Source: a virus (lineage: Duplodnaviria; Caudoviricetes). Taken from it: DNA of 64,000 nucleotides. The notes beneath the pieces were generated by a model. The model saw only the letters and a program-made list of their open reading frames with translations. It was not told the origin of the DNA and made no database searches. This document shows positions 1 to 64,000 of this stretch, one piece after another. Location of the stretch: the IMG/VR virus record IMGVR_UViG_3300037722_000745, positions 160,001-224,000 of that record; one strand, 5' to 3'. Both the position numbers and the translations under genes were made by a program. Every line of letters begins with the position of its first letter. Position 1 is the first letter of the stretch.

Positions 1-1
1 G

Positions 2-3000
2 TAGAGCTGAACGGATCAAAGTATCGTTCTGCGTATTCGGATCATGCGTGCGGATCTCATCCACCTCAGACTTGCTGATCTCGTCCCTAACCTTGCGGAT
101 AGCCTTTTCCCGAATTGCGTCCGTCAGATCCGAAACTGCCTTGTCAACCGGGTCCTCCTCCACCTCTGGACTCGATTCAGTCTCTGGTTCGAAGGTGTCT
201 GTGAAATCCTCTTCCTGCCCCAGCGTCCAACGAGCTGCCCTCGACATGTGACTAGGGTCCACTACAGGTGTCGGCATCAAAAACGCCTTGTGGAGCTGCC
301 TTTCCACACCCTCAGGCACGCCATGCGTGATGATGTTCCTGAGAACGGCTCCTTTGAACGCTGGGTTGGCGACCCATGACGCCTCGATGAAACGGACCGA
401 GTTAGGATCCGTATAGTGACCGCAATTGTGCGATGCTAGTCCTTCGACCAAATAGGACTCATCCTGATCTACGGCCAGATTGTACACTTTCCCGTCATAG
501 GTCCGACGACTCAAACCTCTGATGGAGTACAACATGTAACCACGAAACGACCTCCATCTAGGGCCGGTCCCTCTTTCGTGATCAACGTCGAAGCCAAAGA
601 ACTGCGTTGTCTCGTCGGAAGGTTGGAAATGCAGTTCATGCCTAGGTTTAAGACCATCGATTCCTACACAGGCATCCCCATTCACGACTTGAGCTATCTC
701 AACAGACCGTCCTTCGTAGACCACTTGCCTACGTGTCCAAAACCCGCATCGTGCAGACACCAATTGCATTTGAGACACCAACGTCTCAGACACAGACGAC
801 CCGTAATGTCGTGCTACTCGATCAACTGATCCATCCCCATGAACGTAGGCTTTTAGAATTTGCCTTTGAAGCCTAACAGGCCAGTACAATGCTTCTTCTG
901 ATAGTCGTTTGCTATCTGAGTATTCCCCAGCGTGTCGATAGAACCAATCCGCTGCTGACGTATTGTTGTACGCAACAACGAGCTTGAGGCCACCTTCCGT
1001 TCTCTTGTATAGGTGAACCCGCGGTTCACATCGAGCCCGAGCGTTGTACTGAGTCAGTTTGGCGAGATGTTTACGGCCCGAATTGGCTTCATAGTTAGTT
1101 GTCCTCTCCGACAAAGCTTCGTCTTGAAGTGAACACCACACTCGGGCACGGCTTCTTCTACGACCTTTGACATCCAACCTTTCCCCTGGCTCTAGGGGCC
1201 TAGAAGACACAATCCCTTTACGCGCATAACGGCGAAGAATCGCACCTACATACGACGACGGGAAAATCTGTTTTAAATCACACGTCAGTTTGGGCGTTTT
1301 CAAAGCGTTGAGTAACGAATCAGTTGCATTGCCTCTCCCATGCGAACGCCGCTTTGGTGGAGAGGTCAAACGTTGCTCTGGCGTGAAGCATTTCTCCAAC
1401 AAACCAGCCAACCGGTGCACCACTTCATTCTCATCCTCCCCGTTCAGGGTGAACTGCACACCGCGGCGCTGACCCTTATGCTTGATGAAGGACCCTTCCG
1501 CTAGGAACCAGCCCAACAACTCTGCGCGATCCTCATCTACATCAGAAACTGAGACCCTTTGTTCTGTGAGTATGGGCATGCCAAGCACATCCCCAGGACG
1601 TAGATCTTCAGCTTTCTTGAACACGAACTCAGGAGGGGACAAGGACACCACCTGATTAGGGTTGTGCCCTTTCAAATAACGTCTCCAGAATCTAGCCTTA
1701 CCGAAGTCTTTTGGCCTTGGTAATTTACCTCCACACCCGCAAGCACACTCGTCCCGTACAGACAGTACCCAGAATGGATGTTCTGGCGTAACTTGCAATG
1801 TTTGGGGCACCCCCTCTGCCTTCACGGCGATCAAAGGACCCCGATACGATCGCTCAAACACCCGTGTGACCTCTCGGGGCACACCCTTATGAGTCACGAC
1901 CATGTCCCCGACTTGGAGGGTTTCTACCCCCCTACGGCTCCCATCACTCATCACAACCCGGGATCCGGAAACGAAACAAAGCTCAGCTACTTTTCGCTTG
2001 ATCCCCAGACCGTCGATGAACTCACTGCCCTTGAAGTAACGCACACAAGGGCACAAATGGGTTTCATCCTCCGCAACGTTGCCGCACTTGGTGCAGATCG
2101 TGGACGAGGTTGTGCAGCCCATCGAGAGCGTTCCAAGTTTGCCGCTCTTGATCGCCCGAATAAGCGGGGCGTGCTTGAGATCGTTCGCTATCAGAATGTC
2201 GATGTAGACCGAATCCCCCACATCGCGAGCCGCTGCATCGATGATCCTGCCCTTTGACAGCTCAGGGATCTGAACGTGCTCCACATAAGACTGAGCCCCA
2301 ATGAAAGTCTTGAAGCTCGAGAGCAGCAACTTCCGCTCAAAGGAATCGCAGTTATGAACAGAGACGCCGTTAGCCAAATAGGAGTTGTCCCCTGCAACCT
2401 CCAAGTTGTACACAGGCCCTGAGTAAGAGAATCTATCAATCTTCTCTACCATCTGAAGATGATAGCCGTTCAAAAACCGTAACTCAGGTACGCGCTGAAC
2501 TCCGCCGTTGGCCTCTAACGACGCACGGTATCCAGGTTCGTAGTAAGTACCTTCGACAAGATTCTCTAACCACCCTCCACCACAAGCTACCTGCCAACTG
2601 ACACACCTCTTTGAAGGATCGCTCTCAATACGAACTGATCCGTCCTCTGATCGCACCCTAGACCGACCATCGGTCTCACTTCTAGTTAGATGTGACGACA
2701 CCCCCAAACGGTGGAGCATCATCTGCATCTGATTAGCCATAGATCGACTAGCTGTGGACCCAGTGAGACGAAAATCAGTCTTGGATGTAGTGAAACTCCC
2801 GTCTCCCTCAAACCACCCTTGCAACAGTTCACGTTGCACCTCTACAGGCGCCCGAAGAAGATCGGAGTGGAGCCTCTTAGTCTTCGACTCACCTGGGACC
2901 CAATGAGAAAAGAACTGAACGAGATCCCTATTGACCGCCGTGTCTACATGGATCCCGTTGTCATTAGAATGAGGGTGGATCTTAGCCTCGACCCCAAACT

Positions 3001-3910
3001 CCGACTTGAGCAACGCCACTACAGATTTCGCTAGAGACGCAGTCTCATCCCTGTGGAAAGCCCACGTGGGGGCTACCTTCTCATTGCCCTGGTAAGCGTA
3101 AAGCTTGTAGTAACCCTCAGCAGCGAATAAGCCCAGCAGCCTGGCTTGACCTAAGGTCAAACCAGGGTCAACGGTGTCTCGTAGAACTGGTACCGAAGTG
3201 AAGTCGGTCCTGGACAAATTCTTGGCCTCAACAAACTCACCTGACTTCACCGCCAAGAGCTGCTTGTTCGAGACTCGCTTAGCGTAGTAGCACTCCTTTG
3301 AGCAATAATGCTTACCCAGCAAGAAGGAGATACAGTGCAGACTTCGATGTACTGGCTTAGAGCAGACAACACAGTTAGAAACGGCACGGAACACGAAGAA
3401 CGGATGTTCTCCCGTTACCTCCAGACGTTCTGTAGTCCCACGCGGTTTGATTCTGTAGATCTCTTCAGAGACTTGACGAGACATCACCCGGACTACTTCT
3501 TGCGTGTTCCCTAAGTGGGTGACAACAGAATCCCCCACCTGAACTTGTTCGATGGCCTTCATTGAGCCATCAGCCATCGTGACCAACGTGCCCGGCACGA
3601 AGCAGTTGTTGTTGATGTACTGACTCGTCTCGGGAGTCACATAAAAGTCAGAGTACTTTCGGTTGACTTCAAACCCGTCTACTAGATGACGACCCAGCGG
3701 ATCGGGCGAGTCCGAGACATCCACCGACGCAACGATCGTCGCATGGCTCAGCATGTAACGGGACGGATCGTACTCTTGAAGGATTACCCTGGCTGTGCGC
3801 CTCTGAAAATCAGGTGAGGGGATAACAGCTTTGCTACGCAAGGCGTCCCACTCAGAAAACTTGATGCCAGGCTTTTGGAGCGTGGCTTTGGCGTACTTCA
3901 TGAAGGCCAT
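2..3910 (-). CDS. Prohead (capsid maturation) protease precursor with two inteins; partial, runs off the left edge
   Basis: Hand-translated frame from ATG at 3910 stays open to the window edge (so not in the ORF track). Spliced extein reads YINNN|CDSFERKLL..TFIG..YVEH..GRIIDA..LSMGC..CTKCG..VAEL|CGH..FIEASWVANPAF, resembling phage prohead proteases; it sits in the head module downstream of portal and terminase. Confidence 0.75.
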   Translation of the reverse strand, partial: MAFMKYAKATLQKPGIKFSEWDALRSKAVIPSPDFQRRTARVILQEYDPSRYMLSHATIVASVDVSDSPDPLGRHLVDGFEVNRKYSDFYVTPETSQYINNNCFVPGTLVTMADGSMKAIEQVQVGDSVVTHLGNTQEVVRVMSRQVSEEIYRIKPRGTTERLEVTGEHPFFVFRAVSNCVVCSKPVHRSLHCISFLLGKHYCSKECYYAKRVSNKQLLAVKSGEFVEAKNLSRTDFTSVPVLRDTVDPGLTLGQARLLGLFAAEGYYKLYAYQGNEKVAPTWAFHRDETASLAKSVVALLKSEFGVEAKIHPHSNDNGIHVDTAVNRDLVQFFSHWVPGESKTKRLHSDLLRAPVEVQRELLQGWFEGDGSFTTSKTDFRLTGSTASRSMANQMQMMLHRLGVSSHLTRSETDGRSRVRSEDGSVRIESDPSKRCVSWQVACGGGWLENLVEGTYYEPGYRASLEANGGVQRVPELRFLNGYHLQMVEKIDRFSYSGPVYNLEVAGDNSYLANGVSVHNCDSFERKLLLSSFKTFIGAQSYVEHVQIPELSKGRIIDAAARDVGDSVYIDILIANDLKHAPLIRAIKSGKLGTLSMGCTTSSTICTKCGNVAEDETHLCPCVRYFKGSEFIDGLGIKRKVAELCFVSGSRVVMSDGSRRGVETLQVGDMVVTHKGVPREVTRVFERSYRGPLIAVKAEGVPQTLQVTPEHPFWVLSVRDECACGCGGKLPRPKDFGKARFWRRYLKGHNPNQVVSLSPPEFVFKKAEDLRPGDVLGMPILTEQRVSVSDVDEDRAELLGWFLAEGSFIKHKGQRRGVQFTLNGEDENEVVHRLAGLLEKCFTPEQRLTSPPKRRSHGRGNATDSLLNALKTPKLTCDLKQIFPSSYVGAILRRYARKGIVSSRPLEPGERLDVKGRRRSRARVWCSLQDEALSERTTNYEANSGRKHLAKLTQYNARARCEPRVHLYKRTEGGLKLVVAYNNTSAADWFYRHAGEYSDSKRLSEEALYWPVRLQRQILKAYVHGDGSVDRVARHYGSSVSETLVSQMQLVSARCGFWTRRQVVYEGRSVEIAQVVNGDACVGIDGLKPRHELHFQPSDETTQFFGFDVDHERGTGPRWRSFRGYMLYSIRGLSRRTYDGKVYNLAVDQDESYLVEGLASHNCGHYTDPNSVRFIEASWVANPAFKGAVLRNIITHGVPEGVERQLHKAFLMPTPVVDPSHMSRAARWTLGQEEDFTDTFEPETESSPEVEEDPVDKAVSDLTDAIREKAIRKVRDEISKSEVDEIRTHDPNTQNDTLIRSAL
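425..1978 (-). mobile_element. Intein 2 of protease (518 aa, LAGLIDADG homing endonuclease)
   Basis: Starts CFVSGSRVVMSDG, TPEHPF, LLGWFLAEG and AYVHGDG, ends VYNLAV..ASHN followed by Cys+1. Confidence 0.92.
2351..3604 (-). mobile_element. Intein 1 of protease (418 aa, LAGLIDADG homing endonuclease)
   Basis: Starts CFVPGTLVTMADG, block B TGEHPF, LAGLIDADG-type LLGLFAAEG and GWFEGDG, ends VYNLEV..SVHN followed by Cys+1. Confidence 0.92.
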
Positions 3911-4287
3911 CAGGCCCCTCCCGAGGAAGCAGCAATACCCATGTAGTCTTCTGGGTGTCGTGCTTGGTCCTCCAGGACCTCCAAAAGCTCCCCAGCTTCC
4001 ACGACAGCGTCCAACACAAACGTTGTGATGTACTTGTGGATTGCGTGCATCCGATGAGCCAAACCTCTAGCCTCTCGTAAGCGATCCGGAGGCAGTGGAA
4101 GAGGTGCCTTGTCTAAAGACGCAATAACATCCCCGAGAATATCGAAGTCCCTTAAGTAGTTAGCCCGATCCAAATCTTGGAGCACACGTTTCAGCTGCTG
4201 AGCCTGGGGGCCTGGACGTAGCAGCCCTCTAGCACGCACTTCCGCCGCATAACGCCGAACCACCCTCTCTTTGACAGACGCTACCAT
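3910..4287 (-). CDS. Hypothetical protein (head module)
   Basis: 125 aa ORF whose stop overlaps the protease ATG; same strand as neighbours. Confidence 0.7.
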   Translation of the reverse strand: MVASVKERVVRRYAAEVRARGLLRPGPQAQQLKRVLQDLDRANYLRDFDILGDVIASLDKAPLPLPPDRLREARGLAHRMHAIHKYITTFVLDAVVEAGELLEVLEDQARHPEDYMGIAASSGGA

Positions 4288-5012
4288 CCGAGGGGCTCCC
4301 CCTGCGGACCAAGAAGCGCGTCAGATTTCACAAGGAAGAGATCTCTGGGGCATGCAAACAACCGGATCCGATTACCCTCGGCCATCTTGTATGTCGTCCG
4401 ACGCATCGTTGCGCCGCACTTCGGACAGGAAGGCTTACCCAACTTCAGCTCGTTCTGACTAACCCTGTACTGCCGATTCTGGGCTACCCAATAGGCGGCA
4501 CTCTTGTGGGCAAATTGCTGAAGGCGTAGATCTGCCAACCTAGAGGCTACTTGGTAGAACAATCCAACTTCTGACCTGAGATCCTCATCCAAGACTCCCT
4601 GAGCGGCATAGCGATGCCACAACGTATCGTAAGCCGTTACCTCATTCCCACCTTGGCCCCATAGTCGAGCCAACTCGTGGTAGAACCCGACCGGCATCCT
4701 AGCCCCCTTCCAAAAGGGCCGTCCGCGCAGAGATGCCCAGCGCTCTCGATCTCTTCGACTGTCGTAACTGTCATACGACTGATCAAACGTTGGCGAGAAC
4801 CATGAAGTGATCTTGGGATCGACTCTCACCAGTTCGTCTGGAGACAAACGCTCATTGCCATAGGGAAACTGAACGTCGATTTGCCCCAAACCTCGGTGGA
4901 CACACGTGACATAACCCACATAAGGCGAAAGCGAGTCACCCGAGCTAGGGGCGAATCTCTGCACAGCATCGCCTCGCTTGAAGTCCCTGACGAGCTTCCA
5001 AAAGTCAATCAC
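4281..5012 (-). CDS. Hypothetical protein with C-terminal Zn-ribbon
   Basis: 243 aa; CPKCG...FACP motif; overlaps the next gene. Confidence 0.7.
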   Translation of the reverse strand: MIDFWKLVRDFKRGDAVQRFAPSSGDSLSPYVGYVTCVHRGLGQIDVQFPYGNERLSPDELVRVDPKITSWFSPTFDQSYDSYDSRRDRERWASLRGRPFWKGARMPVGFYHELARLWGQGGNEVTAYDTLWHRYAAQGVLDEDLRSEVGLFYQVASRLADLRLQQFAHKSAAYWVAQNRQYRVSQNELKLGKPSCPKCGATMRRTTYKMAEGNRIRLFACPRDLFLVKSDALLGPQGEPLGW

Positions 5013-5052
5013 AGGCTAGGCCCTCTGTCTCCCTAAACGAGGTAACGTCCTA

Positions 5053-7872
5053 TCAAGGAGCGAGCGGACGACCGTTCTCAGCCTTACCCTGATGAACACC
5101 AGAGGAGTCGTCGCTTCGATACGCATCCATGTAGGGCTCGTCCGCATCCGTCTGATGAGGCTGCTGGGGATTTTCAAACGTATCCATGTAGGGCTCGTCC
5201 GTCTCCCGTTGGATCACCTGCGCCTGACGGATCGTCATGGAATTCTCACCGTAGGCCGCCACCTCCAGCTCATCAGCAATTCGGTCAATCTCGTTGACTA
5301 GACCCTTTGCCTGCTCGAACCCCATACCCCACTTCCCATGTTGCTCTTGGACCGTTGAAGCAACGCGATCCAAACGAGCCAACAGGCGATCAGCCATAGT
5401 GGTCTCTAACTCGATCTTCTTGGGCATCTCATTCCTCACTGTTCTCGCGGGTGACCCCGCCGTAACCGTTGTCAGAGTCTCGTCGAGCGACTTACCTGCG
5501 AGTCGAGCGAGCAAGTCGTTGTAGACTTTAGGGTGGATCGCATTGCGGTAGTTATTTGCCTGGATCGCTAAATCAAGGGCTGCCCGCAATTGCGTGTCTC
5601 GAACGATCCCGTCGACCTGCTGAGACAAAACTGGGCTGTTTAGCCATTGTCTGGCCGCGGTGAGGATCCGATCCAAGTCGGCTTCGCCCAGATCCCTGGA
5701 CTGAGGCTGAGACCACCCCGGGTGCGTGACAACCTCGGGCTCGACTCCCCAGTAAACAGCCTGGCGGTTCCGTTCCATCGCAATAGTATCGGAATAAGTA
5801 AAAAACGACCCCACAAGAGACCGAACAGCCACCCTGGCCGCTGTTCGTCTCTGGAACCGCTCCCAAAGATCAAGCGAGGAGGCCGCTAACTCCTCTGGAT
5901 GCTGCCTCCTCAGGTCATAGTGGGGTGGTTTGACCGGCTCCTGAGGTTCTAGGATCCCCTCAGCCGCTAACCTATCCAAGGTCGACAAAGGGGGGTCGCT
6001 ATCATCCACACCATCGCGCAGCCGAGAAGAGTACTCCTGGTAATCGCGTTTGAACGCACGACGAGCGTGCTGTTTCGCTTCCTCGTACGCTCGCTGGGCT
6101 CGCTTGTACTGCTTCAACGCACGGTCGTAATACCGGTTATCCTCTTCGTCCAACAGCTCTTGTACAAGCGGCAGTTTCTCTGGGGCCAAAGTCCCCAAAT
6201 GTCTCATCACGCGGGCTCTGAACGTGGTCCCGGTGTCTTGAGAAAGACCTTCGGGGTACCGTAAAGCGCGGGCCCGAAGAAAATCCATCGCTTTAGCGAT
6301 CCGGGACGCAATCACATCCGGAGACTGCCGCTCAGAGATATGGTCCTCAGACCTGGGATCTAGGAACCGTCTACGAGCCTCATTGTAATCGTGAGCCTGA
6401 AAATACCCGACCGCCAGCCGCTGAGACGCCGGGTCCTTTACGGCCCTCAACACCTTCTTGACCGCCCCCGCGGACACAGGCTTTACAGAGCCAGGAGAGG
6501 CTTCCAGGCCCTTGTAGAACAGCGCCTCGGCCTCATGGGTAGCCCGTTTCTGGCGAGCCTCTGGAGCCTCGCCATGCCCCGTCAGCATGAAAGACGCTAG
6601 ATCGCTAGCTAACTCTCTAGGCGCTCCCGCCTTGTGTTCTAATGTGTCCCCAATCACACGATGAGCCGCAAGACTCATCGCAACCGTCTGGAGCTGGTGC
6701 CTTCTCAACGCTTCGGCTTGCTTCTCACCGTCCAATTCCCCAAATGGAACGTCCCTACCGTCCCTGGAAACCGTTTTCGGAGGTCGAACCTGATTTGGGT
6801 TAGTCGTGTAGAATCTGGAGACTGCAGACCTCAAACCCTCAACATTACTAGGTTTTATGGGGAGAGAGCGAGCTTTGTGGTAGTCGCCGATAAGCGTGGA
6901 CACCTCATCCGGGTGCAACGGGGGCCTGATTAGCAGCAGATCGACAGCTACATCCGCTGGAAACGTCCTGACGATCTGCAGCTTAGCCTCGTCCCGTTCT
7001 CCCCTCGAAACTGGCCTTCCAGGGCTCCCCTTGGGCGGTAGAGGTTCACGAGGACCTTGAGGCTGGGGTCTGCCCCCACCGCCCGATGGAGGCCCTTGTG
7101 GGGGCTCAGGAGAAGGTTTACGGGAGGGTTGACCTGAACTCGGGGCTAAACTCGGCTTGTACAACAAGGATTGCTGAAGGTCGCCTAAAGTGACAATGCC
7201 TTTTGGCGGCGTTCGGCCCCTCAAGAACTGCTCGACGGGGATCTCCGGACGAGCCTTCGCCATCTGAAACATATCAGCGTTCGGGTTCGTGAAATCCTTG
7301 AGGACAGCGGCAAACTCTTCGTCTGCTTTTGCCATCTCTTGCAACGACTGATGCAGCTTCTCGTAGTTCTTAGGCCCCGCTCTAGGCTTGGGCTCCACTT
7401 CGGGTGTGGTTGTTGTCTCCTCGTCGTGCTCTAGCTCCTCATACTTACCTGGCTCCCTACGCAACGTATCCGGAGACACCTGAACAACCTGACGGGGGTT
7501 CGATTTCAGACGGACCGTGATCAGGTCACGCTTCTCTGAGCCCCCTATGGTCTTGTAGTTCTTCGACAGGTCAGGATCGCTCTCAACCGTGTCAGGATCC
7601 TTCAAGTCTGGATCCTGATCAGTCTCAACACGCTCCCGACGGCGGTCGTGACGAGGCGGTTTGACCTTAGGGCTCGTACGAACCAGACGCTCGATCTCCT
7701 CGTCCTCACGTTCCCCCTCAGATTTGGTAGCGAATCTACGCGCCACTTCGTTCCGAGAGGGCCGCAGGGTCTCTTCACCCGTGAGCAAAGGACCACCAGC
7801 GTGAATATCCACCTTCGGCGGTTCCTCCGCCACAAGCTGGCGCAGTCTTTCGTGAGAGATCCCGATCCTCAT
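5053..7872 (-). CDS. Large hypothetical, probably virion-associated, protein
   Basis: 939 aa ORF immediately downstream of portal; Pro-rich linker, acidic tail. Confidence 0.65.
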   Translation of the reverse strand: MRIGISHERLRQLVAEEPPKVDIHAGGPLLTGEETLRPSRNEVARRFATKSEGEREDEEIERLVRTSPKVKPPRHDRRRERVETDQDPDLKDPDTVESDPDLSKNYKTIGGSEKRDLITVRLKSNPRQVVQVSPDTLRREPGKYEELEHDEETTTTPEVEPKPRAGPKNYEKLHQSLQEMAKADEEFAAVLKDFTNPNADMFQMAKARPEIPVEQFLRGRTPPKGIVTLGDLQQSLLYKPSLAPSSGQPSRKPSPEPPQGPPSGGGGRPQPQGPREPLPPKGSPGRPVSRGERDEAKLQIVRTFPADVAVDLLLIRPPLHPDEVSTLIGDYHKARSLPIKPSNVEGLRSAVSRFYTTNPNQVRPPKTVSRDGRDVPFGELDGEKQAEALRRHQLQTVAMSLAAHRVIGDTLEHKAGAPRELASDLASFMLTGHGEAPEARQKRATHEAEALFYKGLEASPGSVKPVSAGAVKKVLRAVKDPASQRLAVGYFQAHDYNEARRRFLDPRSEDHISERQSPDVIASRIAKAMDFLRARALRYPEGLSQDTGTTFRARVMRHLGTLAPEKLPLVQELLDEEDNRYYDRALKQYKRAQRAYEEAKQHARRAFKRDYQEYSSRLRDGVDDSDPPLSTLDRLAAEGILEPQEPVKPPHYDLRRQHPEELAASSLDLWERFQRRTAARVAVRSLVGSFFTYSDTIAMERNRQAVYWGVEPEVVTHPGWSQPQSRDLGEADLDRILTAARQWLNSPVLSQQVDGIVRDTQLRAALDLAIQANNYRNAIHPKVYNDLLARLAGKSLDETLTTVTAGSPARTVRNEMPKKIELETTMADRLLARLDRVASTVQEQHGKWGMGFEQAKGLVNEIDRIADELEVAAYGENSMTIRQAQVIQRETDEPYMDTFENPQQPHQTDADEPYMDAYRSDDSSGVHQGKAENGRPLAP

Positions 7873-7902
7873 ACCTTTTGTAGGACCCCATCCATCGAAA
7901 GA

Positions 7903-10900
7903 CTAGAAACGCGGATCCTGGGCCTCTTCCTCCGGCTTACGCTGCAGCTTGAGGGTCTCAATGATCTTCTCGGCAACGTTCGTCTGCTCCACGATCTCTT
8001 GAGCCACCGTGCTGTAGATAGCCCGTAACACCTCGTTGAACAGAGCATCGTTTACAGTGAACAGATCCTTCTCCAGCTTAACCCGCGTGTCATCTGCATC
8101 GATGTTGAACATCTCCAAAATGAGACTGATGTCGATCGAACCCTTGTTGTAGAGGTTGAACAAGGCATCGTACGTGTCCTGAGAGTCCCTAAGAGGAAGT
8201 CGCGTGAACGACAACCTGGGGTACAGCACAACTTCCTCACCCCACGCGTTCTTCTCGACAAAGCCTTTCCGACGGGAGACCGGTTCAAATAGGTAGCGTT
8301 CAACATACTCTTGAACCATCTCACGAAGGAAGAGGTACCGAGTGTTGATCACCTCCAACTTAAGACGATCACCTGAATAGAGAGTCTCCCCAGACAGCAA
8401 ACTCTCCGTGACCCCCAAGCCAGCGTAGAGTTGTTTATCCGTGATCTCATACTCACTCGACAGATCAAGCAAGCGATCTCTGGCTCCCATTTCCTCCCAT
8501 CGAACCTCATAGTTGGTCACGATAGAGTAGTCTGGGTCGACCAAAGCAAGGTCCACTTGCTCCCTCAAGTCCATAACGTCAACTTCGGAGATCCGATCAC
8601 CCCAGATGATCCGTTTAGGCGTCATCGCCCGGGAAGCAATCTGAGTCTGCGCTTGCCGTAGCTTCTCCCGATACATGAGAGTTCGGAGGACCCGGTCCAA
8701 GATGCTCTGACCCAATGGTTCTCCGGCCCCTCGACGTCCAGCCATGTAGTAGCAAAAAGAGCCCTCGTCCGGATCTGTCCCCAGAGGAATGAGCTTCCCC
8801 TGCTCCATGTAATCACGAACTTCCGCAGGTAATTCCCTGACCACCATCTCCGCGAATTCATCCCCCGACCTAGCCTGCTCAATCAAAGCCCGATCCTTAT
8901 CGGAGGGGATCAGCTCGATCCTCATTTTGTCGGTGAACGAGTGTGCCGTCGTCGCTTTGACTCGATCAATGGGTATGATTATCAGGCGGTCCCAGCCTTT
9001 GTACTCTTTCTGGTAGTGCCCGAGTTCCTGGTTTTCGCGGTCCTCACGCTCTACAAGGCCGATCTCCGGTTCCTCTTTGGCTTCACCGTCCTCCGTGACG
9101 ATGTATTTAACTCCAACCTGCTTCTGGTCGTAGCCAAGCTCCGCAGGGACGTCTACTTCGGAATCCTCTGCGAAGATAAAACAATTGTGTGTGCTAACAA
9201 AACCAGCCCTGAAAGTGTGGTCGCGGTCTACTTGGAAGTTGTATACGGTCTCATCGGGATAACCTTCCACACCCCTAATCAACAAGGCCACTTGGCCTGC
9301 CACGCGTTTGTAGGAAGTGTGACGCGATACCCATTTGGATTGAGCTAGAAGCCGATCCGCTTTGGTCGCGTACTTACACAACCGACGGCTTTCATCCTCG
9401 TCGTTCACAGTCAGAACGTACGACGGCCCATTCGATTGCACCCGCTGACCATCGATATACGAATCTGAGGCGGGCGGGGCTACACGTAAAGACGGAACAC
9501 TCCCAACACGTAGAAACAGATCTCTGATGTGGTAGATGAGCCCTTCGGACACCATACTCAGTTGCACCACAGAGTTAGTTGTCGTCCCAACTGACACGCA
9601 ACCGTCTGAGTCGATCAACCCCGCAACTAAATGCAACTGCTTGTCTGCTGGCAACTGCATGACCCAATTGGGGATACGTTTCGGATTGGGGCCTTTCGAC
9701 GTGCACCCGAATTGAGAAGCCCACCACTCCACAAAAGCAGGATTATGAGTCACAGCCAGAGACACACACTCTCGGTCGGTTCTCTCATAAACTCTCTCTG
9801 AGCCAAACCACTGATCTAGGATCCAACGGACACGTTCCCTGTGCGTGTTCGACTCAGACCCAAAACATACGGACCAGACACCGCGGCCCCACGAGGAGCG
9901 ACTTGTATCACGAGTCAAAGTCCCATCCCCCAGCCAATACCCCAGTAGGTAAAGGAAATCAGCGTCGACAGGAAGTTCTCGCGGAGCTTGGAAACGGTAG
10001 TCTCGGTTGATCTCGTAGTACCAACTATTTTCCTCGCCCGACCAGAGAGGCAGCCAAAGTGTGTGGTCTCCGTGTTTAGGACCGGTCGCAACCCTGCGGC
10101 GGAAGGGGTACGGAAGTTCCTGATCAAGGGTCAAGATGACATTGTGGAGCGTGTAAAGAGGGACCCCGAGTTCTTCCGCTATAGACGCTCGGGATCGCCT
10201 AACCGGTTCTTGTAGAGAGCACAACCACGACAACAAACCCAACCGAGCCCTGGCCGCGTTCTCAGATCGGGGTCTGACCTGAGTTCGAGTTACTCTGTAC
10301 CCACCGTCACAAGGTTCCACGAACGCGGGTAATGGATCCAATAGGGACACCTCGGACACGTCGGCTTCACCTACAGGCCACGTAGCTCGAACGAAATCCC
10401 CTTCTCTAAGGTCTCCAGTTTCAATGAACTCAAACCGATCACCTCGAACCACCTCGATGGGATGTTCTCTTGTCAAGTTCAAGCGACCAGGAAGTCGTGC
10501 GATGTCAAGGCTAAGGATATCCTCGCCCGCTCGTTGTTGGACGGCTTCAACCGTTCGCCAGCGCCCTGTGTGTGTTAAAACCTGATCCCCAAGCCCTATC
10601 TCATCCGCCCTCCGCTCTCCGCTGGGAGTAGAGATCAGCGTCTCACCCGTCACGCACCCGCCGTCCAACCAGTAGTGGTGGACCATGGTGACTAAGCGTT
10701 GGAACAGCTTGATCTTGTCACACATGCGAGTGAAAAACCAAAGGATGTAGTTGGCGTAGTCGTGGGTGTCCTTAAAACGTTCCGGATGCGTTTGAGGCTT
10801 TGGAGTCGCCAACCGGACCTTGGACAATGGCAGTTCTGTGTGGAGGTCGATCGACTGACCTACGATCGGATCTGTGTTGTAGAAGTGGCGATAGATCTCC

Positions 10901-11181
10901 CGCTTCTCGCGAAGGGACTGCGGCAATTCGAGGAAGTCGGTGGAGAGCTGGGGCGAAAAGAACTGCCCGTGACTCGCCATCGTCGTATTGAGACTCCCGC
11001 CAAATCCCCCACCAAGACCGAAGTTAGCCACGCGTTGTTGGCTTTTCAGCGCTCTCGCGGCTCTCTCCTTAGGGGTCAGATTGCTGATCGGCCCCTTTGA
11101 AGTGAACGGTGGTGGTGATGAGGCAGATGACGTGATCACCACGGATTGGGGTCGAACATTCGAGAATTGCCTGGGCATCAC
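7903..11181 (-). CDS. Portal protein with intein
   Basis: Extein motifs YRHFYNTDPIVGQSIDLH, GQSILDRVLRTLMYREKLRQAQ, AGLGVTESLLSGE, YLFEPV; located downstream of terminase. Confidence 0.8.
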   Translation of the reverse strand: MMPRQFSNVRPQSVVITSSASSPPPFTSKGPISNLTPKERAARALKSQQRVANFGLGGGFGGSLNTTMASHGQFFSPQLSTDFLELPQSLREKREIYRHFYNTDPIVGQSIDLHTELPLSKVRLATPKPQTHPERFKDTHDYANYILWFFTRMCDKIKLFQRLVTMVHHYWLDGGCVTGETLISTPSGERRADEIGLGDQVLTHTGRWRTVEAVQQRAGEDILSLDIARLPGRLNLTREHPIEVVRGDRFEFIETGDLREGDFVRATWPVGEADVSEVSLLDPLPAFVEPCDGGYRVTRTQVRPRSENAARARLGLLSWLCSLQEPVRRSRASIAEELGVPLYTLHNVILTLDQELPYPFRRRVATGPKHGDHTLWLPLWSGEENSWYYEINRDYRFQAPRELPVDADFLYLLGYWLGDGTLTRDTSRSSWGRGVWSVCFGSESNTHRERVRWILDQWFGSERVYERTDRECVSLAVTHNPAFVEWWASQFGCTSKGPNPKRIPNWVMQLPADKQLHLVAGLIDSDGCVSVGTTTNSVVQLSMVSEGLIYHIRDLFLRVGSVPSLRVAPPASDSYIDGQRVQSNGPSYVLTVNDEDESRRLCKYATKADRLLAQSKWVSRHTSYKRVAGQVALLIRGVEGYPDETVYNFQVDRDHTFRAGFVSTHNCFIFAEDSEVDVPAELGYDQKQVGVKYIVTEDGEAKEEPEIGLVEREDRENQELGHYQKEYKGWDRLIIIPIDRVKATTAHSFTDKMRIELIPSDKDRALIEQARSGDEFAEMVVRELPAEVRDYMEQGKLIPLGTDPDEGSFCYYMAGRRGAGEPLGQSILDRVLRTLMYREKLRQAQTQIASRAMTPKRIIWGDRISEVDVMDLREQVDLALVDPDYSIVTNYEVRWEEMGARDRLLDLSSEYEITDKQLYAGLGVTESLLSGETLYSGDRLKLEVINTRYLFLREMVQEYVERYLFEPVSRRKGFVEKNAWGEEVVLYPRLSFTRLPLRDSQDTYDALFNLYNKGSIDISLILEMFNIDADDTRVKLEKDLFTVNDALFNEVLRAIYSTVAQEIVEQTNVAEKIIETLKLQRKPEEEAQDPRF
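9184..10656 (-). mobile_element. Intein in portal (491 aa, LAGLIDADG)
   Basis: DGG|CVTGETLISTP ... TREHP ... LLGYWLGDG, AGLIDSDG ... VYNFQV..VSTHN|CFIF. Confidence 0.93.
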
Positions 11182-11654
11182 TCACCTATAGACAGATCCT
11201 GTCCATACAAATCTATCAAGGATTCCATTGGGCTCCGCTGAACTGCCTTGCTCTGAGCCTCTTTTTGAGCCTTCCGCTCACGCCTTTGCCTCATGAGCAT
11301 CTCTCCCTCTTTTTCAGCTTCTATGAGAGAGATGCGCTCCAAAATACGAGACGATCGACTAGCCCGCATTGAGATCTGATCGATCGACCCAGCGAACCTG
11401 GTCATCACGTTAGCGTAGGTTAGATAGATCGCCGTGGTGTCATCTGACGTGGATCTGCGGGTCCTTTGTACTATCCCCGCAGCTAAGAGATGTATCCGCT
11501 TCCCACGGTCGCGGATCTCTTCCTGCAATCGAGAAATCTCCGTGACCGTGCTAGCCACCGGAGTGAGATCGAACGGTCCGTTTTCAGCACTCACAATGTC
11601 GCCTGGATCCCTAGAAAGAACTGATTGACTGTTTGTGGGGTCTGCGTCACCCAC
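11178..11654 (-). CDS. Hypothetical helical protein
   Basis: 158 aa ORF overlapping the portal start. Confidence 0.6.
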   Translation of the reverse strand: MGDADPTNSQSVLSRDPGDIVSAENGPFDLTPVASTVTEISRLQEEIRDRGKRIHLLAAGIVQRTRRSTSDDTTAIYLTYANVMTRFAGSIDQISMRASRSSRILERISLIEAEKEGEMLMRQRRERKAQKEAQSKAVQRSPMESLIDLYGQDLSIGE

Positions 11655-12154
11655 CCTACACTGACCGCAGGCGCTAACCCACTGCCCGACAGAGACAGTT
11701 CATCCTCTTTTGTCCACAGCCCTCGAAGAGAGAAGTAAAGGGGGTCATTCGGGGCGTAGGCCAATGGGATGAATGGCGGACCCCCTAGCCTAGAAGCGTA
11801 TGTGAATTGCTCGTAGGAGGATGTCGACAACAGGGGGCTACCGGCAAACAGCACAGCATCCCCGTAATAGATCGATCCTCTAGTAGAGCTTACGTGTTGA
11901 TCTGCTGACTCATCCGAACCCCACACCAAGAAGCCACCGAACAAACCAGTAGAGTACGTGACCGTAAAGTGGTCTGAACTCACATCCACCCATTGGACAC
12001 CCTGCCCTCCAGGCCAACCGGCTTGTAACATGGCACCATCCACCCGCACCGGGAACGTGTCGTCCTTCACAAAGACAACACAGTCTCGGGACCGCACTAG
12101 ATCGATACCATGCGAATCGAACTGGAAAGTTCCTGCTGGAGGTGGGAATGGCAT
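11591..12154 (-). CDS. Tandem paralogue 3 (putative capsid decoration/minor virion protein)
   Basis: Shares GWPGGQG.W, GGFL.WGSDES.D, YE.(F/Y)T..SR and FSLRG motifs with the two upstream genes. Confidence 0.6.
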   Translation of the reverse strand: MPFPPPAGTFQFDSHGIDLVRSRDCVVFVKDDTFPVRVDGAMLQAGWPGGQGVQWVDVSSDHFTVTYSTGLFGGFLVWGSDESADQHVSSTRGSIYYGDAVLFAGSPLLSTSSYEQFTYASRLGGPPFIPLAYAPNDPLYFSLRGLWTKEDELSLSGSGLAPAVSVGWVTQTPQTVNQFFLGIQATL

Positions 12155-12672
12155 CAGATGAATGTCTGCAGCATGAGGTAGTTGTTGTTGCTTGGGTTCG
12201 GGGCCTGAATCACAGACCCAACGACGTTGTCGTTAGGGGCTCTAGGATCTCCGCTGATCGTCCATTCGTCTTGGGATGTGCACAGCCCGCGTAATGAAAA
12301 CTTCACGTGAGTGCCTGGGATGTACACATTCTCTACTAGCGGTGGCACAAGACGAGACTGCAGGGTGTACTGTTCGAAGGTCCGCGTCGCAATGATCCAC
12401 GTGCCCACACACGCAACCGCATACCCGTACCGCGGTTGACTGCCTGTATACGCAACGAACTGGTCGCTATCCTCATTGGACCCCCACAACAGAAATGCCG
12501 CCGGCAACCCATCGGAGAAGTCCAATAAGAACTCATCCGAACCGGTAGGAGCCCAAACGACCCCCTGGCCTCCAGGCCAACCGGCAGCAGACATAGCCGC
12601 CGTTACTCGACACGGGTAGGTCAAGTCCTTGACCAACACAACTACATCCCGTGTGTAAGCACGTTCCGTCAT
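12154..12672 (-). CDS. Tandem paralogue 2 (putative capsid decoration/minor virion protein)
   Basis: Same motif set: GWPGGQG, WGSNEDSD, FSLRG, GDPRAPN. Confidence 0.6.
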   Translation of the reverse strand: MTERAYTRDVVVLVKDLTYPCRVTAAMSAAGWPGGQGVVWAPTGSDEFLLDFSDGLPAAFLLWGSNEDSDQFVAYTGSQPRYGYAVACVGTWIIATRTFEQYTLQSRLVPPLVENVYIPGTHVKFSLRGLCTSQDEWTISGDPRAPNDNVVGSVIQAPNPSNNNYLMLQTFI

Positions 12673-13190
12673 AGCATGGCCTGAATCGTAAGGTAGTCAC
12701 TCCTCGAAGGAGTGGGCCTTTGAACTACCGCGCCGACATAATTGAGATTCGGAGCCCTAGGGTCTCCTGACAAATCCCACTCGTCCTCCACCGTGAAGTA
12801 CCCACGGAGAGAGAACCTGAGGCGATCACTAGCGTTGTACACAAGAGGTACTAACGGTCCTCCACCCGTACGGGATACATAGGTGTACCGCTCATACGTC
12901 GAAGTTGAGAAGATCCAACCCCCCGCGGCTAAGACCACAAAACGGTATGTGGGTTGGTTTCTTGTTGAGGCTGTGAAATCGTCCGACGACTCGTCCGATC
13001 CCCACAAAGCGAACCCACCAAACAACCCATCTGAAACGGTGGCTAGAAGACGATCCCCAACGGGATCCGTCCACACAAACCCCGAACCACCCAACCAACC
13101 AGAGGTAGCTGTGCTCTGTGAGACCTCTACAGTGAAACTGGGGCCTTTGTGGAACACAACCACATCCCGTGTACGAAAAATCTCTGGCAT
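12669..13190 (-). CDS. Tandem paralogue 1 (putative capsid decoration/minor virion protein)
   Basis: Same motif set: GWLGGSG, WGSDESSD, FSLRG, GDPRAPN. Confidence 0.6.
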   Translation of the reverse strand: MPEIFRTRDVVVFHKGPSFTVEVSQSTATSGWLGGSGFVWTDPVGDRLLATVSDGLFGGFALWGSDESSDDFTASTRNQPTYRFVVLAAGGWIFSTSTYERYTYVSRTGGGPLVPLVYNASDRLRFSLRGYFTVEDEWDLSGDPRAPNLNYVGAVVQRPTPSRSDYLTIQAML

Positions 13191-13438
13191 CAGATCATCT
13201 GGTCCGAACGTCGCTTACGTTCTGGCATCGATCCCCAACCTTTGAGGATCGCCTTCAACAACTCAATAGGGACCTGATCCCCCAAAGCGAACTGCTCCCA
13301 TCGACCTCCACACCGTCTGAACACTATCCGAATCGCCAAATAGTCCTGAGGATCAAGGATGACGTCGTCCGACACCAATTGATCAACCATCAACCTAATG
13401 ATCTTGTTGGAAAAAACCTTTGGAGCGTCATCGTCCAT
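13190..13438 (-). CDS. Small hypothetical protein
   Basis: 82 aa ORF filling the gap between terL and the paralogues; stop overlaps the next start. Confidence 0.6.
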   Translation of the reverse strand: MDDDAPKVFSNKIIRLMVDQLVSDDVILDPQDYLAIRIVFRRCGGRWEQFALGDQVPIELLKAILKGWGSMPERKRRSDQMI

Positions 13439-13462
13439 AGAGGCGTACTCCCAAGAGGATCC

Positions 13463-15475
13463 TTACCGGAGCCGACTCCGTAGCCCCAAACTACGAGGGA
13501 CAGTGCGTTCCGAATACCCGCCATGCTTCAGAGCCCTCATCCTCTGATAGCGGCTTACCGTCATATGCTGACCAGTACCCCTGATACCCGCACTCGCGCC
13601 AAACACATGCTTCTCGTCACGCATACGCTCAGAGGTCAGCCAGACCGAACGGACGAACGCATCACTGCGGTCATCGTGATAGCCAGCTGTCTTAGGGGCT
13701 TCTACGAGGACAATGTGTCGAGACACTTGCTCGGCTTGGAGATGGAGCAGCTCATCAATGAAATCGGAGTGCTTCTTGTTCTGTGGGATTGGCGTGTCGT
13801 ACAGAGTCAAAGACCGATCGAACATGAGCATCTTGGTGTTCTGGTACATACGAGAAGTCATCTCCCGTTGAAACAACTCGCACTTGAATTGAGTTAGGCC
13901 CTTCTTGCGCAATCGTTGCTCCAACGGGATCCCATTCCATCGGTCAAAGAGACCCTCCGAAATATAGAACCTCTTCGTCAGTGCCCAAATCCAGTCCGCG
14001 ATCTCGTCAAAGTCCAAACGCGTTACATCACCAATCGTCTTGCTATAGGGTGTTGAGAACCGACCTCCTAAATGGGGGTTAGACTCACGCCAATCTACCC
14101 CCGCCTGCCAATACTCGTGGTACACCAACACAATCTGACCGCCGACATTCGTCGTGATTGCCACGCACGTACCGTCCTTAACCAAACCCACGTCGATTCC
14201 CATCTGATGGGGTGTTCTAGGGCCTCCGACAATCTGCGGTCTTAACTCAGGATTGATGCAGTCGAGCAAATCCTGCTCGCGTTCAATCCACCCACGAACA
14301 CGATCACTAAACTGGGCCCCGTGCTCCGTCATAAACGAAGCCGGATCCGCATGGTAGTGCTGCTTGTAGTAGGAAGCCGGAACCGTCGGGTTAACCTCCC
14401 AAGTCGGGGCTTGGATCGCAAGAATGTTGTTCGACCCAGGGCCCTTTCTCATTGCCAAGTCAAACTGATCGAAGAACTTGCCGTTCCGGTTGAGCGGGGA
14501 CGAGATCATAATGATCCTCGCCTCAACGTCTCCAATCGGCTTATCAGGGCGATTGGGATCCTTGGGAGAAAAGGCCGCGGTTGAGGGTGTGACCGCCTTG
14601 TAGATATCTTCCGCCGACGCCTGACCCTTGTCCTGGAAGTGAGCCACCTCGTCCAGGATCACAACACAATTGCCAGAACCACGAAGGCCCTTCGCGATAC
14701 AGCTCTTGAAAGTAACACGGAGCGTTGCCTTCCCGTTCAAGCTTTGAAAGCGACCGTCCTGACGATAGACCGTTCCATACTTCTCGATGTCGTACGGGGT
14801 CCTAAACTGAACGTGAGACAGAGTGTTGTTGGCGACGTACGGTTTGAAGTACTCGCACCGAACGAGGTGAGAGGTCACCTCATTGAAAAGGATCCCGGCC
14901 TGCTCTTTGTCCGTAGCAACCGAGATGATCTGGATTCGGTTGCCGTTGGGGAGGCCGTAGTACTCCTGAGGATTGTAGAGATTGAGCAGCCGGTAGACTT
15001 CGTAGCTCGCAAAGATTCCAGAAAGCGTTGTTTTTCCGCCGCGCCTACCGATAGCCAAGACTAACTCACGTCGCTCGTGATCCTGCTCCCCAATATTGCA
15101 GCGACCTTCATTGTAGAGGTACTCCAGGTACTCCTTCTCGGTGAAGGTGTGGAGAACCTTGGTCCCAAGCATGTCAGGGATCTCAATTCTCTTCTCCTTG
15201 TCGTCTAGTTCCAGGTGGTAGTACAGCTTGACGATGAAGCGCTGTGCCGGGAACAACCGCATCCCGAGGCCCCACTGGCTCTCGATGTACTCCAGGATGT
15301 TAAAGATCCGTGGCTTGAAAGGCTTGGGCGTCCCATCGATGACGAGTTCTCCCTCATCATCAACCCCGCCCTGAGCAAGCTCCAGCTCTTTCTGTCCGAC
15401 AGCGAGCTTAGCTTTACTACCCGCATCACGGATGAGAGCGGCAACCCCTTCCCCCGCTCGCCTACGCCCTGCCAT
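13463..15475 (-). CDS. terL: Terminase large subunit
   Basis: Walker A GRRGGKTT, Walker B VILDEVAHF, ISSP coupling motif, RNase H-like nuclease GIDVG...HDDRSDA. Confidence 0.9.
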   Translation of the reverse strand: MAGRRRAGEGVAALIRDAGSKAKLAVGQKELELAQGGVDDEGELVIDGTPKPFKPRIFNILEYIESQWGLGMRLFPAQRFIVKLYYHLELDDKEKRIEIPDMLGTKVLHTFTEKEYLEYLYNEGRCNIGEQDHERRELVLAIGRRGGKTTLSGIFASYEVYRLLNLYNPQEYYGLPNGNRIQIISVATDKEQAGILFNEVTSHLVRCEYFKPYVANNTLSHVQFRTPYDIEKYGTVYRQDGRFQSLNGKATLRVTFKSCIAKGLRGSGNCVVILDEVAHFQDKGQASAEDIYKAVTPSTAAFSPKDPNRPDKPIGDVEARIIMISSPLNRNGKFFDQFDLAMRKGPGSNNILAIQAPTWEVNPTVPASYYKQHYHADPASFMTEHGAQFSDRVRGWIEREQDLLDCINPELRPQIVGGPRTPHQMGIDVGLVKDGTCVAITTNVGGQIVLVYHEYWQAGVDWRESNPHLGGRFSTPYSKTIGDVTRLDFDEIADWIWALTKRFYISEGLFDRWNGIPLEQRLRKKGLTQFKCELFQREMTSRMYQNTKMLMFDRSLTLYDTPIPQNKKHSDFIDELLHLQAEQVSRHIVLVEAPKTAGYHDDRSDAFVRSVWLTSERMRDEKHVFGASAGIRGTGQHMTVSRYQRMRALKHGGYSERTVPRSLGLRSRLR

Positions 15476-15478
15476 GCA

Positions 15479-16096
15479 TCACCGCACCAATTCTTCGGCC
15501 CTGTCCTCCCAACCGTCCATCGCAGAGGTAAGTCGATTGAAAAACAAGTCGAGAGATTCTGGTTCTAGGGTCTCTTCCGCCACCTCTCGAATAGTGGTAA
15601 CCCAGAGGGCAAAGATCCTCTGGAACTTCTCGCTGTGAACATCGACCTGATCGAACCCGATCTTCCTCATCTCCATCTCGATATCAGCGATCTTCTTGAG
15701 AGCGTCGATACGGCGGGCTGAGATGGTTGTGATGTCCTTCCCCATCTTGGTGTTGATCGTACGTTGGTATGCCAACGTTGCTGCTTCGCGAGCAACCTCC
15801 CCCTTGAGGGTGCTCAGCAGGGCTAACGAATCCTTCCCCTTCGAAGAGCGGACGACTGGATCATTGTCGATGGCCGCATTCCGCTCCGCCGCAGTCTGCT
15901 CGTAGTACGCTTCATCCTCTTCCGTAGGTCGGTTAAAGCGACTACCGGGGGGTTTGTCCTTGCTGCGCTTACCCGCCGCACGGCCCCCCGCCGGTACTGC
16001 AGGCGGCATAAACATCACTTTGGCCTTAGGGCCCATTACAGGTTTCTCCTCCACCCTCTCTAGTAGGTCATTGTCTGGATCGCTCGCGTTACTCAT
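15479..16096 (-). CDS. Putative terminase small subunit
   Basis: Helical 205 aa protein directly upstream of terL; positional inference only. Confidence 0.4.
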   Translation of the reverse strand: MSNASDPDNDLLERVEEKPVMGPKAKVMFMPPAVPAGGRAAGKRSKDKPPGSRFNRPTEEDEAYYEQTAAERNAAIDNDPVVRSSKGKDSLALLSTLKGEVAREAATLAYQRTINTKMGKDITTISARRIDALKKIADIEMEMRKIGFDQVDVHSEKFQRIFALWVTTIREVAEETLEPESLDLFFNRLTSAMDGWEDRAEELVR

Positions 16097-16512
16097 ACGC
16101 CACCCACCGGGGAGGTCCCCCCACCGCCGCCTGTCTCAATGAGGTATTGACTCAGGTTGTTGACCGTGGCGTACCCCTTATCCCTAGGCACCTGGACCCT
16201 CAACGTGCGGTCCATATCAACGTAGGTGTTGCTATCACCTGGCCAGCCCTTCTCCACGTAGTTAAGAACACCTACGCTGCGAGGCACGGGTTGGAACAAA
16301 TCCTTAGGTCTTAGGTCCCTACGATCAGGCTTGGTACCGTCCTCTCGAGTAGTGTCCGTTTGAGCAAAATCTCGGACAACCTCTCTTGAGATCCCCTTAG
16401 GCTTGTTCACCAGTCGAACAGAATCCCGGGTCTCCTTGCGACCACCGGGAGCCTGGTCCGCAACCCTCCGTTGGAAACGAGCCACGACACGAACTGTCAG
16501 CACAGAACTCAA
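16093..16512 (-). CDS. Hypothetical protein
   Basis: 139 aa; N-terminal RVVARFQRRVA motif shared with other late proteins. Confidence 0.6.
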   Translation of the reverse strand: MSSVLTVRVVARFQRRVADQAPGGRKETRDSVRLVNKPKGISREVVRDFAQTDTTREDGTKPDRRDLRPKDLFQPVPRSVGVLNYVEKGWPGDSNTYVDMDRTLRVQVPRDKGYATVNNLSQYLIETGGGGGTSPVGGV

Positions 16513-18470
16513 AGTCTGACCTTCCCTGTACCAAACTGAATGGTGACCAAGTCAGGATCTGCAGCCTCCCTCACTGAAACATCCAGCTCGTGCTGCATCT
16601 GAAACTCCGCTACAGTGTTCGTGGCATTGTTTACTAGAGACTCGTACGTGACCTCCATCGATCTCCCAGACGCTAACACCTCACGCTGCTGAGCAGCCTT
16701 GTTGGTGTAAGGTGGTTCAACCACTAGACGCTTGTGGATCTTGGAGCAAAATCCGAGCCTGGTTTGATGCACACAACTATCGCATTTGGACCCTTGTTTG
16801 ACGTAACCCAATCCACGAGACCTGTGTAAACGGGCAGCCTCGTCACAGCCACGACCGTAGTCGTCATAGACTGAAGGGTCTACGTAGAAGATCCCCTGAA
16901 GCCCTTGCTCCGCGAGTATGGGCCTCAACTCTTCTTTTGCCGCTACGAGGTCACGAACTTCGTAACGTGTTTTGAGAGCCATCACGAGATCCTCGCCGTA
17001 AAGACCCTCGTTCATGTAACGACTAGCCTGCCGGGCAATATCCCGACGAGTTATCCCACCAGTACTGTGCTCCAAACGCTGCCCATAGAAGCCCTCCATG
17101 AAGCCCATACGAGCAGGCGCCACCTGAGGCAAGGCAGCTTCCCGTGTGGCATCGTGGATAGCCTTGAGGGCCTTCGCCGGGGTCTCACCCCAGCTCGACG
17201 CGGTCTTCACATCCCACGGGTTGAGACGACCCGAGAGCTTGTGCTCCTGAAGAACCGCTTCGACCGTCTCTTCAGTCAATACGTCAGACGCCGCTTGAAC
17301 TAGGCGTTTACCGTACAACATGCAGCGCGTCTTATTGTAGATGCAAGATCCGCACTTCTCACCCGCTACGACAGCACGGACACCCGGGTTGTGCTTCGCC
17401 AGAAAGTCGGCCCCCTTGTGGCAGGACTCGAAGCTAGCCTGCTTCGTGTAGATCACCCCATAGAGTCCCGCCTCACGGAAGATTGGCTGCCACTGATCAC
17501 GTGTGCGAACTAGCAGGTCCGAACTAAAGGCGAGCTTGAGAGACCGAACGAGTTCTTCACGCGTGAGACCCTTCACCATCTCACGGTGCAAGAAAGCCAC
17601 GACAGGCTTGCCATCAACTTCCGCCTGCTTTTTGCGAGTCAAAGCGGAGACAGAAACGAGCTGTTCCTTAACTAGAGCAGGATCAACCGTAGCCACCCGT
17701 GTCCGGGAAATTCCTTGACCTTCATACGTCTCAGAAGGTCGAGTCCTTCGAGGGGCCAAGAAAGCCCCTCGAATTCGTTCACGCGGGTCTACCCCCTCAA
17801 CAGCCTGAACAGCACGACCCTTACCCTGCTCCGCCCGCTCAATAGCGTCCGCCAGAGAGTTCGAGTAGGGGACCTCCAGCTCGAGCTGCTTGTGGAAAAT
17901 CCCGCAATGGTTTGTTGAACCTGCCGTTGAGCTGACATGCCGGCATCCTTGACAGGCATCCTTGGCGATCACATAGCGGGCATCTCGTGCGTACCGTTTG
18001 ACAAACTCCGCAGCTCGGCCTCCTCTAGCACACGTAGGGAAGTCCTCAGCCATCACGTAGAGCGGCCCCAAAAGGCCACGTTCGGTCAACACCTCTGCTA
18101 ACACCTGTCGGTGTTCACGGAGGATCTCAACACTTCCAATACGCTTGATCAGTTCACTCCTCAATCGAGAGGGATCACTTGACTGCATGAGCGCTAGGCG
18201 TGAAATCCTACGGATGGTCTCTGCTTGAGGGCGCAAAGGACCGTGCACCTGAGATAGGTCTCCCATGGTGTTCGGACCTGTGTTAGGAACCAGGTAGCTA
18301 GTAGGATCCTCATCGTTGCGGGCCCACAAGGCTTCAAGATCGGGTTGGACATCCAAGTTCTGCTTGGGCAGATCTTCAGATTCCCGATACGCCTCTTCAT
18401 CAATGTCCAACCAATCCAGGTCGGCCACTGAGGAATCCTTCAAGAAGTTGCTGAGATCAAACTCCGCCAT
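16509..18470 (-). CDS. Protein with three 4-Cys metal-binding repeats
   Basis: Three copies of GL.G..Y...(F/Y)..C..(G/A)A.........V....C..C.....C....K.L. Confidence 0.65.
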   Translation of the reverse strand: MAEFDLSNFLKDSSVADLDWLDIDEEAYRESEDLPKQNLDVQPDLEALWARNDEDPTSYLVPNTGPNTMGDLSQVHGPLRPQAETIRRISRLALMQSSDPSRLRSELIKRIGSVEILREHRQVLAEVLTERGLLGPLYVMAEDFPTCARGGRAAEFVKRYARDARYVIAKDACQGCRHVSSTAGSTNHCGIFHKQLELEVPYSNSLADAIERAEQGKGRAVQAVEGVDPRERIRGAFLAPRRTRPSETYEGQGISRTRVATVDPALVKEQLVSVSALTRKKQAEVDGKPVVAFLHREMVKGLTREELVRSLKLAFSSDLLVRTRDQWQPIFREAGLYGVIYTKQASFESCHKGADFLAKHNPGVRAVVAGEKCGSCIYNKTRCMLYGKRLVQAASDVLTEETVEAVLQEHKLSGRLNPWDVKTASSWGETPAKALKAIHDATREAALPQVAPARMGFMEGFYGQRLEHSTGGITRRDIARQASRYMNEGLYGEDLVMALKTRYEVRDLVAAKEELRPILAEQGLQGIFYVDPSVYDDYGRGCDEAARLHRSRGLGYVKQGSKCDSCVHQTRLGFCSKIHKRLVVEPPYTNKAAQQREVLASGRSMEVTYESLVNNATNTVAEFQMQHELDVSVREAADPDLVTIQFGTGKVRL

Positions 18471-18485
18471 GGATCAATCGTCTCC

Positions 18486-19871
18486 CTATCCTTGAATGTG
18501 GTCGTCTTGGGCCACATAAGGACCTTGGACTTCGCGCTGGTATGTGTAATCCGGACGCATACTACGAGTCGTGTAATCCCATTTGATATACGGTTGACTC
18601 TGCTCTAGACGCTCCCCCACTCCTGGCACATCTAAATCATGGTCATACCTAGTGTCAGGGACCTCTGGGATCCCCGACGAAGCCGATTGTTGAGGGTAGT
18701 AGTCAGACCTAGCCACCGGAGGCAACACGTCTTGAGGGAGCAATGTAGCCGCCTTCCATCGGGACTGACCCACAGCCAATTCCACAACAGGAGTCGTGTC
18801 ACTCACTCCAAGAGAAGCAGCTCCGCCCGGGAGTTCAGAATGAGGTCCGTAAACCCCTTTCCCAGTCGAAGTTGGGTTCGGTACCTCCAAACCACCCCCA
18901 TGCCCATCACCTAACCCAAAGGAATCAGCATCTGTCGGAGTGCGGTCAACCGGCAAGCCAGAGCCTGCAACCGTCGCAGAGGGGCTCTCCAAACGATTCT
19001 CCCACTCCATGTTGTAGTCATATTCGCGGGGGCCAGCGTCGTTCAAACTCCACAGATCCTCATCATTGGTGCGATCCAAATCTTCGACCCGAGGTCCAGG
19101 CAAAGTCGAAGGCGGAATTGACGAGTTGGCAGTTCTAGCCAAGACTCTCGCTTGCAACGACGCTTGCTTTAGGCTCTGTTCTACCGGGTCCGCCGGAGAC
19201 TTGGGATCCACGTAGTTATCCGCCAAGTCCTTACCATCAGGTGTTCTAGACGCCCTTCCCTCTCCGTCTCCATCTAGATCAACCCTGTCCCCCTCCTGCT
19301 CGACCTCCTCCATATCGTCCTTGGTCTCTCTATCAGGGTCATCCATATTCCGTTCCGCCTCACCCACAAGGCGCTCTACGGTCTCGACATCACTGCTCTC
19401 GAGTTCCGCCAATTTGGGTTTCCAATGAGAGGCATTCAGTTCGTCATGAACCGTATCCGAGATCGCGGAAAGGCTCTCGCACGCATCGTAGAGAGCCTTC
19501 CTGACATCCTTGATAGACATCACATACCCACGCCCACCGATCAAACCATCCGGAGAAATGGTAGAAGACTTGACCTTAGCGAACTGCCGATGTGCGGTCA
19601 TCGCATGCCCCAAAGCTACGGACATCGCCCACAGCATTCTAGCTAGCGGCTTGAGAGCCTTGGGGTTGTAGTCGTAGTCCTTTGGGATCGCACGCTTGAG
19701 ATGATCGACCATCTCGTTGTCAGGGCCAGAAGCTGTCTTAGGTACCTGCCCCACAACATGCACACCTCCCCCTCGATACCCAGCTAGCTTCATCTGAAGT
19801 TGAAGCTGTGTCCTCTCCAGCTCTTGAACATGCCGATTGAGAGCGGCTAGTGTGTTCTCGCGTGCACTCAC
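18486..19871 (-). CDS. Hypothetical protein, low-complexity C-terminal half
   Basis: 461 aa; repeated xA-S-(S/G)-(I/L)-P motifs. Confidence 0.65.
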   Translation of the reverse strand: MSARENTLAALNRHVQELERTQLQLQMKLAGYRGGGVHVVGQVPKTASGPDNEMVDHLKRAIPKDYDYNPKALKPLARMLWAMSVALGHAMTAHRQFAKVKSSTISPDGLIGGRGYVMSIKDVRKALYDACESLSAISDTVHDELNASHWKPKLAELESSDVETVERLVGEAERNMDDPDRETKDDMEEVEQEGDRVDLDGDGEGRASRTPDGKDLADNYVDPKSPADPVEQSLKQASLQARVLARTANSSIPPSTLPGPRVEDLDRTNDEDLWSLNDAGPREYDYNMEWENRLESPSATVAGSGLPVDRTPTDADSFGLGDGHGGGLEVPNPTSTGKGVYGPHSELPGGAASLGVSDTTPVVELAVGQSRWKAATLLPQDVLPPVARSDYYPQQSASSGIPEVPDTRYDHDLDVPGVGERLEQSQPYIKWDYTTRSMRPDYTYQREVQGPYVAQDDHIQG

Positions 19872-19876
19872 GGTAT

Positions 19877-20143
19877 TCAGCCCTTGAGGGGCTCCCCCTT
19901 GTCATCAAATAGCCTCTCAATGTAGTAGCCGTCCCCCTCTTTCTTAAGGGTCCAGAGTTCCCTCTCGCTCCGATGGATCAACGTGTCAGAAGACAGTCGG
20001 ATGAACGGACGAATGTCCGCCATGGACGCCACCTTGGTACGTCCTGTCTGGTGTGGTTTGAGGATATGGGCCTCCCTCTCGAACAAGGCATCTAAGCCTG
20101 TCTCACCGGCCATTCTCATCGCACTCAGATCGAAGTCGTCCAT
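19877..20143 (-). CDS. Small hypothetical protein
   Basis: 88 aa ORF in operon-like spacing. Confidence 0.65.
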   Translation of the reverse strand: MDDFDLSAMRMAGETGLDALFEREAHILKPHQTGRTKVASMADIRPFIRLSSDTLIHRSERELWTLKKEGDGYYIERLFDDKGEPLKG

Positions 20144-20150
20144 CCTACCC

Positions 20151-21047
20151 TCACGTAATGTTCAAGGTCACAGTCACATCCACGCTCAGGTTCGAGCTGT
20201 AACCAGTGATCCTCAATGTCTCCGTGTATGTTCCAACAAGCATGCCATCCGAAGGTGCCACCAACACAGTGATCGGTTGTGAGGCCCCGCCGTTGAGTGA
20301 CCCGTAGGTCGGAGAGAAGCTGGCCAGCCAAGTGACCCCTTGCAGTCTCTTCACCTGGAAATCCAACACAGAGGCCGCCGGACCCGAGTTGGTCAACAAG
20401 ATCTGTTGGGACGGAATCGCTGGGAAGGACCCAGTTAGAGGGGCCGCCACATTGAAGGTCAGACTTGTAGGTGCAGGCGAGATCTCCGCCTTTGGTCGCA
20501 CTTCAACCGTCACCGGGATCGTCTGCGGGCTGTTCGGCGCATCCGAAGCTTGCACCGTCAGCTGAGCTGAGTACGGGCTCCCTGTCTCGAGCAAGTTGGT
20601 GCTGTCAACCTGCACATCAAAACTACCCGAGGCGTTCGCCACCAACGCCTCCACAGTGGCCGGTAACGGGTACACGTACGAAACGGATGACGTAACCGTC
20701 GCCGACAACAACGACCCCAGAATCCCATTGTTGGTCAGAAGAACGGACTTAGCGATTGACACCCCCCGACCCTCATCGACGACAAAAACCAAGGTCGTAG
20801 GAGACAAGAGGATGCTTGGCGTGTACGCCTGACGCACCTCATCGATCGAATCCGACATCGCCTTCGCCACATCACCGGGTATCGGCACCATGTCGCGCAG
20901 GAACCCGTACGGGGTGATCACGTCCCGGATCTCGGTCCTCACGACCGCTTGCGACACATCCACACGCGTCGTCCACCTCCAAGGCCCGTCAAGCAAAGTG
21001 ACCTGGAAGTGGTAATCCTGGTGTCGGAGTAGCGATTGACTAGACAA
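20151..21047 (-). CDS. Ig-like (BACON/ASH-type) domain protein
   Basis: Two beta-rich repeats (SP.(T/S)L.F....LTN.G....L....W....P..G.L..G.S..(F/I).V.V), typical of virion Ig-like domains. Confidence 0.6.
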   Translation of the reverse strand: MSSQSLLRHQDYHFQVTLLDGPWRWTTRVDVSQAVVRTEIRDVITPYGFLRDMVPIPGDVAKAMSDSIDEVRQAYTPSILLSPTTLVFVVDEGRGVSIAKSVLLTNNGILGSLLSATVTSSVSYVYPLPATVEALVANASGSFDVQVDSTNLLETGSPYSAQLTVQASDAPNSPQTIPVTVEVRPKAEISPAPTSLTFNVAAPLTGSFPAIPSQQILLTNSGPAASVLDFQVKRLQGVTWLASFSPTYGSLNGGASQPITVLVAPSDGMLVGTYTETLRITGYSSNLSVDVTVTLNIT

Positions 21048-21112
21048 GGATAGCCTCGTCTGATCGCACTATATAAAAGAAAACCCTGGATTTAGGACCT
21101 CACAGGGAAAGG

Positions 21113-21757
21113 TCAGAGGCAGCGATCCACACCACGATTCGCCCATTGAGGCAACTGCACCGCTCTCAGGATGTTGAACTTCTTGCTGCTGATCGACGAG
21201 AATATCTTGTGGTATGGGGTGTAGACCGAAATCTCGTCTCTGACTCCCGCCTGCTCGACTTCCCTCTTAAGGGTGTCAACAGCCTTGAAAAACCGGTGGC
21301 GCACACGACCCTGGGTCAACTGCAACTCCTTGGCGACCTCAGACTGGCAAGTCGTTTTCCACATACCGACCAAGATATTGATATCGATCTGCTCAAACAA
21401 ACCCTTCAAATCTTCCCGCATGTCCTCTTCCAGGACATCCGGTATAGACAAGAGGAACTTGATCCTCTGGATGCCGCGGTCCAAACGGTACGAGATGGCT
21501 GCCTGGGTCACGCCAAAAATAGTGGCAATATCCGCCTGCCTCTTCTTGCAGACGTAGTAGAGGTCGATCAGATCTGCCTCTCGCTTCGGTATTCGGTCAA
21601 GTAACGGCAGAATTCTAGTCTCGTAGTCATCGCCGGAGAACAACGCCTCCACCTCCTCAGCGTCCTCTCGCTCACACTCATCAAGGAGACTGTCAGGATC
21701 GGCGAAACGATTTGCCAGTTCGGCTGGGTCTACCGGAATCACGTATCCGCTTGACAT
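21113..21757 (-). CDS. Sigma-70 region-4-like transcription factor with two HTH domains
   Basis: LDRIPKREADLIDLYY...QADIATIFGVTQAAISYR and CQSEVAKELQLTQGRVRHRF; probable start ATG 21757 with AGGAGG about 9 nt upstream. Confidence 0.7.
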   Translation of the reverse strand: MSSGYVIPVDPAELANRFADPDSLLDECEREDAEEVEALFSGDDYETRILPLLDRIPKREADLIDLYYVCKKRQADIATIFGVTQAAISYRLDRGIQRIKFLLSIPDVLEEDMREDLKGLFEQIDINILVGMWKTTCQSEVAKELQLTQGRVRHRFFKAVDTLKREVEQAGVRDEISVYTPYHKIFSSISSKKFNILRAVQLPQWANRGVDRCL

Positions 21758-21794
21758 AGATCGCATCCTCCTGCGGCATAGCCGCTTTTCAAAC

Positions 21795-23591
21795 TCACGA
21801 CTCTGGGATCGTGAGCTGACGATCAAAGAACGCAGACACAATAGGACCGGGTTTGATCCCTAAGCCCTCTAACCTGCCCACGACTGTTGTTTGATCTGGA
21901 TTTGATTCGATCTTGGAAAAGGACACGTCCCGCAGCTTCAGCAAGTCCACGTTCTTTCGAACCTGATCTGCATGGGCCCGAAGATTCGAGACCTGAGCTT
22001 TTCCCAACCCTGCAAGGTTAGACCCCAACAGAGCCGACACAGTTCCGTACAGTTTGACTACCTTACCGGAGGTCTTCAACCCAAATCCAGGCACTCCCTG
22101 GATATTGTCCGAGCTGTCTCCGCTCAGAGCACGGAGTTGGACCATGCTCCCGGGTGGAACTCCGTACTCCTTCTCCACCAAGACTGGATCATAGAGCTTC
22201 TCTTTGCCAGCACCCACAGCAGGACAGAGCTGCTGCGTAAACTCCGACACCACTTGCAGAAGATCCCGATCCGTGGTGACCAGGACGTTAGGAGCGCCCG
22301 CAAGGTCGCCTCGAACCAAAGACGCCATCACATCATCAGCTTCTTCTTCGGGGTTGAAGGCTTGATGGACCCCTAATGATGGAAGAGTCTCTTGAAGCCA
22401 CTGCAACCCAAAAGGACGCTCCTCAGAACGAGATGACCGATTGGCTTTGTACGCAGGGTCCATCCTCTTACGGCGTTGGGATGACCCGTCCCAACACACA
22501 TACACAACAGCTCCAGGGAACCTCTTCTTATACGAGCCGAGACTCCTGAGAAAACCGACGATACCACCCGTAGGGCGTCCCTGGTCATCAGTGAGAGAGC
22601 TTAGACCAGGAGCCTCTGAGCACCTGATGTAAAGTTGGGTACCGTCAACGATCAAATTCACGGGTCTGGTCTCTGTCATGCGACTCACGTCTGAGTAGAT
22701 AGTTAGGATTCGTTCAAGAACTGACGTGAGAAAGATCAACTCACGTTGCTTTCTCTCCACCAGATGCACATCAGGAAGGGGGTTCGACAAGGCTACGACC
22801 TGACCTTGCAGCATTAGCCCAGAACACAACCGTTGGAACTCGGTCCATTTCAGATACACGAGACTCAAATCGACTTGAGTGTGGTAGGCCGCAACAAACC
22901 GATAGATCGTAGAGATGCGATTCAACCAGGACTCACAACAAACATACGAGCTAACCGCATTGTAGAATATCTCGATAGGGACCCTAGGCCATTGGAGCAA
23001 GCACTGTGCCGCCCGTATCCAAGATTGAACTGATTCCAGACGAGGTCGATACACGATCAGAGGCGACTTGTGGAGCAGGCGAAGAAACGCCCTGGGCATC
23101 GTGACCAACCGATCAGTCGATCTCAGTTGGATATGCACCGTCACGGCGTCCTGCTCTCTGATTTCCTCTTTGACCACCGCTGAGATGCTTTTGTAGGGTC
23201 CGGAGGTAATTAGAACAGTGTCGCCAATCTCAATCCCCTGATCGACCTCAGCCTTGATCTGTCTCCTCAACTGATCAATCTGAGACTGAGGAACGGTGGC
23301 TATCTTTCTCTCACGCTTAGGCCCCTTCGAGATGTACAAAGGACTCTGTACGTACTTGGTGTCTTCCAACCGGGCATACTGCCCGGGAGAGTGCCGATCG
23401 AGGATAAAGGCGTAACCCTCCATCAGGTAGTGGTAGACACGTTGCTCCCCCCTCTGCACAATCGACGCAGGCACAAAAACCTCAGCATCCCGGATGTGAT
23501 GCCGGATAGAAGCTCGAACCAAATCGGGGTCCTCGCTCTCCGCCTTGGCTGACAACTCAAGTACCACCCACTGTGCGCCTGGCGATTGCAT
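21795..23591 (-). CDS. NusG-like (NGN+KOW) fused to 5'-3' exonuclease (FEN/PolI-type)
   Basis: N-terminal WVVLEL..VFVP..MEGYAFI and KOW GDTVLITSGPYK; C-terminal IVDG, WDG, YKANR, EADD, DRDLLQ, GDSSDNIQGVPGFG. Confidence 0.8.
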   Translation of the reverse strand: MQSPGAQWVVLELSAKAESEDPDLVRASIRHHIRDAEVFVPASIVQRGEQRVYHYLMEGYAFILDRHSPGQYARLEDTKYVQSPLYISKGPKRERKIATVPQSQIDQLRRQIKAEVDQGIEIGDTVLITSGPYKSISAVVKEEIREQDAVTVHIQLRSTDRLVTMPRAFLRLLHKSPLIVYRPRLESVQSWIRAAQCLLQWPRVPIEIFYNAVSSYVCCESWLNRISTIYRFVAAYHTQVDLSLVYLKWTEFQRLCSGLMLQGQVVALSNPLPDVHLVERKQRELIFLTSVLERILTIYSDVSRMTETRPVNLIVDGTQLYIRCSEAPGLSSLTDDQGRPTGGIVGFLRSLGSYKKRFPGAVVYVCWDGSSQRRKRMDPAYKANRSSRSEERPFGLQWLQETLPSLGVHQAFNPEEEADDVMASLVRGDLAGAPNVLVTTDRDLLQVVSEFTQQLCPAVGAGKEKLYDPVLVEKEYGVPPGSMVQLRALSGDSSDNIQGVPGFGLKTSGKVVKLYGTVSALLGSNLAGLGKAQVSNLRAHADQVRKNVDLLKLRDVSFSKIESNPDQTTVVGRLEGLGIKPGPIVSAFFDRQLTIPES

Positions 23592-23626
23592 TCCTCTATT
23601 CTCGTGTGCCTACACTGTAACTTAGC

Positions 23627-24925
23627 TTACGGCAACCTCACCGGCGTTCTTTTCCGAAGGGTGTGCTCAAAAAGCTGTCTCCACTCTCTCGGAGACATGT
23701 TTCTCGGCTTCGAGCGTTCCGTTGAGAAGGAACTCACTGACCTTCGTTGGCGCGGCATGGGGACGTTAACGACCTGCCTCTCCAAGTCCGTGTAGTCGTC
23801 CACAGGCTCGACTGGCGCCTTAGGACCAACGCTAGTCGCCTCAACCGAAACGCTCGTCTCTGACGTCGGAGGGGGCACTGCTGTCGGCAAGTGATCCCGA
23901 GTGTGGCTAAAAACAACTATATCTCTCGTCAAACTCAATTTACTCGGGTACTTGGAACTCAGAAACCAATGCGCAAACCTCACAACCTGGTCCCCATACA
24001 GCTTGTACACAGACTCAGCTAACTCAGCATCCACAAACGCAAAGTCTGTGTGCATCCGATGAGCCAGCCGATACGAGTTCATGGCTGCTTCAGCTAGACC
24101 TGCTGCCACATCTTCCGGAGCAACCTGCTCACAGACCCGATCCAAGAACTCAATCGACTTGGACGGCTCCGACAAGCTCAACAGGATTTGGTAGTACAAC
24201 GTGATTGACGACAGATTGAGGTACTCGCGGACATTGTCGACCGTCACCGGCCCCAACTGCGAGATCATCTCCAACTTGTTGACGACATCGCGAACATGAC
24301 CACCCGAATGGTCGATCACGATCAGCACCGCATCATCCTGAGATTCGACCCCCTCCTTCTCCAAGATCATCCTCATCCGCGTGAGAATATCCTCCCTCGA
24401 GACCTTACGGATTGTGTACTCCTCACAACGAGATCGGATTGGACCCCGCACCTTCCCCGCCTCAGTGGTGCAGAACATACCGACCATCTTCTTCTCCTCG
24501 AGAGGCTTAAGGAGAACATCCTGAGCAGCGATGCTCATTCGATGCGCCTCATCGAAGAGATAGATTCTCTTCTTGGCATTAGGTAGGACGTACGCCAACT
24601 CCTCAACGATTGCCCGAATATGGTCAACCGTTCCCTGGCTCGCTGCGTCGCGCTCTACAAACGCTCCAGGACCATCGCTCAAAAACGATTTGCAGTTGTC
24701 GCACTCGTTGCAGGGCTCCGGATCACTGCTGTCAAGACTCTGGCACAGCATCGCCCGAGCGTAGATACGACTCAACGTTGTCTTCCCACGCCCGAAGGCA
24801 CCCGAGAAGATATACGACGTGTCGAATGCCGTCCCGTTCCTCAATCGAGACTTGAGAAGCTGAACAGTGCCTTCTTGCCCTAAGACATCACTGAACCGGA
24901 AGGGTCTATACCTCGTGTCCCACAC
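23627..24925 (-). CDS. dnaX: DNA polymerase III subunit gamma/tau (clamp loader)
   Basis: YRP..FSDVLGQ, G..GRGKTTLSR, PCNECDNC, DEAHRM, LLKPLEE, IRSRC. Confidence 0.92.
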   Translation of the reverse strand: MWDTRYRPFRFSDVLGQEGTVQLLKSRLRNGTAFDTSYIFSGAFGRGKTTLSRIYARAMLCQSLDSSDPEPCNECDNCKSFLSDGPGAFVERDAASQGTVDHIRAIVEELAYVLPNAKKRIYLFDEAHRMSIAAQDVLLKPLEEKKMVGMFCTTEAGKVRGPIRSRCEEYTIRKVSREDILTRMRMILEKEGVESQDDAVLIVIDHSGGHVRDVVNKLEMISQLGPVTVDNVREYLNLSSITLYYQILLSLSEPSKSIEFLDRVCEQVAPEDVAAGLAEAAMNSYRLAHRMHTDFAFVDAELAESVYKLYGDQVVRFAHWFLSSKYPSKLSLTRDIVVFSHTRDHLPTAVPPPTSETSVSVEATSVGPKAPVEPVDDYTDLERQVVNVPMPRQRRSVSSFSTERSKPRNMSPREWRQLFEHTLRKRTPVRLP

Positions 24926-24927
24926 GA

Positions 24928-25413
24928 CTAGTCTTCGCTCTGCCGGACCTCAGCATCCGTGACTTCCTGCACACGGGCCTGGATATTCAGCCTCTGTGCC
25001 ACCTCCACCATTCCCACCAACCTGTCGTTCCACGCTCCATGGCGATGCAGCACTGACGTGAACTCTTGAATGTCCGGTGTCCGCATGGACCATCGCATTT
25101 CACCAGTGTCCTCGTCCTCTACGCCGGTGCAGAGTTCCAACAAGTGGTCCACCAGCGCTTCACGTTGGCTCATACCCGCTTCGTTCCATTGATCAAGCGC
25201 CACGGTGATGAGGAAGTCCTTCCCGAGCAAGAACTCCATCTCTCCGGTTAGACGCCTAGCCTTCCCCAATACCGGTTGCCCGTTCTTTTGACTAGCCCGA
25301 TCGACGAAGACGTACTCAATCTTCGCAGTAGCCAACTCTGAATGGTAAGTAGGGATGATCTTCCCTGCGATCTCCTCTACTTCCTCTGCCGATCCGTACA
25401 GTTTCTGGGCCAT
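24928..25413 (-). CDS. Putative phage metallopeptidase-like protein (degenerate HExxH)
   Basis: VLGKAR, DFLITV, W...QREALVDHLLELC, PDIQEF..V..RHGAW. Confidence 0.6.
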   Translation of the reverse strand: MAQKLYGSAEEVEEIAGKIIPTYHSELATAKIEYVFVDRASQKNGQPVLGKARRLTGEMEFLLGKDFLITVALDQWNEAGMSQREALVDHLLELCTGVEDEDTGEMRWSMRTPDIQEFTSVLHRHGAWNDRLVGMVEVAQRLNIQARVQEVTDAEVRQSED

Positions 25414-25422
25414 CCATGTCTC

Positions 25423-26136
25423 CTATTCTTGCAAGGTAAAAAGGTCTGCTTGAGCCAGCACCGAGTGTACAAACGGAATCACCTGGGCATCGCCCAAGGC
25501 TTCCCATAAGTCACCAGGATCTTTGATCTGCGCACCGTTTACCCTTGGATAGTCGACCGTATACACCTGAAACTCATGACCGTGATCTTTTTGGAACTTC
25601 GAGCAGCCCGACCTCCCAGGTGAGTCCATATCGTACCCCAACCACACTCTACGAACGATCCGCCGAAACACCCTCACCGCAGACTGACTAGCGTGGGCAG
25701 TCAAGGTCGCTACCACGGCTGGCATCGCACGCTGAATAGGGAACAGGTCGAACGCTCCCTCAACCAAATACACGGATCGTGTTGCCCACATCGCCTCGAC
25801 TGCCTGATGGAGCCCAAACAAACACGCCTCTCCTCTGCGGTCCAAGAAGTAGTCCATGTACCTCGAACGACCGCGGTCTACATGTCGGAACTGGAAACCG
25901 CGAACCTCCCCAAGGGTCGTTGTCAGCGGTAAGACGAACACATCATCGAGCTTCTTCCCACCCTTGGCCCAGTTCAGGAAATGCTTCGGTAGACCGGGGA
26001 TCAGCTCCCGATCCAAGTACCCCACCCGATAGAGTCGGGCCTGCTCATCTGATACCCCTCGAGCTAACAGCGACTCCCGAACACGGTCCGAAAGCTGAGA
26101 CTCTGCAAACGCTGTGAGGTCTTCAGGCCACCCCAT
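25423..26136 (-). CDS. DNA primase (TOPRIM, no Zn-binding domain visible)
   Basis: FVLPL..GEVRGFQFR, YLVEGAFD, GYDMDSPG, KDPGD. Confidence 0.8.
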   Translation of the reverse strand: MGWPEDLTAFAESQLSDRVRESLLARGVSDEQARLYRVGYLDRELIPGLPKHFLNWAKGGKKLDDVFVLPLTTTLGEVRGFQFRHVDRGRSRYMDYFLDRRGEACLFGLHQAVEAMWATRSVYLVEGAFDLFPIQRAMPAVVATLTAHASQSAVRVFRRIVRRVWLGYDMDSPGRSGCSKFQKDHGHEFQVYTVDYPRVNGAQIKDPGDLWEALGDAQVIPFVHSVLAQADLFTLQE

Positions 26137-26145
26137 AAAATCGCC

Positions 26146-26153
26146 CTACACCA
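26146..26153 (-). promoter_or_regulatory. GGTGTAG motif 9 nt upstream of primase ATG
   Basis: TGGTGTAG-GGCGATTTT-ATG(26136). Confidence 0.55.
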
Positions 26154-26155
26154 CT

Positions 26156-26707
26156 TCATGGGACCACCACCACGAACACTTTGTCCACGCGATAAGCCAG
26201 GATGCCCACGTAGTTGCCTATACGAGTGTACACCCCTGAAGCCACAGGACCTGCGGATACAAGAGCCGCTCCCGGAGGTAGCTCCGAAACGAGGCATCGC
26301 AGTCCTGTCTCCAGGGCCTCAGGCGCCACTACGACCGCTGGACGGACTCCCCTTAGGGTCATCAGCTCACAAGCCTCAGAGACGGTCCTAACCGTCCCCC
26401 AGCCCTCGCGTTCAGCCTCTCGCACCAACGTTTGGTAGAACACCCGAAACAGCGCCGGCTCTTGGTCCAAGGCGCACTCAGAATAACCGTACCGGGCTGT
26501 TCCCGCTCGAGACACCCGAGTCCGCAGGAACCCTCCTCGCATATTCGTCGCTAGTAGAGGTTCGATGTCTCCATCAGCCACATCGATCTCAGTAATTGCC
26601 GGCACCGAGAAGCCCACCTCTCCGGCCCGAGGACGATGGCGCTCGACTGTGAAGAGCTGCGACAGCGCAGAAAACACCGGTTCAGATGTCATCCGCCCAC
26701 TGATCAT
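26156..26707 (-). CDS. Hypothetical protein
   Basis: 183 aa ORF preceded by the TGTA-N-N9 motif. Confidence 0.65.
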   Translation of the reverse strand: MISGRMTSEPVFSALSQLFTVERHRPRAGEVGFSVPAITEIDVADGDIEPLLATNMRGGFLRTRVSRAGTARYGYSECALDQEPALFRVFYQTLVREAEREGWGTVRTVSEACELMTLRGVRPAVVVAPEALETGLRCLVSELPPGAALVSAGPVASGVYTRIGNYVGILAYRVDKVFVVVVP

Positions 26708-26762
26708 AGTGCTGCCATACAGGGTGAGCCGTTTTGAAGTCCGGGTGCGTACTGCAACTGTC

Positions 26763-27320
26763 TCATGGACTTAGTTTTGGAGTCTCCACCCGAACCAAAG
26801 GATCCGGACGAACCCTGAGAAGACGGTACCACAACGCCACCCACCACGGTAGAGGTGGAGCCACTTGTGACCCGAGAGCCCAGAGCAAACCATAGACTTC
26901 TGGTAGCTCCGAAACGAGCCACTTCAAGTCCTTGATTTGAGTCTGGAACTCCTCTTTGATGCCTTCCTTCGTCAGACCAGAGTCAAAGTAAGGACATCGT
27001 TGAGCATCGATGGGATCCTCACATATTGCCCCTCGCCACTCTGTCGGGTCTTCGGCACCCAACATACATAACCCAATGACCGGAAGTCGTTCGCCCCCCA
27101 CGCGGTTGTAGGTTTCGTTCACTTCCCCATCGACTTGCTTCCGCAGGTCCAAAGGTTGAATGTGGTTGTGCACACAACGCCTAGGAAGTCGAACCCCCGC
27201 TTCCTGGATTCTCCGCTCCAACTCTTGGGTCAACAGATACCGGATCCGGTTTTGGACTTCATCTTCAGAGCGCATGGCCTGCCTCCCGTCGAAGCTGCAA
27301 GTAGCGTACCCCGTCGGCAT
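26763..27320 (-). CDS. Cys-containing hypothetical protein (probable start 27275)
   Basis: ATG at 27275 overlaps the stop of the upstream gene. Confidence 0.6.
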   Translation of the reverse strand: MPTGYATCSFDGRQAMRSEDEVQNRIRYLLTQELERRIQEAGVRLPRRCVHNHIQPLDLRKQVDGEVNETYNRVGGERLPVIGLCMLGAEDPTEWRGAICEDPIDAQRCPYFDSGLTKEGIKEEFQTQIKDLKWLVSELPEVYGLLWALGSQVAPPLPWWVALWYRLLRVRPDPLVRVETPKLSP

Positions 27321-27942
27321 CAGTTTCCGCGGACCCTGTATACCCGATCACAGCATGATCGAGAAACGCTCGATTGTGAGTCACGAGCAAAATTGTGATA
27401 CCAGTCTTACGTGCCAAACCCCGTAGGAAAAGACCAGTCTGATCCACATAGTCCACCGAGACCGCAGCCAAGGTCTCATCCATCACCAACAGTGGCCACT
27501 TCTTTAGCCGCCGGAGAGCCAGAACTTTCAGAATGAGCGAGGCGATACTCGCCGGACCTCCGCCGAAGGCTTCCAGCGGATGGGCTCGAACCGAAACCCG
27601 CTGATTGTCCTCTCGGATGAAGAAGTCGATCGCCAACTTGTTGTAGCGTTGGCTGACTTCCGCTTCAAATGTCAAGTCTTGATCAACGAAGATGGTTTGC
27701 AGGCCCTCTGTGATCACATTCTCGATGGATTGGACATGATCTAGCACTAGGAGATCCATGAGAGCCCGAAACAACTCTCCAACCTTCGTCAATCGATCCA
27801 GTTTCTCTGAAAGGCCATCCACCTCCTTCAGCCGCGAAGACAGATCCCGTTGGAGCTGCCCTCGCAGAGCTTGGAGGCCAGAAGATTTCTCCCTGAGCGA
27901 CTTCAGCCGGATCTGCCCGGCGCGTATCTCGTCACTGCGCAC
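27265..27942 (-). CDS. SbcC/Rad50-like ABC ATPase, C-terminal half
   Basis: Coiled coil, then signature-like FGGG, Walker B LLVMDE, H-loop LLVTHN; no Walker A. Confidence 0.8.
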   Translation of the reverse strand: MRSDEIRAGQIRLKSLREKSSGLQALRGQLQRDLSSRLKEVDGLSEKLDRLTKVGELFRALMDLLVLDHVQSIENVITEGLQTIFVDQDLTFEAEVSQRYNKLAIDFFIREDNQRVSVRAHPLEAFGGGPASIASLILKVLALRRLKKWPLLVMDETLAAVSVDYVDQTGLFLRGLARKTGITILLVTHNRAFLDHAVIGYTGSAETDADGVRYLQLRREAGHAL

Positions 27943-29168
27943 TGGTGTGTCCCTTCCGGCACCTGTTCAACCCCGCTTCCTCCGACCACCGCCCCGGTAG
28001 CCTCATCTAGAAGAAACACGTCAATCGTCCGGAACAAATAGGTGGTCTTACCGTGATCTGGAGTGGCCCGAATACGGAACTCTACTCGGGCCCCCTTTGT
28101 GCCACGAAACAGGTCCAGAAGATACGAGACGTTGACGTTCGCCGTAATCGGGTCTTCGACCTTACAGGTGTCGATCGAATCGATCGCGACTGGCAGGCTA
28201 GTGGCCTGAACCGCCTCGTCTACGCTAGAGAACCAGAAGACTTTCCTTGCCGGGTCAAAGTGCAAACGAACCTTGGTTTGATCCTTCGGGATCGCCGCAC
28301 GCATGAACTGAAGTTGTTCGCGCATAGCTTCAGTGTCCACTTGCGTTATGATGTCATCGTCCAAGTTGAAATAGACGAACCCCTTGTGCACCTCCGCCGT
28401 ACGAGGCCACCCCAGCACATCCCCCTGCGCGTTCTCCGCATAGTAGATATCGGGCAGGGTGTAGACCTTCAGCAACCCCGTCGTCTTACCTAGGAACTTC
28501 TCCAACAGCCCCCCGCCAGGGATCACCAGGCTCTTGTCCTTGAACGCTTCGGTCTTGAAAAAGAACTGACACTTACTATTCATCGCGTAGAGAGTGCCAT
28601 TGACCTTGGCCGCCTGAGAAGGATCGTCCCCAGAGTCAAAGATCTGAATGACTTTGTGCACCTCTGGGGCAACCTTATCGTTATCAGGGGTCGCTATCTC
28701 CCTCGCATGGGGAACTGCTTCCTGAAGCAGTGCAATTGGATACACCTTAGGCTCCTGGTCCCTCACTGCATCAGCGATCTTGCGCTCGAACATCGCCATT
28801 GTTCCAGGGTTGAAAGACACTCGATCGACCTCTCCAGAGGCTCCGAAGCGGTACACGACCTTGTAACTATCCCCTTCCATCCCAACACTGAACTGGATAG
28901 GGCCCTTGATGAAGTTGAACTCGTCGGAGTTCTCCGCCGGGTACATGAAAGCGCCTTCCCCACTCACCTCAGTGATCGGGAAGGACGACCGAGCTTGAAA
29001 TGCAGCTCCAGACCCAGACCCTCGTGAGTAGACCCTGCACACCTCGCCTTGGACCACCATCAGGTACCCACGACTTTGAGTCGCATCCGTCCCTTGTGGT
29101 TGGACAATCGAGACCGTTTTGAGGGCTCTCTTCAGAGCACTCGCATCCACTGTGAATTTGATGTCCAT
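27903..29168 (-). CDS. Sliding clamp (DNA pol III beta-like)
   Basis: N-terminal KFTVDASALKRALKTV, three-domain length, NVSYLLDLF motif; clamp-loader genes nearby. Confidence 0.6.
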   Translation of the reverse strand: MDIKFTVDASALKRALKTVSIVQPQGTDATQSRGYLMVVQGEVCRVYSRGSGSGAAFQARSSFPITEVSGEGAFMYPAENSDEFNFIKGPIQFSVGMEGDSYKVVYRFGASGEVDRVSFNPGTMAMFERKIADAVRDQEPKVYPIALLQEAVPHAREIATPDNDKVAPEVHKVIQIFDSGDDPSQAAKVNGTLYAMNSKCQFFFKTEAFKDKSLVIPGGGLLEKFLGKTTGLLKVYTLPDIYYAENAQGDVLGWPRTAEVHKGFVYFNLDDDIITQVDTEAMREQLQFMRAAIPKDQTKVRLHFDPARKVFWFSSVDEAVQATSLPVAIDSIDTCKVEDPITANVNVSYLLDLFRGTKGARVEFRIRATPDHGKTTYLFRTIDVFLLDEATGAVVGGSGVEQVPEGTHQCAVTRYAPGRSG

Positions 29169-29172
29169 CTAG

Positions 29173-29466
29173 TTAGTTTTCCTTTTGGTTGAAGGATGAC
29201 AACGCCGTCTCCACCTCTGTCAACTCCGCATCAAGCTTAGAGATGATTCTCTTCAGCTCCTCTCGAGCTTGATCCCTCTCTCTAGAGATGTGTTTAGGAT
29301 CGTACCCTGCATCACGGATCTCCTGCACCACCGTAGCGAGTTCTTCTTTCTTAGCCTTGAGTTCCCCACTCAGCTCAGCTTTCGCTTTGGACGCCTTGTT
29401 CCACCGTTTTTGAAGATCCTCGATCTGCTGTTTGATGATGTCATCGTCGTCGGGCATTCCACACAC
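29173..29466 (-). CDS. Small coiled-coil protein
   Basis: 97 aa with heptad pattern, lying between the split SbcC halves. Confidence 0.6.
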   Translation of the reverse strand: MCGMPDDDDIIKQQIEDLQKRWNKASKAKAELSGELKAKKEELATVVQEIRDAGYDPKHISRERDQAREELKRIISKLDAELTEVETALSSFNQKEN

Positions 29467-29481
29467 CTCGTTAGAGCCAGT

Positions 29482-30414
29482 TCAGAAACTAACCCCGCCG
29501 TCCTCTACACCACGAATTCGGTCCTTAGCGATCTTTGTCTTGGTGCTTTTGGACATTGCCTTAGCACCCTCCGGACACAAAGAGAGATACCGACAGAGCT
29601 TGCAATGTGAGCCTGTGTTAGCCCAAAAAACTCTCTCCGGATTGACACTAGAATCGGACTCTTTCTGGAGCCTAAGCTCCACCCATTCTTCCTTATCTCG
29701 CTCGATCTCTTTCAGAGTTGAGAGAACCGCTCTCAAGAGATCCTCCAACTCCGACTCTGTGGTCTCAAACCAATCCATACTCTCCGCAGGATCGTACCGC
29801 CAGTACAGGAAGCCAAGACGATCCGGAATGACCCCATACCTGAGCCAATACAGCATGGCGTACCACCGGAGCTGGCGTTCATTTACATACTGGCCTCTCC
29901 ACCTAGACCCCTTACCGTCGACAATGACCAAGTCCTTATGAGGAGGGATCCGGGTCATCACAAAATCAGCCCTCCCGCCGATCTTGAACCCATCCACCAC
30001 AGTATCGAGCACCACCTCAGCCTCAGCATCCAGAGAAATTAGGCTGTGGTGCCTGATGCTTCTGAGCCCACGCGGAATGGTTTCCTTTACCTCAACCTCC
30101 ACCTCATCCACCGATCGATTGCCCGGTTTGAGACCAGACTCCCCCCAATCAAAGACCCCTCCCTTCTCGGACTCTTTGATCATCACCCGTGTGAGAGTCG
30201 AACGAACCATCTGCAGCAGATTGAGCCCTACAACCTTACTGTCCCACATTTGATCTGCGTAGAACCTCTCAAAGAGCTTCCCTACAGTCTCTCCATAGAG
30301 CATGTGGGCTCGATTGTCTGGCTTAGGCGCAGGGGTTTTAGCTATGTACTGATGGTAGTGCTCTCGAGGACACTCATCCCTGACCTTGTACCCTGAGTAG
30401 GAGATGTACATCAC
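29482..30414 (-). CDS. PD-(D/E)XK (RecB/Cas4-like) exonuclease
   Basis: ISYS..CP, GRAD, IVDGK, QL.WY, C-terminal CKLCRYLSLCP (4-Cys cluster). Confidence 0.8.
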   Translation of the reverse strand: MMYISYSGYKVRDECPREHYHQYIAKTPAPKPDNRAHMLYGETVGKLFERFYADQMWDSKVVGLNLLQMVRSTLTRVMIKESEKGGVFDWGESGLKPGNRSVDEVEVEVKETIPRGLRSIRHHSLISLDAEAEVVLDTVVDGFKIGGRADFVMTRIPPHKDLVIVDGKGSRWRGQYVNERQLRWYAMLYWLRYGVIPDRLGFLYWRYDPAESMDWFETTESELEDLLRAVLSTLKEIERDKEEWVELRLQKESDSSVNPERVFWANTGSHCKLCRYLSLCPEGAKAMSKSTKTKIAKDRIRGVEDGGVSF

Positions 30415-31442
30415 GACTCCCGAGCCTTGCTTAGGTACTCCATAGCCAGATCTCGAACGTCAGCAGCGAAATCTAGCTTCTGAATGTTCGTCTCGATCGT
30501 CGACTCAGGGTCTAGCAGCACGTCTTGCTGGAGATGTTCTATGAAAGCGTCGATGCTTCTACTCTCATGTTCCACTCGCTCTTTTCGTTCAAGATCGAAC
30601 ACCTCCTCAGGTGGCGCCACAACCAAGGGCAACACAGTGCAAGTGATCGAGTCCGGCTCAAACTCCAAAAGAGATACCTGAGGGGTTCGCGTGATGTTCT
30701 CGTGGATCAGCGCGCCACGAGACACTGCTCCCTGGTTGACGAAATGCTTACCCCCCACTTGGACAATCCCTTGATCCCGGTGCCAGTGCCCGAACAACCA
30801 CACGTCCGGACCCTCCCGCGTTACCAAGTCGTCGTACTTGAAGACAGGTTCTCCGAAGAAATCCTCAACCTTAGAGGGCGGGTTCTCTGATGCCAACGCG
30901 TGAACAACCGCCACGAGATGATCATCCCCTGGTTGCTTTTGAATGGCGAGCAGCTCGTCTAGCGTACGCCGCGGGTGGTACGGGACCCCAACAACACGAA
31001 CCTGCATACCTCCATCAGTGAAGACGGAGTCCCTCAAGTGTTGGAAGATCCCTGCCGCATACAACACCCCCAAGGGCTGACGCTCCAGACTGTCTAAGTT
31101 GTTGTATGTGATGTCATGGTTCCCCTCGACACAATAGGTGTCACACGGGTATCTCCGATGGATCTCAGCCGTCCGGTAAATCAACCCGTGGCTATTACGA
31201 GATGCAGCCTTCACGTGGAAGTAGTCCCCACCGTCAAGCACGGCAGCGGCCCTATACCGTGCCGCCATCTGACCGATTTGCTCCAAGCTAGACCAAATCT
31301 CAGCAGGGTAATCGCCTTTCCAGGACGCCGGACCTCGATCCGCCACATGGGTGTCCGTTCGAAAGATGAAAGCAACCCTAGACATGTTCATGTGCCTCGT
31401 AGAGAGCCCTGTTACACGTGGGGCATACCCCAAGGACCCCAA
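30411..31442 (-). CDS. sbcD: SbcD/Mre11 metallophosphoesterase nuclease
   Basis: DTH, DGGDYFH, GNHD, FGHWH; probable start near 31391. Confidence 0.85.
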   Translation of the reverse strand: MGSLGYAPRVTGLSTRHMNMSRVAFIFRTDTHVADRGPASWKGDYPAEIWSSLEQIGQMAARYRAAAVLDGGDYFHVKAASRNSHGLIYRTAEIHRRYPCDTYCVEGNHDITYNNLDSLERQPLGVLYAAGIFQHLRDSVFTDGGMQVRVVGVPYHPRRTLDELLAIQKQPGDDHLVAVVHALASENPPSKVEDFFGEPVFKYDDLVTREGPDVWLFGHWHRDQGIVQVGGKHFVNQGAVSRGALIHENITRTPQVSLLEFEPDSITCTVLPLVVAPPEEVFDLERKERVEHESRSIDAFIEHLQQDVLLDPESTIETNIQKLDFAADVRDLAMEYLSKARES

Positions 31443-32592
31443 ACTCCCTCAAAGCCTCGTCTGCATCCCGTTCAGCCGCAGACAATTCACCCTCCAATCG
31501 ATTCACAATTTGAAGCATTCTCAGTAAGCACTGCTCCCAAGCCGAAAGACGGCCGTACTTACTTTCAGCTGCTCCCAACGGATCCAACGCTGGAGCTTCA
31601 ACGTCCTGAGACTTCTGCATCCGTTCAAAAAATGCCTTCAGGAATCTCAGTCTCATGGACCATGCCGCCAAGGTCCGGTACTTCTCTTCCAACAGCGTAG
31701 AGCTAGCTGGAGAAGGAACGGCTATCTCCTCCACCTTAGACAGGGCTTCCACACCTCGGGTTTTCCCTGCCAACGCCTCAGCAAAAGACCTAAGAGACAG
31801 GTATGTCTCCCCACTGCTCTGTAGAGCGGAGATCTCTGGGACCTCTACACTCTCAACCGAAGACAGGTCTTTCACACACTTAGCGACGCTCAACAGAATC
31901 CCTAAGTACCGATCCAGACGTTCTACTTCTACCTCTGCTTCATAAGCTTGGCGCCCCAAATCTTCAACGCTACCAACCCTGGACACAACCTCGTCAAGTC
32001 CTTCATACGTCTCCAATGAGATCCTAAGATCCCGAACGTCCTGCTCTCTGACTTTCCGTAGAGAAGCGGTGCTCTTTCGGTCCTTCTCGACCAAACGCAT
32101 GGCGGTGTTGATTTGGTCCAGCTTAGCCACATCGGACAGGACGTCCGCTACCACAGTACCCGATTGATCCAAGATGAAAATTGGATGGAACTGGTCAGAT
32201 ACTTGAAGGACCTCCTTGTTGGTGCCCAACTTAACCGGACCGAAGGCGCTCTCTAGGAACTCCGGAGTACCTCTACCGGCCACTGTGTACTCGGAGCCAT
32301 TGAACACGTACCGATTGACAGAGTCCCCCTTCTCCCAAAGCAGATCAAAATCCTTGGCCTGGATGTGCACCGAACAGAAGCACTGACACGACTTGTTACC
32401 CTTCAACGCTCGTGGGCAATCCTGCTTGTGTCTAACACAGGGATCCGCAGGAGGACCTGTCAACGCCGCCTTGATGGCCCTAACCACCGCACTCTTACCG
32501 ATATTGGACTTCCCAACGACGGTAGAAAAACCATCGATCTCCACGACCTGATGGTCGATGGACTGGAAGTCTTTGATCTCTACACGGACCAT
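31378..32592 (-). CDS. SbcC/Rad50-like ABC ATPase, N-terminal half ending at the Zn hook
   Basis: IKDFQSI, Walker A GKSNIGKS, Q-loop, coiled coil, terminal CPTC. Confidence 0.82.
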   Translation of the reverse strand: MVRVEIKDFQSIDHQVVEIDGFSTVVGKSNIGKSAVVRAIKAALTGPPADPCVRHKQDCPRALKGNKSCQCFCSVHIQAKDFDLLWEKGDSVNRYVFNGSEYTVAGRGTPEFLESAFGPVKLGTNKEVLQVSDQFHPIFILDQSGTVVADVLSDVAKLDQINTAMRLVEKDRKSTASLRKVREQDVRDLRISLETYEGLDEVVSRVGSVEDLGRQAYEAEVEVERLDRYLGILLSVAKCVKDLSSVESVEVPEISALQSSGETYLSLRSFAEALAGKTRGVEALSKVEEIAVPSPASSTLLEEKYRTLAAWSMRLRFLKAFFERMQKSQDVEAPALDPLGAAESKYGRLSAWEQCLLRMLQIVNRLEGELSAAERDADEALREFGVLGVCPTCNRALYEAHEHV

Positions 32593-33887
32593 CAGGCTTC
32601 CGAAGCGGCCTCACCACTGGAAGAAGCCTCATCTTCTCCCTCACTGAGGGCCTCCGTCACTTCATCTTCGAGTCCTTCTAGGTCATCATCCACACTGTCG
32701 CCCTCGAGATCATATCCCTCCAACAACTCATCTTCCTCTTCCAACTCAATGGGCCCATCCACTGCGGAGGCGTTCACGGCTTGGACCAACTTGTCCCTCA
32801 GAGCCGTGTAGATCTTGTGGTTCTCCACTAGAAAGGCACGAAATTTTTCCTTGCCTTGAAAGCGGTGTTCCCCGATAGAGTAATAAGCCCCCTCTTTCTT
32901 GATCAACTTCTGGGCCACCCCTGTTTCAATCAGAGAGAAATGGTCGTCTATACCAGCTCCGTAGCGGATGAACACCTGCGCCGAATGCCCTTGCTTGGCA
33001 TCGATCTTAGACTTGACGACCTTGACGTCCGTCACATTCCCGTAAGGGAAGCGGCGCTTCCTGCCCGTCATCGGATCCTTGCGCTCGATGAACTCGGACT
33101 TGATGCGCTGCATCCGCAGCCGCAGGTAGGCGTAGAACTTCAGCGCCTTGCCGCCACTCGTGGTTTCGTTGTCACGCCCCGAACCTCCGATAAGCGCTCG
33201 AGTCTGGTTGACGAACACTAAGGTCGTACCTGGATGCGTAGGGTCTGGCTTCTCCTTGTTGTTGGGGTCCTTCGGGAACTTGAGAAGCCACATGGCGAAC
33301 TTGGGCAGCGCTCTCGAAAATTGACGAGCGACACCGCCAATAGCCGCCTCATCATCGAAGCCCTTGTCCAGCTCCTTTTTGGGCACCATAGCCGCAACTG
33401 AGTCGACTCCTATGATGTCAAAGCCAGCTGCCACGCCAACGAACATCATCTTGAAACCCTCCTCCATAGAGTCAGGTTGGTAGACAAGGAGCTTGTCCTC
33501 CTCGTAAGAAAGACCCAACGCCTTAGCGTAGGAATGGTCCAACGCGTGTTCATAGTCGATGAACATCGCTGCACCGCCGGCCTTCTGAGCTTGCACCATG
33601 GCTGAGATCAGCATGGTTGTCTTACCACTCGACTCGGGCCCATAGACTTCGATGATGCGACGACGAGGGAAACCTGGACAGATAGGGTTCTTACCGTCTC
33701 TCGACAAACTACCCCCGATCAGCATGTCCGTAGAAAACGATCCCGTCGACACAAAGGGAATCGTTGTAGCAGTAGGCTCCAGAGGCTTCTGTTTTGTGGA
33801 TTTCTGGATCGCAGATCGTGCCTTGGCGACCATTGCAGCTCGCGCTTCAGCTACGGGATTAACCGGTTCCTTCTTACGTGGTGGCAT
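32592..33887 (-). CDS. recA: RecA recombinase
   Basis: GPESSGKTT, FIDYEHALD, DSVAAMVP, FVNQTR, TSGGKALKFYA; acidic tail. Confidence 0.95.
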   Translation of the reverse strand: MPPRKKEPVNPVAEARAAMVAKARSAIQKSTKQKPLEPTATTIPFVSTGSFSTDMLIGGSLSRDGKNPICPGFPRRRIIEVYGPESSGKTTMLISAMVQAQKAGGAAMFIDYEHALDHSYAKALGLSYEEDKLLVYQPDSMEEGFKMMFVGVAAGFDIIGVDSVAAMVPKKELDKGFDDEAAIGGVARQFSRALPKFAMWLLKFPKDPNNKEKPDPTHPGTTLVFVNQTRALIGGSGRDNETTSGGKALKFYAYLRLRMQRIKSEFIERKDPMTGRKRRFPYGNVTDVKVVKSKIDAKQGHSAQVFIRYGAGIDDHFSLIETGVAQKLIKKEGAYYSIGEHRFQGKEKFRAFLVENHKIYTALRDKLVQAVNASAVDGPIELEEEDELLEGYDLEGDSVDDDLEGLEDEVTEALSEGEDEASSSGEAASEA

Positions 33888-34545
33888 GTCTCAACGCCTC
33901 ATGTCTGGGGAGAATTGAAAAGCGGAAGAACCGCTGGTTTTCCTTGAAAATAGCTCCTCTGTAGACGGTCTGACCCGACCTCTTGCCTTTCGTGAAGGTG
34001 TGGATCTTGGCGAAAGCTCGAAGCTCCGCAGGAGTCAAATCTGCTTCAGTCAGCTCCCCACGAAGGAACATCCAAAAACGAGCGGTGAACTTAGCGACGT
34101 GGTACCCATCAGCCTCGTCAGAACTCCACTTAGCGATCCCGGTCTCCGCCTTGGCTGCGGAAATCATGTCCGACTTGAACATCTTGCCTTTGCGGAGCTT
34201 GGGATCCTCTTTGACCATCATCTTGACCGTGCTCGGATCGAAGTACACCACGTCCTTGCGGCGGCTCCAGAGAGCTTCGTTGACCACCAGAAACAAGGCG
34301 TAGAGTCCTTCACTGAACAGTTCTCCATACGGCGGGGATTCGACCCCCACAGCCTCGATGAGCGGGTAGTGGTCCAACAACTCCACGAGCCACTGTCGGA
34401 GCAAAACGTAGCGCTCCACCCAAATCGTCTTGGAGGTCGTGGACCACCGCCCTCGAGCAACAACACGAGCGTGGTCCACGACCGACGAATTGTGAATCAG
34501 CCAGCCAAAACCTGTGAGAGAAGGATCCAGTCCTAGCGTGAACAC
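33874..34545 (-). CDS. ruvC: RuvC-like Holliday junction resolvase
   Basis: (M)FTLGLDPSLTGFG, GVESP, SDEADG. Probable GTG start at 34545; the ORF-track extension to 34572 lies inside a CRISPR repeat. Confidence 0.8.
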   Translation of the reverse strand: MFTLGLDPSLTGFGWLIHNSSVVDHARVVARGRWSTTSKTIWVERYVLLRQWLVELLDHYPLIEAVGVESPPYGELFSEGLYALFLVVNEALWSRRKDVVYFDPSTVKMMVKEDPKLRKGKMFKSDMISAAKAETGIAKWSSDEADGYHVAKFTARFWMFLRGELTEADLTPAELRAFAKIHTFTKGKRSGQTVYRGAIFKENQRFFRFSILPRHEALRHATT

Positions 34546-34553
34546 AGTTGAGC

Positions 34554-34659
34554 GTCTCGCCGCAGCGAGCAATCAGGATCGATTCCCAGAGGGCGTCAGC
34601 GAGACGCAACTCGGGTCTTCTGGGTCTCGCCTCAGCGAGCAATCAGGATCGGTTGCCAA
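34554..34659 (-). CRISPR. Orphan Cas12j-type mini-array (repeat-34 nt spacer-repeat)
   Basis: 36-bp repeats at 34624-34659 (32/36 identical) and 34554-34589 (34/36 identical) to the main array repeat; hairpin CTCGC/GCGAG intact in both. Confidence 0.93.
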
Positions 34660-34670
34660 CACTGTTTGGC

Positions 34671-35559
34671 TCACACCTGATCCAGCAGGTCGTGCAAGTT
34701 GTCCGCCGAGACGTCCTCTGCCGCAGATCCGCCAAGACCCAATTTGGCCTTGAGTTGGTCGGTGGTCACCTCCCGGAACGGAATCAGCTTGTCGTACAGG
34801 TTGATAGCCTGTCGGAGGACGGCTTGCCTGAGCTGGTCGTTCTTGAGCCAGACCGCAGGCCCGGTAAAACTCACGCTGATGTTCTGGTATTGAGGCTCTT
34901 TGCACTCCAGCTTGATGTCTTGAGAAGCCAGAGCCATGCCGTTTTCACGAAGACTGTCGTTGACCTTCCAGATGTCTTCGTAAATCCGGTTGCTGAAGCG
35001 CCACGGAAGTATGTCGAGCTTGCCCTTTTTGATCTGATCAGCGAGGGCTTCCTTGTTGATGATCTTGCCCTCGCTATCCGTCGGATAGATCAGCAACAAC
35101 GTGGTGAAGTAGGTCTTCACCTCAGGCAGCCTCTTCCAGACAGCGTCGGCCTCCGCCCCGTCTTTCCCCAACCGAGACAGCACAAACCCTAGCCCCTCCT
35201 GGTAGTGCGCCTTCATGACCTTGAAATGCGCCGTGCCGATATCGAGCTTCTCAATGCCAGTCAGCTCGTCAACGCTCTTGTCCAGGCTCTCCGCCTGCTT
35301 CTTAAGAGCGGTCGAGGCCACCTGCTTGATCTCCTCTCGGCTCAGCTTCTGATCTTTCTTCTTCGCTTCTTTGACAGCTTGGCGAACGGTATTCGCGTCT
35401 ACCGTGTGGAAATAGACAAACGCGCACCGAATCGTCTGGCCTTTTTTCGTCAGCTTAAGCCAATCGTTCGACTGTCCTCCGACGTTCTTCTCGTCGGGGG
35501 CAAGAGAAACTTCACCCTCAAAGTCATACTCTTCTGGAATATCGATATTATCACTCATC
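34671..35559 (-). CDS. Putative single-stranded DNA-binding protein (T4 gp32-like)
   Basis: WLKL..G..R, aromatic-rich OB-like core, acidic C-terminal tail ending DLLDQV; upstream of ruvC/recA. Probable start ATG 35559. Confidence 0.55.
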
Positions 35560-35632
35560 TTATGCCTCAATGTTTGGTCGCCCCAACCACTGAGTCCGTT
35601 AGACAAGGAGGTTGAGATACGACGTATCAGGT

Positions 35633-35740
35633 GACAGGCTCAGGCCGACATTGCCAGGTGGTTGTCCCACTCTTAATGGAGGTGGGCTTCCGTTGCGACT
35701 CGTTGAGGAAAGCCAAAGGGCGGGTCTCCCCAAGCCTGTC
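35633..35740 (-). ncRNA. Candidate structured RNA / ssb leader
   Basis: 5' GACAGGCT pairs with 3' AGCCTGTC, closing several internal hairpins; begins at the position predicted for +1 of the upstream GGTGTAG motif. Confidence 0.4.
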
Positions 35741-35749
35741 AAAGACCCG

Positions 35750-35757
35750 CTACACCA
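35750..35757 (-). promoter_or_regulatory. GGTGTAG motif (putative phage promoter) upstream of the ssb operon
   Basis: TGGTGTAG in intergenic DNA; overlapped by the inverted repeat GCGGGTCT/AGACCCGC (35720-35750). Confidence 0.5.
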
Positions 35758-35774
35758 GCGCAACAAGAAAATAG

Positions 35775-36623
35775 TCAGATGTCGTCCAATATCGAGAGAT
35801 CTAGATCCTCCAATATGGCGGCGTTTGACTCACCCACTACCCCTTGTGGTGGAACACCCTCAAACTCGTCCGTAGACTCTAGAAAACGTCGAACATCAGC
35901 TTCGGTCAACTTCGCCCTTTCTCTCTCGGTACCAGAAGATTTAGGGGTCTCTTTCTCGTCCGCACCTTTCTCGTCCCCAACATCAGATTCCTCAGATCCT
36001 GGTTGTTCAGACGTAGTCTCAACAGGTTCGGGCAGCTCATCATCCAACATCGACGCAAGGTCATCCGCGTTGAAATCATCGTCCAAACCCAAACCACCAC
36101 CGGGATCTCTGGGAGAACGCTGGCTCCTAGGAACGCGCTCATCACCGTAGAAAGCACCGGTTGAGATTTCAGTCTGCATGAGACGCCGCTGGTCCTTAAT
36201 CGAGGTCATCGTAGAATGCAGCTCTCGATTTCTATAGGTCACAGCTTTGAGTACAGCGTCGAGCATGTGCATCTGATCTTTGAGTTCGTTGATCCGAAGT
36301 CTCTGATCACGTAGAAAGAAACCCGCAGTTGACTTGCGATCCTCGATATTGGAAAGCGCTCGAACACGGTCGTCATTCGCCAACAGGTTGTCGTACTCAA
36401 GGGCGTATACCGCCTCCAACCGCCGCAGCTCCCCGCCAACCTTCATCTTGTCGCGATTCAATTCGGAAAGGACGAAACCGACCTTGTTGAGATAGTTCCG
36501 ACAGGTTGCAATGATGTCCTGGAAGTAGTTGGGACCCAGGCTGCCAGGGTCATTCGCTAGCTCCAGCGTGTAGGTGTCCATCTCAGCGAAGATGGCGTCC
36601 GCCCGTTCCTCGGTCAGGTCCAT
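35775..36623 (-). CDS. Coiled-coil protein, possibly UvsY-like recombination mediator
   Basis: Helical N-terminal part, acidic tail, position next to ssb/recA. Confidence 0.4.
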   Translation of the reverse strand: MDLTEERADAIFAEMDTYTLELANDPGSLGPNYFQDIIATCRNYLNKVGFVLSELNRDKMKVGGELRRLEAVYALEYDNLLANDDRVRALSNIEDRKSTAGFFLRDQRLRINELKDQMHMLDAVLKAVTYRNRELHSTMTSIKDQRRLMQTEISTGAFYGDERVPRSQRSPRDPGGGLGLDDDFNADDLASMLDDELPEPVETTSEQPGSEESDVGDEKGADEKETPKSSGTERERAKLTEADVRRFLESTDEFEGVPPQGVVGESNAAILEDLDLSILDDI

Positions 36624-36632
36624 AGCTGTCGC

Positions 36633-36640
36633 CTACACCG
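36633..36640 (-). promoter_or_regulatory. GGTGTAG motif 9 nt upstream of ATG
   Basis: CGGTGTAG-GCGACAGCT-ATG(36623). Confidence 0.55.
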
Positions 36641-36681
36641 CGGCCCGGGTGTGGTAAAGCTTCCATGCCACCTCTCTGGAT

Positions 36682-37305
36682 GTGGAGCTATCTGCCGAGA
36701 GGGTCGCAGCCCGTTACCAGCGTGCGAGCACCGACGTCGTACTGGACCGTTGGGTCGACCTATTCCTCACGGAGTTCGGGCAGGGGACGAAAATCACGGA
36801 GAAGTCCGTAGAAAGGCTCCTCCAGACCCAAGGCATATCAGCAGACGATCTAGAGCTGCTCGATGGCAACAAACAAGCCGGCGAACGTCTGCGTGCTCTT
36901 GGAGGTTGGGTTAGACGCGGCCTTTGGTACCTACTCGTTAGGCCGTTTCTGCTGATCAACAAACTCGTCCGGTCCTCAGCCTTCCGGAACGAGGTCAAAG
37001 CCGCCTTCCACCGGGAGCTGAACCGAGAAGCTCGTTCCACTCGGCACCTGATCAATGTCGCCGGGCGCCTTGCTCGGGGAGAGGCTGTCAGCCCTCATGA
37101 ACGCAAAGCCGCGTTGAAACAACTAGGCAGCCTCATGAGCAAAGCCATCCTCATCACGCTGATCAGTTCCAGCGGGGGTCCTCTCTCGAGTGGGGTGTGG
37201 GCCCCGCTTCGAGCGCTTATGGGGCCGCTGGAGGAGATCTACCTCATCCTGCTTAACCGTCCGCTCCAAGCTACCGTCAAGAAACTGCTAACGGTCCCGA
37301 TCTGA
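36682..37305 (+). CDS. Hypothetical protein (lone plus-strand gene)
   Basis: 207 aa filling an otherwise empty gap; starts with the RVAARY motif seen in late proteins. Confidence 0.65.
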   Translation: MELSAERVAARYQRASTDVVLDRWVDLFLTEFGQGTKITEKSVERLLQTQGISADDLELLDGNKQAGERLRALGGWVRRGLWYLLVRPFLLINKLVRSSAFRNEVKAAFHRELNREARSTRHLINVAGRLARGEAVSPHERKAALKQLGSLMSKAILITLISSSGGPLSSGVWAPLRALMGPLEEIYLILLNRPLQATVKKLLTVPI

Positions 37306-37860
37306 CTTCGCTAGCAAATCCTCCGTGGAAGGCCGCTGAGCTGTTGGGTCCACACCGCACACTGCAGCCAACGACCGAATCCAACGGCTAGCCCGATCTT
37401 GGTCGGAAACGGAGAGCGACTCGAACTTAGGTTCAGGTTGGACTCCCTCCACGTAGTCAAGGTATGCCAAACGAAATTCGTCCAACGTCACCAGAATCCC
37501 CAAATGCCTAAACAGAGCCGTATTGTACTCACGGAATGAACAGTGCGGTTTCAACAGGACTGCAGGATAGACCCAGTCGACCGCAGCCCCTTCCATTGGC
37601 CGAGGTGTCCCCTCGTACTCCGCCACCTGGAAAGTCACCACTTCCCGGCCAGCGAGACATGGATGGCAGAACACGCGATGCATCTTGAGGGCTTCTACAC
37701 CGATCTCCTCACGAGTCTCCCGGAGAGCCGCTTCCACGAAAGTCTCCCCAGGCTCCACGCTGCCGCCCGGCAAGCCGAAATCTAAGTGATCATCTTTGCG
37801 TGAGACCGACAAGACTTTCCCAGAATGGTAGAAAAGAATGGCTACGCCCCTGCTCGGCAT
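37288..37860 (-). CDS. NUDIX hydrolase
   Basis: Nudix box GGSVEPGETFVEAALRETREEIG. Confidence 0.9.
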   Translation of the reverse strand: MPSRGVAILFYHSGKVLSVSRKDDHLDFGLPGGSVEPGETFVEAALRETREEIGVEALKMHRVFCHPCLAGREVVTFQVAEYEGTPRPMEGAAVDWVYPAVLLKPHCSFREYNTALFRHLGILVTLDEFRLAYLDYVEGVQPEPKFESLSVSDQDRASRWIRSLAAVCGVDPTAQRPSTEDLLAKSDRDR

Positions 37861-40031
37861 GAGACTAGATCCCTGAGAATAGAATTGCGATGTACAACCT
37901 TGTCATTTGACACGGCCTTGAATACTGCCTCAACCTCACCCAGGATCCAAACCTTTCGGCGGGCCCGTGTGATAGCTGTGTAGAACAAATTCCGTTGTAA
38001 CATACTTCTCTGAGTCTTCACCAGTGGCATGATCACAGTGTCGAACTCTTCCCCCTGACACCGGTGAACTGTCACTGCGTAAGCCAGCTTGAGCATGTGC
38101 TCAGCGTCTGTCTTAGGGATCTCCACCTCCATATCAGGGACCCCCCCAACGCCATGAATCCGCAAAATCAGGTTCTCCGCCGTGATCCCAACAAGCTTCC
38201 CGATATCTCCGTTGTAGACGTTCAAATTGTAGTTGTTCTTGATCACCATCAGGCGATCGCCAATCCTCGTCACAAACTCCGGCAAGGCCCATGTGGGCTG
38301 CCCCAGATCTGGATTGAGTTCGTCTCGCAGCCTGGCATTTAGGTAGTTGACTCCTACAACCCCCTCGTATTTCGGCGACACGACCTGAAAGTTCTCGTCA
38401 CGGCTTTTGAGTTTGGCAGCCAACTGAACGACGAAATCCACAATCAGATCCTCGTCCGACGTAGCCAAGAAACGGAATTCGGAATCCTCTTTCTCCGGTA
38501 TGTCCAAAGGGGACATACCACGTCGCACCCGATGAGCTGCCAGCACGATGTCACTCGTCTCAGCTTGACGAAACACGTGCTCCAATCGTATGTGTGGGAC
38601 CGCTTCACAGGCCAGCAGTTCTCGAAGCACGTTACCAGGACCAACCGAGGGCAGCTGCGCATCGTCTCCGACCATGATCACGATGGTAGTCGGTGGTGTG
38701 GCATCGAGAAGCCGGTAGAACAACTCCTGGTCGACCATCGAAAACTCGTCAATGATGAGTGCCTGTGTCTCCAGTAGACAGTCCCGATTGTGTCCCCAAG
38801 CGAACCCATCGTACCGCAGTGCTCGGTGAATGGTTTGCGCTCCAACTCCAGTCACCGAAGTGAGCCGCTTTGCCGCAATCCCAGTCGGGGCCATCAGCAT
38901 ATGTTGGACATTCAACTGCCTAAAGAGCTGCACAAAAGAACGAACCAACGTCGTCTTACCCGTCCCCGGGGCCCCGGTAACTACCAACACTCGAGTCATA
39001 AGGATCTGCTCGACCGCTCTTCGCTGCTCCTTCGACAACTCGATGTTGTTGAACATTTCGTAATTGGACAGGAAAGCACCGAGATCTACTTGCAGCTCAG
39101 AAGGTGCCAAGAGTTGAGATAGCTTCTCGGCCGCCCCACGTTCGTACAGATACGTGCTAGGGAAGTACACCCCGACGCCAGCGTCCACCTTGACTGATCC
39201 CGCATCAGCCAGTGATGCCAGAACTTTGGAGACTTCCGAATCCAGATCAGGGCACGAGAAAGGAGCGACGTGTGAATACGACGCCACTTTCAACATCAGC
39301 CCGCTCACAGCTCCACGCTGGACATAGAGATGTCCCTGCTGAATCTGTTCCCGGAGAGTCCACAGCACACCCCCAACAACTCGACGGGGGTCATCAGGAC
39401 CGATTCCTTTCGCCACCGCTATCTTGTCCGCTCGATAGAACGAGAACCCTTCGATCTCCATCAAACGGTAAGGGTTCTCTGCAAGGACCTCGACAGCCTT
39501 CGCCCCAAAGCACTGGTAGACACTCGCTACCATTGAAGCCCCCAGCTCATACTCCTGCAGGAAATCCGAAAGAGTAGCCACCCCTCGGAGATCCAACCAC
39601 TCCTTCGAAACCCTCCGCAGCTCCCTACGCTCATCCTCGCTAGCAGCAACCTCTACGAGCCGATCAACCTCCCCGAGAGCGTCATACGATTGGGTGCCGA
39701 ACTCCCTCACAACGCGACGAAGAAGCCCGAAGTCGCCTCCAAAGATCGAAACACAGTTTGTCAGGAAGTACCTGACGTCACTCGCATTGCGACCCCACGG
39801 ACGCCACAACGTAGATCTGAATTGCAAACCGTATTTAGGGTGCCTAACCCACCCCCCTTCAAACTCAAGGACCGCCCCTGACACGAGCGTGGACACGCCA
39901 AAAAAGTGGCCTGTTACCTTCGTCTCCCTGACATTAGAGCGATCCTCGCATTCGTACACCCTGACCACGAGGATGTGAAACGTCTCGCTGGTGTGGACTA
40001 CCCGCTCGACCCGTCCGCGGAGACAACTCAC
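37842..40031 (-). CDS. recD2: RecD2-like SF1B helicase
   Basis: N-terminal OB/HHH region (ENPYRL..IEGFSF..AD), GAPGTGKTT, IIDEFSM, GDDAQLPSVGPG, AYAVTVHRCQGEE, RNLFYTAITRA. Confidence 0.92.
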   Translation of the reverse strand: MSCLRGRVERVVHTSETFHILVVRVYECEDRSNVRETKVTGHFFGVSTLVSGAVLEFEGGWVRHPKYGLQFRSTLWRPWGRNASDVRYFLTNCVSIFGGDFGLLRRVVREFGTQSYDALGEVDRLVEVAASEDERRELRRVSKEWLDLRGVATLSDFLQEYELGASMVASVYQCFGAKAVEVLAENPYRLMEIEGFSFYRADKIAVAKGIGPDDPRRVVGGVLWTLREQIQQGHLYVQRGAVSGLMLKVASYSHVAPFSCPDLDSEVSKVLASLADAGSVKVDAGVGVYFPSTYLYERGAAEKLSQLLAPSELQVDLGAFLSNYEMFNNIELSKEQRRAVEQILMTRVLVVTGAPGTGKTTLVRSFVQLFRQLNVQHMLMAPTGIAAKRLTSVTGVGAQTIHRALRYDGFAWGHNRDCLLETQALIIDEFSMVDQELFYRLLDATPPTTIVIMVGDDAQLPSVGPGNVLRELLACEAVPHIRLEHVFRQAETSDIVLAAHRVRRGMSPLDIPEKEDSEFRFLATSDEDLIVDFVVQLAAKLKSRDENFQVVSPKYEGVVGVNYLNARLRDELNPDLGQPTWALPEFVTRIGDRLMVIKNNYNLNVYNGDIGKLVGITAENLILRIHGVGGVPDMEVEIPKTDAEHMLKLAYAVTVHRCQGEEFDTVIMPLVKTQRSMLQRNLFYTAITRARRKVWILGEVEAVFKAVSNDKVVHRNSILRDLVSCRAGA

Positions 40032-41959
40032 TGGGAGCCGACGAGCGTTAGGAACGAATCTTCAGACAAGCACGTAGTGCCGTTCTTGCGTGCCGCTTTG
40101 GCTTTTGTGCTGCTCGAATTAGGATCAGCCATGACCAAGTAGGTAAGCGTCCGAGTCACCGACTTCTTCACTTCGCCCCCAGCCTGCACGACTAAAGCCT
40201 CCAGATCCTTCCGAGATTGGCTAAGCGACCCCGTGAAGCAGACACTCTTGCCCGAAAGACTGCCATAGACCTTGGGCTCGATCTCAACGCCCGACTCTAG
40301 CAGTCGATCCACCAAGCCCCGATGGGCTTGGAGCCACCTCCAAAGGGCGCTTGCCTTAACCGGTCCTAAACCACCCACCGCGGAGAGCTGCTCAACATCA
40401 GCCCCACACAACCGATCCAAAGTATCGAATCCAGCACAAGTGGCCATCTTGATGGTGCTCTCGCCACACAATGGGATGGACAGCGATCCCAACAGCGTCT
40501 CCAAGGGCACCCTGCATCGGCCCCAGAGGGTCTCCAGGACTTTCTTTGCGGACCTGGCTCCCATCCGGTCAACCTGGGCAAGCTGCCCCTCTGTGAGCCC
40601 GTAGAGGTCCGCCACGTCCTTGATGAGCCCCAAGGACACCAAACGCTCGATGAGAGTCTCACCCCATTCTTTCAGACCCATACCCGAGACGTAACGCTTG
40701 ATCCGGCCTACGGCCTGCGCCGGACAATCCGACGTGTTAGGGCAAACTAGGTACTCCCCCTCCATCTGAGTCGGTTCCTTGCACGTAGGGCACAACGCCG
40801 GAGGTTCAGCGACGGTCCCAGTCCCCCTCAATACCGAAGCAACCCGAGGAATCACATCCTGCGCACGAGCGATCAGAACCGTAGCCCCCACATCTACCCC
40901 AAGCGTCCGAATGTAAGCCACGTTGTAGAGGCTCGCATTTGTAATCTCTGCGCCTACAAGACGCACAGGATTGAAAACTGCGACAGGCGTGATCCGCCCC
41001 GAACCACCTACCTGCCAATCTATTCGCTGCAGGATCGACTCTCGCGTCATCGGCGCGAATTTGAACGCCACCGCACCCTTAGGGCGGCCATCAACCTCGC
41101 CGAGGGACAACTGCGTAGCAAGGTCGTTGATCCGAACGACCAAACCATCGATCTCGTAGTCCAATTCCTCCCGCTTGAACTGTTGGTACTCCAACCACAG
41201 ATCCTGTGGGGTTCGAACACCCGGCACCATCGCTGTCACGTACCAATTAGGCACCAACAAGCCTTGGCTTTCGAGCCAGGCGAATTGCTCCCCCTCGGTC
41301 CCAAAGTCCGGCCCCTCCGCAACCTGGTAGAACATGATGGTTAGCAGCTCACAACCGGTTCCGTCATACCGCTTGGCAATTCCGCTGGCGGCATTCCGAG
41401 GATTTGCGTATCCCGGGAAATGCGTGGCATGGTCACTCTTTTTGAGTATCACTTCCCCGCGCAACGTGATCGTGGACCGGACGGAGAGCCGCCCTGGAAC
41501 TCCCTTCATCTTGGCCACGTTCACTGAGATGTCTTCGCCCGTAGTCCCGTCCCCTCGGGTCAAAGCTCGGGAGAAAACCCCCTTCACATACTCAACCGCA
41601 ATCGAAATCCCATCAAGCTTCTCGGTCACTAAGAGGGGTGCAGACTTAGCCTCTCCCGTCCCCATAATCCACGCCGTCAACTCCTCGAGAGTGTTGACCT
41701 TACTTAGGGACCCCATGGGAATGCTGTGTTCAGACTTCGTCCACGCCGACACTGGAGGGGCACCAATCGCTGTCACCGCAGGGTTATCCCCTTGAAGCGC
41801 CGACAACTCGTCTACCCACGCATCGTAGACTTCGTCTGAAACCGCGTTGGCACCGTTACCGCCGTTGTTGTAGTAATCGTGACGAGCCCGCTTGATCCGA
41901 TCTTCCAGATCTAGCCGGCGCAATACAGTGTTCGGATCGGGGTCGGTATCCATGGCCAT
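40028..41959 (-). CDS. ligA: NAD-dependent DNA ligase
   Basis: EKLDG, TRGDG..GED, RGE, NPRN, EIDGLV, Zn-finger CPTC..C, BRCT VCFTGSL. Confidence 0.95.
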   Translation of the reverse strand: MAMDTDPDPNTVLRRLDLEDRIKRARHDYYNNGGNGANAVSDEVYDAWVDELSALQGDNPAVTAIGAPPVSAWTKSEHSIPMGSLSKVNTLEELTAWIMGTGEAKSAPLLVTEKLDGISIAVEYVKGVFSRALTRGDGTTGEDISVNVAKMKGVPGRLSVRSTITLRGEVILKKSDHATHFPGYANPRNAASGIAKRYDGTGCELLTIMFYQVAEGPDFGTEGEQFAWLESQGLLVPNWYVTAMVPGVRTPQDLWLEYQQFKREELDYEIDGLVVRINDLATQLSLGEVDGRPKGAVAFKFAPMTRESILQRIDWQVGGSGRITPVAVFNPVRLVGAEITNASLYNVAYIRTLGVDVGATVLIARAQDVIPRVASVLRGTGTVAEPPALCPTCKEPTQMEGEYLVCPNTSDCPAQAVGRIKRYVSGMGLKEWGETLIERLVSLGLIKDVADLYGLTEGQLAQVDRMGARSAKKVLETLWGRCRVPLETLLGSLSIPLCGESTIKMATCAGFDTLDRLCGADVEQLSAVGGLGPVKASALWRWLQAHRGLVDRLLESGVEIEPKVYGSLSGKSVCFTGSLSQSRKDLEALVVQAGGEVKKSVTRTLTYLVMADPNSSSTKAKAARKNGTTCLSEDSFLTLVGSQ

Positions 41960-42288
41960 GGATTACACCAAGTCTCACCGTAAATCACATCACGGAAGTG
42001 AGCACCAGGGTGGACGCTACCACTGGCAGAGCGCACACCTATCTGCTGGCCGAGGCAGGGACGAGACACATCATCTTGCCGGTAGTTCCCCGCGTAGTAC
42101 TCCATGGGGGCGACGGCCTTGAACAATTCCTCGTGCCACTTCCTCGGTGCCTGCGAGTCCGGAATGGCGACTCTTGCGTCGTGGAATGCGGCGGCTGTAA
42201 CCCGTCGTGCAACACTCTCGAAGGCAGATGATTTTCGCTCCGTGAAGTCGTCAGCCCACTCCGGACACTGAAGCGCTGGGGAAGGCAT
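41911..42288 (-). pseudogene. Possible truncated Fic-family N-terminal fragment
   Basis: WHEELF..YYAGNYR resembles the Fic N-terminus; no HPFxxGNGR motif and the frame runs into the ligA start. Confidence 0.35.
41963..41970 (-). promoter_or_regulatory. GGTGTAA motif 9 nt upstream of ligA ATG (41953)
   Basis: TGGTGTAA-TCCATGGCC-ATG. Confidence 0.45.
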
Positions 42289-42290
42289 TC

Positions 42291-42551
42291 TTATCCTTCG
42301 TCTTCAAAATCCTCATCCGACAGGTCACCGCGCCACGGATTCTGCCGCCAAGCATCGAGGTTCTCACCGGCCCGCTTTATCACCTCGGCAGGGTCATCCC
42401 CTTGTTCGCGGATCAGGGCTAGGGCGTCTTCCCATCCCTGTTCTGCCGCAGCATCGAAATCAAAGTGGTCCGTACTAGGGGCCCTCTCCGAAGAGCCAGG
42501 CGAGAAGTCCTGAGGGGGAATCTGGACGATAGCGAGCACCCGGTGATCCAT
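42291..42551 (-). CDS. Small acidic hypothetical protein
   Basis: 86 aa ORF in operon-like spacing. Confidence 0.55.
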   Translation of the reverse strand: MDHRVLAIVQIPPQDFSPGSSERAPSTDHFDFDAAAEQGWEDALALIREQGDDPAEVIKRAGENLDAWRQNPWRGDLSDEDFEDEG

Positions 42552-42630
42552 TGTCTCGCTCTTTAATAGGTGGCAAGCTACCCTTGAAAGCCTTTAATAG
42601 ACCGCAAACCCTTCGTTGTCAACGATCCAT

Positions 42631-42951
42631 TCAATGGGTTGTTTTCGTGGCTTTCAGCCGCGGGACATCCTCAGGATCAAGCTGCCCAGACTCTACAAGG
42701 CGAGCCAAGATCTCAACCGATTTCAAAGGGGTCACGATAAAACGGACTTCCTCCCCCTGATACTGCTCGAGGATGGTCTGAACGTCCAAAAAATCGAAAG
42801 ACCCATCGGCCTGCTGGATCCGTAGGACCATGCGACCATTCATCGGATCCAGCTCTACAACACCCTCGATAAGGGCTCCCAGATCCAAACCCTCAACGGA
42901 CGGGACAGACGCCATTTGCACACTCTTCAATCTCGACATCTCCACCGTCAT
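42631..42951 (-). CDS. Hypothetical protein
   Basis: 106 aa ORF downstream of RNR. Confidence 0.55.
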   Translation of the reverse strand: MTVEMSRLKSVQMASVPSVEGLDLGALIEGVVELDPMNGRMVLRIQQADGSFDFLDVQTILEQYQGEEVRFIVTPLKSVEILARLVESGQLDPEDVPRLKATKTTH

Positions 42952-45900
42952 TCACTAGCGGATGGTCGTGTTTGATCCCAGAGAACATCTCCTGAAACTG
43001 CGATTCCGAGATCTCTTCGTACGGAGCTTGAGCATAGCCGTGGGCTTTCGCCAACAAGCTCGTGGATTTAAACCGAGGCACGTACTTCGCCAGCAGCTCC
43101 GCCGTGCGCTCCCTTTCGGTCTCGGGATTGAACGAGAGCGTAGCGGAGACAGAATTGTCCGCCCACCACTCCTGGATCAACGCCTGCCGCTCGAATTGGT
43201 CGTCAATCGTCTCAGTCTGCACAGTCACCCGCGTGTGGACCGCCTTGGTCGGGAACGAGAACACAAGCGTGTGCCCGGTCTGGTCGTAAACATCGTACTC
43301 CCACGCAACCCCAGCCTCTTGTAGCGCTCTAGTCATAGGCTCATTGACGGCCAACCGAGCCCGACGGATGTAGTACGGGGCGAAAGGTGCGTGAATGCCA
43401 GGGCTGCTGGAGTTGAGCAGGCTGATCGTCCCAGAAGGCTTGGTCGTCGTGACCGCGTTCGGGCGGGCTACCCCCAGCTCATCGGCGTAGGAGTTGGCCT
43501 CCAGCCGGCACACCTCGAACCAACGAGCGAGCTGAGGTCCGACCCAGTCGAAATCACAGATGCCACCGAGTCCGACGCCCAAACGCATGTTCTTGCGACG
43601 CACCTCGTCCGACTCCTCATCCAGCAACGGAGTCAGACGCTGGCGCAGACAATAACGGGTGAGCAGGCGGAACACAGTGCCTGGATCGGTCGAACCGTCG
43701 AATTGCGCCGGAAATGCTTCTGCTAGGTTACAAGCTTCTCGATTGTGCAAGGGAATTTCGCCGCATTGTCGCACACTTACGCCTGAAAACCAGAATTTGT
43801 CTAGATTTTTGTGCTCCTTCGTTATTACAGACACAGTGTGGTTTTCGTCCACCGTGAGGTTGTAGACCGTGTGCTCTCCTTCCAGCTCCTCCACACGCGC
43901 AACCTTGTGGTTGTAATCGGACGCAGCTTCCAAGACCTCCGAGAACTTCTTGAAGCCGTGCTTGAGTGTCGGCCCGATACGGGAAGGCACCCCTTCCCCT
44001 TTGCAAGCCAAGGACCATTCCTTGCGATTCGGGTGGCGTCCTAGCCTGAAAGCCAGATCAGAACAAACACGAGCCTGCTCCACTTTGGTCGCGACCTGCT
44101 TGGACCCGTAGTGCGTGTCCATCGCCTGAAGCCGTTTCGCTTTGACCTTCGCGTCACTGTTGATATAGGCGTTGCCACAAGCTTCTGAGCAAAAGGATCG
44201 CTCACGATAGGAATGCTCCACCTCAAACGAGGCCGAACACCCTTCACAAGACTTGACCACAAAGACCTTGGAGTCTTTGATGAAAGCTTCGTACCCTTGT
44301 TCCAACATGGAGCAGAGCGTTTTGATGACACGTGGATCGGTGTCGACGTGCTCCAAGCCAAGCTCCGAAGCACATTGCTTGGCTAGCTCCACAACAGACT
44401 TCCAGGATCGATAGCCAGAGAAGGCTTGCGGGATACCCTGTGCCGAGGCGTACTCCAGCCAATCCTTCTTGCTGAATCGGCGTCCCAATTTACGAGTCAA
44501 CGTCAGACCATGATCCTTCAACTCACCACAGGTCAAACCTGACCAACGACCATTCGCCTCGCCAGAGTTGTCTTTCTCTCCGTGCAACTTGGCGTGATCA
44601 CGAAAAGTCATGATCTGGAGGTTATCAGGAGCGTTGTTCAGCTGATCGTAGTCCTTATGGTGGACTACAAGGCCGCCAGTGTTCGCGAACCCGTTCTCCG
44701 CACATACCGAATAGACCCGATCCCAGCCATCCGGGTCCTGGAAACAAGCAATCAAGCGATGCTCAAATATCTTGTCTCGATCCGGGTGACGCGTGTTGCA
44801 GTAAATACGATAATAGTCCTTACCTCCCTTCTTAACCTTCTCCAGAGCCTTCTTGAAACGCGGCAAACTGTCCCCAGGTTGGAGATCTTTCGCCTCTACT
44901 GGAGTACCATCACGTAGCAAGAAACCGTGGTTCGGCGTGGTGTCTAGGTGACTACCATCATCCAACCACACCCGGACAAGCTTTTGGTTGTAGCCTGTGA
45001 TCCGGGGGTTACGACCCATCTTGATCTCGATCTTGCCGGTCTCCTTGTTCAGGGAGTAAACCGGCACGTCCTCGCCCTCCTCCGCGAGCTGGCGGATCGA
45101 GACAGAATTGCGACCGTCTGCCACGGCGATCTTCGTGTCTCCAGAAAAACACGGATTGATGACGGTGGCCCCAGGATCGGTCTTGCGGATGAGCGCCAGG
45201 TTCAGCAGACCGGGCTCCCCGTAGAGGATGTTGTCCTCGACCATCCCATGCCAATCGAACTCGGCAATCTGCTTGTCTGTGTAAAACAGCAGCGAGTTGT
45301 TGCTGGTGTGCCGATGAGACTTCACAGCTTCGAAGTCCTTCTTCGCGTCCCGGAAAGGCCGATCCTCCGCGTCGCCCAAAACGATCAAGGCTGACCGGCG
45401 GACATTACCGGACTTCACACAGAACCCGATCAAGTTGGTGATATCGAGGCACTCAACGCTCGTCAAGCCGCGTCCCACCGCTCCACGCACGATGTCCCAC
45501 GAAAACCTCAGCAGCATCGACAGCGGGCCCGGACCGCACGCAACACCTCCAAACGTACGAATAGGCTCGCCCCGAGGGCGGATGTCCGAAAGGTCTACGA
45601 TGATATCCCGACCTTCGAAAGCCGCCTGGAGAACGAGACGCAAGGACTCTACCCACCCCTCACGTGAGTCAGGGATCTGGTGGACCGGGGTCTGACCGTT
45701 CAGGAACTCTTTGTCATTGGGCCCCACATCCTCAACGTTAGGATGATCATGGCGGCACCACACCGCCATGCGTGAGGAACCTGATCCTGCACTGACCTTT
45801 CCCAGCAAGCCGAGGGATCCCAATCCCACCCCGACGCCTCCGCCCAACATCAACTGGTTCATCACCCAACACCAGTCGTCGATCGAGCGGAGCGTGACTC

Positions 45901-47125
45901 CCCAGCAATTGCCAGTGAGGACACCGCCTTCCAACGTAAAGGAGCGTGTCTTCGGCTCGACTACGCAAAAGACCTCCTCCTCGCGACCCTCGTCTACAAC
46001 TCTGAACACTTGGTACTCAACAGGTTCCGGGCGCAGCGTGATCGTAACCAAAGGCGCAGATCGAGGACCGTAGTTCGTGTCTCCGGTCTCCACGGAGTAT
46101 CCCGTCACGCAGTAACCCAGCAAGGGTGCACGTTCGGTTGCCCATTGGATCGCCTGTGCGTTCTGAGATCCCAACCGAGGGCCCTGCTTACTTGGATCCT
46201 TACGGTCACTACCATCCATCGCTTTCCAACCTTCCAAGAACCCAGCTTGGTAGGTCAACGATGTGGCTCTATCCGGGAGGGCTTTCAGGTTGGCTTGTGA
46301 TCGCAGGAACACCACAGAGTCGCCCTGATATGAAGGAGGGGAGCATGTGTTGTGGTGCAAAGGACTCGACTCTAACACCGTCAGATACCGCGCTTTGGCC
46401 CCACAAAGCCGAACCTGGTATTGCCCCTCTCGGCCCGTAGACTGCGACCCGTCCCCGAACACGAGACCATGCACAAACCCTGCACGGTAGAAGCTCGACT
46501 CCACATCATGTTGGGTGGGCGTGACGACAACACGATCGCCAACGGAGAGGTCAGTCACTTCACCGCGGTTTGACGTGAACCACCGATGGTCCCGCGTCGC
46601 GCAGAATTCCATAACGTACTTGGAGGCCCCAGGGAGCTTGAACCCGTAGGTCAAAAGCTTCTGCTTACCGAAGGACCGAACCTCAGCCGGAGACCACCCA
46701 CCGTCCTTGGTCAACACCTCCACCTGCTGGCCTACCAAGTCCCGAAGAGACGCAAGCTCCCCGTTCGCCCAAAAGCGAGTCTCCCCTGCAAAGCAATTGT
46801 ACCTAGCGTCCGCTGGGATCCCTTCAACACCTCCGACCCATAGCCCACGCCCAGGGGGTAGCGCCTGACCCGTCCAAAAAAGATGAAAGAGCTTCTCTGC
46901 CTCGCGTTGGGATGGCTGCTGATGAGCCAGGGCCATATTACCTTCCACTACGCGACGAATCGTATCGGTCCACGTCTCACCATTGCGGCAGTACTTTGAC
47001 AGGTATGTTGACCGAGCTAAGAGCGTGCGGAATGGATCGCCCATCTGCCGGTACAGGGCCAAGAAAGATTCCTGGAGCTTGAAAGGCTGTGCTGTCTCCG
47101 TCGAAGTGTGGCGGACGATCTCCAT
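42893..47125 (-). CDS. nrdJ: Class II (B12-dependent, monomeric-type) ribonucleotide reductase with two inteins
   Basis: PPGRGLW, YN|CWG, LMLGGGVG, SGNVRRSA, INP|CGEIPL..CNLAE, KPSGTISLL, C-terminal CANGVCP; no ATP cone. Confidence 0.92.
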   Translation of the reverse strand: MEIVRHTSTETAQPFKLQESFLALYRQMGDPFRTLLARSTYLSKYCRNGETWTDTIRRVVEGNMALAHQQPSQREAEKLFHLFWTGQALPPGRGLWVGGVEGIPADARYNCFAGETRFWANGELASLRDLVGQQVEVLTKDGGWSPAEVRSFGKQKLLTYGFKLPGASKYVMEFCATRDHRWFTSNRGEVTDLSVGDRVVVTPTQHDVESSFYRAGFVHGLVFGDGSQSTGREGQYQVRLCGAKARYLTVLESSPLHHNTCSPPSYQGDSVVFLRSQANLKALPDRATSLTYQAGFLEGWKAMDGSDRKDPSKQGPRLGSQNAQAIQWATERAPLLGYCVTGYSVETGDTNYGPRSAPLVTITLRPEPVEYQVFRVVDEGREEEVFCVVEPKTRSFTLEGGVLTGNCWGVTLRSIDDWCWVMNQLMLGGGVGVGLGSLGLLGKVSAGSGSSRMAVWCRHDHPNVEDVGPNDKEFLNGQTPVHQIPDSREGWVESLRLVLQAAFEGRDIIVDLSDIRPRGEPIRTFGGVACGPGPLSMLLRFSWDIVRGAVGRGLTSVECLDITNLIGFCVKSGNVRRSALIVLGDAEDRPFRDAKKDFEAVKSHRHTSNNSLLFYTDKQIAEFDWHGMVEDNILYGEPGLLNLALIRKTDPGATVINPCFSGDTKIAVADGRNSVSIRQLAEEGEDVPVYSLNKETGKIEIKMGRNPRITGYNQKLVRVWLDDGSHLDTTPNHGFLLRDGTPVEAKDLQPGDSLPRFKKALEKVKKGGKDYYRIYCNTRHPDRDKIFEHRLIACFQDPDGWDRVYSVCAENGFANTGGLVVHHKDYDQLNNAPDNLQIMTFRDHAKLHGEKDNSGEANGRWSGLTCGELKDHGLTLTRKLGRRFSKKDWLEYASAQGIPQAFSGYRSWKSVVELAKQCASELGLEHVDTDPRVIKTLCSMLEQGYEAFIKDSKVFVVKSCEGCSASFEVEHSYRERSFCSEACGNAYINSDAKVKAKRLQAMDTHYGSKQVATKVEQARVCSDLAFRLGRHPNRKEWSLACKGEGVPSRIGPTLKHGFKKFSEVLEAASDYNHKVARVEELEGEHTVYNLTVDENHTVSVITKEHKNLDKFWFSGVSVRQCGEIPLHNREACNLAEAFPAQFDGSTDPGTVFRLLTRYCLRQRLTPLLDEESDEVRRKNMRLGVGLGGICDFDWVGPQLARWFEVCRLEANSYADELGVARPNAVTTTKPSGTISLLNSSSPGIHAPFAPYYIRRARLAVNEPMTRALQEAGVAWEYDVYDQTGHTLVFSFPTKAVHTRVTVQTETIDDQFERQALIQEWWADNSVSATLSFNPETERERTAELLAKYVPRFKSTSLLAKAHGYAQAPYEEISESQFQEMFSGIKHDHPLVNDGGDVEIEECANGVCPVR
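43766..45151 (-). mobile_element. RNR intein 2 (462 aa, HNH-type endonuclease; ends Arg-Gln)
   Basis: CFSGDTKIA ... TPNHGF ... EHRLIA..VVHHKDYDQLNNAPDNL ... VYNLTVDENH..SVRQ|C. Confidence 0.88.
45908..46795 (-). mobile_element. RNR intein 1 (296 aa, LAGLIDADG; ends Gly-Asn)
   Basis: CFAGETRF ... TRDHRW ... GLVFGDG, GWKAMDG ... VFCVV..LTGN|C. Confidence 0.9.
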
Positions 47126-47144
47126 GTTTGAATCCTCGTCTTGT

Positions 47145-48101
47145 CTACTGGGCGATAGTTAGCATTGTCGTCTCCACAAGAGTCCTCTTGGACCGAGACG
47201 AACCCTTTACATCTACATCTATCTGGCACAACCGTCCCATATACCCCGCCAAGGATTTGAAGCTGTGCTTACGAGCCACAGGAGCCAACAAATTCTTGTA
47301 TGGCCAGAGCTTCGTTCCCGTGAGGACTGCAATCTCTTCAGGCTCTACACCTCTATCCTGCAAAGCTCGGATAGAGGCTGTCTTCTCAACTTGCCTCATC
47401 AACGATGACACCACGGGGACAAGACAGGTGTCCCCTTCCCCGGCGTACAAGTACGAGAAGAGGCGCATAGCCTTTTTGAGGTCCTTCGCCATTACGGCTT
47501 CCGCCACCGCATAAGGCGTGGCGTCAGGTGTCGGGCTGACCACCTCCGCCACATGCTTTTTTTGGATCGAACAATCCTGCCCTACATACAACGAGAGCTT
47601 CTTCAGCTCGTTCGACAACCGATAGAGGTCCGAACCAACGTATTGGTACAGCAAGGACGCCACGTCCTTCCCCAAGGAGACCTTAAGTCGCGTAGCCTCC
47701 CCTCTAATGAAGTCAAGATACTTACCGTCTTCCCACGGCTTGTACTTACGTCGCTCGACTTTCTTACCCCTCTTCGCCGCCTCAGCCCAAACGTCAGGCA
47801 ACTTCGCACTACGGACAACCGCGATCACCACAACAGACTTATCCGACGCATCACGCTCTGAAATAAACTGACGAAGAGCTTCCTCTCCCTTCACCTTCTG
47901 AGCGTTCTCAACAACGACCGTATGAGGCTCCTGGAAGCCCTCACACATGTCCACCAAGACCGTGTCCTTTAGCCCATCCTCGGCATCAACCTTGATGACG
48001 ATTCGATCCTTTTTGAGCACAGACTCGACGTCCCGATCTAGAAAGAAGTCATCCTCTCCAAACAAGACGATAAAGGGCCTGAATATTGACTTTGCCGCCA
48101 T
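47145..48101 (-). CDS. holA: DNA polymerase III delta subunit
   Basis: VLFGEDDFF, YVGSDLYRLSNELKKLSLY, C-terminal collar region. Confidence 0.8.
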   Translation of the reverse strand: MAAKSIFRPFIVLFGEDDFFLDRDVESVLKKDRIVIKVDAEDGLKDTVLVDMCEGFQEPHTVVVENAQKVKGEEALRQFISERDASDKSVVVIAVVRSAKLPDVWAEAAKRGKKVERRKYKPWEDGKYLDFIRGEATRLKVSLGKDVASLLYQYVGSDLYRLSNELKKLSLYVGQDCSIQKKHVAEVVSPTPDATPYAVAEAVMAKDLKKAMRLFSYLYAGEGDTCLVPVVSSLMRQVEKTASIRALQDRGVEPEEIAVLTGTKLWPYKNLLAPVARKHSFKSLAGYMGRLCQIDVDVKGSSRSKRTLVETTMLTIAQ

Positions 48102-48110
48102 CCGAGCACA

Positions 48111-49136
48111 CTACAGGAGGAAAGACTCCACGAGGCGAGTCTTGAAATGGAAGGAGAGGTTAAGCGGTGTGGAACGTCTCTGTTGGAGAAGCTCACGTGT
48201 CTTCTGAGAGACTGTAAACCAGGACCTGACGCTTGCCTTGAGTCCGAGATCTTTCAGCTCGTCAAGGCAGTCAGCGTTCAGTGCTCGCATGGGATCTACA
48301 CGAACCATAAGGACATCATGAGAGATCTGCTCCAGAAATTTCAGTGCTAGAGGTAAGTCCCGATCCATCGCGTCTACTGCCGAAAAAAGTGCGGACCAGT
48401 CCCTTTGAACAGCTAGCTGTAGCACTCGTAGGACTTGGTCCCTAAGGGCTATCTTCCCTGAGTTCCAATATCCAACCGCTCGACCAACTGAACCTTCTCC
48501 CAATCGCGCACAGATTAGAGCTTTAGCGGTCTCCTCACCCTCCCCCACGGATTCAACAACTACTGATGAAACGAAGTCGTCAGGTAGGGGTCCGTACCGC
48601 ACGAGACCGCAACGTGATCGAAGAGTGGGAAGAACACGTTCCCGCTCTTCCGCTATCAAAAAAAACCTTGCACTCTCTGGCGGCTCTTCCAACGTCTTCA
48701 AAAAGGCGTCCGCCGCCGGGACCGTGAAAAGATCCGCACCGTCCACAATGAAACATCGTACGCTACCGAGACCGGGCCTGACCTGAGCGTCCGCAATGAG
48801 CTTGCGTACGCGATCTACTCCGATGTCCTTTTCGTCAGCTGATACGACGATGAGATCCGGATGCTGACCTCGCATGAGGTCATAGCAAGAAGGGCACGGG
48901 CACCCTACCTCACGGCTCCCAACGCAGAACAACTCCTGGACAGCCTTCTGAACGGAAAACCGTCGACCAACACCAGAGGGCCCCACCAGAAGTAGAGGTG
49001 TCTCAAGACTCCCTTCTACGAACCTCCGAAGGAACTTCGTCCCCTCCTCTTGGTGTTTCACTTCCGCTAGCATCAGACTCGAGGAAACCAACGGATCGCT
49101 GGGGAGGATCCACTGGGACGAACTGAAGGACAGCAT
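48111..49136 (-). CDS. holB: DNA polymerase III delta-prime subunit
   Basis: LLVGPSGVG, CPCPSC..GQHPDL, AFLKTLEEPP, LPTLRSRC; probable start near 49073. Confidence 0.88.
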   Translation of the reverse strand: MLSFSSSQWILPSDPLVSSSLMLAEVKHQEEGTKFLRRFVEGSLETPLLLVGPSGVGRRFSVQKAVQELFCVGSREVGCPCPSCYDLMRGQHPDLIVVSADEKDIGVDRVRKLIADAQVRPGLGSVRCFIVDGADLFTVPAADAFLKTLEEPPESARFFLIAEERERVLPTLRSRCGLVRYGPLPDDFVSSVVVESVGEGEETAKALICARLGEGSVGRAVGYWNSGKIALRDQVLRVLQLAVQRDWSALFSAVDAMDRDLPLALKFLEQISHDVLMVRVDPMRALNADCLDELKDLGLKASVRSWFTVSQKTRELLQQRRSTPLNLSFHFKTRLVESFLL

Positions 49137-49287
49137 GGTAGTGCTGTCCGCAACGCTGACAGGCGTACCGATGGACCTCTACACCAGTAGATTCCAACCT
49201 GCCCTCACACTTCATGCAACGGGTTACGATCATAGAGAGATTGGACCGCCAACAGAAACGACCTGTGTTCGGTGGCACTTGACACAC
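49003..49287 (-). CDS. Small Zn-ribbon protein (probable start about 49233)
   Basis: CMKC...CQRC. Confidence 0.55.
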   Translation of the reverse strand: MCQVPPNTGRFCWRSNLSMIVTRCMKCEGRLESTGVEVHRYACQRCGQHYHAVLQFVPVDPPQRSVGFLESDASGSETPRGGDEVPSEVRRRES

Positions 49288-49436
49288 TGATAGACTCGAG
49301 ATCCGCTTCCTGCCGAAGTGATCTCAATCGAGGTTATGGAGTCACAGTCTTCATTCTTGCACCGCATGTTCACTTCCACGGAAGGCTTAGAGTCCTTGCC
49401 AAGTCCGGGGTTCAAAGAAGTCGGGTCAATGGTCAT
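49230..49436 (-). CDS. Small Zn-ribbon protein
   Basis: CKNEDC...CVKC. Confidence 0.6.
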   Translation of the reverse strand: MTIDPTSLNPGLGKDSKPSVEVNMRCKNEDCDSITSIEITSAGSGSRVYQCVKCHRTQVVSVGGPISL

Positions 49437-49438
49437 CG

Positions 49439-50023
49439 TTAGAACCTCGTAGGGTAGTCAACAGGGAACAACTCTTGCAACACAAGCACAAGGCGATTGA
49501 AGAACATATCCTCCTGGGTGAGCGTACCCTCTCGCTTCTCCGAAGGGATGAGATGTGAGGCGTCCGGGATCCCCCGAGAAGGTTTGAAAGGGAGAGACGG
49601 GCTCTCTCCCGCAGATAACATCGTCAGCAATCCTTGGATCTTCTGGTACTCGTCATACCGCAACCTATCGAGGAAGGACCTCAACCCGGCCGAAGGCTTT
49701 TCTGGAGGAGGCTGCATCACCCGATTGGGTTGAGGGGATACCACTGCCGATGGAGGGTTGCCTGGTGGAATGACGGGCTGAAAAACCGTCGTGCTGTACC
49801 GAAAGAACGGAAAGATCTTTCTCCAATCGTCCCCTCGAACTACCACGGTGTAGGACCTTGGCCGGACAAACTCCACGAATGAAGTGTCTCGTAGCTTACC
49901 TGACCGGACCTGAGCCCGACCCTTCGCAGCGTCTACGATGGCTTGTGCCAAACGGGGCACATCCGACCTTCGAACATGGGTAGGCCGGCTCCCCCCTATT
50001 CGCTGAAGTCGCGAATCCATCAC
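49439..50023 (-). CDS. Hypothetical protein
   Basis: 194 aa ORF downstream of groEL. Confidence 0.55.
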   Translation of the reverse strand: MMDSRLQRIGGSRPTHVRRSDVPRLAQAIVDAAKGRAQVRSGKLRDTSFVEFVRPRSYTVVVRGDDWRKIFPFFRYSTTVFQPVIPPGNPPSAVVSPQPNRVMQPPPEKPSAGLRSFLDRLRYDEYQKIQGLLTMLSAGESPSLPFKPSRGIPDASHLIPSEKREGTLTQEDMFFNRLVLVLQELFPVDYPTRF

Positions 50024-50045
50024 CTAGTGACGGCTCACAAAGACC

Positions 50046-52038
<1,993 letters not shown>

Positions 52039-52045
<7 letters not shown>

Positions 52046-52148
52046 TCCCCACCGGCTACACATGGGCGACCAGCACGCCCGCGGAAGAGACGAACTCCGG
52101 GTGTGATGGTAGCACTGTGGCGAGTCATGTCCAGCACTCCCCACGCCC
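52039..52148 (-). CRISPR. Left part of degenerate type I-E-like repeat cluster
   Basis: Half repeat 52131-52148 (interrupted by the insertion), a 7-bp-deleted repeat 52070-52092 and a partial repeat 52039-52052. Confidence 0.6.
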
Positions 52149-52213
52149 GGGTAGTGGGGTGAATCGGATTCCGCCCACCCGGCCGGCCCCCTCCGGCCCT
52201 ACGCTGTGGTCCG

Positions 52214-52558
52214 ATGGGCATTCTACGCGAACGCGTGGTCCGCGGCAGGACCCGCCAAGACCGCGAGCCGCGCGGCTTCCAGCTCACCTCAACCGAGGCC
52301 GCCAACGTCAAGGTTGCCCTGCTCCATTTGCGGGCCCAGCACGGGTGCTGGCGCGAGGTGGCCCGCGTCATGGGTTGCACGAAGAGGGCCCTGGAGAAGG
52401 CCGCAGAGACCCGGCGGCGACCGTCCCCGGGCTTGGCGCTCCACGTGGCCCGAGCGCTGGGCTTGCCCGTGGAGGCGATGCTCACCGGGGCGCGGTCGGA
52501 GCCAGGGAGCTGCCCGATGTGTGGGCGGGCGAGTAGCAGGGCTCAACTGTCTAGGTAG
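52214..52558 (+). CDS. XRE-type HTH protein with C-terminal CPMC
   Basis: WREVARVMGCTKRALEKA...PSPGLALHVARALGLPVEAML. Confidence 0.7.
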   Translation: MGILRERVVRGRTRQDREPRGFQLTSTEAANVKVALLHLRAQHGCWREVARVMGCTKRALEKAAETRRRPSPGLALHVARALGLPVEAMLTGARSEPGSCPMCGRASSRAQLSR

Positions 52559-52819
52559 CGATGGAAGTTGCTCGGATGAATGTAGAGCCTAGCCAGCCAT
52601 GACCTGAGCACGCTCGGCATGATTCTCGTGTCGTCGTCCTCTTCGATCGGCAACACGAGTTTGATCTCCTCGTACTGTCTGTCTGTGGAGATCTCTCACA
52701 ACGCACTCCTCGCCGTTGATCATGCGCGTTGCAGACGTGACGGTCACGCCGTGCTCACGGCACACTTTCTCGACGAACTCCCGGACCGTAATCGACGGCC
52801 CGAATGGGAATGCAGGCAT
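52543..52819 (-). pseudogene. Frameshifted HicA-like toxin
   Basis: (ACAG)3 tract at 52675-52686; removing one unit joins MPAF..DLHRQ to YEEIKLVLP..PSVLRSWLARLYI, giving a 90 aa protein downstream of the HicB-like gene. Confidence 0.55.
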
Positions 52820-52830
52820 GACGGCCTATT

Positions 52831-53178
52831 CTAGGCCGATAGTCTCAATTTGCTAGCCGTTGCGTGGATGATCCACGGCGGCGGAACATCGGGTGCCACG
52901 GTTGGCCCCAGCAAATCCACGGCGCCGCCCAATGGGCGAGCCTCCCTGAACTTCTCAAAATAGTGGCTGGGTGCTCTCGGGACGTCTTGCATTGGGTCCT
53001 TGCCCAGCTCGATATTGGCAGCCGCTTGGTTGACAAATGCGCGCTGCCAAGATGCAAGCACGGCGTCCAAAGAAGTTCCCTGTGCCGCGACATCAAACTC
53101 TAGACACTGAGCAACCCACGTGCCTTCTTCAAGAAGGATGACAATGCTCAAGTCCTCAAACTTCCAGCTCTTTTGCAT
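52831..53178 (-). CDS. HicB-like antitoxin
   Basis: IVILLEEGTWVAQCLEFDVAAQGTSLDAV, the HicB N-terminal partial RNase H pattern. Confidence 0.7.
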   Translation of the reverse strand: MQKSWKFEDLSIVILLEEGTWVAQCLEFDVAAQGTSLDAVLASWQRAFVNQAAANIELGKDPMQDVPRAPSHYFEKFREARPLGGAVDLLGPTVAPDVPPPWIIHATASKLRLSA

Positions 53179-53356
53179 AGTCGCGCGGTTTTCTTGACAA
53201 GAGCGAGAGCGTTCGCCCTAGTGCGTCTGTAATAGTAGGGGCCACGGCGCTCAGCGGCAAGCGCCGCTAGCATGCCGAGACCGTATGCGCAAACCATGCA
53301 CAGCCGCAAAATAAGCGAAAAAGCGCGTGCCCCTGAACATTCTGCGAGTTCTAAGG

Positions 53357-53551
53357 CTAGCTTGTCGCTCGCTCCAAAAGCACCGATCTCGCCCACTGGG
53401 TTACGGGCTGTCCCGCCCTCGCGGCGGCTTCCGTGATAGCCGCCCGCTCTCCGTCGCTCAGCCTGATCGCGAAGACCGACTTCGCAGCGCCCTTCGGCAA
53501 CGGCGGCCTGCCGATCCTCGCCTTGGGCGGTGACCCAGAGTCAACATTTGT
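53357..53551 (-). CDS. Small ribbon-helix-helix protein (not in ORF track)
   Basis: Hand translation GRPPLPKGAAKSVFAIRLSDGERAAITEAAARAGQPVTQWARSVLLERATS*; start uncertain (in-frame TTG at 53500). Confidence 0.6.
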   Translation of the reverse strand, partial: TNVDSGSPPKARIGRPPLPKGAAKSVFAIRLSDGERAAITEAAARAGQPVTQWARSVLLERATS

Positions 53552-53597
53552 TTAGAGTGTTGTCTAAATTTAGCCCTCGTGGTAATCGACTCTTGGT

Positions 53598-54827
53598 ATG
53601 ACGCCTCCCGGGTTTTCTAATCCTTTCCGTCCTGGGGCAGGTCACCAGCCTCCTTACCTGGCTGGTCGGTCGCGGGAAACTAATGAATTCAAAATCTTAC
53701 TGGATCAGGACGTGATTCTGAACAGTCTGGTCCTGACGGGGCTTCGGGGGACCGGAAAGACAGTCCTGCTAGATACCTTCAAGCCTATCGCGATCTCCTC
53801 AAAGTGGGTGTGGGTGGGAGCGGACCTCTCTGAGTCGACTAGCATCAGTGAAGAACGGATTGTGAAGAGGCTTCTAGCTGACCTCGCGATCGTCACCGCT
53901 AGCATCCAGATCAGCGAACACCAGCGCAAGCAGATCGGCTTCGGTGCTGGCACGACAACGGTCCCAATCTGTCTCGACTATTCCGCGCTTGATGCGGTGT
54001 ACAAGGCCACTCCAGGATTGCCTGCCGATAAGCTGAAAGCCGTACTGCAGCTGGCGTGGTCAGCTCTCAAGCCGCTAGGACACCGAGGGATCGTCTTCGC
54101 CTACGATGAGGCGCAGAACCTCTCAGACCATGCTGCGAAAGAGGAGTTTCCACTGTCGCTCCTCCTCGACGTATTCCAGTCGCTTCAGAAGCATCAGCTC
54201 CCATTCCTGCTTACCCTGGTTGGGCTACCAACCTTGTTTCCGAAGTTGGTGGAGGCGCGCACTTTCGCCGAGCGCATGTTCCGGGTTGTCTTTCTCGACA
54301 GGCTTGGGCGCCAGGATTGTAGGGACGCCATCCTGAAACCAGTCCAAGACGCTCAATGCCCCATCCAACTCGACGACCCGTCCGCCGAACACATCATAGA
54401 CATTTCCGGCTGCTACCCGTACTTCATCCAGTTCATCTGCCGAGAAGTCTATGACGCGTTCCTGCAAGGGCAGACACGGGTACCTGTTGACGAGATAACG
54501 CGAAAGCTCGACAGCGACTTCTTCGCCGGTAGGTGGTCGCGCGTCACCGACAGACAACGCGAGCTTCTCAAAGTAGTAGCCTCTCTGGAAAGCTCCGACG
54601 GCGAATTCATGGTGCAGGAGATCGCAGAGAAATCGAAAGAGCTGACTAAACCATTCAGTCCAAGCCACATCAACCAGATGCTAGTCACTCTCGCGAACAA
54701 CGGCATGATCAACAAGAACAGGCACGGGAAGTACTCCTTCGCAGTGCCTCTTCTTGGCCGCTTCATTCTGCGGCAGGCAACCGCTGACAGAGAGGAGGAC
54801 CCTGGAGGGCAACAGCTGCTCTTCTAG
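53598..54827 (+). CDS. AAA+/STAND-like ATPase with C-terminal winged helix
   Basis: NPFRPGAG..PPYLAGR, GLRGTGKT, Walker B YDEAQ, GYP-like CYPYFIQ, wHTH tail. Confidence 0.82.
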   Translation: MTPPGFSNPFRPGAGHQPPYLAGRSRETNEFKILLDQDVILNSLVLTGLRGTGKTVLLDTFKPIAISSKWVWVGADLSESTSISEERIVKRLLADLAIVTASIQISEHQRKQIGFGAGTTTVPICLDYSALDAVYKATPGLPADKLKAVLQLAWSALKPLGHRGIVFAYDEAQNLSDHAAKEEFPLSLLLDVFQSLQKHQLPFLLTLVGLPTLFPKLVEARTFAERMFRVVFLDRLGRQDCRDAILKPVQDAQCPIQLDDPSAEHIIDISGCYPYFIQFICREVYDAFLQGQTRVPVDEITRKLDSDFFAGRWSRVTDRQRELLKVVASLESSDGEFMVQEIAEKSKELTKPFSPSHINQMLVTLANNGMINKNRHGKYSFAVPLLGRFILRQATADREEDPGGQQLLF

Positions 54828-54852
54828 CCAGGAGCTACGGAATTGAAAGACT

Positions 54853-54949
54853 GGAGGGTGACCCGCGGTTGGACCGCTCAAGGGCTCTACATCCTGATCG
54901 GGCCCGGTGTTGCAGCTCCGGTGGGGTTCGAATCCCTCACCCTCCGCCA
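54853..54949 (+). tRNA. Non-canonical (9/3 or 8/4, allo-tRNA-like) tRNA, anticodon CUA, long variable arm
   Basis: GGAGGGTGA/TCACCCTCC acceptor helix, G discriminator plus CCA, T-loop TTCGAAT, D hairpin GCGG..CCGC, anticodon loop CT-CTA-CA (54885-54891). Confidence 0.7.
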
Positions 54950-55257
54950 CCATGATGCGTCTTGCTGCTGGCGTCCGCAAGGATGCTCGCCCGGACCGCC
55001 TCCGCAGCCCCCGTGACGGGCCCCAGCCCCAGCACCGCGAAGAACCGGCGCTTGGTGCCCGTGGTGGCCTCGCTCCACGCGTAGGCCCGGCGCGCCTTGG
55101 GGTGCCCGTCCAGCTCGAACACCTCGACGTCTCCCTCCCAGGCTGTCTCCCCCGTGGGGGCGCGCTCGACTACATGCACAGTCTCGACGTGGCGCGCGGC
55201 GCAGCCGTGAAGGTGCTTGATGGCTTCGAGCAAGGCGTCGGTTCCGGCGGGGTCCAT
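54937..55257 (-). CDS. Conserved-looking hypothetical protein, convergent with the tRNA
   Basis: HGC.A.HVETV..WEGDVEVFELDGHP.A.RAYAWS..RFFAVL; TAGGCT -10 lies 6 nt before the ATG (leaderless). Confidence 0.7.
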   Translation of the reverse strand: MDPAGTDALLEAIKHLHGCAARHVETVHVVERAPTGETAWEGDVEVFELDGHPKARRAYAWSEATTGTKRRFFAVLGLGPVTGAAEAVRASILADASSKTHHGGGG

Positions 55258-55324
55258 GCCGGAAGCCTAACCCGCCCGGCGGCCGTGCCAAGATCGGGGC
55301 GCCGATCAAATCACCCCACTACCC

Positions 55325-55403
55325 ACGCCCGCGGAAGAGACGCCTGAGAGCCCAGTTCCTTCACCTGCGCGGTCCAGCACTCCCCACGCCCGCGGAAGAG
55401 ACG
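55325..55403 (-). CRISPR. Right part of type I-E-like repeat cluster (intact repeat, spacer, half repeat; 61-bp period)
   Basis: Minus-strand repeat GTCTCTTCCGCGGGCGTGGGGAGTGCTGG (29 nt; stem-loop followed by an 8-nt handle); repeat ends at 55342 and 55403 are 61 bp apart. Confidence 0.7.
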
Positions 55404-55849
55404 TTGTCTTGCAGCCTCGCCTCGCAGGCTGCTCTGTACACAGCCACGTCTGCTTCCAGCCTATCGAAGCCTGCGTCCGCAACTTTCGCGAGCCATGGAT
55501 ACGTTCGTAGCAGGCGAAGAAACGCGAGCGCCGCACCCGACTCCTCTCCGCGCTTCCACCTTGCGATGGTGCGTGACGGAAGTTGAAACACGCGCTCAAT
55601 ATAGGCGTTGCTGAGCCCACAGGCATCAAGGTAGACCAGCATCGTTGGTATCGATGCCTTCTTTGAGCTATCCAGCGCTTCTTCAATCCTCGAATCGTTT
55701 ACGTCGGCGAAATCACCGCTTTCTCCGCACATTCGGCACCTCAGCTGCTGCATCTTCCACGAAACGGAAGGGCCATATGGGACAGCGATGTTCTCGCATC
55801 GATCGATCGGTTCGAGTTGGGTAGAACCGCATGCTGGGCACTGAGTCAT
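55361..55849 (-). CDS. MqsA-like antitoxin (Zn-finger + HTH), no cognate toxin seen
   Basis: CPACG...CRMCGE, then AYIERVFQLPSRTIARWKRG..AALAFLRLL; the last codons read through the I-E-like repeat. Confidence 0.75.
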   Translation of the reverse strand: MTQCPACGSTQLEPIDRCENIAVPYGPSVSWKMQQLRCRMCGESGDFADVNDSRIEEALDSSKKASIPTMLVYLDACGLSNAYIERVFQLPSRTIARWKRGEESGAALAFLRLLRTYPWLAKVADAGFDRLEADVAVYRAACEARLQDNVSSAGVGSAGPRR

Positions 55850-55859
55850 AGCTTCTTCC

Positions 55860-55913
55860 CTCCTGCTCAGGCGTCGGGTAGAGCCGGTATTTGTAATTCC
55901 GCCGGAGGTCCAC
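55860..55913 (-). pseudogene. tnpB: TnpB N-terminal stub (IS200/IS605 OrfB)
   Basis: MDLRRNYKYRLYPTPEQE matches the YKYRLYPT.EQ start of TnpB; the rest is absent. Confidence 0.65.
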
Positions 55914-55922
55914 TCCGAGGCC

Positions 55923-55930
55923 CTACACCA
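55923..55930 (-). promoter_or_regulatory. GGTGTAG motif 9 nt upstream of tnpB-stub GTG
   Basis: TGACTGGTGTAGGGCCTCGGAGTG; 21/24 identical to the sequence before cas12j. Confidence 0.55.
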
Positions 55931-55971
55931 GTCAAGCGCGAGCTTTGCCCTTTAGCCGTGGAATTGTGGCA

Positions 55972-57375
55972 TCAATCCGCGCCCTTGAGGTTCGAGACCG
56001 GGTAAAGCCGGTGTTCAACTCTCGCAATCCCCTCCGCCTCTAGAACGGCGAGAACCGCGTCGAGATCCTTGTAGACGTGCCCGCACTCATCAAGCGGCGT
56101 CTTCTTGTGATTGCCCACGATCCCCTCGATCTGGACGCCGCCGAAGGTTCGCTTGACGCTCGCCATCTCGTTGTCGATTCGAGCCTGCTTGTGCCCCAGC
56201 CGGCGCTTCGCTTCTGAGCGGCCTAAGATCCGACCCGAACCGTGGTTCACCGAGCAGGCGGACTTGTAGGCCCCATCTCCCGGGAACAGGATCGCAGCAC
56301 CTTCGTACATCGAGCCCGGAATGAGGCACGGGTGACCCGTAGTCTCCCACGCCGTCCCTACCAGGTCAGGATGCCCTGCCGGAAAGGCTCGGGTTGCTCC
56401 CTTCCGATGCACGAAGCCCCGCTTGTGGGTCCCGTCGGGCAGCACAAGGGTCTCTTCCTGCACCAGGTTGTGGCTGATCTCGTAGTAGACTTCGAGGTCA
56501 GCGTTGAACACTTCCTGCGTCGCCTCTTGAACCCCCACCACGATCTGATGACGGTTCGCGACCGCGAAGTTGGCCGCCGAGTTGTGGTAAGCCCAGTACT
56601 CTCGACCAAGAGGCTCATCTATTCGAAGCCAGGAATCCTCTCGACGGTTCTTCGGTAACCCCCGGAGAGCGGCCCCTTCGTAGAAGAAGTGGTTCGCCGT
56701 CTGCCAACCGTAGCCCCGCGACCCACAGTGGACCATCACCCAAACCGACCCGTCATCTCGATCGACTTGCATCTCGATGAAGTGGTTGCCGCCACCCACG
56801 CTACCGAGCTGGTCGGACACCTTCGAGTAGGCTTTCTCGATGTGACTTAGATCCAACGTCTCCGGGATCGGGATGTACCGCCGCTCACAGAGCGCCTCGT
56901 TGATCCCCAAAGACTTGGCCCCATATCGAAGCACCTCGTCGACCTGACGAGAGCCCAGCCGCCTCATGAGGGCAGGCCGCTCGGACCCTACGCCGGTCGC
57001 CACCCGCTTCTCGACTTCCTCGACCCACTGCTGACGCTTGTGCCGACTCCGAACCGCCTTGGCTCCAAGGTTCACTTTCATGCAAAGAGCCCCGCACGAG
57101 ATGTCGTAGCCCGAGCCGCCCTGGATGATCGTGTCTTCAGTCACGATGACCGAGCCGACCGGCACGCCGTATCCCCTGTGGCAATCCGGCATCAGGTACG
57201 CCCCAATGACCCCCTCGTAGGACGCCCCGTTCGCGATCTGCTGCCAGACCGACTCTTCCGACGCCGCATAAAGGTCATCCGACAAAAAGGCATGAGCCTC
57301 CACCCGCATCTGCCCAACGCGGGGCAGCACGTAGTGATTGTCGCTGACCTTCTGAGCCTGGTACTTGAAAGACAT
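55972..57375 (-). CDS. rtcB: RNA-splicing ligase RtcB
   Basis: MPDCH.GYG.PVG, GYDISCG, GGGNHFIE, HCGSRG, SHN, HRKGAT, IPGSM, HGSGR, YKD. Confidence 0.95.
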   Translation of the reverse strand: MSFKYQAQKVSDNHYVLPRVGQMRVEAHAFLSDDLYAASEESVWQQIANGASYEGVIGAYLMPDCHRGYGVPVGSVIVTEDTIIQGGSGYDISCGALCMKVNLGAKAVRSRHKRQQWVEEVEKRVATGVGSERPALMRRLGSRQVDEVLRYGAKSLGINEALCERRYIPIPETLDLSHIEKAYSKVSDQLGSVGGGNHFIEMQVDRDDGSVWVMVHCGSRGYGWQTANHFFYEGAALRGLPKNRREDSWLRIDEPLGREYWAYHNSAANFAVANRHQIVVGVQEATQEVFNADLEVYYEISHNLVQEETLVLPDGTHKRGFVHRKGATRAFPAGHPDLVGTAWETTGHPCLIPGSMYEGAAILFPGDGAYKSACSVNHGSGRILGRSEAKRRLGHKQARIDNEMASVKRTFGGVQIEGIVGNHKKTPLDECGHVYKDLDAVLAVLEAEGIARVEHRLYPVSNLKGAD

Positions 57376-57379
57376 GAGA

Positions 57380-57598
57380 CTACTTCACGTAGGAGAAGGT
57401 GCCGTCCGAAGCCGCCTCCAACCCGAGCTGCTCGCCGGGAATTCGGCTTAGCACGCCCAAGGGCTTGCCGCCCTTCGTGATGATAAAGGTCCGACCTAGC
57501 TCCACCATACGCATCACCTCTCCCGGCCGACCGCGGAGTTCAGTCATCGTGATGGTCTCTAGATCGTTCAACTGGACGGCTTCCTGAATCCTCTGCAT
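57380..57598 (-). CDS. Phd/YefM-family antitoxin, orphan
   Basis: ITMTELRGRPGEVMRMVELGRTFIITKGGKPLGVL. Confidence 0.8.
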   Translation of the reverse strand: MQRIQEAVQLNDLETITMTELRGRPGEVMRMVELGRTFIITKGGKPLGVLSRIPGEQLGLEAASDGTFSYVK

Positions 57599-57614
57599 GG
57601 GGCTCCAATTAGGA

Positions 57615-57644
57615 ATGGGGCGACAGCCGAAGCCGCCGCCCCAT
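57615..57644 (-). terminator. 13-bp hairpin with C(UUCG)G loop downstream of the CRISPR array
   Basis: ATGGGGCGGCGGC-TTCG-GCTGTCGCCCCAT; the G-U wobbles work only on the minus strand; the U-tract is weak. Confidence 0.6.
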
Positions 57645-57704
57645 ACCGTCTCAGATTGACAGGGTCGGGTGGCCGTCTTCGAGCCACACTGGTTACGTTA
57701 CCGC

Positions 57705-58179
57705 GTCTCGCCGCAGCGAGCAATCAGGATCGGTCCCCAGCGGCTGATTCCTGCCGGAGGCAGTCACGCCTACTCCGCGTCTCGCCGCAGCGAGCAATCA
57801 GGATCGGTCCCCAGCTGATCATCACGATTCAGCTGCCGGCATCCGCTTCAAGTCTCGCCGCAGCGAGCAATCAGGATCGGTCCCCAGGACGTCCTCGAGA
57901 TCAACGGCAACGAGTACGACGCGAGGTCTCGCCGCAGCGAGCAATCAGGATCGGTCCCCAGCTACGGCGTCCGACGTGATGAGCGTGGCCGCGAGAACGT
58001 CTCGCCGCAGCGAGCAATCAGGATCGGTCCCCAGCAGCGTGCGAGCTGCGGATCGGTGGCTGCAGCCTTGTGTCTCGCCGCAGCGAGCAATCAGGATCGG
58101 TCCCCAGCTGCAAAAACTGGACTTCGCGTTATATGCCGTCCTCGTCTCGCCGCAGCGAGCAATCAGGATCGGTCCCCAG
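57705..58179 (-). CRISPR. Cas12j CRISPR array: 7 identical 36-bp repeats, 6 spacers (36-38 bp)
   Basis: Repeat CTGGGGACCGATCCTGATTGCTCGCTGCGGCGAGAC at + starts 57705, 57779, 57852, 57926, 57999, 58072, 58144; the ATTG-hairpin-AC 3' end is typical of CasPhi repeats. Confidence 0.98.
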
Positions 58180-58210
58180 GGCTCCAGTGGAAGCCCAGAC
58201 ATTCCAATCG

Positions 58211-58239
58211 GTTATAAGCCGCATTGCGAGCGGTCCCAA
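58211..58239 (-). promoter_or_regulatory. Possible sigma70-type array promoter in the leader
   Basis: TTGGGA-N17-TATAAC about 30 nt upstream of the first repeat. Confidence 0.35.
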
Positions 58240-58307
58240 GTACCACAGATTCAGATGTCAAAGAACACGGGCGGAAAGTGCCCAGGGTGTGGGCTAAACG
58301 ACCGAAT

Positions 58308-60464
58308 TCACTCAGCCGCGAGAGACTCCAGGGGGGTAGACGCCACTGAGGCTCTCGCGGCTTTCCGGAGGGATACACCAGTGATGGCTACCATCGCGAT
58401 ATTATAGGCAGCCACATCGATGTCCGCGTTCCCACGGTACCCGCAACAAACACATATGAAAGCTTCACGATTGACTCGGTCTCGATTGGCCTTGTCACAG
58501 TGCCCGCACTCGGGGCACGTCCGTGATGTATTATACGGATCCACTTTGATCACCCGATAGCCTCGGTGCACAGCCAAGTCGCAGAACGCTCCGAAGAGAG
58601 CGTCCATGAGCCACCGCCCTTCCTGTTTGGCTGCGAAGAAACCACCCCACCCTGACTTACGGCTCCCCTTCCCGCCTCTACGGAAGCTGTGATGAAGGTC
58701 CTCGACCGCTACGATGACCTTTCCGCACTGAGCCCGCTTCTCGGCTGTCCTAATGACGTAGTTGACGCAGTGTCGCGACAACTCCTTCTTGCGGATGGAT
58801 AGCTGGTGGTACTTCGAGCTGTTCCTTTCAGCCTCCCATTTGGCTTCGTTCAGTGCCTTGCGGGTCTCGGATGTCAGTTGAGGCCGAAAATGCTGAGCCC
58901 AGTTCACGTCCCATCTCTTGCGAATCTCGGTCTTCCGCTTTTTCCCTTTACCCTTGAAGAAGGGGAACATGTAGAGCGTGTCGTCCACACCACGTTCCTT
59001 CGCCAAGTCAGATAGAATAGAGCTTCGACTGTTCACCTTGTCCCAGGGTACTTCATCCACCGATAGCCCGAGATGGCCACACACCTGCATCTTGGCTTGC
59101 TCTGGTCCGAAGGTATCCAACGCCAACACCTCCGCTTGTTGTTCGGCGGTCAGAGAGCGTACGGCTGCTAACCGCAAATTCTCTTGGTGCTTGTCATACG
59201 CCTTACGAAACCGGAAGAAGTCCTCTACAGTCTGCTCCGGTAACGTAAAAGCCTGCAACCGTTCTACGCACTTCCCTGGACGAATCCGTAGCGCATTCGC
59301 AGCGATCAAGTTGTTGACGCCTAGATCGACACCTACGAGGCTAAACGTCTCCGTGGTGTCATCTAGCATCTTCGACACATAGGATCCCTTCACAACCTTG
59401 GCCTTGACGACCGGCACGACCCCTTGCTTATAGATCAACGTGGCGGTGTAACGTACCGGCTTGCCCGGCTTCTTCACTACACTCAACGTGGGGTCATTCG
59501 TCACCAGATTCAGAAGACTCTCAATCGTCACCGGCACCGATCGGTCTAACAATTTGCGGTACTGTGTGTTGCGGAGAAGCCCTCGGAGATCGAGAAGTGC
59601 CCAGTCATCAGCTACCCTAACGACCGCCAACAACATGTTGTCGTCGATCGCCCCACCACGTGAGCGTGCCCAAGAAGCCCGTTTCCGACGGTGCTTCTTA
59701 ACGGAAAGATTTTCTCGATCCCATGGGGGTACATACCCCGGTTGACCTTCAGGTATCTCTAGCCGATCTACACCACAAGCGGCGATGGGTGTTGACGGAT
59801 CTCGGCTATAACCCGTCACCCCAGGAATGGACCCAGGCACATAGGGCTTCAACTTCATATGCTGGTACCCAAACACGCTACAGTTGATCCCCGGGCGGTG
59901 CCGCAGATGACCTGTCTCATCGAGGGCCGTTTCAGGTTCGTCGAGTGTTAGAAGAGGTAGGCCACGTTCTGCCCGATGCTCGTTCCGCTGTTCAATCTTT
60001 GCTACCTTTTTGCTGTTGCGATTCTCAACCTTCTTGAGAACCCCCTCGTAGGTGGCCCGAGCGTTTTGGAAAATCAGGTTGAGACCTTGGACATTGAAGT
60101 ACCCGTCCGTGTCCACCCGCGTAGCCTTAAGCCAGGCCCTAAGCCCTGCTTCAGACTTCCCAGGATCCGTAGCCTTGAACTCCTCGTAACTCTGAGCATA
60201 GACGTACTTCTGGATCACCACCGACGCTTTGTAGATCGGCCACTCCTCCAAAGGCCGACTCATCGCCACGATGTTACACTTCACCGGAGGTTTGAAATTA
60301 GGCTGTGTTGTGCCCCCCTTTCCTTCAAGAAAGGCCACAGCAGCGCCTTCGCCTTTCGACTTGAGGATCCTACCAGCCTGCCTCGAGTCATGTTTTTTGA
60401 ACCGCAGCCCAGGGAAGGACTTCTTACAGAGGGCGACGAGTGGGGTTTCCTTTTTGTCTGGCAC
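58308..60464 (-). CDS. cas12j: Cas12j (CasPhi) type V effector, 718 aa
   Basis: CasPhi-like N-terminus (FKPPVKCNIV..SRPLEEWP, VQGLNLIF.NA..YEGVL, DRLEIPEGQPGYVP), RuvC VGVDLG, VAVEDL, TSRTCPECG..CVCCG..ADIDVAA; adjacent array; no cas1/cas2. Confidence 0.95.
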   Translation of the reverse strand: MPDKKETPLVALCKKSFPGLRFKKHDSRQAGRILKSKGEGAAVAFLEGKGGTTQPNFKPPVKCNIVAMSRPLEEWPIYKASVVIQKYVYAQSYEEFKATDPGKSEAGLRAWLKATRVDTDGYFNVQGLNLIFQNARATYEGVLKKVENRNSKKVAKIEQRNEHRAERGLPLLTLDEPETALDETGHLRHRPGINCSVFGYQHMKLKPYVPGSIPGVTGYSRDPSTPIAACGVDRLEIPEGQPGYVPPWDRENLSVKKHRRKRASWARSRGGAIDDNMLLAVVRVADDWALLDLRGLLRNTQYRKLLDRSVPVTIESLLNLVTNDPTLSVVKKPGKPVRYTATLIYKQGVVPVVKAKVVKGSYVSKMLDDTTETFSLVGVDLGVNNLIAANALRIRPGKCVERLQAFTLPEQTVEDFFRFRKAYDKHQENLRLAAVRSLTAEQQAEVLALDTFGPEQAKMQVCGHLGLSVDEVPWDKVNSRSSILSDLAKERGVDDTLYMFPFFKGKGKKRKTEIRKRWDVNWAQHFRPQLTSETRKALNEAKWEAERNSSKYHQLSIRKKELSRHCVNYVIRTAEKRAQCGKVIVAVEDLHHSFRRGGKGSRKSGWGGFFAAKQEGRWLMDALFGAFCDLAVHRGYRVIKVDPYNTSRTCPECGHCDKANRDRVNREAFICVCCGYRGNADIDVAAYNIAMVAITGVSLRKAARASVASTPLESLAAE

Positions 60465-60473
60465 CCGGAGGCC

Positions 60474-60481
60474 CTACACCA
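60474..60481 (-). promoter_or_regulatory. GGTGTAG motif 9 nt upstream of cas12j GTG
   Basis: TGATTGGTGTAGGGCCTCCGGGTG; no Shine-Dalgarno. Confidence 0.55.
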
Positions 60482-60482
60482 A

Positions 60483-60821
60483 TCAGATGCGAGTCTTGCC
60501 CTTTGGCCGCGGAATCGTGGCGTCATGCAGCCGAAAGCCCAGCTTTGCCTGACCCAACCACGCAAGGACCTGAAGCGTCGGATGGGCCACCAGGTTGTGG
60601 AAGGCCCACGCATGCCTGGCAACCCTGAAGCGCTTGCCTTCGATCATCGCCGGCCGAAGATCCATCACAAGGTCGAGCGCTTGCTGTCCTTCAACCACGT
60701 ACAAGCCGCTGTCTCGCGTGTAGACTTTGACCCTCAAGTGTCTCTCCAACTCTGCACAATCCACCTGGAGAATCGCCTCCCGAAGGATGAGCTGGTCGAG
60801 CACTTTCACGTGAAACGACAC
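60483..60821 (-). CDS. Hypothetical phage protein (probable GTG start 60821)
   Basis: WAFHNLVAHP.LQVL.W.G....RLHDATIP; the start overlaps the upstream TAG (TAGTG). Confidence 0.6.
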   Translation of the reverse strand: MSFHVKVLDQLILREAILQVDCAELERHLRVKVYTRDSGLYVVEGQQALDLVMDLRPAMIEGKRFRVARHAWAFHNLVAHPTLQVLAWLGQAKLGFRLHDATIPRPKGKTRI

Positions 60822-61003
60822 TACTCTGCCCCGAGGAACTGCATCACGATCCGATGTGCATGCTCCGATTCCTGTTGAAACTGCCGCCGCCAGAAAGCGC
60901 TGTCGCGCTCGTGCATTTTCCGCCGCTGACACTCCGACAGCCAGAGATAGCCAAACAGAACGGTTCCGATCCCCATCAACGCACAGAAAGCCATACTGCT
61001 CAC
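60821..61003 (-). CDS. Small membrane protein
   Basis: Hydrophobic N-terminal helix, 60 aa. Confidence 0.5.
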   Translation of the reverse strand: MSSMAFCALMGIGTVLFGYLWLSECQRRKMHERDSAFWRRQFQQESEHAHRIVMQFLGAE

Positions 61004-61213
61004 CTACACCGGATCGTCGGAATCCTTGAAGCCGGGTAGAAACTGCACCCCAGTCGTGAATTCGATCGCCGGCCGCCAAGTCATGCCACAGTGCTGACAC
61101 GAATGCGTATGATGGAATTTTGTAGCGAACTCGCCTTGGTCGATATGACGCTTACCGCACTCTGGACACCACAAGAGCAGCGGTATAACCAGGGGTTCAG
61201 ATTCAGGGGTCAC
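61004..61213 (-). CDS. Small Cys/His metal-binding phage protein
   Basis: CPECGKRHID..HHTHSCQHCGMTWRP. Confidence 0.65.
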   Translation of the reverse strand: MTPESEPLVIPLLLWCPECGKRHIDQGEFATKFHHTHSCQHCGMTWRPAIEFTTGVQFLPGFKDSDDPV

Positions 61214-61278
61214 TCAATCCTCTTCACCTTCGCGGGCTTTGTTACACCCAGCACTCTATACACCGAACACCGACCGTC

Positions 61279-61285
61279 GGTGTAC
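61279..61285 (+). promoter_or_regulatory. GGTGTAC motif 9 nt upstream of GTG 61295
   Basis: GGTGTAC-TAACACAAC-GTG; divergent region also carries minus-strand GGTGTA copies. Confidence 0.45.
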
Positions 61286-61294
61286 TAACACAAC

Positions 61295-61720
61295 GTGGCA
61301 GTGTCGCGAGAAGAAAGCCGGCGGCGTTATAACCAATCCCCAAAAGGGCGAGCTAACGCCAGCCGCCACGCAAAGAGCCCCAAGGCAAAAGCGAGGCGCC
61401 AGAAATGGATGCGGACGCCCAAGGGCAAGGCAGTTCAACGTCAGTACAAGGAACGTCGCCGGGCCTGGATGCAGGCAGAAAAACTTCGCCGTGGTTGTAT
61501 TGACTGCGGCTACAACAAGCATCCCGCAGCACTCGACTTCGATCACATTGTCGGGGAGAAAAAATTCGCCCTATCGAAGGTGTCGCGAAGCCTAGAGGCC
61601 CTCAAAGATGAGATTGCCAAGTGTGTAGTTCGCTGCTCGAACTGCCACCGCATCCGAACTTTCGAGATCCGGCAGTCCGCAGTGGACAAACGCACCCTAC
61701 GCATGGAGAAGGACGCAGCT
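61295..61720 (+). CDS. HNH endonuclease, in frame with the downstream vWA gene
   Basis: CIDCG..ALDFDH...CVVRCSNCHRIRT; no stop before vWA ATG 61721. Confidence 0.75.
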
Positions 61721-62708
61721 ATGTCAAGTACCGCCTACACACTCAGCAGAGATCTATTTCTAATCAAGCAGGTTCTGAGCCAGAACACCCCACCAACCGC
61801 TGCCGTCGAAACGGCAATCAATCATCTCGTTGTGATTGATTGCAGCGGCAGCATGTCCTGGGATCTGCCGAAGATCCGCGAGCAACTCAAACGCAAAGTT
61901 CCGAAACTACTGAAGGAGCAGGACACCATCTCGATCATCTGGTTCAGCGGCCGGCGGCAATTCGGGACGCTGTTGGAAGCCGAGCCCGTCGCAACGCTGG
62001 TCGACCTCCAGGATGTTGAGAGAGCCATCGATCGCTGGCTCAAGCCCGTGGGGCTCACCGGATTCAGGGAACCCCTCGAAGAGGCCGCCAAGGTCGTCGA
62101 GCGCGTGTCCAAGGCTCGCAAGGGTTCGGTCGCCTCTTTGTTCTTCATGTCCGACGGCTGTGACAACCAGTGGGACCGGGCCGAGATCCTCAAGGCCACC
62201 GAGACAGCCGCTGGAGGGTTCGCTTCCACAACTTTCGTCGAGTACGGCTACTACGCCGACCGGCCCCTGCTCACCGCCATGGCCGAGAAGTCGGGCCACG
62301 GACTTCTACATGGGCAAGGAACTGAAGGTCAACCTCAAAGGGTTGTCTTCGCTGCCGAGCCTCAACGATGTCCGCAAGCAACGCGACAAGGGTAAGTTCA
62401 ACGCAGGCGGCGAACTCATGAAGCCCGTGTTGGAATTGGTCGAGAGCTTCCTCGACAGCGATGCTTACAAGCAGGCCGCGGACAAGGACGCCGTCCTGAA
62501 GGCGTGGCTCGAAGGGCAGACCAAAGCCGCCAAAGCCAAGACCCGCGAGCACCTCTACAAGATGGCCGAAGTCTCGTTCGCCCTCATCGTCGGTCAGACG
62601 TGGTTCAGCGAGTTTAACTCTCTCGATGAGAACTCGCTTACCATCACGGTCGATGGTAAGGACATCCCATGCAAGGCCGAGATGCGTGAGATCGAGGTCA
62701 AGATCTAG
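61721..62708 (+). pseudogene. vWA-domain gene with internal deletion/frameshift
   Basis: MIDAS DCSGSMS, SDG; frame switches near 62293-62297 to a coherent C-terminus (TDFYMGKEL...WFSEFNSLDE...EIEVKI). Confidence 0.6.
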
Positions 62709-62734
62709 AGCGGTCCAACTACGGAGCGGACACG

Positions 62735-63034
62735 TTAATCACCGAGACGAGACAACACCTCAGCAAGCATGTCCTTGATGACTGGGATGTGCCGGGTATT
62801 CGTAGCTAGCTCTCGCACATCATCTCGCAAAAACTGAACTTCCTTCTGGAGTATTCGTGTTTGCGCCCCTAGAGCGGTCACATCCAGCCCTGAAGCAACC
62901 AAATCTTGACGCAACAATTGCAGTTCAGAACAAACTGCCTTCAGCGCTTCTAGCGAAGGGTTCAGCGGATCGCGTTGTTCCAAACGACGAATCTCCATAC
63001 CGACCCGGTCCGTTTCGTCACCGCTGCCGCCCAT
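62735..63034 (-). CDS. Small coiled-coil hypothetical protein
   Basis: 99 aa, heptad-like. Confidence 0.45.
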   Translation of the reverse strand: MGGSGDETDRVGMEIRRLEQRDPLNPSLEALKAVCSELQLLRQDLVASGLDVTALGAQTRILQKEVQFLRDDVRELATNTRHIPVIKDMLAEVLSRLGD

Positions 63035-63071
63035 ACTTGGTGTGGGTCAACACAAAGAATATGGTAACGAG

Positions 63072-63100
63072 AGGCGTCACCCCTCAGGGTGACGCCTTTA
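63072..63100 (+). terminator. 11-bp hairpin followed by TTTA
   Basis: AGGCGTCACCC-CTCA-GGGTGACGCCT-TTA. Confidence 0.5.
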
Positions 63101-63412
63101 TAAGAACAACCTGAATAGGAACTCGGTGTGAGGGGAGATGCCACCTGTTTTGTCCGGTAGCCCGCCAAAGCCTAACCGAAACCAACTAGACTTTCCGTGG
63201 CGCCGCCTAGGTAGAACACCCACTCTTGCGGGCTTGCCAGCTCGGTTCGCCACGGAATACCGCCTTGGCTGCCCCCTTCGGAGCGAGGAAGGCGCCCGCA
63301 AAGCCGCGGATGGGTCTACCGCATTTGGAGGGGGTTTGGCTTTTAGGTTTTCGCTAGTTGTTCAGTGTATGAGGAGGAGAAAGCCATGATCTGAGCGAAG
63401 CAGAAGGACATC

Positions 63413-63727
63413 ATGGATGTGATGCAACGAAGAACTCAGCCGAGGTGTGCCATGGGTCAGGCGCATATTAAACAGTACAAAACACTACTCGTGGAGTTAC
63501 TACTAGAGCGTGAGATAAACGGTGGTGAGCTAGGGCAAGAGGCTGAAAGTAGCTACACCGAGCGTCTGTGGGACATTTGGCGGGAACTCACCGATGAAGA
63601 ACAAGATGAAGTCGAAGAATGGGCTGCATCGTTGAACGAGCCGCTCGATGCTCCTGAGGATTTGGGATTGGTCGACACTGTGCCGGCAAGTGGACAAATG
63701 CCCAGACGACGTAAGGACGAGACCTAA
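63413..63727 (+). CDS. Hypothetical acidic protein
   Basis: 104 aa, AAGGA SD upstream. Confidence 0.55.
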   Translation: MDVMQRRTQPRCAMGQAHIKQYKTLLVELLLEREINGGELGQEAESSYTERLWDIWRELTDEEQDEVEEWAASLNEPLDAPEDLGLVDTVPASGQMPRRRKDET

Positions 63728-63850
63728 AACAACCGTAGTTGCAGAATTCACACGGTTTCTCAGAATCCACCCCTGAGGGAGGTGAAAGCCTCCCTCGTAA
63801 TTGAAACACCACTGAATAGGAATCCGGTGTCAGGTTGTGACGTGGATCGA

Positions 63851-64000
63851 CTAACCTATCGAGATCAGTCGATCCTCACCGCCGAGGTAAAAAGCCCACT
63901 CTGCAGGAGCCTTGGCGATCGGGATCGCCGGCACCGACAGAGGAAGCTCCTTGGGCCTGTACGGGCGTCTAAGCAACTTCATCTTGGCTTGCTCCGGCGT
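63851..64000 (-). CDS. 3' end of a hypothetical gene (partial)
   Basis: Open frame TPEQAKMKLL...PAEWAFYLGGEDRLISIG* from the right edge. Confidence 0.5.
   Translation of the reverse strand, partial: TPEQAKMKLLRRPYRPKELPLSVPAIPIAKAPAEWAFYLGGEDRLISIG

Follow-up and report, generated by a model that had tools for sequence, protein, structure and literature searches.

Cas12j (CasPhi) is the sole Cas protein of its system, with a single active site that serves both DNA cutting and crRNA processing. Repeat-spacer-repeat units in the genomes of phages and archaeal viruses are known as viral mini-arrays (for a review, see PMC11656645); the described cases copy host repeats, use host Cas proteins and carry spacers that match related viruses. 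Racr and other solitary repeat units mimic host repeats and poison host Cas complexes (PMC10651486, in the text of which Cas12j does not appear). crRNA-like regulators of the CreA type (for phage, bioRxiv 10.1101/2024.10.29.618823) act in trans, through partial spacer complementarity to promoters near cas or toxin genes. In yeast, expression fell when CasPhi-2 repeats were engineered into the UTR of an mRNA (PMC9943656), so the principle of repeat-mediated mRNA control works. In type VI systems, a repeat with a non-spacer flank gives an extraneous crRNA-like product, which is blocked there by a leader-repeat hairpin (PMC13187072). In the searchable literature we found no paper that joins Cas12j with mini-arrays or solitary repeats, and no natural use of such an arrangement by a phage on its own operon, in agreement with an earlier sequence-only reading of this DNA, which knew of no such description for CasPhi.

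The window that we analysed is a 64,000-nt stretch comprising bases 160001-224000 of a 323-kb IMG/VR virus record, itself estimated to be 68% complete. Positions below are those of the window unless they are called genome positions. The Cas12j-related features are as follows.

34624-34659, minus strand: mini-array repeat A, 36 nt, 32/36 identity, with mismatches at repeat positions 1, 5 and 6 and at loop position 28
34590-34623, minus strand: mini-array spacer, 34 nt, with a 5-bp internal hairpin and no target found
34554-34589, minus strand: mini-array repeat B, 36 nt, 34/36 identity, with mismatches at positions 6 and 8
57705-58179, minus strand: main Cas12j array, seven identical 36-nt repeats and six spacers of 36-38 nt
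58308-60464, minus strand: cas12j (CasPhi), 718 aa, matching CasPhi-2 over its full length (E 2e-159)

The mini-array thus consists of repeat A (36 nt), the spacer (34 nt) and repeat B (36 nt), running from 34659 to 34554 on the minus strand, and its mismatches are counted against the 36-nt repeat of the seven-copy, cas12j-adjacent array at 57705-58179. Both copies are 36 nt long, have a 3′ hairpin ending in GAC and match the repeat of the cas12j array, as expected of type V-J repeats, and at least two repeats surround a unique segment of spacer length, as in viral mini-arrays. We conclude that it is a true type V-J repeat-spacer-repeat unit, a second copy of the phage's own array. The sequence-only reading had proposed just this (two 36-bp repeats with 4 and 2 mismatches around a 34-nt spacer, in crRNA-sense orientation on the operon strand, some 23 kb from cas12j), and its coordinates are identical to ours: the unit is co-oriented with the main array and with its neighbouring genes, and lies 23.6 kb from cas12j, that is, outside the cas locus. 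A 27-nt core of the repeat has 9 matches in the window and none in 100 shuffles. Contigs from three other metagenome runs span the mini-array and both flanks with zero differences, and it is therefore no assembly artefact; because it is identical in every sample, however, these contigs offer no independent evolutionary replicate of the mini-array itself, which counts against our main reading.

The main array lies directly downstream of cas12j. In an alignment with ten homologues, the RuvC residues D380, E588 and D681 and the four zinc-ribbon cysteines of Cas12j fall in invariant columns, and judged by its sequence the gene is intact. As the mini-array repeat belongs to the array of this gene, its cognate effector is encoded in the same genome. 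In contigs of the other runs the main array is fragmented, and one contig of run X3 omits 439 nt at 57703-58143, leaving a single main-array repeat, which reflects either an assembly collapse or a deletion variant. Immediately 3′ of the array is an RtcB RNA ligase gene (55972-57375, minus strand, E 7e-87). Elsewhere in the genome, a second Cas12f1-like TNB domain (genome 292895-293092, minus strand, 87.6 bits) lies within a 314-aa open frame, which could be a TnpB or what remains of a second effector, one that would serve the long-loop repeat family introduced below.

The mini-array sits in an operon with the following features.

35665-35700, minus strand: solitary repeat of the long-loop family, 36 nt, 34/36 to the repeat of its array, between the stop of a 282-aa ORF and the 295-aa gene
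34671-35558, minus strand: upstream 295-aa gene, start ATG at 35558, 54-66% identity in relatives, acidic C-terminal tail
33874-34545, minus strand: ruvC-like Holliday junction resolvase (phrog_159, E 4e-13)
32592-33887, minus strand: recA/UvsX-like recombinase, downstream of ruvC
31378-32592, minus strand: SbcC-like gene, after recA/UvsX
30411-31442, minus strand: SbcD-like gene, after the SbcC-like gene

A NUDIX gene and a RecD2-type helicase lie further upstream. The sequence-only reading had called the 295-aa gene ssb, a label that our searches do not support: Pfam, PHROGs and PDB sequence searches returned no match, its AlphaFold model was poor (pLDDT 46, unusable), and a language-model Atlas hint of Pam3_Gp34/DUF5895 (0.91) is a lead only. 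The reading's account of the gap itself was correct. An alignment with eight RuvC relatives places the ruvC start at the GTG at 34545, which has no clear Shine-Dalgarno sequence, and the 125-nt gap between this codon and the upstream stop at 34671 is filled by the mini-array, with 11 nt before copy A and 8-9 nt from the handle of copy B to the GTG. In the interval 34300-36000 we found no sigma-70-like promoter site, and no minus-strand terminator-like site around the mini-array, so that co-transcription with the operon is the simplest assumption and the mini-array is probably transcribed within the operon mRNA. With the long-loop repeat in the next gap, the same operon holds repeat units of two families.

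Compared with the systems described above, the unit shares with viral mini-arrays a layout of bona fide repeats enclosing one or two spacers, on a virus genome and at a distance from any cas gene. It differs in that its repeats are those of the phage's own Cas12j, in its position between two genes of the same orientation, and in that searches for a promoter of its own and for a target gave neither. Like Racr, the phage has repeat-derived hairpins scattered through its genome, and in one other Cas12j phage (G012, below) such a hairpin stands directly behind a promoter-like site; Racr, however, is a single repeat with its own promoter that mimics a host system, whereas here two repeats and a spacer, with no promoter-like site in 34300-36000, resemble the phage's own system. 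The likeness to CreA-type RNAs lies in degenerate repeats around a spacer-like segment and a proposed regulatory role. Here, though, the proposed action would be in cis on the carrying mRNA; the genome has no partial target, and no promoter-complementary spacer site, and the unit is 23.6 kb from cas12j. Engineered cleavage of repeats in UTRs, including that by CasPhi-2 (PMC9943656), uses the same mechanism as proposed here, but is synthetic and was carried out in yeast. As in the type VI case (PMC13187072), repeat B plus the ruvC leader would give a crRNA-like product; there the products are extraneous, whereas here a gene begins in the flank, and further junctions show the same arrangement.

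Mature Cas12j crRNAs retain 26 of the 36 repeat nucleotides (bioRxiv 10.1101/2025.09.16.676532), and it is the 10 discarded nucleotides that have drifted in the mini-array: five of its six substitutions are there, at positions 1, 5, 6, 6 and 8, and the sixth is in the 4-nt loop. None falls in the 44 constrained positions, for which the chance expectation is (28/72)^6 = 0.0035, and the retained 26 nt of each copy (ATTG flank, 5-bp hairpin, final AC) are intact apart from one loop base. The earlier observation that mismatches are confined to positions 1-8 and the hairpin loop, with stem and 3′ part intact, therefore stands. This pattern fits selection for Cas12j recognition and suggests, at the level of sequence, that the unit is selectively maintained.

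Our leading explanation, which we hold tentatively and as somewhat short of probable, is that the mini-array serves as a Cas12j binding and cutting site in the operon mRNA that would release one crRNA and uncouple or damp ruvC. Cas12j would bind both handles in the operon transcript, with predicted cuts about 10 nt into each repeat (in repeat A near 34650/34649), releasing one crRNA with a 26-nt handle and a 34-nt guide. Cutting would sever the message of the upstream gene from that of ruvC, recA and sbcCD. Cas12j would then stay on the new 5′ end, with the ruvC GTG within the guide segment behind the handle, and with the GTG inside this bound segment, we infer that ruvC translation or message stability would be lowered.

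The same structural element recurs across the 323-kb genome. Defining the 20-nt handle as ATTG or TTTG, a 5-bp stem, a 4-nt loop, the stem again and then AC, we found at least nine solitary copies, at genome positions 11450, 87498, 126178, 224976, 228545, 235636, 242052, 243439 and 245626; a reversed-pattern control gave no match in the genome. Those at 11450, 224976, 228545, 235636, 242052, 243439 and 245626 are on the minus strand and that at 87498 on the plus strand. The handles at 87498 and 126178 share a change on both sides of the stem (CTCAC/GTGAG), which is compensatory. Among 18 distinct handle sequences, every stem position pairs, with compensatory changes in three of the five pairs (0 of 500 shuffles), and T8, C11, C13, G19, G22, G24, A25 and C26 are invariant in 20 handle sequences from five Cas12j phage genomes and the relative G001. 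Two handles lie in the leaders of a 1430-aa ORF (126178) and of a VWA-domain gene (235636). Five are within a tRNA cluster and in tRNA orientation, and a sixth (224976) lies at the cluster edge in a divergent gap; the handle at 242052 ends 23 nt before tRNA-Ser, which is the length of a crRNA-like guide. The handles at 11450, which abuts the RNase HII stop codon, and 87498 are antisense to their neighbours, and mRNA processing is no explanation for these two or for the divergent-gap handle at 224976. The proximity of handles to start codons could also be incidental, phage intergenic gaps being short. The features of these regions that lie outside the window or extend beyond it are listed here.

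Genome 224455-247829, minus strand: tRNA cluster of 43 tRNA genes and a tmRNA gene, with interspersed solitary repeats of both hairpin families
Genome 243755-244007, within the tRNA cluster and outside the window: array of the long-loop family, four repeats
Genome 1-260, 61340-61890, 10711-10752, 223770 and 286000-286160: sites of a third repeat family

Several further observations were made in passing. Directly behind the handle at 228545 is a tRNA-like minihelix (genome 228505-228544, minus strand), with a 7-bp acceptor-like stem around a T-arm; it has no D arm or anticodon arm and is not called by ARAGORN. Right behind the handle at 224976, two tandem copies of a 15-nt direct repeat (genome 224946-224975, minus strand) lie in the divergent gap, beside the RBS of a plus-strand gene. 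The third repeat family ends in ATTGAAAC, like type I/III repeats, and comprises two plus-strand arrays and solitary copies, one of them just upstream of RNase HII; a search with this type-I-like repeat, tried for host identification, gave no exact match in GTDB genomes.

The handle distribution bears on one claim of the sequence-only reading, namely that the mini-array couples the nuclease to double-strand break repair: the same handle adjoins RNase HII, the VWA-domain gene, the 1430-aa ORF and several tRNAs, which leaves a dedicated link to repair unsupported. The mini-array is best read, from its sequence context, as a putative Cas12j-dependent version of an operon punctuation element that is not specific to break repair.

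A single-protein search of IMG/VR gave no close relatives of this Cas12j, and a profile search found four distant Cas12j phage records, each with a different repeat. We searched for each phage's handle in all four genomes (G010, G011, G012 and G013), and two of them (G010 and G012) carry solitary copies of the handle of their own array. In the 529-kb G010, an exact solitary copy of its own handle is found at 139431 (plus strand) in a tRNA cluster, where it follows the tRNA orientation and is flanked by tRNA-Gln and tRNA-Asn, and a one-mismatch copy comes after a stop codon and ahead of the RBS of the following gene. In G012, a solitary handle at 53603 stands behind a promoter-like TTGACT-17-TATCCA, and at 82333-82553 an array of five handle-only repeats of about 22 nt stands behind TTGACT-17-TACAAT. 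The handles of G011 and G013 are confined to their arrays, and the cross-genome search gave no clear match, its one hit, inside a G013 ORF, being probably due to chance. Handles just before a start codon or RBS occur in G001, in G010 and at genome 126178 of the present phage.

In nine related phage records (RuvC 68-78% identical) there is no cas12j in the sequence examined, and handle counts are near chance except in G001 and G002, which are one phage with about 68% nucleotide identity to ours. In G001, an exact handle lies directly before an RBS and ATG, at a junction that has no handle in the present genome, and in G002, the closest relative, a CTCGC/GCGAG stem lies 4 nt before the ruvC ATG. 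Despite this exact handle and handle-type hairpin, no cas12j was found in the roughly 53% of that phage's sequence available, which counts against our main reading. A scan of metagenomes for the handle gave 24 single matches, about the chance number for the estimated size of the collection, the exception being a contig that is G001. All of the relatives examined have a hairpin of 5-17 bp right behind the stop codon of the upstream gene, of 13-17 bp in 4/5 (z -4.3 to -6.1) and weakest in L012 (z -2.2), and two have an additional small hairpin just before the ruvC start. The mini-array sits where the relatives carry this hairpin, which, in those with no cas12j in the DNA examined, is unrelated to the Cas12j repeat. 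As to the earlier suggestion of looking for a repeat at the same junction in related phages, the repeat unit is absent there and a hairpin takes its position; in G002 the stem shared with the handle belongs to a further hairpin, just before the ruvC ATG.

The strongest competing explanation is that this is an ordinary orphan mini-array, which does no more than add a crRNA directed at a host target or a competing phage, in a gap that merely tolerates the insertion and has it transcribed. Its canonical repeat-spacer-repeat layout and a spacer of 34 nt, close to the normal 36-38 nt, are as this explanation predicts, and selection on the retained 26 nt would be equally expected. The spacer itself yielded no target. 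Its first 20 nt have no site with up to four mismatches elsewhere in the phage's own 323-kb record, except for two four-mismatch hits at chance level, and we found no match in INPHARED or in 570 kb of relatives and no exact 20-mer match in IMG/VR or GTDB genomes, where exact 20-mers only were compared. The sequence-only reading's alternative of a dedicated regulatory guide thus finds no partial target in the phage's own genome, and the spacer match that it had asked for did not appear in any of these collections. As evidence against an ordinary mini-array this is weak, since the main-array spacers tested likewise have no matches. (In a separate comparison, the spacer was considered as a decayed third repeat, but the global alignment score was not significant, P about 0.08.) An ordinary mini-array also leaves unexplained the spacerless solitary handles and the handle-type hairpin that G002 has at this junction, and we regard this explanation as rather unlikely.

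According to a second explanation, which we consider less likely again, the handles are hard-wired to turn adjacent phage sequence into native guides, here the 5′ end of ruvC behind repeat B. With the handle end (GAC) in place of a PAM, the resident genome would be spared, and Cas12j would cut the DNA of close relatives that co-infect the cell and have a T-rich PAM but no handle at the site. Such guides would be strand-independent, so that the antisense units fit too, and several candidate guides have suggestive boundaries: at 11450 the guide begins exactly at the rnhB stop codon, at 87498 it enters the 3′ end of the neighbouring gene, and at 228545 it begins at the first base of the tRNA-like acceptor stem. 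That the search of IMG/VR gave no Cas12j close to this one is also in its favour, as is that no adaptation genes caught our attention in passing. Against it, some guides, such as that at 242052, lie in non-conserved leader sequence, and the available relatives (about 68% nucleotide identity) are too diverged to be targets: comparison of the native-guide sequences with them gave nothing beyond chance matches of 11-14 nt. The wider target searches for the spacer and the native guides, in the phage's own genome, INPHARED, IMG/VR (exact 20-mers) and GTDB genomes, were likewise empty.

The remaining two explanations are disfavoured. The unit would be a non-functional relic if a fragment of the main array had been moved by recombination, either between repeats or with a pre-existing handle-like hairpin, and were now decaying. 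Its six substitutions relative to the main-array repeat and its absence in relatives with 68-78% RuvC identity would be expected of a relic, but the decay is non-random, with 0/44 constrained positions changed (P about 0.004), and the 20-nt handle persists at nine further sites, in two cases with stem changes that compensate each other, making a relic improbable. Least probable is a Cas-independent RNA switch in which base pairing of the spacer to the ruvC leader and the 3′ half of repeat B would control ruvC translation: this pairing can reach 15 bp with a 2-nt bulge and the whole junction folds better than shuffles (z -3.8), but about 4% of random genomic 34-mers and 2/6 main-array spacers equal its duplex energy of -30 kcal/mol, and arrays of this kind have inflated z-scores in any case because their repeats are palindromic.

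Returning to the proposed Cas12j site in the operon mRNA, the at least 10 scattered handle copies, the mini-array included, suggest an additional role for the nuclease, in binding or cutting transcripts of the phage itself. A wider reading, possible but on balance doubtful, is that in huge phages Cas12j has taken on a further task, acting on RNA of the phage itself, with handles planted at operon junctions and in tRNA clusters so that transcripts would be punctuated or repressed, or adjacent native sequence would be made into spacer-free guides against relatives; of these planted handles, the ruvC mini-array is the fullest example. If true, a CRISPR effector would here be used in nature to control gene expression on behalf of the element that encodes it, which would make the system a natural counterpart of engineered repeat-in-UTR and tRNA-guide designs. 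It could also explain how systems with no visible adaptation genes come to have useful guides.

Follow-up and report, generated by a model that had tools for sequence, protein, structure and literature searches.

A Cas12j (CasPhi)-encoding phage genome carries, in the gap between a gene for a single-stranded-DNA-binding protein (SSB) and ruvC, a two-repeat mini-array built from the repeat of its own CRISPR array, and this mini-array is part of a set of ten or more ectopic copies of the repeat's 3' handle spread over the genome. We tentatively read it, at a probability a little short of an even chance, as a selectively maintained, operon-embedded Cas12j substrate that would yield an extra crRNA and would cut or cap the ruvC-recA mRNA. 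Cas12j is a minimal, self-processing, DNA-cutting nuclease of huge phages whose benefit to the phage is poorly understood, and ten extra handle copies at operon junctions or between tRNA genes would point to a second Cas12j role, at the RNA level or in regulation. The whole stretch of DNA analyzed, hereafter the window, is 64,000 nucleotides long and comprises bases 160001-224000 of a 323,174-bp IMG/VR record (G000), which CheckV estimates to be 68% complete. Features of the window are numbered from its first base, while positions preceded by G000 are those of the record. The features considered are as follows:

32592..33887, minus strand: recA (Pfam E 5e-51), with a 14-nt overlap with the ruvC 3' end
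33874..34545, minus strand: RuvC-like Holliday-junction resolvase gene (PHROG 159, E 4e-13)
34546..34553, minus strand: 8-nt linker that joins the R2 handle to the start codon of ruvC and has no Shine-Dalgarno sequence
34554..34589, minus strand: R2, 36-nt mini-array repeat, 34/36 identical to the main-array repeat, its final 27 nt an exact array match
34590..34623, minus strand: 34-nt mini-array spacer with a small internal hairpin (5-bp stem)
34624..34659, minus strand: R1, 36-nt mini-array repeat that has the loop variant TGAG and matches the main-array repeat at 32 of 36 positions
34671..35558, minus strand: gp32-like single-stranded-DNA-binding protein gene, 295 aa, assigned by fold only
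35750..35756, minus strand: GGTGTAG motif, within a conserved leader that precedes the SSB gene
57705..58179, minus strand: main CRISPR array, seven identical 36-nt repeats and six spacers of 36-38 nt
58308..60464, minus strand: cas12j (CasPhi), 718 aa, E 2e-159 to CasPhi-2

The mini-array occupies the 125-nt gap between the SSB gene and ruvC, in crRNA sense on the operon strand, with R1 beginning 11 nt downstream of the SSB-like stop codon (34673-34671). It has the same orientation as cas12j and the main array and lies 23.6 kb from cas12j, where the initial annotation had given 23 kb. Re-reading of the letters, together with a repeat search, confirmed the coordinates, the mismatch counts (4 and 2), the spacer and the orientation that had been assigned to the unit. 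Compared with the array consensus, R1 is mismatched at repeat positions 1, 5, 6 and 28 and R2 at positions 6 and 8. Position 28, in the hairpin loop, is the only mismatch beyond positions 1-8, so the description of changes as confined to positions 1-8 and the loop was accurate. The nucleotides contacted by Cas12j are thereby kept, positions -27 to -1 being identical in R2 and altered by a single loop base in R1. This 27-nt 3' part occurs nine times in the window (seven times in the main array and twice in the mini-array), as opposed to never in 100 shuffles. The mini-array spacer is 2-4 nt shorter than the spacers of the main array. As such, the locus combines at least two cognate repeats, an array-like spacer, an effector encoded in the same genome and a conserved handle, which are features of a type V-J mini-array. 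The sequence supports its assignment as a Cas12j-cognate mini-array, in crRNA sense, within a co-directional cluster of SSB, RuvC, RecA and SbcCD-like genes.

The mismatches in the two repeats are unevenly spread. Pooling R1 and R2, 5 of 16 bases are changed at positions 1-8, as compared with 1 of 56 at positions 9-36 (Fisher p=0.0016), where about 17 changes would be expected under neutral decay at the rate of positions 1-8. This skew implies that the 3' 28 nt are being kept and that the Cas12j-contacted part is under constraint, and selective maintenance of the contacted portion of the repeat in the mini-array is thus supported. The G6A change is common to R1 and R2, so both descend from one variant repeat and have diverged from each other since.

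The junction should also be considered in related phages, as it could have no Cas12j-related function at all, being instead a relic of array recombination or of ectopic spacer integration, or a mere substitute for a hairpin found in relatives. Eight IMG/VR contigs encode a RuvC-like protein of 68-78% identity in the same SSB-ruvC synteny, and none of the eight has a Cas12j repeat at this junction. What their junctions contain are differing, sequence-unrelated stable hairpins (z of -4.2 to -6.6 in four of five that were folded, -1.5 in L012), i.e., a stable stem-loop past the upstream stop codon, of which the structure is kept and the sequence is not. These hairpins count in favor of a function unrelated to the nuclease, as does the absence of cas1 from the 323-kb record. 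The junction in the window as a whole folds into a single long structure (-52 kcal/mol, z -2.7), and this predicted fold could take over the purpose of the relatives' hairpin without Cas12j. No Rfam family matched the junction, and scans for sigma-70 promoters and terminators around it gave nothing exceeding shuffles. A structural hairpin, however, need not retain a loop and unpaired flanks identical to those of a CRISPR handle, and the mismatch distribution described above rejects neutral decay.

Handles do come and go at orthologous junctions, a further point in favor of a functionless unit. Of five related records that were scanned, four (1.13 Mb in total; one complete) lack the handle at up to 3 mismatches. 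The exception, G001 (44% complete), has one exact handle between the stop codon of one gene and the ribosome-binding site (RBS) of the next, while the orthologous junction of G000 (81% protein identity) is handle-free, showing that handles are gained and lost at intergenic junctions. L010, from the same metagenome as G001, contains a hairpin with the same CTCGC/GCGAG stem 4 nt before the ruvC ATG. No Cas12j was found in the available sequence of nine related records, only one of which is complete. Of the genomes in this small sample, it is the cas12j-bearing one that has many copies. In G000, at least 18 of the 19 handle bases are retained in nine of the ten ectopic copies, and what sets the tenth apart is a compensatory change of one stem pair. 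Given this, we consider absence of any Cas12j-related function to be very unlikely.

Cas12j processes pre-crRNA in its RuvC site, with the cut falling upstream of the repeat (PMC8298400; PMC12141684), and holds the handle together with an 18-bp guide duplex (PMC12141684). In the Cas12j3 structure, the handle is defined by contacts to C-1 and U-18, plus the G-17/A-2 pair (PMC8298400). The cognate Cas12j of the present genome looks intact and is apparently active, its RuvC D/E/D columns (D380, E588 and D681) being invariant in the family alignment. An identical Cas12j is encoded in three other assemblies, a single-sequence search of IMG/VR returned no close relatives and no Cas12j was found in the GenBank phage set. 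RtcB adjoins the main array. As RuvC-type cleavage generates 5'-phosphate and 3'-OH ends, which are not those joined by RtcB, this protein was dropped as a candidate RNA-processing partner of Cas12j.

The order of genes along the minus strand is RecD2-like helicase, NUDIX protein, a 282-aa ORF, the 295-aa SSB gene, the mini-array, ruvC and recA. After recA, on the same strand, come a protein with weak matches to AAA_23 and related P-loop ATPase domains and a calcineurin-like phosphoesterase, which we infer to be SbcC/SbcD-like from their domains and their position after recA. The ruvC start, a GTG at 34545, falls 8 nt past the R2 handle and lines up with the ATG start of the eight relatives. 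Further upstream, the GGTGTAG motif of the SSB leader is a possible start of the transcription unit carrying the mini-array. The recA and ruvC labels of the initial annotation agree with the Pfam and PHROG matches listed above, while the ssb label failed in every sequence search and was upheld by fold. Indeed, the 295-aa gene had no match in searches of Pfam, PHROG, NCBIfam and PDB sequences, and an Atlas lead to PF23977 found no confirmation when 60 members of the family were scanned against Pfam. An AlphaFold (AF2) model based on a 60-sequence alignment from a profile search reached a pLDDT of 89, whereas an earlier model built on 6 sequences (pLDDT 46) was unusable. The former matched the cores of RB69 and T4 gp32 with Z scores of 9.7 and 9.3, respectively (165 residues, 3.5 Å), with the next unrelated chain at 5.0. 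Since the model matches gp32 cores, the label can be kept, with the product read as a gp32-like SSB, as supported by the predicted structure.

A scan of the whole G000 record revealed eight further, solitary copies of the last 19 nt of the repeat. The seven without stem changes are all on the minus strand (G000 11450, 224976, 228545, 235636, 242052, 243439 and 245626), and two of these have the TGAG loop variant. The remaining copy, G000 87499, is on the plus strand, flanked on either side by a minus-strand ORF, and presents a compensatory stem change (CTCAC/GTGAG). In the solitary copies, the 19-nt core is identical at 16-19 of 19 bases, while the preceding 17 nt are near random (1-9/17). The conserved core corresponds exactly to positions -19 to -1, including the C-1, A-2, G-17 and U-18 contacted in Cas12j3 (PMC8298400). 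All eight copies are non-coding. Five are found among 42 tRNA genes and a tmRNA, in an island that begins just beyond the window, one lies about 27 nt upstream of a gene for a 651-aa VWA-domain protein and one directly follows the stop codon of RNase HII, on the opposite strand. As two of the copies (G000 11450 and 87499) run antisense to the genes on either side, not all of them can act within mRNAs. In addition to these copies, a metagenome scan gave 24 single handle matches, most of them in unrelated GC-rich DNA; as a similar number is expected by chance for 18 specified bases, these were excluded as evidence.

The distribution of the solitary copies bears on the meaning of the locus in the window. 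The initial annotation had proposed a dedicated coupling between Cas12j and double-strand-break repair, a claim that is not supported, as the same handle occurs at eight other non-coding sites unlinked to recombination. As handles are also gained and lost at junctions, the location next to ruvC is better seen as an instance of a general intergenic element, and the position of the mini-array beside repair genes looks incidental.

One possibility is that the handles serve in cis only, as Cas12j binding or cleavage sites controlling the processing, stability or translation of mRNAs and tRNA precursors, with the spacer having no DNA target. The solitary copies keep the handle without an array-like spacer or a second repeat, and no target was found in G000 for any downstream 'guide'. 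Several handles, moreover, are placed just before a start codon or RBS (8 nt for ruvC, 16 nt in G001 and 18 nt in the Cas12j phage G010), others lie between tRNAs and engineered Cas12a repeats in mRNAs do act in this manner (PMC9943656). What such a role leaves unexplained is that both repeats of the mini-array are preserved over 28 nt, which is more than the 19-nt handle, and in an array-like repeat-spacer-repeat layout. These properties fit crRNA biogenesis better than they do a bare binding site, and we consider a purely cis-acting element rather unlikely.

A 44-nt unit common to three of the solitary copies has the GGTGTAG motif ending 11 nt ahead of the handle, and this gene-start-associated motif may be a promoter. 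Handle RNAs might act as decoys or sponges that titrate the Cas12j of the phage itself or of a co-infecting relative, and viral solitary repeat units are indeed RNA anti-CRISPRs, including against type V-A (PMC10651486). The shared unit and its possible promoter motif would suit such a use. The copies, however, mimic the array of the phage itself, such that its own nuclease would be blunted, and the mini-array is not solitary. Furthermore, the 21-nt handle was not found in any of 185,579 species-representative genomes. Titration of Cas12j is, accordingly, the least probable of the explanations that we considered.

To place these copies in a wider context, five Cas12j phage records in total were scanned for handles. 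Along with G000, these comprised four IMG/VR records that were obtained by family alignment, that encode a Cas12j of 34-38% identity and that were each scanned for their own handle. Ectopic copies of the own handle were found in two of the four. G010 (529 kb, complete) contains one exact copy and one with 2 mismatches, the latter sitting between a stop codon and an RBS, while G012 contains six copies and G011 and G013 none. Handles of other phages were absent from G000 and G012. As the copies in each genome match only the handle of its own array, ectopic copies follow the resident array. In G012 (L048), five handle-only units follow a sigma-70-like promoter and are located immediately upstream of cas12j. 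Each of the five guides, starting at its position 1, matches the immediately preceding 249-aa ORF over 14 to 32 nt, and four of the five have a TBN PAM. The ectopic handle of G010, on the other hand, has no self-matching guide, and no homology was found between the genes that precede cas12j in G012 and those that precede it in the window.

No comparable target could be assigned to the mini-array spacer. The search for one, which had been suggested along with the initial annotation, came up empty in the phage itself, its relatives, IMG/VR, GenBank phages and species genomes. An exact match to the spacer's initial 20 nt exists neither in IMG/VR nor in the 185,579 species genomes (GTDB), no match at up to 3 mismatches exists in five related phage records and blastn against GenBank phages gave only chance-level matches (E >= 0.4). 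The best match in the own genome, at G000 38758 on the minus strand, agrees with the spacer at 15 of its first 17 nt, next to a TGG PAM, and was treated as due to chance (BLAST E 0.4). In G000, a record that is 68% complete, the surroundings of cas12j and of the operon gave no seed match, and the sequences downstream of the solitary handles have no credible second site in the record.

These results limit the case for a regulatory guide similar to CreR or CreA, in which the crRNA would lead Cas12j to a partial match in the phage or host and so repress transcription. The handle-only cluster of G012, with guides against the gene just upstream, would be a fitting precedent, and the degenerate 5' ends of the mini-array repeats recall CreA/CreR units. 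Nonetheless, the one weak candidate site in G000 is at chance level, nothing matches near cas12j or the operon and the 23.6 kb to cas12j is unlike the placement of known Cas-regulating mini-arrays. Guided repression is, in our view, improbable, albeit with somewhat more to recommend it than a functionless unit.

With these alternatives weighed, the reading that we prefer remains that of an operon-embedded two-repeat substrate of Cas12j. Given the co-directional genes and with no terminator found, the mini-array would be co-transcribed with the operon. Cas12j would then recognize the 3' handle of each repeat, TTGCTCGCTG[C/A]GGCGAGAC, and, as with pre-crRNA, would use its RuvC site to process the transcript. 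Such processing would release one extra crRNA with the 34-nt spacer, directed against a target as yet unsampled. It would also split the SSB message from the ruvC-recA message, leaving as the 5' end of the latter a Cas12j-bound handle 8 nt from the start codon. Translation or stability of ruvC should, in that case, depend on Cas12j occupancy. The lack of a protospacer in the searches above, the shorter spacer, the two antisense copies, the two of four other Cas12j phages without ectopic copies and the single long fold of the junction, which could do without Cas12j, count against this reading and should be taken into consideration.

In a broader version, which we regard as somewhat unlikely but not far-fetched, the handles would form a dispersed cis-code. 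Here, Cas12j would act, besides cutting foreign DNA, as an RNA-processing or regulatory factor of the phage, or as a TnpB-like, self-spreading guide system, at ten or more sites including the SSB-ruvC-recA operon and the 42-tRNA island. A related Cas12j phage would have gone a step beyond, in that its handle-only array is driven by a promoter and directed against its own genome. The omega-RNA of TnpB consists of a scaffold followed by flanking DNA that serves as the guide. By analogy only, a solitary Cas12j scaffold directly before native flanking sequence resembles this arrangement, with the flank as a would-be guide. The scaffold ends 3' in GAC, which does not fit a TBN PAM, and the locus would thus be protected from self-targeting. 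Mobile-element ends and a TnpA are not in evidence for the copies described here.

Comparison with known systems reveals partial likenesses in several directions. Our literature search found no description of ectopic Cas12j repeats, in agreement with the initial impression that the arrangement is undescribed for CasPhi. Virus-borne mini-arrays with one or two spacers (PMC11656645) are likewise short viral repeat-spacer-repeat units in a non-coding gap away from a full cas locus. Those units, however, copy host repeats, use host Cas proteins and have spacers that usually match related viruses, whereas here the repeats are those of the phage's own Cas12j, no target is found in relatives and the unit is inside an operon. 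CreA/CreTA, CreR and other crRNA-like RNAs (PMC8501985; bioRxiv 10.1101/2023.03.10.532045; 10.1101/2023.03.03.530964) similarly consist of two partly degenerate repeats around one spacer, include a type V-A precedent and share with the mini-array a plausible non-defense use of the effector. They are, however, found within or beside the cas operon with a spacer that partly matches a nearby promoter, while the mini-array is separated from cas12j by 23.6 kb and has no detectable self-match. A survey paper on degenerate regulatory mini-CRISPRs makes no mention of type V-J. Like Racr solitary repeat units (PMC10651486), the eight solitary copies are lone, intergenic pieces of a repeat in which the effector-binding hairpin is retained. 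The single-repeat definition of a Racr applies to those eight copies and not to the mini-array with its two repeats. Racrs mimic and inhibit host systems, whereas what the solitary copies mimic is the system of the phage itself, and there are eight of them in this one genome, clustered in a tRNA island.

What sets the present arrangement apart from the known kinds of ectopic repeats is, thus, the combination of a virus-encoded type V-J effector, a unit embedded in an operon far from cas12j, many copies and no detectable target. As an analogy, direct repeats of Cas12a engineered into mRNAs (PMC9943656) likewise place a repeat hairpin in a coding transcript, where it is cut by the pre-crRNA processing activity of the effector. 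Those repeats are synthetic, while natural use by Cas12j is what we propose here. If true, the mini-array would be a natural counterpart of such engineered repeat-in-mRNA processing, and the ectopic-repeat biology of CreA/CreR, Racr and viral mini-arrays would extend to type V-J and to an effector encoded by the virus itself.

Beyond the mini-array and the main array, eight solitary copies of the 19-nt Cas12j handle (the last 19 nt of the phage's own repeat) occur elsewhere in the 323-kb record (G000), all of them (8/8) in non-coding positions. Five of the eight lie in the tRNA island and two are antisense to the adjoining genes.

Solitary handles in loci L054 to L057, extracted from this record
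L054:2451-2469, minus strand, solitary handle
L055:2500-2518, plus strand, solitary handle with a compensatory stem change
L056:976-994, minus strand, solitary handle
L056:4545-4563, minus strand, solitary handle
L056:11636-11654, minus strand, solitary handle
L057:5552-5570, minus strand, solitary handle
L057:6939-6957, minus strand, solitary handle
L057:9126-9144, minus strand, solitary handle

The tRNA island, which lies in L056 and L057 (G000 224455-247829) and begins 455 nt beyond the end of the window, contains 42 tRNA genes and one tmRNA, every one on the minus strand. A second type of hairpin was found there in four copies; it shares its stem and 3' end with the handle and differs in having a loop of 11 nt (CTCGCC-N11-GAGCGAGAC), and three of the four copies share the upstream bases AAAGGAAG.

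Hairpins of the second type
L057:10441-10463, 11-nt-loop hairpin
L057:9737-9759, 11-nt-loop hairpin
L057:6856-6878, 11-nt-loop hairpin
L056:7583-7605, 11-nt-loop hairpin

A related phage carries an exact handle, with the loop TGTG, in the gap that separates a stop codon from the RBS of a 94-aa gene (locus L009:494-512), and the orthologous junction in the present phage (G000 111156-111180) has none. In another Cas12j phage, IMGVR_UViG_3300048837_000975, five handle-only units lie immediately 5' of cas12j (locus L048:2117-2373), driven by a putative promoter. Each of the five guides has its target in the 249-aa ORF that precedes the cluster (L048:1339-2081). The matches begin at guide position 1 and run for 14-32 nt, and four of the five have TBN PAMs. 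This cluster is predicted to be self-targeting. For the mini-array spacer, the closest partial match lies outside the window (G000 38742-38758; 15 of the first 17 nt). TGG occupies the PAM position, and the site falls at the end of a 217-aa ORF, with the next start codon about 40 nt further on; this match is at chance level (E 0.4).

The cas12j gene is part of a 4.55-kb cassette, ordered cas12j, array, Phd-like gene and rtcB, which is flanked by a 64-nt direct repeat (81% identical; window 60462-60525 and 55911-55974). This arrangement suggests that recombination brought the cassette in, or can remove it. An identical Cas12j is encoded in three other public assemblies, where only 270 nt separate cas12j from the next gene, as compared to 711 nt here (window 57598-58308), and the array is therefore presumably shorter or collapsed there. 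Elsewhere in the window, a B12-dependent ribonucleotide reductase of 1410 aa (42893-47125) is split by an intein that contains an HNH endonuclease domain.

The motif GGTGTAG, which lies 11 nt ahead of three solitary handles, occurs 82 times in the record, including window 35750-35756 and 36633-36639. Of the 82 copies, 25 precede the ATG of an ORF that is 60 aa or longer, 19 of these at a spacing of 8-11 nt; permuted motifs, used as a control, gave a mean of 8% and a maximum of 21%. GGTGTAG could be a promoter or RBS-like signal. Among five relatives, three keep it upstream of the gp32-like gene and a fourth has a one-base variant there. The 216-nt leader of this gene (window 35559-35774) contains blocks that are conserved in relatives, namely GGTGTAG, TTGACAG, a GC hairpin and TTGGGGCGACC, and it resembles an autoregulated leader of the gene-32 type.

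Follow-up and report, generated by a model that had tools for sequence, protein, structure and literature searches.

A degenerate Cas12j mini-array in the leader of a phage ruvC gene and the antisense match of its spacer

Directly upstream of a phage ruvC gene, a spacer-like segment lies between two CRISPR repeats and is complementary to the second repeat and to the nucleotides immediately before the start codon. The question raised by this locus is whether the complementarity is a selected "anti-handle" or a by-product of an element with another role. A sequence-only reading of the DNA had proposed the former in two versions: that the spacer segment makes ruvC translation depend on whether Cas12j is loaded, or that it masks the terminal repeat, which would then go unprocessed and spare the operon mRNA. 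Here we weigh these proposals against the structure of the locus, its predicted folds, its homologs in other phages and the distribution of related repeats.

The mini-array, its neighbors and the Cas12j system of the phage

The window, the whole stretch of 64,000 nt that was analyzed, is part of one 323,174-bp phage contig; coordinates are those of the window unless given as genome positions. A minus-strand gene (58308–60464) encodes a 718-aa Cas12j (CasPhi) protein. Its ORF matched CasPhi-2 in PDB 7lys with an E value of 2e-159 (residues 9–703), PDB 8iew with an E value of 2e-150, and Pfam PF07282 (Cas12f1-like_TNB), so that the Cas12j identity given in the sequence-only reading holds. In being a CasPhi homologue of between 700 and 800 aa with a C-terminal RuvC/TNB region, the protein has the features of a type V-J effector. 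The main array is directly downstream of cas12j on the minus strand (57705–58179) and has seven identical 36-nt repeats and spacers of 36–38 nt. Its repeats have the simple stem-loop and AC end of a type V-J array, and the same GATTGC–stem-loop–AC architecture was observed in three other CasPhi loci, each with a repeat of its own. The CasPhi array of P0002 (L035, 4430–5130) was seen to have one unit in which the repeat is truncated and the spacer very short.

The locus under study reads, on the minus strand, the stop codon of orf311 (34671), repeat Ra (34624–34659), a 34-nt insert that we refer to as the mini-array spacer (34590–34623), repeat Rb (34554–34589), 8 nt, and the GTG of ruvC (34545). 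The 125-nt gap between orf311 and ruvC contains, in other words, two CRISPR handles and a hairpin. Ra has four mismatches to the 36-nt array repeat (32/36 match), three in the 5′ nine nucleotides and one in the loop (TGAG), and Rb has two (34/36 match), both in the 5′ nine nucleotides, which confirms that both repeats match the main array. Because the changes are confined to the 5′ nine bases or the loop, the 19-nt 3′ handle has stayed intact: that of Rb, TTGCTCGCTGCGGCGAGAC, is identical to the main-array handle, and that of Ra is unchanged apart from one loop base. Both copies retain 27–28 nt of the repeat and have in common a derived A at repeat position 6. With two repeats in the same orientation flanking an insert of spacer length, on the minus strand like the main array, the unit is a genuine but degenerate two-repeat Cas12j mini-array within a run of same-strand genes.

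The upstream gene, orf311 (311 aa; 34671–35606, minus strand), has Pam3_Gp34/DUF5895-like features based on language-model look-alikes (score 0.91), and no match to it was found in Pfam or PHROG. Its true start is likely the ATG at 35558; the Atlas record matching it begins at residue 17, and its C-terminus is conserved among relatives. Downstream, ruvC (33874–34545, minus strand) encodes a RuvC-like Holliday-junction resolvase (phrog_159, E 4e-13). In alignments with eight homologs, residue 1 of each coincides with its GTG start, and both the identity and the start codon assigned earlier were therefore retained. A comparison of initiation regions revealed that ruvC has no Shine-Dalgarno sequence, as is the case for most of the neighboring genes. 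The recA gene (32592–33887, minus strand; Pfam RecA 5e-51) overlaps the end of ruvC, and because of this overlap it is probably translationally coupled to ruvC. Rb ends 8 nt before the ruvC start and is on the same strand as orf311, ruvC and recA; no sigma70-like promoter, terminator or Rfam family was found in the orf311–ruvC gap.

Stability, chance level and conservation of the antisense helix

On the minus strand, 34611–34597 is AGTTGCGTCTCGCTG and 34562–34546 is CGGCGAGACGCTCAACT. These segments pair exactly as had been claimed, with 5 bp, a 2-nt bulge (CU, in the 3′ strand) and 10 bp including one U-G pair, for a total of 15 bp. The 5′ strand of the helix (34597–34611) doubles as the 5′ arm and loop of a hairpin, H (34585–34615, minus strand, −15.3 kcal/mol), formed by spacer positions 9–34 and the first 5 nt of Rb. 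The 3′ strand (34546–34562) consists of the last two loop bases of Rb, its 3′ arm (GCGAG), AC, and the 8-nt ruvC leader. Since the helix occupies the 3′ arm of Rb as well as the leader, it excludes the Rb hairpin; the two are indeed mutually exclusive, both using 34554–34562.

Folding of the region indicated that the helix is real, at −19.5 kcal/mol alone and −28.0 kcal/mol when the structure inside its loop is included; the canonical Rb hairpin has −8.8 kcal/mol. In a 156-nt context, the ensemble energy was −55.6 kcal/mol with the canonical hairpins forced and −55.3 kcal/mol with the helix forced, so that these exclusive structures are comparably stable, as the alternative folds of an RNA switch should be. 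The unconstrained minimum free energy (−57.1 kcal/mol) belonged to a third fold, in which the arms of Ra pair with those of Rb, and the helix, the canonical hairpins and the Ra–Rb pairing all lie within about 2 kcal/mol. The probability of the helix was ~0.7 when Ra was left out of the fold, but <0.01 when Ra was present. Stepwise folding of the growing transcript had H forming before the 3′ arm of Rb exists, and H and the Rb hairpin would be the first structures to form during transcription. The stability of H is unexceptional beside that of real spacers. Given the near-equal energies and the early formation of H, the folding model neither excludes nor favors a switch.

The strength of the duplex was compared with that expected by chance. 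The spacer pairs with Rb plus 20 nt at −30.0 kcal/mol (RNAduplex), which was attained by 1.7% of mononucleotide-shuffled spacers and 2.7% of 34-mers sampled from the genome. That a captured spacer would not be expected to show such complementarity is a weak premise, because one genuine main-array spacer pairs almost equally well, at −29.8 kcal/mol against the repeat alone. When the target was narrowed to the 3′ arm plus 12 nt, a choice made post hoc, the duplex (−23.8 kcal/mol) fell in the ~0.2–0.3% tail, and the ruvC site was the outlier among 17 handle sites (next best, −18.6 kcal/mol). Antisense local alignment of the spacer gave p ~0.009. The excess over chance is modest, being suggestive but not compelling, and the narrowed test leaves room for a selected helix. 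We also considered the spacer as a decayed copy of the repeat and rejected this, as the sense similarity has p ~0.11 and accounts for only ~6 of the 15 bp.

Eight loci of huge phages encode RuvC homologs (68–78% identity) and keep the gene order, and in all of these the mini-array is absent. Each has instead a single GC-rich hairpin in a short gap, ending 0–9 nt before the ruvC ATG. The antisense helix was found in none of the eight, and neither conservation nor covariation of the two folds was observed among these loci, which lack the mini-array. No homologous mini-array was detected in viral_contigs or metagenome_contigs, and the collections searched contained no closer relative with this repeat that includes the ruvC locus. 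Of four public runs, two yielded contigs that did not differ from the window and two yielded none, so these runs supplied no strain variants; no RNA run among the public runs contained the ruvC locus. An upstream mask was likewise absent from the 16 other handle sites in the genome and from nine in other phages.

In the closest relative (L001), a degenerate, handle-like hairpin (stem CTCGC/GCGAG, loop TAAG) is 4 nt before the ruvC ATG. Positions 34587–34596, which span the spacer–Rb junction, have a 10-nt identity with this intergenic hairpin (shuffle P ~0.005). On the strength of this identity, the spacer may descend from an ancestral intergenic hairpin; however, the stability of the hairpin is equalled by real spacers, and MAFFT aligns the L001 hairpin with Ra instead.

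Taken together, these data make a selected anti-handle decidedly unlikely. Its attractions are the stable helix, the tail of the narrowed test, the strong structure just before the ruvC start in all relatives, and a structure that reaches position −1 in a setting of genes without Shine-Dalgarno sequences, where structure up to that position would matter for initiation. The unbiased duplex test, the isoenergetic folds, the disappearance of the helix when Ra is present, and its restriction to this one locus and this one handle all count against it, and a selected helix, whether as switch or mask, is not supported. The masking version is further undermined because Cas12j on Ra would hold spacer positions 1–18, such that the mask could not form. 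The 15-bp complementarity is probably incidental, and most likely arose partly from a resemblance of the spacer to the 5′ arm of the repeat, with chance extension providing the rest. If so, GC-rich palindromic repeats readily obtain partners of 10–15 bp in adjacent spacers, and for this reason comparative support is needed before such a match is read as a switch.

Origin of the spacer and handles elsewhere in the genome

The mini-array might also be an ordinary weapon of interviral conflict, in which Ra and the spacer form a crRNA against a related competitor phage and the position before ruvC is accidental, for example through integration or recombination at a pre-existing handle. Viral mini-arrays are mostly aimed at related viruses (PMC11656645), and the handle-like hairpin of L001 at the same place and the derived A common to Ra and Rb are consistent with this explanation. 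However, a protospacer was sought in viral_contigs, genome_contigs and the INPHARED phages (collections without close relatives) by exact scans with spacer nt 1–22 and 12–32 and by blastn against phages, and none was found, and thus no PAM-flanked match in a related virus. A 21-nt match in a Phenylobacterium MAG was rejected as a protospacer as it does not cover the rest of the spacer. In addition, the spacer is short at 34 nt, and the loops of Ra and Rb differ, which argues against a recent simple duplication.

A partial match was present in the phage itself. Spacer positions 12–32 match its own dnaB gene (genome 44239–44259, minus strand) at 19 of 21 nt, without a PAM; the match is in frame and encodes ELRLAD, including one synonymous change. 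Two genuine array spacers also have 15–16-nt matches to the phage's own genome, and such matches are in keeping with a captured spacer. Against this, a 14-nt self-match has p ~0.055, and a relative's dnaB was rejected as the source because the orthologs of six relatives match no better and encode Q where the spacer would encode P. Overall, we consider the interviral explanation unlikely. A relative's dnaB ortholog (L030/L031, G005:C1:69165-71921) was observed to be one 924-aa open frame, with two homologous halves that are ~1.3 kb apart, as expected for an intein insertion.

The first 11 nt of the spacer are identical to genome positions 43029–43039 (minus strand) in the primase gene, where TTC precedes the match. 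The two source-like sites are 1.2 kb apart in adjacent genes, with their order reversed relative to the spacer. A seed match beside a TTC PAM is what would be required if the mini-array guide acted as a crRNA-like regulator, binding a partly matching site in its own genome and repressing it without cutting. Degenerate repeats and a shortened spacer are also features of regulatory mini-arrays (bioRxiv 10.1101/2023.03.03.530964). In our scans, 11-nt seed-plus-PAM self-matches were found for 3 of the 10 non-array guides versus 3.1% per guide in the null, and none of the main-array guides had one longer than 9 nt. The locations of the matches do not fit regulation, however. The primase match is within the coding region, 200 nt from its start; the Rb guide matches the 3′ terminus of a gene, and the remaining match represents tRNA-like paralogy. 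None has the promoter location that, with a seed match of at least 10 bp and a PAM, characterizes crlRNA/CreR targets, and self-regulation of this type was rejected on these grounds. Going by Cas12a, 11 nt is also short for stable Cas12 binding. We regard a crRNA-like regulator as very improbable.

Ten non-array copies of the 19-nt handle were found in the genome (Ra, Rb and eight others), compared with a chance expectation of ~1e-5, and it is the exact sequence that is conserved, as 18 fixed bases and one variable loop base. Solitary copies are on the minus strand at genome positions 11450–11468, 224976, 228545, 235636, 242052, 243439 and 245626, and a variant is on the plus strand at 87499–87517, where a compensatory stem change (CTCAC/GTGAG) keeps the canonical hairpin. 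Six of the solitary handles are in a 43-gene tRNA/tmRNA cluster, on the tRNA strand; the copy at 235636 precedes a VWA-domain gene, and one copy is antisense at the 3′ end of rnhB. As these contexts are mixed, including tRNA spacers and the antisense position at rnhB, one mechanism may not fit all. Exactly 23 nt separate the handle at 242052–242070 (minus strand) from the tRNA-Ser after it at 242028, and an RNase P cut at the tRNA would free a crRNA-sized RNA, like a natural tRNA-guide array.

A second 36-nt repeat family, ending ATTGAAAC, is also dispersed; the rnhB ATG is preceded by a perfect copy at a distance of 9 nt, and a further ATG by a copy at 3 nt. Its solitary copies are at genome positions 10712–10747 (plus strand) and 285970–286005 (minus strand) and at window positions 63772–63807 (plus strand), and its arrays are at genome positions 1–257 and at 61.3, 64.6–65.5 and 120.2–121.2 kb. 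Solitary repeats of both families are on the flanks of rnhB; in another Cas12j phage (L032, 9334–12322), an RNase HII gene overlaps the start of cas12j.

The motif TGGTGTAG is enriched on the gene strand, with 24 minus-strand copies versus ~5 expected, usually 8–20 nt before start codons. This placement suggests a phage promoter element whose transcripts would have very short leaders. One copy is upstream of cas12j (60474–60481, minus strand), and three solitary handles (genome 11450, 242052 and 243439) are 11 nt after the motif. The nearest copy upstream of ruvC is at 35750–35757 on the minus strand, with none between 35757 and ruvC.

Handles in leaders are not unique to this phage. The handle TTGCTCGGTACGCCGAGAC of the CasPhi array of a 529-kb phage (L044/L118) has solitary copies in the 5′ leaders of other huge-phage contigs (L046, L054, L059 [IMGVR_UViG_3300044796_000662]; L045/L051; L049/L056; L058; L050; L043). 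These contigs vary in GC content and some are without Cas12j, and the loop is identical in all. At seven of nine such sites in other phages, the handle is 1–25 nt before the start of an ORF of 94–337 aa. Single matches to the handle patterns in small viral contigs were at chance level. In the relative L009, an intact handle (494–512) is 16 nt before a 94-aa gene, and the 81%-identical ortholog in the phage studied here has only a decayed hairpin (genome 111156–111215, minus strand), which indicates that handles turn over at orthologous leaders. Across these genomes, the recurrent and more robust feature is a Cas12j handle just ahead of a start codon, rather than an antisense helix.

Some of these handles raise the possibility that the hairpins act without the phage's own Cas12j, either as decoys for the Cas12j of a competitor, similar to RNA anti-CRISPRs, or as plain intercistronic or 5′ stabilizers. 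Identical 19-nt handles were found in three records without Cas12j (G007, 76% complete; G010, 85%; G005, 44%). That several phages with the identical handle of another CasPhi lack Cas12j, in records that are 76–85% complete, also counts against the explanation preferred below, because the hairpin might need no Cas12j from the same phage and could serve as a decoy or plain 5′ hairpin. Racrs are solitary units just after promoters (PMC10651486), much like the three copies past TGGTGTAG, and a GC-rich hairpin is present in the orf311–ruvC gap of every relative. Yet the records without Cas12j are incomplete, and decoys in the phage studied here would sequester its own effector, since it encodes the cognate Cas12j. 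Conservation of the exact 19-nt sequence, beyond the fold, argues for a sequence-specific binder, and the 27–28 nt kept by Ra and Rb exceed what a hairpin needs. We consider it quite unlikely that the hairpins of the ruvC unit act in this way.

Candidate roles of the ruvC handle and comparison with known systems

The explanation that we tentatively prefer, at somewhat less than an even chance of being correct, is that Cas12j binds and processes the ruvC leader at Rb and that the antisense match is a by-product. The RuvC site of Cas12j reportedly carries out pre-crRNA processing, with the cut in the region upstream of the repeat, and the protein keeps hold of a guide duplex of 18 bp (PMC12141684); its PAM and processing are also described in PMC9942878. 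CasPhi3 was reported to contact C-1, A-2, G-17 and U-18 (bioRxiv 10.1101/2021.06.27.449965), and the handle core of Ra and Rb includes these positions. In our proposed mechanism, Cas12j would bind Ra and Rb on the polycistronic RNA and cut upstream of each, with the cut site and footprint for this ortholog being extrapolated from CasPhi-1/2/3. Cutting would part orf311 from ruvC–recA and leave a ruvC mRNA that starts with a Cas12j-bound handle. The ruvC GUG would then be at guide positions 9–11, inside the ~18-nt guide segment in Cas12j, and because it would be within the protein-held segment, Cas12j occupancy should set the output of ruvC and of the coupled recA, most likely by blocking initiation while stabilizing the 5′ end.

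The earlier proposal that ruvC is gated by Cas12j is retained in part. With the last repeat only 8 nt from the ruvC start, Cas12j loading would plausibly affect the initiation region, and this part of the proposal is supported; the helix as a selected switch is not. In a broader version, huge phages would use the Cas12j handle for cis-regulation in the leaders of mRNAs and pre-tRNAs, with Cas12j doubling as a post-transcriptional regulator or processing enzyme, and with the spacer at ruvC as an anti-handle that frees Rb only once Cas12j is loaded on Ra. We regard this as a long shot. If it were correct, the anti-handle would couple the output of recombination genes to the state of the phage's CRISPR effector. 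If leader handles are bound or cut by Cas12j, they would represent a natural case of a DNA-targeting type V effector that regulates the mRNAs of its own genome in cis. This would also explain why a phage scatters copies of its repeat among operons and tRNA clusters, and it would bear on how compact CasPhi-based tools for RNA processing are designed.

Viral mini-arrays, Racrs and crRNA-like regulatory mini-arrays are already established, and the ruvC unit has features of each. Virus-borne mini-arrays with one or two spacers serve inter-virus competition (PMC11656645). As in these, two repeats flank one spacer at a distance from the cas genes and match a functional array. The unit differs from them in that its repeats match the phage's own Cas12j system rather than that of the host, in that no related-virus protospacer was found for it in the collections searched, and in its location inside a gene cluster with the last repeat 8 nt before a start codon.

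Racrs mimic host repeats and thereby inhibit host Cas proteins (PMC10651486). The hairpins described here are similarly repeat-derived and dispersed, some are directly past a promoter-like motif, and handles also occur in phages without an effector. In contrast to Racrs, the hairpins share their genome with the gene for the cognate effector. There are two repeats rather than one in the ruvC unit, which matches the phage's own system and for which the 1.1 kb upstream contain no promoter-like motif, and so it was not classed as a Racr.

The crRNA-like regulatory mini-arrays CreA, CreR and crlRNA act in trans on promoter DNA via seed-matched spacers (bioRxiv 10.1101/2023.03.03.530964; 10.1101/2024.10.29.618823); the coverage of the crlRNA survey (bioRxiv 10.1101/2023.03.03.530964) did not extend to type V-J. 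Like these, the ruvC unit combines degenerate repeats with an atypical spacer, and its proposed role is in regulation and not in defense. Unlike these, it has no promoter target, and the action proposed here would be in cis, on the RNA that carries the repeats. Our literature search found no account of Cas12j repeats within phage mRNA leaders.

The mechanism that we prefer is closest to an engineered one. In synthetic designs based on Cas12a or CasPhi, a type V repeat placed in an mRNA reportedly allows the effector to cut or bind the mRNA and alter its fate. We know of no natural example of such processing in a phage operon, and the ruvC leader is proposed here as a natural case. Operons of bacteria and phages also carry intercistronic hairpins that serve as stabilizers or attenuators, and the single GC-rich hairpin in the orf311–ruvC gap of the relatives resembles these. 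What distinguishes the phage studied here is that its 125-nt gap has, besides a hairpin, two CRISPR handles of specific sequence.

Follow-up and report, generated by a model that had tools for sequence, protein, structure and literature searches.

A probable remnant of an imported CRISPR array, split by an IS1-family cargo transposon, in a CasPhi/Cas12j huge phage

We analysed a window of 64,000 nucleotides (positions 160,001 to 224,000 of the IMG/VR record IMGVR_UViG_3300037722_000745) from a CasPhi/Cas12j huge phage, whose genome also contains several further repeat families. The repeats described here are probably what is left of a class 1 CRISPR array, a leaderless and decaying fragment with type I-E-like dimensions that would have been imported into the phage genome and broken by a transposon. 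In its present form, the fragment most likely has no function; given a matching Cas6 or Cascade in the host, it could at most supply a single guide with spacer 1, or a repeat that serves as a decoy.

Anatomy of the repeats

Across the 323-kb record, the 29-nt repeat R (GTCTCTTCCGCGGGCGTGGGGAGTGCTGG on the minus strand) has one full copy, repeat 1 (R1), located at 55374-55402 on the minus strand and reading CCAGCACTCCCCACGCCCGCGGAAGAGAC on the plus strand. The match is exact, its coordinates and frame were checked, and the 29-mer was absent from 100 shuffles (chance expectation, 0). A copy with four mismatches lies 61 bp to the left of R1, at 55313-55341, and the two are separated by the 32-nt spacer 1 (55342-55373, minus strand; ACCGCGCAGGTGAAGGAACTGGGCTCTCAGGC). 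These observations bear out the 29-nt repeat and the 61-bp period of the original prediction, which had been made from the letters of the window.

The original prediction had also placed degenerate copies at 52039-52148. Partial copies are indeed present there, but it had gone unnoticed that one of them, at 52131-52149, is half of a repeat split by a transposon. This 19-nt segment (the first 19 nt of R; 3' part on the minus strand) and the 18-nt segment at 55324-55341 (5' part on the minus strand) are the two halves of a single repeat, R2, parted by an insertion of 3174 bp. The 8-bp target duplication CACGCCCG is present once in each half, at 52142-52149 and 55324-55331, respectively. When the insertion and one copy of the duplication were removed in silico, 52131-52149 joined to 55332-55341 gave R at 29 of 29 positions, and the start-to-start distances from R3' (described below) to R2 and from R2 to R1 were both exactly 61 bp. 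In its present state, R2 retains the first 25 nt of R with a single change (G21 to U). A guide carrying spacer 1 could still be cut out because these 25 nt differ from R at that position only.

Beyond R2 lie, all on the minus strand, spacer 2 (52092-52130), which has an atypical length of 39 nt, a decayed repeat 3 (R3'; 52070-52091), in which positions 8-14 of R (plus-strand numbering) are missing, and a terminal stub (R4'; 52039-52052) consisting of the first 14 nt of the plus-strand form. Direct repeats with sharp boundaries, unique spacers, and a constant period, as in CRISPR arrays generally, were found, with R1 and the rebuilt R2 identical at 29 of 29 positions and R3' and R4' partial. 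The edges are sharp in all copies, and the spacers are unrelated to one another. The repeat-spacer structure is thus of the CRISPR type, as had been proposed, and its family is distinct from the Cas12j repeats of the phage.

It is highly improbable that the copies are instead a REP- or MITE-type palindrome, recombination sites, or duplicated transposon target sites. Such an origin would agree with the small number of copies (four, one of them intact), with the absence of cas genes, and with the core of R, a G+C-rich imperfect palindrome such as many genomes contain by chance in the form of isolated hairpins. Against it, the copies are direct rather than inverted and have two exact 61-bp periods and unrelated spacers, and they are confined to a single locus of the 323-kb record. 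Besides, the transposon duplicated 8 bp and not 29. The original prediction had named a REP or MITE family as the reading opposed to CRISPR; in the scans described below, the pattern was never multi-copy in the 75 metagenome loci, 2 genome loci, and 401 genomes inspected, contrary to what a REP or MITE would show.

The transposon in repeat 2

The insertion in R2 (52150-55323) is a cargo transposon of the IS1 family that lacks its transposase, as indicated by its inverted ends, its 8-bp duplication, and its relatives. Perfect 13-bp inverted ends (GGTAGTGGGGTGA) are located at 52150-52162 and 55311-55323. Ends of the form GGnnnTG are a stated hallmark of IS1/IS6 (PMC6807381). The insert has both these ends and a duplication within the 8 to 9 bp of the IS1 family, but it encodes no IS1-type DDE transposase, and therefore it is a defective derivative and not an autonomous member. 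No homologue of the DDE transposase was detected by tblastn in the insert or in the whole 323-kb contig, implying that the insert could move only with help in trans.

Three autonomous relatives (L134, 4939-8905; L131, 9184-11788; L140, 56-4266) have ends of the form GG(T/C)A(G/C)TG...TTTGAA, which are homologous to those of the phage insert over about 25 bp, and 8-bp duplications of their own (CCCGCGGG, GCGGTCTG, and GAACGCCT). Their 280-aa DDE protein passes Pfam DDE_Tnp_IS1 with 27-31 bits (cut-off, 24.1). In the phage copy, the conserved first gene of the transposon family is retained (54937-55257, minus strand) and encodes a small protein of 106 aa with 572 homologues, up to 79% identical, some of which come from Polyangiaceae MAGs; in L131 and L134-L140 its homologue adjoins the 280-aa DDE gene. 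A remnant of a NikA-like (ribbon-helix-helix) gene with a cut 5' end (53366-53527, minus strand) shows 61% identity in tblastn to the NikA-like protein of L134, and the DDE gene expected ahead of it is missing. The place of the transposase gene is occupied by a tRNA-like gene and a gene for a 409-aa AAA_16 ATPase (53598-54827, plus strand; Pfam AAA_16, 37.6 bits). Homologues of the ATPase with 54-67% identity occur in 18 IMG/VR contigs, where the neighbouring genes are not found alongside.

The closest known kind is the passenger-carrying IS1-family transposons (ISMhu11-type subgroup in ISfinder), with which the insert shares GGTAGTG ends, an 8-bp duplication, a small first gene, and a NikA-like gene. 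Those relatives combine a DDE_Tnp_IS1 transposase with variable cargo, whereas the phage copy has lost the transposase gene; transposase-less mobile insertion cassettes are also named as a closest known kind. We rejected an integrase-driven element with an attP between the 106-aa and 114-aa genes, an idea that came from the gene order in L131, because L131, L134, and L140 proved to contain complete transposons, each with inverted ends and an 8-bp duplication, and because the 114-aa homologue is located outside the L131 element. A preference of the transposon for hairpin targets was likewise rejected, since the four target sites have only high G+C in common.

Fit to type I-E, and searches for machinery, host arrays, and targets

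The wobble stem-loop followed by 8 nt, as originally predicted, can be drawn for R (U6-G21, U7-G20, C8-G19, C9-G18, G10-U17, and C11-G16), three of the six pairs being G-U. But its stability did not stand out: the folding energy is no better than that of shuffled sequence (z = -0.2), though the stem pairs are in register.

The assignment to type I-E held for the dimensions and the layout. R has in common with type I-E arrays (E. coli type, processed by Cas6e) the 29-nt repeat, the 32-nt spacer, and the 61-bp period, as well as the 5+6+4+6+8 layout, in which a stem of 6 bp closed by a loop of 4 nt is preceded by 5 nt and followed by 8 nt, and a handle that begins with A and ends with G. The seven cas6e-linked arrays of the candidate host phylum (that of a Polyangiaceae MAG) have periods of 60-62 bp. 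The assignment failed for the handle and the overall sequence. The conserved handle of type I-E is AU[G/A]AACCG, and most handles in our comparison set, which comprised the E. coli repeat and seven repeats that lie at cas6e loci in the candidate host phylum, read AUGAACCG. The 8-nt handle of R (AGUGCUGG) agrees with those of the set at only 1 or 2 of 8 positions, and the identity of R to these repeats is 12-16 of 29 positions, versus 17-26 among the eight repeats themselves. This likeness is slightly above that of shuffles (33 of 2,000 reach it) and derives from the stem. For R, type I-E is supported only in part; half of its stem pairs are G-U, and no I-E cas genes were found on the contig.

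The original prediction had stated that the window holds no cognate cas genes, and this proved to be so for the 323-kb contig too, in which Pfam searches for Cas6e (PF08798), Cas7e (PF09344), and Cas1 (PF01867) were negative. Cas6e was also not found in five related phages. No candidate phage protein for processing or using R was found on the contig, which is about 68% complete by CheckV. The remainder of the genome could harbour the cognate cas genes.

Scans in line with two further checks proposed with the original prediction, a comparison of the repeat, which might also identify the host, and a target search with the spacers, gave neither an array nor a target. An exact 21-nt core of R had two single matches, both inside coding sequence, among the GTDB species representatives and none in IMG/VR. 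A degenerate 20-mer in which wobble pairs were allowed to be canonical gave 75 single matches in JGI metagenomes and 2 in IMG/VR, none of them exceeding 22 of 29 positions or having a neighbouring copy. A 29-mer pattern with three mismatches gave one single-copy match in 401 genomes of the candidate host phylum. None of these matches lay in an array; as the scans used exact patterns and a sample of 401 genomes, the cognate host system may simply be unsampled. For neither spacer was a protospacer found in the phage's own genome at up to 30% mismatch, in INPHARED by blastn (best E value of 0.3, at chance level), or in IMG/VR with every sixth base free.

In light of these results, a working phage mini-array appears unlikely. 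In such an array, pre-crRNA read through from rtcB and the MqsA-like gene would be cut by a host Cas6e-like enzyme at R1 and at the nearly intact hairpin of R2, and the host's Cascade would receive spacer 1 as a guide against a rival phage or plasmid. The intact R1, the canonical 32-nt length of spacer 1, and the first 25 nt of R2, kept but for one base, are consistent with this, and the wobble pairing and the decay of the distal repeats indicate an orientation that the genes around the array share. Type I-E is present in the candidate host phylum: of 81 genomes sampled, 10 encode Cas6e, among them the MAG with the related transposon. Mini-arrays borne by viruses are on record (Medvedeva et al. 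2019, PMC6858448), as are arrays of huge phages that make use of Cas proteins of the host (Al-Shayeb et al. 2020, PMC7162821); both resemble the locus in being short repeat-spacer-repeat units without their own cas genes. However, the repeats of those arrays are intact and often host-like, and their spacers match related viruses (PMC6858448; PMC7162821), whereas the phage fragment is leaderless, transposon-broken, and not common to relatives and has no detected target or host counterpart. The lack of a predicted promoter, a handle unlike those of I-E repeats, and a hairpin no more stable than shuffled sequence also argue against a working array.

Transcription, genomic setting, and significance

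R1 abuts, and is read through by, an open reading frame for an MqsA-like zinc-ribbon/HTH protein of 162 aa (55361-55849, minus strand), which was recognized from homologues and from NCBIfam TIGR03830 (E = 1.3e-5, under the cut-off). R1 corresponds to codons 150-159, and the last 13 codons (150-162) consist of R1 and spacer 1, in agreement with the predicted read-through of the intact repeat. Homology to relatives stops at about codon 150, and R1 appears to have supplanted the final codons of the gene. Since R1 starts at this codon, there is no leader for the array, and promoter prediction gave no site above chance near R1. No partner toxin gene for the MqsA-like gene was found at the locus, and the 127-aa partner gene upstream of its homologue in L131 has no counterpart in the phage. 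We rejected a derivation of R from the 3' end of the MqsA-like gene, as the protein resemblance (VSSAG/VDSAG) is not accompanied by DNA similarity to the L131 homologue.

R1 is sense-oriented with respect to a series of genes on the minus strand, namely rtcB, the MqsA-like gene, the small gene, and cpn60. Being intact and so placed inside a transcription unit, it is probably transcribed, as had been proposed. A single intact CRISPR-type repeat, away from cas genes and probably transcribed, recalls the solitary repeat units that act as RNA anti-CRISPRs (Racr; Camara-Wilpert et al. 2023, PMC10651486). The break in R2 effectively leaves R1 as a lone intact repeat, which on the 3' end of the MqsA-like mRNA would mimic a host repeat and soak up Cas6 and Cas7 into dead-end complexes, as solitary repeats of phages do against I-F, I-E, I-C, and V-A systems (PMC10651486). 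We consider this very unlikely. The published candidates were selected by likeness to a host repeat and by their own promoter within 250 bp (PMC10651486), but for R the scans described above found no array, and no promoter-like site was predicted near R1. The neighbours of R1, which are the MqsA-like gene, a TnpB stub, and transposon debris, do not make up an acr locus, and the locus is not conserved in relatives. Moreover, R1 is accompanied by decayed repeats and by spacers with a regular 61-bp period, which are expected of an array remnant and needless for a decoy.

The remnant of an imported array that we favour accords with the setting. The array and the transposon sit in an insert of about 3.9 kb that is absent from all 32 related huge-phage loci, none of which contains R, the MqsA-like gene, or the transposon. 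In 13 of the 32, rtcB is followed by the small gene and then by cpn60; the gap between rtcB and the small gene ranges from 20 bp to 3.6 kb, and the large gaps examined carry RNA-repair genes. Downstream lies the conserved small gene, for which the R4' stub probably provides the GTG start codon (52045) and whose homologues align only from about residue 38-42 of the ORF at 52144-51671. The G+C content is 67-70% in the array and 71% in the end genes of the transposon, versus 56% in the phage; together with the homologues in Polyangiaceae MAGs, this points to a foreign origin of the array.

We infer that a fragment with the minus-strand order R1, 32-nt spacer, R2, 39-nt spacer, decayed R3, and stub R4 reached the phage by horizontal transfer, its source being a bacterium of high G+C content or the mobile elements of one. 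It would have entered the genome at a variable slot that is flanked by rtcB and by the conserved small gene upstream of cpn60. The IS1-family cargo transposon would then have entered R2 by ordinary DDE transposition, duplicating 8 bp, and would afterwards have lost its transposase gene to the segment with the ATPase and tRNA-like genes.

The exploitation or inhibition of a host I-E system by the phage, as put forward in the original prediction, was not supported. There is no leader, one of the two whole repeats is split by the transposon, the distal repeats are decayed, the locus is absent from all relatives recovered, and neither a protospacer nor a host array was found in the collections searched; use of a host CRISPR system by the fragment is unsupported, though conceivable. 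It is quite unlikely that R1, spacer 1, and the near-intact hairpin of R2 are still excised and serve, as guide or decoy, some host class 1 system whose handle is non-canonical and which genome databases do not yet include. If this were true, the Cas12j phage would also plug into host Cascade, and a fragment shown to be processed would mean that the phage draws on both its own and host CRISPR machinery.

R is the fourth repeat family of the phage, in which Cas12j arrays, arrays of a type I-C variant, and another cas-less array were already known. The host lineage is weakly hinted at by the foreign G+C content and by a transposon of the Polyangiaceae type. On present evidence, the fragment is genomic debris and is not to be counted as functional counter-defence, and the locus cleanly illustrates the accumulation of cargo transposons and fragments of CRISPR arrays in a variable slot of a huge phage.

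Anatomy of the split mini-array

The 29-nt repeat R (CCAGCACTCCCCACGCCCGCGGAAGAGAC on the plus strand) is present as one intact copy, R1, at 55374 to 55402 (0 matches in 100 shuffles), to the left of which lie spacer 1 (32 nt; 55342 to 55373) and 18 nt of a second copy, R2 (55324 to 55341). The first 19 nt of R2 are found about 3.2 kb further left (52131 to 52149), followed by spacer 2 (39 nt; 52092 to 52130), a decayed copy, R3', that lacks positions 8 to 14 of R (52070 to 52091), and, beyond 17 unrelated bases, a last stub consisting of the first 14 nt of R (52039 to 52052). Every copy has sharp edges. The two parts of R2 are separated by a 3174-bp insert (52150 to 55323) flanked by a direct duplication, CACGCCCG (52142 to 52149 and 55324 to 55331). 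When the insert and one copy of the duplication were removed in silico, R was rebuilt at 29 of 29 positions, and the start-to-start distances from R3' to R2 and from R2 to R1 became exactly 61 bp each. The repeat and 61-bp period of the original prediction are thus present, and R2 is further shown to have been split by the insert.

A repeat scan of the whole 323-kb virus record (about 68% complete by CheckV estimate) confined the family of R to this one locus. We found no Cas6e, Cas7e, or Cas1 on the contig, which upholds the view of a cas-less mini-array of the CRISPR type. The record has at least three further families of such repeats: that of Cas12j, one with the ending ...ATTGAAAC (four loci), and one near 243.8 kb. 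The repeats of these other arrays include the ...GTAATTGAAAC ending of the four-locus family and a GTCCCACTCTTGATGGAGG... family; the arrays lie at 1 to 220, 61332 to 61863, 64594 to 65562, 120209 to 121160, and 243752 to 243972 of the record and at 34552 to 34660 and 57699 to 58142 of the window, which spans 160001 to 224000 of the record.

The start of R1 coincides exactly with codon 150 of an MqsA-like open reading frame, so that the final 13 residues of the protein, VSSAGVGSAGPRR, are repeat and spacer, and similarity to the nearest relative (56% identity, 158 aa) stops around the same codon. Besides, no promoter-like or terminator-like site scored above shuffles. This indicates that the array is a fragment fused to a truncated gene, without a control region of its own. 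The MqsA-like gene (55361 to 55849, minus strand) is solitary in the phage, whereas its closest relative (contigs L131 to L133; L131, 7602 to 8477) has directly upstream a 127-aa gene that presumably encodes the partner toxin; in the phage, the MqsA-like protein may serve as a regulator or an orphan antitoxin.

A cargo transposon inside R2

The insert starts with GGTAGTGGGGTGA, whose exact reverse complement forms the other end. At its right end is a 106-aa gene (54937 to 55257, minus strand), whose product has 572 homologues, some of them in Polyangiaceae MAGs. On other contigs, a gene of this type is followed by genes for a 280-aa protein and a small NikA-like protein. The 280-aa protein passed the cutoff (24.1) of Pfam DDE_Tnp_IS1 with 27 to 31 bits and nearly reached that of DDE_Tnp_IS240. 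Three complete relatives, each with an 8-bp duplication, have inverted ends homologous to those of the insert over about 25 bp: L134, 4939 to 8905 (ends GGCACTGTCC..., duplication CCCGCGGG); L131, 9184 to 11788 (ends GGTAGTGGCTGG..., duplication GCGGTCTG); and L140, 56 to 4266 (ends GGTAGTGGCCGG..., duplication GAACGCCT). GGnnnTG ends are a hallmark common to the IS1 and IS6 families (PMC6807381). The insert retains the 106-aa gene and a 5'-cut NikA-like remnant (53366 to 53527; 61% identity to that of L134), and an AAA_16 ATPase gene and a tRNA-like gene stand where the DDE gene should be. As judged from this replacement and from the lack of any DDE homologue in the 323 kb, the insert is a defective, passenger-carrying element of the IS1 family.

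The first gene of this large family of cargo-carrying IS1-type transposons, about 60 bp inside their left end, is constant and encodes a small protein (about 100 aa) that has no Pfam family (the 106-aa gene here; L131, 9248 to 9550; L134, 5001 to 5300; L138, 5001 to 5312). In the tRNA-shaped gene (54853 to 54952, plus strand), a 9-bp acceptor stem is combined with a long extra arm, a 3' CCA, and an anticodon loop, CUCUACA, with the amber-reading anticodon CUA. It was missed by ARAGORN and matched Rfam tRNA-Sec over the full length at 32.9 bits (E = 4.5e-5), short of the gathering score (47). At the 3' end, the gene overlaps the stop codon of the 106-aa gene.

Relation to type I-E repeats and prospects of function

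R is like type I-E repeats in its dimensions and in its minus-strand layout (5 nt, 6-bp stem, 4-nt loop, and 8 nt). Three stem pairs are G-U on the minus strand and would be C-A mismatches on the opposite strand; both these pairs and the decay of the left-end copies point to transcription of the array from the minus strand, as for the genes around it. The fold of R is no better than that of shuffles (z = -0.2). For comparison, Cas6e loci were drawn from the phylum of a Polyangiaceae MAG that bears a related transposon, and Cas6e was present in 10 of the 81 genomes sampled, that MAG included. The seven cas6e-linked arrays read have periods of 60 to 62 bp throughout, and their repeats and the E. 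coli repeat agree mutually at 17 to 26 of 29 positions. In contrast, R agrees with them at 12 to 16 of 29 positions, slightly more than shuffled sequences do (33 in 2000 attain this level), the stem being the source of the similarity, and its 8-nt handle, AGUGCUGG, agrees at only 1 or 2 of 8. The predicted type I-E assignment holds for architecture only; by these comparisons, R is I-E-like in shape but outside the I-E repeats sampled.

No protospacer for either spacer was found in the phage itself, INPHARED, or IMG/VR, and no array with the core of R in GTDB representatives, IMG/VR, or JGI metagenomes. The proposed exploitation or inhibition of a host I-E system by the phage finds no support here. 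A solitary decoy repeat of the RNA anti-CRISPR (Racr) type, as in PMC10651486, is very unlikely. Database matches to the core were single hairpins or coding sequence only, and a 3-mismatch pattern search of 401 candidate-phylum genomes gave one single-copy match; set beside the 61-bp spacing of the copies, a non-CRISPR repeat appears highly improbable. The intact R1 is probably transcribed. Besides, the transposon end GGTAGTG resembles GGGAGTG of the repeat, so the R2 junction retains R in its first 25 nt except for one base, and release of a spacer-1 guide would in principle still be feasible. That a single guide still works is nevertheless unlikely, given that neither a protospacer nor an array of this repeat was found in the collections searched.

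Genomic slot and probable foreign origin

Among 32 related huge-phage loci collected via RtcB (57 to 81% identity), the order rtcB, conserved small gene, and cpn60 was found in 13. Between rtcB and the small gene, the distance varies from 20 bp to 3.6 kb, and the large gaps examined contain RNA-repair genes, namely, those for Tpt1/KptA 2'-phosphotransferase, SpoU methylase, Rv2179c-like 3'-5' exoribonuclease, and AAA ATPase. Such genes fill a variable slot between rtcB and cpn60 in the related phages (L101, 11402 to 14560; L110, 11402 to 15090; L105, 11393 to 15035; L109, 11402 to 12940), which suggests that RtcB is the centre of an RNA repair module whose parts can be exchanged.

R, the MqsA-like gene, and the transposon proteins were absent from the related RtcB-found loci, and the five closest relatives, examined over their full records, have neither R (≤3 mismatches) nor Cas6e. 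Alignments of the small gene with its homologues set in only at residue 38-42 of the open reading frame (52144 to 51671), which places the real start at about 52045, inside the last stub. The gene appears to borrow a GTG start from the stub (GTGCTGG; 52037 to 52045, minus strand), and the imported fragment may thus have replaced its original start region. Judged from this start and from the related loci, which lack its contents, 52045 to 55971 is an insert specific to the phage, in which the array and the transposon are accompanied by the MqsA-like gene and a putative TnpB N-terminal stub. The start of a short open reading frame at 55860 to 55913 (minus strand; translation VDLRRNYKYRLYPTPEQEG), between rtcB and the MqsA-like gene, is the candidate TnpB/OrfB N terminus by resemblance, a further trace of mobile DNA in the slot. 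G+C content is 67 to 70% in the array and 71% in the transposon end genes versus 56% in the phage and flanking genes, which agrees with a foreign origin.

We consider it rather likely, as the best explanation, that an array fragment of foreign, high-G+C origin came into the phage, was struck by an IS1-family cargo transposon, and is decaying. Cargo transposons of the IS1 type are already known. Viruses with cas-less arrays and mini-arrays have also been documented (PMC7162821, PMC6858448). Thus, the locus belongs to known kinds, of which it adds a new example of modest significance.
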